DNA of 64,000 nt from contig OZ024743.1 in assembly GCA_964016885.1 (NCBI GenBank), forward strand, positions 296,422,001 to 296,486,000, read 5' to 3'. Both the position numbers and the translations under genes were made by a program. Below are positions 1-64,000 of this stretch, piece after piece (position 1 is the stretch's first letter; every line of letters begins with the position of its first letter). The notes beneath the pieces are model-generated. The model was not told the DNA's origin and made no database searches. It worked only from the letters and a program-made list of their open reading frames with translations. This DNA comes from Eledone cirrhosa (Eukaryota).

Positions 1-30622: not shown

Positions 30623-31419
30623 TCTATATATTAATTTCAACAACGTCATTATTCCGTGTGTCATAATTCTCGATTATCATTGGTTCATAGGTTTCAAACG
30701 ACTCCACCCACCTCAACGACGCCAAACTTAGATTAATATGCATAATGCCAATGAGAGAGTGAGAGGGGAGATTAAGAAACAGAGAGGCAAAGTGAACGCT
30801 GTAACTATTACCATGTGTGCGTGTGTTTATGTGTGTGCGCGTGCAGTGTTCCACAGAAAGTAAAAGCAATTCGACTTTATCAAACAGTGAACTACTGCGG
30901 CGACGGCGTGCAGCCAGGAAAGAAGAAAAACGGGCCGAACAGCGCCATCTGAACGCCGAACTTCAAAGGCGAAGATGTGCCGCCATGAATGAAGAGGAAC
31001 TGGATGAACAACGCCAACGAAACACTGGAGCCAAGCGGCGACGGCGTGCTGCGATGGTTGAAGACGAACTGGCTGAGCATCATCTTTTATATTAATTATC
31101 TATATCTATATCTACATATAATATAAAAGATTGGAACTTCCATCATCCTTTTGAGAAACGTGGAACAACCACGTCTATGCAATGATACACGTTTTACAGT
31201 CAGGCAGAAGATGAACCATCGCCTAGAGGTCACTATTCTAGGTGGGAGCACCTAGAATTGTTCATATACAACGAAGAATCTGGTATATCTGGAAGATTTT
31301 TTTACATCACGGACTCGCCTCATATTGTAACCAGACAAACATCCAATACAGTCATTTTCTCTTTTACCTGTCTTCTCTTATCATCTGTTTACGCGGGCGA
31401 AGCTGGGTACGTCAGCTAG
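30623..31419 (+). mobile_element. Non-autonomous Helitron, copy 2 (head-to-tail with copy 1)
   Basis: Starts with TC directly after copy 1's CTAG and ends CTAG|T; carries a 23-aa-periodic R/E-rich coding remnant at 30890-31080. Confidence 0.8.
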
Positions 31420-31959
31420 TTATACAAATTTGTATAAAACTGTGTTCCAAGTTTCAGTAAAGCGTCTTCCAGAGATTTTTTTCTTTAGCACAGGCTTGGC
31501 CATTACTACTGCAAGATTATCACTTCCACCAAACCGGCATCCTCATCTTAAGCACATTTCCCTTCTCGAACACCTACTACACCTGATGGCTTCATGACTA
31601 TGATCTGCCGCTGGTATTGCCCTTTACCCATCATGATGATAATGGCTCCTCCATCGGTTTCGACGATGAGCACTCAGTCGTTCGATTACTTGAACGTCCA
31701 TCTTTTGAATTAACGTGTAGGTGGCTCGCACTAAATTAACGTGATATAATTTATGAAAAGGCTGGCCGTCTGGATTGCACGGGTAATTAATTACAGGTGA
31801 AATCCATACGACGGGCTCCCACACAATTTATGTTTTTCAACTTTAGAAAAATATTTCAAAATTTGTAAATAAAATAAAAAATGACTTTGCATAATATGCT
31901 CCTTTTACAGGCCGTAATGAAAGGGGTGATAACTTGTTTTATTATAATCCTTTTCGGTG

Positions 31960-32745
31960 GCCTAACTAGCCTATTACGTGTTCCAGCCGAGAGGCTGGGG
32001 CCATGCTGGGACACCGCTATTGATGCTACACTTTCTATAGCCAGCCTTCCATGGTTGACCATTGATGCAAAAGGGAGTTTGTTGCTGGTGCTCTTATTTG
32101 CGCTTCGCCTCGTGTTGTGGGTTCATCCGGGATCTTGGTCAGTAGAATGTTGAGATATCTCTTGAAGACATCTACATACACACCATGTAGATCTCTCAGA
32201 TTTTTTGGAAGCTTATTAAAATGCTGGGGGTCCCCTGAACCCCAGGTTATTGCAGTATGTGGTCCTTATTCTTGATGCGATGGATTGGACCTTTGGCACT
32301 ACACAATGGTGTCCTGTACGTGGGCTGACCCTGCCTTCAATACCGAAGTTTGTTGCTAACCCTTCCAGGATCTTCGATATATATATATCTGTATATCTCT
32401 CCCGTCTTCGTTCCAGGGAGCAAAGCTTTAGTTTTTTCAGCCTCTCTCCGTAGCTCATCTCTTTCTTTGAGGCAATACTCTTGGTGTGGCTTGGTTGGAT
32501 AACTTCAAGTTCTGCAATTAGTTTGACACAGTGGGGCGACCACAGCTAACGAAAGTCCTCCAGAGGACCAGCATGATTTCTGGATCTCTTGTCCAGAATG
32601 TTCTCAGAATCCAACCCGTCAGTCGTCTGTACATTGCCGTCATTTTGGTGTTGTGTACATGGAACGATGCGTCATTGCTCATGTCAATACCCAGGTCCTG
32701 TATTGATTTTGACTCGAAGACACATTCCATTTCTGAGAACATTTT
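31960..32745 (-). mobile_element. CR1-clade LINE 3' portion (second family)
   Basis: IQDLGIDMSNDASF..H...GWILRTF and SYGERLKKLKLCSLERRRERY..IYISKILEG; the 3' UTR ends GCGGTGTCCCAGCATGGCC. Confidence 0.8.
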
Positions 32746-33094
32746 ATTCTCTTACTTTTTCCTTTTATGCACCTTTTTTATATTTTAAATTTATACACGG
32801 CTAGTAAAATAAATGAAGAAAAAATATTTAGTCACAATGCTTGGGTCAAATCGACGTTATAGTAGAGATATTAGCACAAGGCATCACACAGTGGAATGGA
32901 ACCCGGAACCTAACGACTAGGAAGCAATCTTCTTAACCACTCAGTTATGCCAGCATCCTCACTCGCCCTGACAGCTATTCAGACTAACAACAACCATACA
33001 CACAGGCATATAGACACTCGCTCATACATAAATATAGAGATAGTGGAATACATACGCATCAAGCGGCAAATAGACAGTCGTTAGAAAATTGGAT

Positions 33095-33262
33095 GGAATG
33101 CTTTGCGGTATTTATTCTGACTGAGCTCAAATCCCACCGAGGTCAACTTGCCCTTCTTCGTTTTGGGATCGATATATAAAATATCAGTTGTGCGCCCTAG
33201 TCTGACCTCAGCCTGTCGGCTGGAACACGCAATAGCGTAATAGAGTACTGGGATCGGTCGAT

Positions 33263-33265
<3 letters not shown>
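33095..33265 (+). mobile_element. Degenerate family A-like SINE with a CR1-like tail segment
   Basis: GAGCTCAAATCCCACCGAGGTCAACTTGCCC followed by CCTCAGCCTGTCGGCTGGAACACG. Confidence 0.5.
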
Positions 33266-33267
<2 letters not shown>

Positions 33268-33301
<34 letters not shown>

Positions 33302-33358
33302 AAGAAGAAGAAGAAGAAGAAGAAGAAGAAGAAGAAGAAGAAGAAGAAGAAGAAGAAG

Positions 33359-33390
<32 letters not shown>

Positions 33391-33437
33391 GTAGTAGTAG
33401 TAGTAGTGGTAGTGGTAGTAATAGTAGTAGTAGTAGA
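33268..33437. repeat. Compound (TC)n(GAA)n(GTA)n microsatellite
   Basis: Directly visible. Confidence 0.95.
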
Positions 33438-33914
33438 AAAATAAAATAAAATCGACTGTGTCCAGACCTGAAAAGTCATAAGCTCACTCAGCAAAGTTGA
33501 TACGCTGTATATCACATATCCTTAACGACTCCATAGGTAGTTCATGATCCATGAATACACACTGTTAACCCCACATGAATGTAACTAAAGCCACTCCACC
33601 TCAAACATTAACACCTCCAATGCTCACACCACTAACCGTCCTCTGCAGCAAGAACCATTAACGCCCAAAGCAACAATAAAGGGTGAGCGAAGGAGGCTCC
33701 TATGTGTCTGTTCAAAATGCTAGAAATAGCAGCCCAATCCACCTCAATTACATTGCCGTCATTAAAAATTTCGAGAGATACATATTAGATATTGTAGTCA
33801 TAAATACCCTCAGCTATAATTTAAAAAAAGCATTATCATGGCTGGAACGTCTATGATCATAGGTCTACTTGATCAAAATTGACCTGCGACTATACAACAA
33901 AAACACCAGCAACA

Positions 33915-34085
33915 ATAATAATTGTTTCTAGCACAGGAACAAGGTCAGAAATATGAGGAGAGGGTTTAGTCAGTGGAATCGATTCCAGTACTTGACTGAT
34001 ACTTTATTTTCTTGACCCCGGAAGGATGAATGACAAATTTGACCTCGGTGAAGTTTGAACCTAGAACTTAAACTGCCGTATCTAA
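33915..34085 (-). mobile_element. Family A SINE, degenerate
   Basis: ATACTTTATTTTCTTGACCCCGGAAGGATGAA...TTTGACCTCGG...TTTGAACC. Confidence 0.6.
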
Positions 34086-34129
34086 ATATTACTCTAACCC
34101 TAACCATACAATCAATACACCCACCGCCA

Positions 34130-34770
34130 CCACCAAATCCACCATCACCATCAGCAACATTATAAACTTGAATACCAACAACAACAATTTTACTATCAAT
34201 TCCACCACCACCACCAAACCTGCCATCATTTTCCCACCACCACCTTACCGTGATATTTCTACCACCACCATCTTACTGTCAATTACACCACCAACAAACA
34301 ATATAGCATCAATTTCCCTACCAACATCAACTTTACCAGCAACTCCCCACCACCACAACCTTCAATTCTCTACCACCTCCACCACCTTACTATCAATCAC
34401 ACCACCACCACCACCAACCTTACTATCAATTACACCACCACCCTCACCAACCTTACCATCAATTACACCACCACCTTACCATCAATTACACCACCACCCT
34501 CACCAACCTTACCATCAATTACACCACCACCACCACCTTACCATCAATTACACCACCACCCTCACCAACCTTACCATCAATTACACCACCACCACCACCT
34601 TACTATCAATTACACCACCACCCTCACCAACCTTACCATCAATTACACCACCACCACCACCTTACTATCAATTACACCACCACCACCAGCAACAGTTACA
34701 ACCTTACCTTCAATTCCACCATCAATATCGGTATAGCCACCTCCGTCAATTATTACCACCAGCCCCTCCT
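34130..34770. repeat. ACC-rich minisatellite (CCTTACCATCAATTACACCACC-like unit)
   Basis: Tandem ~25-33 bp units; explains the Pro/Thr/His-rich ORF. Confidence 0.85.
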
Positions 34771-34899
34771 ACTGTACCCCCGTGCCAGTGTCAGGTCTGC
34801 TAGTTTATGATAACATAGGGCCAAGGTGCTTACTAATCAAACGTGAAGTAGATGACTCACTTCTAATTTGATCCTTGATCACCAGTTACTGTTACTCCG

Positions 34900-35195
34900 C
34901 GCGCGCACACACACACTCATTCACACACACACACACACACTCATTCACACACACACACACACACTCATTCACACACACACACACACACACACATGCACAT
35001 ACACACACACACACACACATGCGCATACACACACACACACATATACCCACACACACGCCACGCCTCTCTCATAAATATATCACGAACGTGCGCACGCACA
35101 CATGCAGACACACATATATATATAGAAAGAAAGAGATATAGATCGAAAGATATATATATATATATTTATATATATATGTGTGTGTTTATGTGCAC

Positions 35196-35229
<34 letters not shown>

Positions 35230-35450
35230 GTGCACATAAACACATGCATACACAATCTCATAAATGCCCATATATATATATATATATATATAGACAGAAA
35301 TATACATAGACACACACATGCATTTCAGTGCATCTAAGCTCACACACACACACATAGTAGCATACACACACACACAAGTAGTAGCACACATATACATAGC
35401 CGTACACACACATATCAATGCTTCTAAACACATATAAACACTCGCACGCG

Positions 35451-35516
<66 letters not shown>

Positions 35517-35623
35517 CTTGTGCATATATAAAGAGATAGATTGTACGTGTGTGTCAATACACATGTACAGTTGCATATATATTATACGTGTGTATCTATA
35601 CATATACACACACACATACACAC

Positions 35624-35690
<67 letters not shown>

Positions 35691-35767
35691 TGTATATATA
35701 TATATACGTTAACGTATACTTACATATAATTACATATATTATACACATACGCCTAGATACGTATATA

Positions 35768-35815
<48 letters not shown>
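34900..35815. repeat. (CA)n/(TA)n low-complexity tract
   Basis: Directly visible. Confidence 0.9.
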
Positions 35816-35817
<2 letters not shown>

Positions 35818-36662
35818 AAATTGCATGCTCAGAAACGGAAAGGTTTTTTTTAGTTTGGCCTGTACAACCGCACACAAACATACATATACAAAAAAAAAAT
35901 CACATGCCCGTACACACTAACTCGCTCACAACTATGCACGCACAATCAGAGAGCCCAAAAACCTAAATACTCACCCACATACATTATTATACGCACAAAC
36001 ACATAGGGTCAAACACCCATAAGCACACACAGAGATTTAGATCTAACACACATACCCATCATGACTGAAATAGTGTCAGATTAAACAGAATTACGGAGAG
36101 GATAAAAGGTAAAATGAAAGACTTAAAAGGCAGGCAAATATAGGGAATATAATTATGTTGTGTTTAGGAAGAAAGAATGAGAAGAGAAGGAGCAAAGACA
36201 GTGTCTGACAATGCAAAAGAGTGTGAGGAAAGGAATGGTAGTGAAAAGAAAGACAGAAAACAAACTGGGAGAAATGGTGAGACTGTAATAGGAAGTTTCA
36301 CCTGAAGAAAAACAAATGAACAAAAAATATTCTGGCGAACAAAGAACGACAGTATCAGAGAATGATAGAATAAAAGAGAAGAGAAAGAAAAAGAGGGAGA
36401 GAAAATAATAGAGAGATAGATTGTCCCGTAACTCCCGCAACCCACGATGTTTCTATAGCACTTTTTAAACCTGGCGGAGCCCAATACCCTCTAGACTGAA
36501 TACAGCAGATTTTTTCCAGAGAAGTATAAAGAGAGTTAAAGGATGGAAGTGAGAAAGAGATATAGAGGAAGAATCGACCTCAGCACTTGACTTTTTATCG
36601 ACCTCAGCGGCATTTTAATCCAGAGAGCAGAAACGAATATCGCAAAGCATTTTAACCGACGT

Positions 36663-36850
36663 TGGTGGATTGGCAGTATCGGTAGAGGGTCGGACGCCAT
36701 GCTTTCCAGCATAGTTACGTCCCTTTATGATCTGAGTTCAAATCCCGCCGAGGTTGACTTTGCCTTTCATCCTTACGGGGTCGATAAAATAAAGTACCAG
36801 TAATGCACTGGGTAATTGCTGGCCTTGTGCCTAAAGTAGAAACAGTTATA
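36663..36850 (+). mobile_element. tRNA-derived SINE, family A
   Basis: GGTGGATTGGCAGTATCGGTAGAGGGTCGGACGCC...GAGTTCAAATCCCGCCGAGG. Confidence 0.85.
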
Positions 36851-37410
36851 ACTATTATGCCAATTCACCGCCGACATAGATAAGTAAAATAAGAATGGAA
36901 GTCAATGAGAGAACGAATCGGAAATCGTTTTTTTGTTTTTGTTTTTTGGGGAGATAGGTAGCTCGGTCGCTCCAATTTCGCATCCTTAAAAGAAAGTTTT
37001 CAGTCCGGCCTTAATTGTTTCTAATGGATAATTAACTCCGTTCTTGCACTAATCACGGAATATCACATGTATGATGGATGTTTTGCATAACGCCGAATGC
37101 TTTAATGTATTGCATCATCGTTTACTAACCGGAATCACCACTTCTACCCATTAGTAAACAACATAACATAAATGGTGGGTGTATATATATATATATATAT
37201 ATAGCGGCGATGAATTAGTTTTGCGAGGTTTTTTATATGAAATCGTGTGTCGAAACAAATATTGTTATACCAATGGCAACATTGAGGACCGAGTAAGTTA
37301 GATTACCGATATAAAAGACACAGAAGCGAGAAGCGAAAACCAACCAAACAGTGAGTGTGTTCTGTTATTAATTCTGGCAATATTACGCAAATATGACCCT
37401 CCCCTAGTAT

Positions 37411-37486
<76 letters not shown>

Positions 37487-38270
37487 ATAACAAGTTATCG
37501 TTATAGGTAATCCAGTGAGAGGTTGTGAGTACTCTGTATTGTGGATAGTTTTAACGTGCGGCTTTGTTTGACTCAACAAGATGTTTCCATAGTTAGGTAG
37601 CGAGTTCTCTGCAAATTTCTCTGCACTCGAAACACATTTTGTGTGTTTTGGGACACGCTTCTAGAATCAGATTTCGCTACCCCTTTTATAATCGATCGCT
37701 GCTCCTGCATCGATCTGGGTAGGGAACTAATGTAGCGAAATCTGTCCACGCCTTGAACCTTGGGTGACACCTAAAGGTCAAACTCTAGGTCACCACTCTT
37801 TTGGTGTGAACAGGTTCATGCGTGGGCTATCCCCTCAAGGTGGGAGACAGGAAGCGACAGGTATATTACCACCTTAGATACAGAGAGATCGGAGCACCAC
37901 GATACAGACCAGCTATGTGAAAGATTCACCGCTACCTTCAGGCCCCAGAGGTCTACAGACATACAGAGAGATCGGAGCATTACGCTAGTAACAAGCTATG
38001 TAAAGATCACCGCTATCTACAGGCCACAGTGGTCTACAACCAACTACAGACCATTATTCTCTCCTGGTCTCAGACTACACCAGCCTCATGAACCAACAAC
38101 AAAATAACATTGTCAACCTTCACAACTCATGGTAACTTGTTTATTGTTCTTTTTGACTGAAGTGAAGTAAACCTTATATATAAAGTAAATCATTTATTCT
38201 TGTTAATTCATCTAACAATTACTTACTAATACCCTTCGTTAAATATATACATACATATATATATATATAT

Positions 38271-38359
<89 letters not shown>

Positions 38360-38361
38360 TG

Positions 38362-38392
<31 letters not shown>

Positions 38393-38393
<1 letters not shown>

Positions 38394-38649
38394 TAAAAGG
38401 AATTCCAACTTTGTCTGATTTACTCGTTTTATTTACAATCGTTTTATTTACAATCCATTAAAATTTAAGTTGAAAATTGCAAACTTGACTGTCACCACAC
38501 AATATGAACCTGAAGATTGCGAAAGCATGAAAGTACTTGTTCAATTAACACTTAACATTTAATATTCTACCATACTATTTCATTCTAATACCATTATAAA
38601 TTTTAAAGGATTGTAAATAAAACGAGTAAATCAGACAAAGTTGGAATTC

Positions 38650-38656
<7 letters not shown>
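38393..38656 (+). mobile_element. ~265-bp inverted-repeat-flanked mini-element inside (TA)n, containing an HHR
   Basis: Arms 38393-38440 and 38609-38656 are exact reverse complements; flanked by long TA tracts on both sides. Confidence 0.75.
38505..38543 (+). ncRNA. Type I minimal hammerhead ribozyme
   Basis: UGAAC-CUGAAGA-U UGC GAAA GCA U-GAAA-GUAC-UU-GUUCA; 5-bp stem I, palindromic stem III AGUACU, CUU site. Confidence 0.75.
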
Positions 38657-38734
<78 letters not shown>

Positions 38735-39427
38735 GTACCCACGTGTGTGGGCGCGCAAGTGTGTGGCGCGCAAACCCATGTAGAGTTTTCTTTGAAATGA
38801 TTAAATACGAAAGATTTAGTAATAATTCAGCGTTCTGCTTTCCATTTACAATATCCTCAGGCCATCCAAGATTGAGATATAAAACTATGATCAATCGCGT
38901 TCCAGTTATAATCACCAGTTTGGGTTGTTGTTTTTTTTACACAGACAGTATTTAGCACTGGATTATCAAATCTATCCTTGTTTGAATTTCGGATCAATTA
39001 ATTAATATATTTTTTTATAAAGAGAGAAAATTTCGTTGTGTTAGCCGTAAGAGTAAATACAGAGCAAGTAATTTCACGTTTCAATTGAGAAACAAAAAAA
39101 TTATCAGTTGTAGCCGCAAAGGACTGCAGCAGGAACTGATGGTTTGCAAATAATTATCTATTTTTTTTTTTTTTAAGTGATCTTACGAGCTGTTATGAAT
39201 AGCGGGTAAAAAAATCGAGTCTTCTCGGCTAAAGCAGTGATGAATAATATTGGATCTCCGTCGACTCCTACGATGAGTGTTCATGTTGTACCATCAATGA
39301 AACAACCTGCTCGTGAAAGTGACTTGCTGGTGACTGAGCTTTCCACAAACACGTGCAATCATAAACGTACTTCTCAGGGAGTTTGAGTGAGAGTATTTGT
39401 ATGTGAATATGTGCATGTATGGATGTG

Positions 39428-39485
<58 letters not shown>

Positions 39486-39869
39486 GAGCGCGTGTGTGTC
39501 TATGATAGACATATTTGTATGTGTTGTAACACGTTATTGTTTGTTCATGATTCGGTGGGTTTTCTCGCATGGAGCTATATCAGACCTGCAAATCTCTAAA
39601 AAACCCAAACGTGGAGTACCGTGAAAAAAGGTGCCCCAAAACGGAGAGAAATAAGGTAAAATGGGGAGATTTTACAGAATGAAAACTATACCCATTTTCA
39701 CAAGAGAAGACAACTCTCGCCCACCCAAAAATGGGTGGGAGATCACCCCGTCGGAAGGAAAGAGTCGACAGGTCTGCTGCATGTACCTACAGATATGTAC
39801 TCGCATGTGGATTTGTATATCCTTTCTATATTTTGTATCCCCTTATCTATATATATATATATATATATA

Positions 39870-39881
39870 TATAACTGTTGT

Positions 39882-39959
<78 letters not shown>

Positions 39960-40090
39960 TGTGTGTCCTCATTTTTGCAAAGTCTATACAAATCCACATT
40001 TCTACTCCGATTGACTTCAAACTTGCATTTATATATTCCTTGCGGTCTAAAGATACTAACTGCCGCTTTTTTCAATTTTCTGTTGTTAAA
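39870..40090 (+). mobile_element. Possible non-autonomous Helitron/Helentron-like 5' segment
   Basis: (TG)n followed by TCCGATTGACTTCAAACTT, a layout typical of such elements; no 3' end identified. Confidence 0.3.
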
Positions 40091-40215
40091 GGGGTGTTAT
40101 GCGCCGGTTATCGATCTTCGTGGGGCCCTTACATTATCTGTCTGTATGTCTGGCTGTCTGCATAACAACATTCTGACGAATACGTCATTGCTGACGTATT
40201 ATCTTCGCTACATTT

Positions 40216-40279
<64 letters not shown>

Positions 40280-41194
40280 ATATGGGTGAGTAGAATACTG
40301 CTGGTTGCACATGGATAACATGTTATAAAATGAGTCCCTCATCAGTGATTTACCAAACGATCATGGGTATTTCATCGCATTAAAAATCATATACCTCACG
40401 TTGGAGCGATAATAACTAAAATAAGTTATTAGGACAAAAGAAACGCGTAAAGCGAGTGAGACAAGTAAACAACACAGGGTGAAGCTAACCGAAGATGGAA
40501 ATAAACACAAGCAACATAGTTATTCTTTCAGCATAAGCTGTGTGAATATATGAGCGAGTCAAGAAAACAGACCTTTCGCTAGTGAATCCGGTGTTAGAAA
40601 GAATGAAAACCGTTTTCCCAGCGAACGGGAGGAAGAAAGAAGGGAGAAACAGGGACTGAGTGAGTGGGAGTGCGAGGAAGAGGTCAGTAGAGAGAAAGAG
40701 TTATATATATATACATATATACTTATATATACATATATATATATACACATATATACATATACACACACATATACACACACAAACACACACACACATATGG
40801 TTGATTTTAGACATAATCTATGTGTGTTGGTATTTTAACGATAGTTATAGCTCTGATTTATCTGAATTATTGAGCCCTCTGCCACTCATATCGAATTTTG
40901 TTTTTCGTGAACTCGTGCGCCGATTTCTCGATACTCGATTATTCTACTATATATATATATATATATAAATATATATTCATTAAAATAACAGATTAAAGTT
41001 TAAGCAAAGAATCGCTGCTTTCACCCTTAACACATCTTCTGAAGAAGATCCCGTTAAGGGTGAAAGCAGGGATTCTTTGCTTAAACTTTAATCTGTTATT
41101 TTAATAAGTATTTGCTCTACGGTTCTTATATATCTGATATATATTTATCCTTATCGAGCCCTCTTTGGATTTTAGCCTTCAAATTTATTATTAT

Positions 41195-41243
<49 letters not shown>

Positions 41244-41632
41244 CAAACACATATACACATATATAGATATACACATATACACATATAAATATACACATAA
41301 AAATATATGTATACAGACACACACACATATATATATATGCATATATGTATGTGTACCTGTATGCATATGTATATATATGTATATATATATATGTGCATGC
41401 TACTGTACGTCTGTATACATATATGTATGTACGTATACATGCATACTTACATTTAAGTAAGTGCCATACTAAGAGTGAGAAATGAAATTTCGTTTTCATT
41501 TTGTTTCAATTTATCGTTTTCGGTATGCCTGACCGATTTAACTCACTCAATATGCAAATTAGGCTGCTCAGCCGTTAATTTTCATAAGGAAAGTATATAC
41601 TTTCGAACGTTCAACTATCTGGCAGATGGGTA

Positions 41633-41677
41633 AACGGTGCTGATGATAGCTAACAAGCTTGAAACTAGTACATCGTT
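41633..41677 (+). ncRNA. Type I minimal hammerhead ribozyme (copy 1 of the 464-bp array)
   Basis: AACGGUG-CUGAUGA-U AGCU AACA AGCU U-GAAA-CUAG-UA-CAUCGUU; 7-bp stem I with distal extension (CUGGCA/UGUCAG, UUCAAC/GUUGAA), palindromic stem III, GUA site. Confidence 0.88.
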
Positions 41678-42096
41678 CCTGTGTCAGTGTTGAACAAAAA
41701 GGTGACGTGGTTGCCTTAACACCGTATGGCATAAATTCAGGCTGTTCAGTTTGTTTACAAACGAACAAAGCGACGTTAGCGCCGCTAAACTGATACGTGC
41801 ATATATGTATGTGTACCTGTATGCATATGTATATATATATGTATATATATATATATGTGCATGCTACTGTACGTCTGTATACATATATGTATGTACGTAT
41901 ACATGCATACTTACATTTAAGTAAGTGCCATACTAAGAGTGAGAAATGAAATTTCGTTTTCATTTTGTTTCAATTTATCGTTTTCGGTATGCCTGACCGA
42001 TTTAACTCACTCAATATGCAAATTAGGCTGCTCAGCCGTTAATTTTCATAAGGAAAGTATATACTTTCGAACGTTCAACTATCTGGCAGATGGGTA

Positions 42097-42141
42097 AACG
42101 GTGCTGATGATAGCTAACAAGCTTGAAACTAGTACATCGTT
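42097..42141 (+). ncRNA. Type I hammerhead ribozyme (copy 2 of the 464-bp array)
   Basis: Identical to 41633-41677. Confidence 0.88.
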
Positions 42142-42442
42142 CCTGTGTCAGTGTTGAACAAAAAGGTGACGTGGTTGCCTTAACACCGTATGGCATAAAT
42201 TCAGGCTGTTCAGTTTGTTTACAAACGAACAAAGCGACGTTAGCGCCGCTAAACTGATACGTGCATATATGTATGTGTACCTGTATGCATATGTATATAT
42301 ATATGTATATATATATATGTGCATGCTACTGTACGTCTGTATACATATATGTATGTACGTATACATGCATACTTACATTTAAGTAAGTGCCATACTAAGA
42401 GTGAGAAATGAAATTTCGTTTTCATTTTGTTTCAATTTATAC

Positions 42443-42501
<59 letters not shown>

Positions 42502-42525
42502 CATACACACACACATATATATATA

Positions 42526-43163
42526 CTAGACCACCCATGACCCGTTGGGTCATGTTCACTTTAAAATATATTTTTTTAAATCGTGTTCACTTAAAAATAA
42601 TTTTTAAATAATAAAAATATACACAGACATGTATATAATGTGAAATGAAACTGGAAGGCCTATATATATACGTGAGTGTATGTATATATATATATGTGTG
42701 TGTGTGTAAACATATACATTTACATGTATGTGTGTGTATATATATATATATGTGGATGTCTGTGATCTACATGCACTGGTCATAATCACACGCATATATA
42801 TATATATATATTCACACACACTCACATATATATATATACACACAACAGTATCACCAGCTCACTTCCATTTTCATTCTCTGTCTCCTCTCCCTCTTTCTGT
42901 CTCTCTTTCAATCTACTCTCTCACAACCACTATCTCTTTCTCTCTATCTTTTTCTCTCTTTGTTTACTTTGTTTATGAAGGCACCAGGAAAAACCCCTTA
43001 TGTCGGGAACCCGCGGTCCGATTTACGCGAAATTTGTTTTGTTCCATTTGTATTCCCATTTCAGGGTCAACTTCCTTTCAAAGTATTTTCCCATTATGCA
43101 CCCTTTTGTCTGCATTACATTACAGATAAGCAAGCAAGCAATCACAGACTTTTAGTACTATAT
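42526..43163 (-). mobile_element. Non-autonomous Helitron
   Basis: Minus-strand 3' end: hairpin CATGACCCAACGGGTCATG (42536-42554) then CTAG|T at 42526; 5' region TATATAGTACTAAAAG abuts the satellite. Confidence 0.6.
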
Positions 43164-44496
43164 AAAAATGTATAAACCATTCTAATATATATATTACCTG
43201 TACAGGTAATCAAAGTGTGTATACATTTTTCGGGAACACCATATATATATATAGCGGGGTCCCTAAAAATGTATACGCCATTCTAATATATATATTGCCT
43301 GTACAGGTAATGAAAGGGAGTATACATTTTTCCGGGACACCATAAATATATATATATATATACCGGTGTCCCTAAAAATGTATACACCATTCTAATATAT
43401 ATATATTGCCTGTACAGGTAATCAAAGTGTGTATACATTTTTCGGGGAGACCATATATATATATACCAGGGTGCCTAAAAATGTATACACCATTCTAATA
43501 TATATATTGCCTGTACAGTTAATCAAAGTGTGTATACATTTTTCGGGGACACCATATATATATACCAGGGTCCCTAAAAATGTATACACCATTCTAATAT
43601 ATATATTGCCTGTACAGGTAATCAAAGTATGTATACACTTTTCGGGAACACCATATATATATATACCGGGGTCCCTAAAAATGTATACACCATTCTAATA
43701 TATATATTGCCTGTACAAGTAATCAAAGTGTGTATACATTTTTCGGGGATACCATATATATATATACCAGTGTCCCTAAAAATGTATACACCATTCTAAT
43801 ATATATATTGCCTGTACAGATAATCAAAGTGTGTATACATTTTTCGGGGACACCATATATATATATACCGGTGTCCCTAAAAATGTATACACCATTCTAA
43901 TATATATATTGCCTGTACAGGTAATCAAAGTGTGTATACATTTTTCGGGGACACCATATATATATATATATATATACCGGGGTCCCTAAAAATGTATACA
44001 CCATTCTAATATATATATTGCCTGTACAGATAATCAAAGTGTGTATACATTTTTCGGGGACACCATATATATATATATATATAACGGGGTCCCTAAAAAT
44101 GTATACACCATTCTAATATATATATTGCCTGTACAGGTAATCAAAGTGTGTATACATTTTTCGGGGACACCATATATATATATATATATACCGGGGTCCC
44201 TAAAAATGTATACACCATTCTAATATATATATTGCCTGTACAGGTAATCAAAGTGTGTATACATTTTTCGGGGACACCATATATATATATATATATATAT
44301 ATATACCGGGGTCCCTAAAAATGTATACACCATTCTAATATATATATTCCTGTACAGGTAATCAAAGTGTGTATCCATTTTTCGAGGACACCATATATAT
44401 ATACCGGGGTCCCTAAAAATGTATACACTATTCTAATATGTATATTATCTGTACAGGTAATCAAAGTGTGTATACATTTTTACGGGACACCATATA

Positions 44497-44554
<58 letters not shown>

Positions 44555-46527
44555 GGGGTCCCTAAAAATGTATACACCATTCTAATATATATATTACTTG
44601 TACTGATAATCAAAGTGTGTATACATTTTTCGGGGACACCATATATATACCGGCGTCCCTAAAAATGTATACACCATTCTAATATATATATTGCCTGTAC
44701 AGGTAATCAAAGTGTGTATACATTTTTCGGGGACACCATATATGTATATATATACTGGGGTCCCTAAAAATGTATACACCATTCTAATATATATATTGCC
44801 TGTACAGATAATCAAAGTATGTATACATTTTTCGGGGACACCATATATATATATATATATATATACCGGGGTCCCTAAAAACGTATGCAACATTCTAATA
44901 TATATATTGCCTGTACAACTAATCAAAGTGTGTATACATTTTTCGGGGACACCATATATATATATATATACCGGGGTCCCTAAAAATGTATACACCATTC
45001 TAATATATATATTGCCTGTACAAGTAATCAAAGTGTGTATACATTTTTCGGAGACACCATATATATATATACCGGTGACCCTAAAAATGTATACACCATT
45101 CTAAGATATATATTACCTGTACAGGTAATCAAAGTGTGTATACATTTTTCGGGGATACCGTATATATATATATATATATATATACCGGGGTCCCTAAAAA
45201 TGTATACACCATTCTAATATATATATAGCCTGTACAGATAATCAAACTGTGTATACATTTTTCGGGGACACCATATAAACATATACCGGGGTCCCTAAAA
45301 ATGTATACACCATTCTAATATATATATTGCCTGTACAGGTAATCAAAGTGTGTAAAAAATTTTCGGGGACACCATATATATATATATACCGGGGACCCTA
45401 AAAATGTATACACCATTCTAATATATATATTGCCTGTACAGGTAATCAAAGTGTTTATACATTTTTCGGGGACACCAGATATATATATATATATACCGGG
45501 GTCCCTAAAAATGTATACACCATTCTAATATATATATTGCCTGTACAGGTAATCAAAGTGTGTATACGTTTTTCGGGGACACCATATATATACCGGGGTC
45601 AATAAAAATGTATACACCATTCTAATATATATATTGCCGGTACAGGTAATCAAAGTGTGTATACATTTTTCGGGGACACCATATATATATATACCGGTGT
45701 CCCTAAAAATGTATACACCATTCTAATATATATATATATGGCCTGTACAGGTAATCAAAGTGTGTATACATTTTTCGGGGACACCATATATATATATATA
45801 CCGGGGTCCCTAAAAATGTATACACCATTCTAATATATATTGCCTGTACAGATAATCAAAATGTGTATACATTTTTCGGGGACACCATATATATATATAT
45901 ATATATATATACCGGGGTCCCTAAAAATGTATACACCATTCTAATATATATATTGCCTGTACAGTTAATCAAAGTGTGTATGCATTTTTCGGGGACACAC
46001 ATATATATATATATATATATACCGGGGTCCCTAAAAATGTATACACCATTCTAATATATATATTGACTTTACAGATAATCAAAGTGTGTATACATTTTTC
46101 GGGGACACCATATATATATATACCAGGGTGCCTAAAAATGTATACACCATTCTAATATATATATTGCCTGTACAGGTAATCCAAGTGTGTATACATTTTT
46201 CGGGAACACCATATATATATATATACCGGGGTCCCTAAAAATGTATAAACCATTCTAATATATATATTGCCTGTACAGATAATCAAAATGTGTATACATT
46301 TTTCGGGGACACCATATATATATATATATACCGGTGTCCCTAAAAATGTATACACCATTCTAATATATATATATATGGCCTGTACAGGTAATCAAAGTGT
46401 GTATACATTTTTCGGGGACACCATATATATATATATATACCGGGGTCCCTAAAAATGTATACACCATTCTAATATATATATTGCCTGTACAGATAATCAA
46501 AATGTGTATACATTTTTCGGGGACACC

Positions 46528-46562
<35 letters not shown>

Positions 46563-47261
46563 TACCGGGGTCCCTAAAAATGTATACACCATTCTAATAT
46601 ATATATTGCCTGTACAGTTAATCAAAGTGTGTATACATTTTTCGGGGAGACACATATATATATATATATATACCGGGGTCCCTAAAAATGTATACACCAT
46701 TCTAATATATATATTGACTTTACAGATAATCAAAGTGTGTATACATTTTTCGGGGACACCATATATATATATACCAGGGTGCCTAAAAATGTATAAACCA
46801 TTCTAATATATATATTGCCTGTACAGGTAATCAAAGTGTGTATACATTTTTCGGGGACACCATATATATACCGGGGTCCCTAAAAATGTATACACCATTC
46901 TAAATATATATTGCCTGTACAGGTAATCAAAGTGTGTATACATTTTTCGGGGACACCATATATATACCGGGGTCAATAAAAATGTATACACCATTCTAAT
47001 ATATATATTGCCGGTACAGGTAATCAAAGTGTGTATACATTTTTCGGGGACACCATATATATATATACCGGTGTCCCTAAAAATGTATACACCATTCTAA
47101 TATATATATTGCCTGTACAGATAATCAAAATGTGTATACATTTTTCGGGGACACCATATATATATATATATATATATACCGGGGTCCCTAAAAATGTATA
47201 CACCATTCTAATATATATATTGCCTGTACAGTTAATCAAAGTGTGTATACATTTTTCGGGG

Positions 47262-47292
<31 letters not shown>

Positions 47293-49809
47293 CCGGGGTC
47301 CCTAAAAACGTATACACCATTCTAATATATATATTGCCTGTACAGGTAATCCAAGTGTGTATACATTTTTCGGGAACACCATATATATATATATACCGGG
47401 GTCCCTAAAAATGTATACACCATTCTAAATATATATTGCCTGTACAGGTAATCAAAGTGTGTATACATATTTCGGGGACACCATATATATATATATATAT
47501 ATCTATATATATATATATATATATATATATAGATATATATATATATATATATGGTGTCCCCGAAATATTGCCTGTACAGTTAATCAAAGTGTGTATACAT
47601 TTTTCGGGGAGACACATATATATATATATATATACCGGGGTCCCTAAAAATGTATACACCATTCTAATATATATATTGACTTTACAGATAATCAAAGTGT
47701 GTATACATTTTTCGGGGACACCATATATATATATACCAGGGTGCCTAAAAATGTATAAACCATTCTAATATATATATTGCCGGTACAGGTAATCAAAGTG
47801 TGTATACATTTTCCGGGGACACCATATATATATATACCGGTGCCCCTAAAAATGTATACACCATTCTAATATATATATATATTGCCTGTACAGGTAATCA
47901 AAGTGTGTATACATTTTTCGGGGACACCATATATATATATATATATATACCGGGGTCCCTAAAAATGTATACACCATTCTAATATATATATTGCCTGTAC
48001 AGATAATCAAAATGTGTATACATTTTTCGGGGACACCATATATATATATATATATATATATATACCGGGGTCCCTAAAAATGTGTACACCATTCTAATAT
48101 ATATATTGACTTTACAGATAATCAAAGTGTGTATACATTTTTCGGGGACACCATATATATATATAACGGTGTCCCAAAAATGTATACATTATTCTAATAT
48201 ATATATTGCCTGTACAGGTAATCAAAGTGTGTATACATTTTTCGGGGACACCATATATATATATATAACGGTGTCCCTAAAGATGTATACACCATTCTAA
48301 TATATATATTGCCTGTACAGGTAATCAAAGTGTGTATACATTTTTCCGGGACACCATATATATATATATATATATACCGGTGTCCCTAAAAATGTATACA
48401 CCATTCTAATATATATATATTGCCGGTACAGGTAATCAATGTGTGTATACATTTTTCGGGGACACCAGATATATATATACCGGGGTCCCTAAAAATGTAT
48501 ACACCATTCTAATATATATATTGCCTGTACAGGTAATCAAAGAGTGTATACATTTTTCGGGGACACCATATATATATATATATAAATACAGGGGTCCCAA
48601 AAAATGTATACACCATTCTAATATATATATTGCCTGTACAGGTAATCAAAGTATGTATACATTTTTCGGGGACACCATATATATATATATACCGGGTTCC
48701 CTAAAAATGTATACACCATTCTAATATATATGTTGCCTGTACAAGTAATCAAAGTGTGTATACATTTTTCGGGGACACCATATATATATATAACGGTGTC
48801 CCAAAAATGTATACACCATTCTAATATATATATTGCCTGTACAGGTAATCAAAGTGTGTATACATTTTTCGAGGACACCATATATATATACCGGGGTCCC
48901 TAAAAATGTATACACTATTCTAATATGTATATTATCTGTACAGGTAATCAAAGTGTGTATACATTTTTCGGGGACACCATATATATATATACCGGTGTCC
49001 CTAAAAATGTATACACCATTCTAATATATATATTGCCTGTACAAGTATTCAAAGTGTGTATACATTTTTCGGGGACACCATATATATATATACCGGTGTC
49101 CCTAAAAATGTATACACCATTCTAATATATATATTGCCTGTACAGGTAATCAAAGTGTGTATACATTTTTCGGGGACACCATATATATATATATATATAT
49201 ATATATACCGGTTTCCCTAAAAATGTATACACCATTCTAATATATATATTACTTGTACTGATAATCAAAGTGTGTATACATTTTTCGTGTGCACCATATA
49301 TATACCGGCGTCATTAAAAATGTATACACCGTTCTAATATATATATTGACTGTACAGGTAATCAAAGTGTGTATACATTTTTCGGGGACACCATATATGT
49401 ATATATATACCGGGGTCCCTAAAAATGTATACACCATTCTAATATATATATTGCCTGTACAGATAATCAAAGTGTGTAAACATTTTTCGGGGACACCATA
49501 TATATATATATGCCGGATCCCTAAAAATGTATACACCATTCTAATATATATATTGCCTGTACAGGTAATCAAAGTGTGTATACATTTTTCGGGGACACCA
49601 TATATATATATACCGGTGTCCCTAAAAATGTATACACCATTCTAATATATATACATATTGCCTGTACAGGTAATCAAAGTGTGTATACATTTTTCGGGGA
49701 CACCATATATATATATATATATACCGGGGTCCCTAAAAATGTATACACCATTCTAATATATATATTGCCTGTACAGATAATCAAAATGTGTATACATTTT
49801 TCGGGGACA

Positions 49810-49844
<35 letters not shown>

Positions 49845-49925
49845 GGGGTCCCTAAAAATGTATACACCATTCTAAAATATATATTGCCTGTACAGTTAAT
49901 CAAAGTGTGTATACACTTTTCGGGG

Positions 49926-49962
<37 letters not shown>

Positions 49963-50447
49963 GGGGTCCCTAAAAATGTATACACCATTGTAATATATAT
50001 ATTGAATTTACAGATAATCAAAGTGTGTATACATTTTTCGGGGACACAATATATATATATACCAGGGTCCCTAAAAATGTATACACCATTCTAATATATA
50101 TATTGCCTGTACAGGTAATCAAAGTGTGTATACATTTTTCGGGAACACCATATATATATATATACCGGGGTCCCTAAAAATGTATAAACCATTCTAATAT
50201 ATATATTGCCTGTACAGGTAATCAAAGTGTGTACACATTTTTCGGGGACACCATATATATACCGGGGTCCCTAAAAATGTATACACCATTCTAAATATAT
50301 ATTGCCTGTACAGGTAATCAAAGTGTGTATACATTTTTCGGGGACACCATATTTATATATACCGCTGTCCCTAAAAATGTATACACCATTCTAATATATA
50401 TCTTGCCTGTACAGGTAATCGAAGTGTGTATACATATTTCGGGGACA

Positions 50448-50502
<55 letters not shown>

Positions 50503-51411
50503 GGGGTCCCTAAAAATGTATACACCATTCTAATATATATATTGCCTGTACAGGTAATCAAAGTGTGTATACATTTTTCGGGGACACCATATATATATTC
50601 CAGGGTCCCTAAAAGTGTATACACCATTCTAATATATATATTGCCTATACAGGTAATCAAAGTATGTATACATTTTTCGGGGACACCATATATATATATA
50701 TACTGAGTTCCCTAAAAATGTATGCACCATTCTAATATATATGTTGCCTGTACAAGTAATCAAAGTGTGTATACATTTTTCGGGGACACCATATATATAT
50801 ATACCGGTGTCCCTAAAAGTGTATACACCATTCTAATATATATATTGCCTGTACAGGTAATCAAAGTGTGTATACATTTTTCGGGGACACCATATATATA
50901 TATATATATATATATACCGGGTTCCCTAAAAATGTATACACCATTCTAATATATATATTACTTGTACTGATAATCAAAGTGTGTATACATTTTTCGTGTG
51001 CACCATATATATACCGGCGTCATTAAAAATGTATACACCGTTCTAATATATATATTGACTGTACAGGTAATCAAAGTGTGTATACATTTTTCGGGGACAC
51101 CATATATGTATATATATACCGGGGTCCCTAAAAATGTATACACCATTCTAATATATATATTGCCTGTACAGATAATCAAAGTGTGTAAACATTTTTCGGG
51201 GACACCATATATATATATATGCCGGGGTCCCTAAAAATGTATACACCATTCTAATATATATATTGCCTGTACAGGTAATCAAAGTGTGTATACATTTTTC
51301 GGGGACACCATATATATATATATATATACCGGGGTCCCTAAAAATGTATACACCATTCTAATATATATATTGCCTGCACAGTTAATCAAAGTGTGTATAC
51401 ACTTTTCGGGG

Positions 51412-51452
<41 letters not shown>

Positions 51453-51837
51453 GGGGTCCCTAAAAATGTATACACCATTGTAATATATATATTGAATTTA
51501 CAGATAATCAAAGTGTGTATACATTTTTCGGGGACACAATATATATATATACCAGGGTCCCTAAAAATGTATACACCATTCTAATATATATATTGCCTGT
51601 ACAGGTAATCAAAGTGTGTATACATTTTTCGGGAACACCATATATATATATATACCGGGGTCCCTAAAAATGTATAAACCATTCTAATATATATATTGCC
51701 TGTACAGGTAATCAAAGTGTGTATATATTTTTCGGGGACACCATATATATACCGGGGTCCTTAAAAATGTATACACCATTCTAATATATATCTTGCCTGT
51801 ACAGGTAATCCAAGTGTGTATACATATTTCGGGGACA

Positions 51838-51878
<41 letters not shown>

Positions 51879-52898
51879 GGGGTCCCTAAAAATGTATACA
51901 CCATTCTAATATATATATTGCCTGTACAGGTAATCAAAGTGTGTATACATTTTTCGGGGACACCATATATATATACCAGGGTCCCTAAAAGTGTATACAC
52001 CATTCTAATATATATATTGCCTATACAGGTAATCAAAGTATGTATACATTTTTCGGGGACACCATATATATATATAACGGTGTCCCAAAAATGTATACAC
52101 CATTCTAATATATATATTGCCTGTACTAGTATTCAAAGTGTGTATACATTTTTCGGGGACACCATTTATATATATATACCGGTGTCCCTAAAAATGTATA
52201 CACCATTCTAATATATATATTGCCTGTACAGGTAATCAAAGTGTGTATACATTTTTCGGGGACACCATATATATATATATATATATATATATACCGGGTT
52301 CCCTAAAAATGTATACACCATTCTAATATATATATTACTTGTACTGATAATCAAAGTGTGTATACATTTTTCGTGTGCACCATAAATATACCGGCGTCCC
52401 TAAAAATGTATACACCGTTCTAATATATATATTGACTGTACAGGTAATCAAAGTGTGTATACATTTTTCGGGGACACCATATATGTATATATATACCGGG
52501 GTCCCTAAAAATGTATACACCATTCTAATATATATATTGCCTGTACAGATAATCAGAGTGTGTAAACATATTTCGGGGACACCATATATATATATATATA
52601 TACCGGGGTCCCTAAAAATGTATACACCATTCTAATATATATATTGCCTGTACAGCTAATCAAAGTGTGTATACATTTTTCGGGGACACCATATTTATAT
52701 ATATATACCGGGGTCCCTAAAAATGTATACACCATTCTAATATATATGTTGCCTGTACAGGTAATCAAAGTGTGTATACATTTTTCGGGGACACCATATA
52801 TATATATACCGGTGTCCCTAAAAATGTATACACCATTCTAATATATATACATATTGCCTGTACAGATAATCAAAATGTGTATACATTTTTCGGGGACA

Positions 52899-52935
<37 letters not shown>

Positions 52936-53016
52936 GGGGTCCCTAAAAATGTATACACCATTCTAATATATATATTGCCTGTACAGTTAATCAAAGTGTG
53001 TATACACTTTTCGGGG

Positions 53017-53047
<31 letters not shown>

Positions 53048-53443
53048 CCGGGGTCCCTAAAAATGTATACACCATTGTAATATATATATTGAATTTACAG
53101 ATAATCAAAGTGTGTATACATTTTTCGGGGAGTCAATATATATATATACCAGGGTCCCTAAAAATGTATACACCATTCTAATATATATATTGCCTGTACA
53201 GGTAATCAAAGTGTGTATACATTTTTCGGGAACACCATATATATATATATATATATATATACCGGGGTCCCTAAACATGTATAAACCATTCTAATATATA
53301 TATTGCCTGCACAGGTAATCAAAGTGTGTATACATTTTTCGGGGACACCATATATATACCGGGGTCCCTAAAAATGTATACACCATTCTAAATATATATT
53401 GCCTGTACAGGTAATCAAAGTGTGTATACATTTTTCGGGGACA

Positions 53444-53484
<41 letters not shown>

Positions 53485-53770
53485 GGGGTCCCTAAAAATG
53501 TATACACCATTCTAATATATATATTGCCTGTACAGGTAATCAAAGTGTGTATACATTTTTCGGGGACACCATATATATATACCAGGGTCCCTAAAAGTGT
53601 ATACACCATGCTAATATATATATTGCCAGTACAGGTAATCAAAGTATGTATACATTTTTCGGGGACACCATATATATATATATACCGGGGTCCCTAAAAA
53701 TGTATACACCATTCTAATATATATATTGCCTGTACAGATAATCAAAATGTGTATACATTTTTCGGGGACA

Positions 53771-53803
<33 letters not shown>

Positions 53804-53884
53804 GGGGTCCCTAAAAATGTATACACCATTCTAATATATATATTGCCTGCACAGTTAATCAAAGTGTGTATACACTTTTCGGGG

Positions 53885-53925
<41 letters not shown>

Positions 53926-55464
53926 GGGGTCCCTAAAAATGTATACACCATTGTAATATATATATTGAATTTACAGATAATCAAAGTGTGTATACATTTT
54001 TCGGGGACACAATATATATATATACCAGGGTCCCTAAAAATGTATACACCATTCTAATATATATATTGCCTGTACAGGTAATCAAAGTGTGTATACATTT
54101 TTCGGGAACACCATATATATATATATACCGGGGTCCCTAAAAATGTATAAACCATTCTAATATATATATTGCCTGTACAGGTAATCAAAGTGTGTATATA
54201 TTTTTCGGGGACACCATATATATACCGGGGTCCCTAAAAATGTATACACCATTCTAATATATATCTTGCCTGTACAGGTAATCCAAGTGTGTATACATAT
54301 TTCGGGGACACCATATATATATATATATATATATATATACCGGGGTCCCTAAAAATGTATACACCATTCTAATATATATATTGCCTGTACAGGTAATCAA
54401 AGTGTGTATACATTTTTCGGGGACACCATATATATATACCAGGGTCCCTAAAAGTGTATACACCATTCTAATATATATATTGCCTATACAGGTAATCAAA
54501 GTATGTATACATTTTTCGGGGACACCATATATATATATATACCGAGTTCCCTAAAAATGTATGCACCATTCTAATATATATGTTGCCTGTACAAGTAATC
54601 AAAGTGTGTATACATTTTTCGGGGACACCATATATATATATAACGGTGTCCCAAAAATGTATACACCATTCTAATATATATATTGCCTGTACTAGTATTC
54701 AAAGTGTGTATACATTTTTCGGGGACACCATTTCTATATATATACCGGTGTCCCTAAAAATGTATACACCATTCTAATATATATATTGCCTGTACAGGTA
54801 ATCAAAGTGTGTATACATTTTTCGGGGACACCATATATATATATATATATATATATATACCGGGTTCCCTAAAAATGTATACACCATTCTAATATATATA
54901 TTACTTGTACTGATAATCAAAGTGTGTATACATTTTTCGTGTGCACCATATATATACCGGCGTCCCTAAAAATGTATACACCGTTCTAATATATATATTG
55001 ACTGTACAGGTAATCAAAGTGTGTATACATTTTTCGGGGACACCATATATGTATATATATACCGGGGTCCCTAAAAATGTATACACCATTCTAATATATA
55101 TATTGCCTGTACAGATAATCAGAGTGTGTAAACATATTTCGGGGACACCATATATATATATATATATACCGGGGTCCCTAAAAATGTATACACCATTCTA
55201 ATATATATATTGCCTGTACAGCTAATCAAAGTGTGTATACATTTTTCGGGGACACCATATTTATATATATATACCGGGGTCCCTAAAAATGTATACACCA
55301 TTCTAATATATATGTTGCCTGTACAGGTAATCAAAGTGTGTATACATTTTTCGGGGACACCATATATATATATACCGCTGTCCCTAAAAATGTATACACC
55401 ATTCTAATATATATACATATTGCCTGTACAGATAATCAAAATGTGTATACATTTTTCGGGGACA

Positions 55465-55503
<39 letters not shown>

Positions 55504-55584
55504 GGGGTCCCTAAAAATGTATACACCATTCTAATATATATATTGCCTGTACAGTTAATCAAAGTGTGTATACACTTTTCGGGG

Positions 55585-55615
<31 letters not shown>

Positions 55616-55908
55616 CCGGGGTCCCTAAAAATGTATACACCATTCTAATATATATATTGCCTGTACAGGTAATCAAAGTGTGTATACATTTTTCGGGAAC
55701 ACCATATATATATATATATATATATACCGGGGTCCCTAAACATGTATAAACCATTCTAATATATATATTGCCTGCACAGGTAATCAAAGTGTGTATACAT
55801 TTTTCGGGGACACCATATATATACCGGGGTCCCTAAAAATGTATACACCATTCTAAATATATATTGCCTGTGCAGGTAATCAAAGTGTGTATACATTTTT
55901 CGGGGACA

Positions 55909-55947
<39 letters not shown>

Positions 55948-58735
55948 GGGGTCCCTAAAAATGTATACACCATTCTAATATATATATTGCCTGTACAGGT
56001 AATCAAAGTGTGTATACATTTTTCGGGGACACCATATATATATACCAGGGTCCCTAAAAGTGTATACACCATGCTAATATATATATTGCCAGTACAGGTA
56101 ATCAAAGTATGTATACATTTTTCGGGGACACCATATATATATATATACCGGGTTCCCTAAAATGTATGCACCATTCTAATATATATGTTGCCTGTACAAG
56201 TAATCAAAGTGTGTATACATTTTTCGGGGACACCATATATATATATAACGGTGTCCTCAAAATGTATACACCATTCTAATATATATATTGCCTGTACAGG
56301 TAATCAAAGTGTGTATACATTTTTCGGGGATACCGTATACATATATATATATACCGGGGTCCCTAAAAATGTATACACCATTCTAATATATATATATTGC
56401 CTGTACAGATAATCAAAGTGTGTATAGATTTTTCGGGGACACCATATATATATACCGGGGTCAATAAAAATGTATACACCATTCTAATATATATATTGCC
56501 GGTACAGGTAATCAAAGTGTGTATACATTTTTCGGGGACACCATATATATATATATATATATATACCGGGGTCCCTAAAAATGTATACACCATTCTAATA
56601 TATATATTACTTGTACTGATAATCAAAGTGTGTATACATTTTTCGGGGACACCATATATATATATATATACCGGGGTCCCTAAAAACGTATACACCATTC
56701 TAATATATATATTGCCTGTACAGGTAATCAAAGTGTGTATACATTTTTCGGGGACACCTTATATATATATATATATACCGGGGTCCCTAAAAATGTATAC
56801 ACCATTCTAATATATATATTGCCTGTACAGGAAATCAAAGTGTGTATACATTTTTCGGGGACACCATATATATACCGGGGTCAATAAAAATGTATACACC
56901 ATTCTAATATATATATTCCCGGTACAGGTAATCAAAGTGTGTATAAATTTTTCGGGGACACCATATATATATATATACCGGTGTCCCTAAAAATGTATAC
57001 ACCATTCTAATATATATATATATTGCCTGTACAGGTAATCAAAGTGTGTATACATTTTTCGGGGACACCATACATATGTATATACCGGGGTCCCTAAAAA
57101 TGTATACACCATTCTAATATATATATTACCTGTTAAGATAATCAAAATGTGTATACATTTTTCGGGGACACCATATATATATATATATATATATATACCG
57201 GGGTCCCTAAAAATGTATACACCATTCTAATATATATATTGCCTGTACAGTTAATCAAAGTGTGTATACATTTTTCGGGGACACATATATATATATATAT
57301 ATATATACCGGGGTCCCTAAAAATGTATACACCATTCTAATATATATATTGACTTTACAGATAATCAAAGTGTGTATACATTTTTCGGGGACACCATATA
57401 TATATATATACCGGGTTCCCTAAAAATGTATACACCATTCTAATATATATGTTGCCTGTACAAGTATTCAAAGTGTGTATACATTTTTCGGGGACACCAT
57501 ATATATATATAACGGCGTCCCAAAAATGTATACACCATTCTAATATATATATTGCCTGTACAGGTAATCAAAGTGTGTATACATTTTTGGGGGACACCAT
57601 ATATATACCGGGGTCAATAAAAATGTATACACCATTCTAATATATATATTGCCTGTACAGGTAATCAAAGTGTGTATACATTTTTCCGGGACACCATATA
57701 TATATATATATATACCGGTGTCCCTAAAAATGTATACACCATTCTAATATATATATTGCCTGTACAGGTAATCAAAGTGTGTATACATTTTTGGGGGACA
57801 CCATATATATACCGGGGTCAATAAAAATGTATACACCATTCTAATATATATATTGCCGGTACAGGTAATCAAAGTGTGTATAAATTTTTCGGGGACACCA
57901 TATATATATATACCGGTGTCCCTAAAAATGTATACACCATTCTAATATATATACATATTGCCGGTACAGGTAATCAATGTGTGTATACATTTTTCGGGGA
58001 CACCAGATATATATATATATATATACCGGGGTCCCTAAAAATGTATACACCATTCTAATATATATATTGCCTGTACAGGTAATCAAAGAGTGTATACATT
58101 TTTCGGGGACACCATATATATATATATATATATACCGGGGTCCCTAAAAATGTATACACCATTCTAATATATATATTGCCTGTACAGTTAATCAAAGTGT
58201 GTATACATTTTTCGAGGACACATATATATATATATATATATATATACTGGGGTTCCTAAAAATGTATACACCATTCTAATATATATATTGACTTTACAGA
58301 TAATCAAAGTGTGTATACATTTTTCGGGGACACCATATATATATATATACCAGGGTCCCTAAAAATGTATACACCATTCTAATATATATATTGCCTGTAC
58401 AGGTAATCAAAGTGTGTATACATTTTTCGGGAACACCATATATATATATATACCGGGGTCCCTAAATAGGTATAAACCATTCTAATATATATATTGCCTG
58501 TACAGGTAATCAAAGTGTGTATACATTTTTCGGGGACACCATATATATACCGGGGTCCCTAAAAATGTATACACCATTCTAAATATATATTGCCTGTACA
58601 GGTAATCAAAGTGTGTATACATTTGTCGGGGACACCATATTTATATATACCGCTGTCCCTAAAAATGTATACACCATTCTAATATATATCTTGCCTGTAC
58701 AGGTAATCCAAGTGTGTATACATATTTCGGGGACA

Positions 58736-58772
<37 letters not shown>

Positions 58773-59072
58773 TATATACCGGGGTCCCTAAAAATGTATA
58801 CACCATTCTAATATATATATTGCCTGTACAGGTAATCAAAGTGTGTATACATTTTTCGGGGACACCATATATATATATATATACCAGGGTCCCTAAAAAT
58901 GTATACACCATTCTAATATACATATTGCCTGTACAGGTAATCAAAGTATGTATACATTTTTCGGGGACACCATATATATATATATACCGGGGTCCCTAAA
59001 AATGTATACACCATTCTAATATATATGTTGCCTGTACAAGTAATCAAAGTGTGTATACATTTTTCGGGGACT

Positions 59073-59107
<35 letters not shown>

Positions 59108-60643
59108 GGGGTCCCTAAAAATGTATACACCATTCTAATATATATATTGACTTTACAGATAATCAAAGTGTGTATACATTTTTCGGGGACACCATATATA
59201 TATATATATATACCGGGTTCCCTAAAAATGTATACACCATTCTAATATATATGTTGCCTGTACAAGTATTCAAAGTGTGTATACATTTTTCGGGGACACC
59301 ATATATATATATAACGGCGTCCCAAAAATGTATACACCATTCTAAAATATATATTGCCTGTACAGGTAATCAAAGTGTGTATACATTTTTCGGGGACACC
59401 ATATATATACCGGGGTCAATAAAAATGTATACACCATTCTAACATATATATTGCCGGTACAGGTAATCAAAGTGTGTATACATTTTTCGGGGACACCATA
59501 TATATATATATACCGGTGTCCCTAAAAATGTATACACCATTCTAATATATATATATATTGCCTGTAGAGGTAATCAAAGTGTGTATACATTTTTCGGGGA
59601 CACCATATATATATATATATACCGGGGTCCCTAAAAATGTATACACCATTCTAATATATATATTGCCTGTACAGATAATCAAAATGTGTATACATTTTTC
59701 CGGGACACCATATATATATATATATATACCGGGGTCCCTAAAAATGTATACACCATTCTAATATATATATTGACTTTACAGATAATCAAAGTGTGTATAC
59801 ATTTTTCGGGGACACCATATATATATATACCAGGGTCCCTAAAATTGTATACACCATTCTAATATATATATTGCCTGTACAGGTAATCAAAGTGTGTATA
59901 CATTTTTCGGGAACACCATATATATATATATACCGGGGTCCCTAAATAGGTATAAACCATTCTAATATATATATTGCCTGTACAGGTAATCAAAGTGTGT
60001 ATACATTTTTCGGGGACACCATATATATACCGGGGTCCCTAAAAATGTATACACCATTCTAAATATATATTGCCTGTACAGGTAATCAAAGTGTGTATAC
60101 ATTTGTCGGGGACACCATATTTATATATACCGCTGTCCCTAAAAATGTATACACCATTCTAATATATATCTTGCCTGTACAGGTAATCCAAGTGTGTATA
60201 CATATTTCGGGGACACCATATATATATATATATATATATAAATATATATACCGGGGTCCCTAAAAATGTATACACCATTCTAATATATATATTGCCTGTA
60301 CAGGTAATCAAAGTGTGTATACATTTTTCGGGGACACCATATATATATATATATACCCGGGTCCCTAAAAATGTATACACCATTCTAATATATATATTGC
60401 CTGTACAGGTATTCAAAGAGTGTATACATTTTTCGGGGACACCATATATATATACCAGGGTCCCTAAAAATGTATACACCATTCTAATATACATATTGCC
60501 TGTACAGGTAATCAAAGTATGTATACATTTTTCGGGGACACCATATATATATATATACCGGGGTCCCTAAAAATGTATACACCATTCTAATATATATGTT
60601 GCCTGTACAAGTAATCAAAGTGTGTATACATTTTTCGGGGACT

Positions 60644-60676
<33 letters not shown>

Positions 60677-61901
60677 GGGGTCCCTAAAAATGTATACACC
60701 ATTCTAATATATATATTGACTTTACAGATAATCAAAGTGTGTATACATTTTTCGGGGACACCATATATATATATATATACCGGGTTCCCTAAAAATGTAT
60801 ACACCATTCTAATATATATGTTGCCTGTACAAGTATTCAAAGTGTGTATACATTTTTCGGGGACACCATATATATATATAACGGCGTCCCAAAAATGTAT
60901 ACACCATTCTAAAATATATATTGCCTGTACAGGTAATCAAAGTGTGTATACATTTTTCGGGGACACCATATATATACCGGCGTCAATAAAAATGTATACA
61001 CCATTCTAACATATATATTGCCGGTACAGGTAATCAAAGTGTGTATACATTATTCGGGGACACCATATATATATATATACCGGTGTCCCTAAAAATGTAT
61101 ACACCATTCTAATATATATATATATTGCCTGTAGAGGTAATCAAAGTGTGTATACATTTTTCGGGGACACCATATATATATATATATACCGGGGTCCCTA
61201 AAAATGTATACACCATTCTAATATATATATTGCCTGTACAGATAATCAAAATGTGTATACATTTTTCCGGGACACCATATATATATATATATATATACCG
61301 GGGTCCCTAAAAATGTATACACCATTCTAATATATATATTGACTTTACAGATAATCAAAGTGTGTATACATTTTTCGGGGACACCATATATATATATATA
61401 TACCGGGTTCCCTAAAAATGTATACACCTTTCTAATATATATGTTGCCTGTACAAGTATTCAAAGTGTGTATACATTTTTCGGGGACACCATATATATAT
61501 ATATAACGGCGTCCCAAAAATGTATACACCATTCTAAAATATATATTGCCTGTACAGGTAATCAAAGTGTGTATACATTTTTCGGGGACACCATATATAT
61601 ACCGGGGTCAATAAAAATGTATACACCATTCTAACATATATATTGCCGGTACAGGTAATCAAAGTGTGTATACATTTTTCGGGGACACCATATATATATA
61701 TATACCGGTGTCCCTAAAAATGTATACACCATTCTAATATATATATATATTGCCTGTAGAGGTAATCAAAGTGTGTATACATTTTTCGGGGACACCATAT
61801 ATATATATATATACCGGGGTCCCTAAAAATGTATACACCATTCTAATATATATATATTGCCTGTACAGATAATCAAAATGTGTATACATTTTTCCGGGAC
61901 A

Positions 61902-61934
<33 letters not shown>

Positions 61935-62742
61935 GGGGTCCCTAAAAATGTATACACCATTCTAATATATATATTGACTTTACAGATAATCAAAGTGTGT
62001 ATACATTTTTCGGGGACACCATATATATATATACCGGGTTCCCTAAAAATGTATACACCATTCTAATATATATGTTGCCTGTACAAGTATTCAAAGTGTG
62101 TATACATTTTTCGGGGACACCATATATATATATAACGGCGTCCCAAAAATGTATACACCATTCTAATATATATATTGCCTGTACAGGTAATCAAAGTGTG
62201 TATACATTTTTCGGGGACACCATATATATATATATACCGGTGTCCCTAAAAATGTATACACCATTCTAATATATATATTGCCTGTACAGGTAATCAAAGT
62301 GTGTAAACATTTTTCCGGGACACCATATATATATATATATACCGGTGTCCCTAAAAATGTATACACCATTCTAATATATATATTGCCTGTACAGGTAATC
62401 AAAGTGTTTATACATTTTTCGGGGACACCATATATATACCGGTGTCAATAAAAATGTATACACCATTCTAATATATATATTGCCGGTACAGGTAATCAAA
62501 GTGTGTATAAATTTTTCGGGGACACCATATATATATATACCGGTGTCCCTAAAAATGTATACACCATTCTAACATATATACATATTGCCTGTACAGGTAA
62601 TCAAAGTGTGTATACATTTTTCCGGGACACCATATATATATATATATATATACCGGTGTCCCTAAAAATGTATACACCATTCTAATATATATATATTACC
62701 GGTACAGGTAATCAATGTGTGTATACATTTTTCGGGGACACC

Positions 62743-62775
<33 letters not shown>

Positions 62776-63474
62776 GGGGTCCCTAAAAATGTATACACCA
62801 TTCTAATATATATATTGCCTGTACAGGTAATCAAAGAGTGTATACATTTTTCGGGGACACCATATATATATATATATAAATACCGGGGTCCCTAAGAATG
62901 TATACACCATTCTAATATATATATTGCCTGTACAGGTAATCAAAGTATGTATACATTTTTCGGGGACACCATATATATATATATATACCAGGTTCCCTAA
63001 AAATGTATACACCATTCTAATATATATGTTGCCTGTACAAGTAATCAAAGTGTGTATACATTTTTCGGGGACACCATATATATATATAACGGTGTCCCAA
63101 AAATGTATACACCATTCTAATATATATATTGCCTGTACAGGTAATCAAAGTGTGTATACATTTTTCGAGGACACCATATATATATACCGGGGTCCCTAAA
63201 AATGTATACACTATTCTAATATGTATATTATCTGTACAGGTAATCAAAGAGTGTATACATTTTTCGGGGACACCATATATATATATACCGGGGTCCCTAA
63301 AAATGTATACACCATTCTAATATATATATTGCCTGTACAAGTATTCAAAGTGTGTATACATTTTTCGGGCACACCATATATATATATATACCGGTGTCCC
63401 TAAAAATGTATACACCATTCTAATATATATATTGCCTGTACAGGTAATCAAAGTGTGTATACATTTTTCGGGGA

Positions 63475-63509
<35 letters not shown>

Positions 63510-64000
63510 GGGTTCCCTAAAAATGTATACACCATTCTAATATATATATTACTTGTACTGATAATCAAAGTGTGTATACATTTTTCGGGTGCACCATATA
63601 TATACCGGGGTCCCTAAAAATGTATACACCGTTCTAATATATATATTGACTGTACAGGTAATCAAAGTGTGTATACATTTTTCGGGGACACCATATATGT
63701 ATATATATACCGGGGTCCCTAAAAATGTATACACCATTCTAATATATATATTGCCTGTACAGATAATCAAAGTGTGTAAAGATTTTTCGGGGACACCATA
63801 TATATATATATACCGGGGTCCCTAAAAATGTATACACCATTCTAATATATATATTGCCTGTACAGCTAATCAAAGTGTGTATACAATTTTCGGGGACACC
63901 ATATATATATATATATACCGGGGTCCCTAAAAATGTATACACCATTCTAATATATATATTGCCTGTACAGGTAATCAAAGAGTGTATACATTTTTCGGGG
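43164..64000. repeat. ~21 kb satellite array: 88-bp quasi-palindromic core plus variable (TA)n spacer (unit ~100-130 bp), running off the window end
   Basis: Core CCGGGGTCCCTAAAAATGTATACACCATTCTAATATATATATTGCCTGTACAGGTAATCAAAGTGTGTATACATTTTTCGGGGACACC repeated head-to-tail throughout. Confidence 0.97.

Follow-up and report, generated by a model that had tools for sequence, protein, structure and literature searches.

Previous studies have described metazoan non-LTR retrozymes as non-coding repeats in tandem, some hundreds of base pairs long, with a GC content below 45%, a type I hammerhead in every unit, unit sizes of 150–450 bp and thousands of copies, and have demonstrated both their expression and their circles (PMC7229834). 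Vertebrate retrozymes, defined by a hammerhead in consecutive units, have consensus lengths of 51–972 bp and co-occur with Penelope-like elements; there, the link to Penelope was drawn from pLTR homology and local tandem amplification was suggested (Li, Clavereau and Pollet, 2026; bioRxiv 10.64898/2026.07.22.740005). Penelope-like elements themselves leave partial tandems, 5′ truncations, inverted 5′ arms and, as a signature, a tail on one end of the inverted insertion, and they have TA-rich, specifically (TA)n, targets (PMC3846280; PMC8557442). In an anole Penelope element, reverse transcription starts at two internal sites and both DNA strands are cut and extended (PMC11167929). A circle model, a link to Penelope, the tail and a pair of start sites have each been published before. 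This literature leaves open the mode of copying of animal retrozymes, as well as the reason for the inverted arms and one-sided tail of Penelope-like elements (PMC7229834; PMC8557442; PMC11167929; sources are cited, here and below, for their accessible parts).

The window analysed here is a stretch of 64,000 nt from the genome of Eledone cirrhosa. A preliminary description had placed about 2.4 near-identical units in TA-rich DNA at 41338–42440, and repeat detection agreed (TRF: period 464, 2.4 copies, 99% matches); the units differ solely in TA-repeat length. Read on the plus strand, this single-armed insertion consists of a 5′-truncated part (333 nt), one full monomer and a 3′ part that runs to a distal fixed site. 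The predicted monomer, cut to cut, spans 41671–42134 (464 nt, 36% GC; monomer positions are numbered from 41671, the first nucleotide after the predicted cut). It is strongly self-paired (z −9), in part through a long internal TA/TG-rich hairpin (41795–41910) whose length varies among units. A TA-rich target tract lies upstream (41198–41337) and a (TA)n target tract downstream (42441–42460). The longest ATG frame in a trimer of the unit is 131 aa, the window's frames over the unit are mostly microsatellite read-through, and no tRNA head was found in the unit.

On these features, namely a type I hammerhead per unit, a non-coding sequence, a GC content of 36%, the lack of a tRNA head and many copies, the 464-bp repeat is an animal non-LTR retrozyme and an ordinary member of that known class. 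Its type I hammerheads and head-to-tail units set it apart from plant LTR retrozymes, which carry type III hammerheads in long terminal repeats. While the unit had been thought to lie at or above the upper size range of such elements, it is unremarkable beside the published ranges of 150–450 bp and 51–972 bp. Compared with the metazoan retrozymes, the family is distinguished by 464 nt with an internal TA/TG hairpin, and its two fixed ends, inverted arms and (TA)n targeting are undescribed in the accessible text on those elements; expression and circles have been demonstrated for them (PMC7229834), whereas for the 464-bp family both are predictions.

The array has several repetitive neighbours. 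It occupies the TA tract immediately after a short head-to-head element of another dispersed family (40948–41200), which has unequal arms and a hammerhead-like core at its joint (41039). A 101-bp satellite with an internal TA run begins 700 bp past the array and fills more than 20 kb (43163–64000). Elsewhere in the window, two plus-strand ORFs of 164 and 387 aa (22470–24128) may, from motif resemblance, encode a Helitron/PIF1-type helicase. Within the unit, ATGCAAAT is a candidate internal promoter element (41552–41559, plus strand, and again at 42016–42023) that is retained in a sister family. We take it to be the octamer motif, which is linked to snRNA-type promoters; as a promoter element of the 464-bp unit it is only a lead. 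In newt satellite 2, the promoter is of the snRNA type (as cited in PMC2220036).

Two identical type I hammerheads lie on the plus strand of the array, at 41633–41677 and 42097–42141, with predicted cuts after the GUA sites at 41670 and 42134, 464 nt apart. All of this matches the preliminary description, as does the fold of the 7-bp stem I with its distal extension (41612–41692 for the first copy, including the predicted extension). In order, the build is a 7-bp stem I, CUGAUGA, U·U, a 4-bp stem II with an AACA loop, GAAA, a 2-bp stem III and GUA. The earlier label of an intact canonical hammerhead overstates the case: because a U·U mismatch closes stem II and stem III has only 2 bp, within the palindrome ACUAGU, the hammerhead is by its build of a weak, dimer-dependent type. 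Hammerheads with U·U and a short stem III cut poorly as monomers and better as dimers (PMC4209133; PMC7229834), and axolotl HHR_Amex2, likewise with U·U closing stem II, is more active as a dimer (PMC7229834). Among Xenopus hammerhead dimers, eight of nine showed no cutting. The Rfam match is weak (HH9, 18.5 bits against a gathering score of 52, E 0.046); miRNA matches, which swamped the whole-window Rfam scan, were microsatellite-driven and were discarded.

In an alignment of four families from this genome, 8 of the 13 base pairs that surround the invariant core show two-sided changes, and none of 500 shuffles reached as high a covariation score, the alignment comprising only these four sequences, which we chose, with the structure taken from one of them. 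Across the 3.0-Gb genome there are 10,718 exact copies of the 31-nt hammerhead core and 0 of its reversed control. By these counts and the stem covariation, the hammerhead is not a chance motif, and the covariation across families, as a sign of selection on the ribozyme, lends indirect support to cleavage.

The same count indicates a mobile family, and not the single-copy local duplication against which the preliminary description had set its retrozyme reading. Copies were located by exact sequence patterns, and the junction of the distal end site, S1, with (TA)n gave at least 1,828 exact matches genome-wide. Since this pattern caught about one third of such ends in a first sample, we extrapolate to some 5,000 insertions of the family. 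In 88 sampled arrays, 66 of 243 full units are identical to the window unit over 273 columns, so the subfamily is young. The 464-bp repeat is one young copy of an abundant, non-coding mobile family.

Insertions of this family do not end at random. Specifically, arms end at S1 (monomer 300–308) or at a proximal site, S2 (monomer 243–253), about 59 nt apart, and both run into (TA)n; these 3′ ends are fixed, while 5′ ends and inversion joints are scattered over the unit. The window copy reads through S2 (42375–42385, plus strand), where arms end in other copies, and meets (TA)n at S1 (42432–42440, plus strand), its 3′ end at 42440, without a second arm. A 16-nt match near 41304–41319 was considered as an inverted arm and rejected, the rest of such an arm and an S2 end being absent. 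Many of the others have a head-to-head structure. All end counts were taken on chromosome C1, among the matches listed, and at a few other loci. Among 80 loci chosen by S1, a script placed the stop of the inverted arm at S2 in 45 and at S1 in 1; a further 9 were unresolved, and in 25 it found no inverted arm. The S1 case proved on inspection to be S2, which gives 46 S1+S2 insertions to 0 same-site ones. A hand count of a hammerhead-chosen set agrees: of 27 two-armed insertions for which both ends could be read, 25 are S1+S2, 2 have a broken-off end, and none uses the same site twice. One apparent S1+S1 insertion (L246) was traced to an older neighbouring copy. This strict pairing of one site per arm (46:0) differs from the in vitro result of no strand difference in start site (PMC11167929), and such pairing in retrozymes was not found in literature titles and abstract openings, among which subscription literature is sparsely covered. 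The (TA)n targets number thousands of sites, and target-site duplications are unreadable inside (TA)n.

Random permutation of array start and end points had been put forward as a mark of a circular template, and this expectation failed: variation is confined to the 5′ ends, the 3′ ends keeping to two fixed sites, for which reason the permutation test is uninformative on circular versus linear RNA. From the wider claim of a more-than-unit-length, partly permuted insertion copied from a circular RNA, there survive the length of more than one unit, running through the cut site, and a likely origin from one monomer, but not the random permutation. The failure of permutation points to the copying enzyme. 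The fixed ends, and a size independent of age, also set the family apart from ordinary satellites, with their unrelated end points and growth with time.

The end rule extends to other families. A second, very young family with a 310-bp unit forms a hammerhead array on the minus strand of the window (15310–16312); it has 5,608 pattern matches, with all 100 among the matches listed belonging to it, arms of up to 19 units, and the same U·U, AACA and palindromic stem III build. Its insertions follow the S1+S2 rule in 8 of 8 cases, with a similar S1 motif. The two units had been called sequence-unrelated, which holds outside the ribozyme (one 37-nt blastn match at 76%) but not for the ribozyme build and the two-end rule, which they have in common. 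Another abundant family with a U·U hammerhead (L033, L061, L156, L258 and others) has two ends about 70 nt apart and CCAAT- and TATA-like motifs upstream; no linked ORF was found for it. A sister retrozyme family, nested in the divergent 464-family array L217 (L217:4500–4750), is homologous upstream of the ribozyme; its stem II is closed by a canonical G-C, and its site is GUU.

A fixed 3′ end with an optional tail, 5′ truncation and an inverted 5′ arm are features of non-autonomous Penelope-like elements, and the microsatellite (TA)n target is that of Neptune and Naiad. With this insertion footprint, the 464-bp element works like a non-autonomous Penelope-like element, and the end rule together with the (TA)n targets suggests that a borrowed Penelope-type reverse transcriptase copies its RNA from both sides of a DNA break. 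In comparison with Penelope-like elements (PMC3846280; PMC8557442; PMC11167929), with which the family shares partial tandems, 5′ truncation, an inverted 5′ arm, a one-end tail, two start sites and TA-rich targets, it has no ORF, a tail of about 59 nt instead of 30–40, and arms of up to at least 12 units.

Autonomous elements with reverse transcriptase and GIY-YIG domains reside in the same genome (10,595 GIY-YIG candidates, of which 150 were scored). All five ORFs checked have reverse transcriptase and/or GIY-YIG matches, and four of the five carry a Neptune-type CxxxxCxxC linker, a motif assigned to Neptune and Nematis (PMC8557442). Both readable two-armed copies of an ORF-bearing Neptune-like element (L137, L143) end at two (TA)n sites, one per arm. 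We infer that the partner enzyme is a Neptune-like Penelope protein. Among 50 loci (30 GIY-YIG and 20 long-ORF), and inserted copies aside, no autonomous element was found to share a pLTR or sequence with the 464-nt unit, and the sole sequence link is a 14-nt T-rich match near the ends. The family shares with the vertebrate retrozymes their definition, their size range and co-occurrence with Penelope-like elements, but here the tie to Penelope is the insertion footprint, the search having turned up no homologous pLTR, and the arrays look born long. Chlamys MRC1-type elements are likewise non-coding, multicopy and head-to-tail, with a Penelope-like partner; they share 3′ sequence with that partner, and in most Chlamys elements no canonical hammerhead was found (PMC8557442).

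Hammerhead motifs also occur around the Neptune-like elements themselves. A hammerhead downstream of L149 and L140 was rejected as a link to the partner, as it belongs to a separate inserted family. In L140, L143 and L149, hammerhead-like motifs starting UUGAAAA lie downstream of the ORF, about 150–200 nt before both ends, and are possibly a U3-A8 variant. In the window, a stretch at about 38480–38640 matches the 3′-terminal part of a Neptune-like family with an ORF (L134, L138) and has a minimal hammerhead core at 38510.

As to the template, repeated copying of one monomer per insertion is most likely, and that monomer is probably a circle. A one-monomer template is favoured because copying reads through the cut site, arrays look born long and one haplotype occupies both arms. 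The first point follows from the S1 arms, 44 of 80 of which contain at least one whole hammerhead. This one-monomer array signature was not found in the accessible literature on retrozymes and Penelope-like elements.

Rare variants trace individual insertion events. An array-wide rare variant is present in 12 of 48 multi-unit arrays. Traced genome-wide, one such variant gave 5 matches in 2 arrays and a second gave 22 matches at 7 places, with several array-specific haplotypes. In this seven-place sub-lineage, array-specific traits mark 7 of 7 L169 units, whichever arm they lie on; a variant found in 2 of 7 L165 units is carried by 9 of 9 in L170; a further variant is common to L166 and L171; and L165 mixes two haplotypes. 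Penelope-type two-site priming on an uncut, multimeric read-through transcript, with the hammerhead a passenger or acting elsewhere, would accommodate the mixed L165 and the L151 array, which could be derived from that of L152 by linear copying. It would also suit a hammerhead of the weak type and the anole system, where ribozyme cleavage was dispensable and the chief substrate in vitro was uncut RNA (PMC11167929). Linear copying, however, transmits unit-specific differences and cannot alone fix a new variant array-wide, as the several array-wide haplotypes of the sub-lineage and the presence of the L165 variant in every unit of L170 would demand; we consider this explanation unlikely.

Copying of one monomer could also proceed without a covalent circle. 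Genome-wide, 64 copies start at or near the cut compared with 28 at a control site, although most of this excess is TA microhomology (exact-site starts with a differing base, 10 vs. 13), and in 7 of 80 arms the end lies no more than about 13 nt from the cut, about double the number estimated for chance. Given this mild enrichment of arm ends near the cut, cut linear molecules may make up a minority of the templates. If all were, with the reverse transcriptase jumping from the 5′ end to the 3′ end of the same or a sibling molecule, the result would be an identical one-monomer signature, inseparable by sequence from that of a ligated circle; the mild excess near the cut and the mixed L165 would also fit. 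On the other side, cut-spanning junctions are letter-perfect in nearly all copies listed, jumps in a diverse RNA pool should yield mosaic arrays, which are rare, and circles are documented for coral, mussel and axolotl retrozymes (PMC7229834), so that we give a jumping enzyme little credence beside the ligated circle. Contigs of 470 and 486 nt (runs X1 and X6) were not counted as evidence of a circle. Sequencing runs X2 and X4 behave as genomic DNA, since they cover unique window DNA without differences. RNA-editing scars were sought as an A-to-G strand bias, and none was seen that would mark an RNA step (among array-wide changes, one A>G against one T>C; among those private to a unit, 25 against 16, p 0.21).

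The arrays look born long. Within arrays of 11, 10 and 7 units no internal difference occurs, the size of an array is uncorrelated with its age (rho −0.14, p 0.33, n = 48 arrays), and in old arrays the divergence across arms is close to that within an arm. Repeated 2- or 7-unit blocks in L160, L161 and L168 mean that local amplification also occurs. Insertions of 1–2 units that later expanded in place by slippage or unequal exchange, with the inverted arm from fold-back self-priming, would explain these blocks and would match both the self-priming proposed for head-to-head Penelope copies (PMC3846280) and two symmetric inversion joints, one at a 16-nt palindrome of the unit, but are improbable as a general origin, given that even the youngest arrays have long arms on both sides (8+3 units without a difference), that size does not track age, that the changes in an old 10-unit array form a largely star-like pattern (59 singletons against 11 shared), and that fold-back leaves the precise second-arm stop at the other fixed site unexplained.

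On balance, we favour a non-coding hammerhead retrozyme that is pasted into TA microsatellites by a Penelope-type reverse transcriptase–endonuclease copying one monomer RNA, probably circular, repeatedly. Tandem copies would be transcribed, neighbouring hammerheads would pair through their palindromic stem III and excise 464-nt monomers, and a host ligase would circularise them. A Neptune-like Penelope protein would then cleave both strands of a (TA)n tract, and cDNA would be primed from each DNA end, one at S1 and the other at S2. The two cDNAs would circle the template until drop-off and join head to head, while capture of only one would leave a single-armed insertion, as in the window copy. 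More tentatively, and at somewhat less than even chances, one Penelope enzyme dimer might grip a single ribozyme-made circle at two fixed start sites, prime one per end of the (TA)n break and circle repeatedly. If so, two-armed arrays would record rolling-circle retrotransposition in the genome, and the Penelope "tail" would be the distance between the start sites of the two subunits.

The 464-bp family is small, young and very abundant; as a substrate it comes with two start sites already mapped, with pairing that is nearly absolute, and with Neptune-like candidates for the enzyme in the genome that hosts it. As start sites and candidate enzymes are thus at hand together, reconstitution could test a circular against a linear template and the priming of one site per strand, and it is as a test system that this family has its value.
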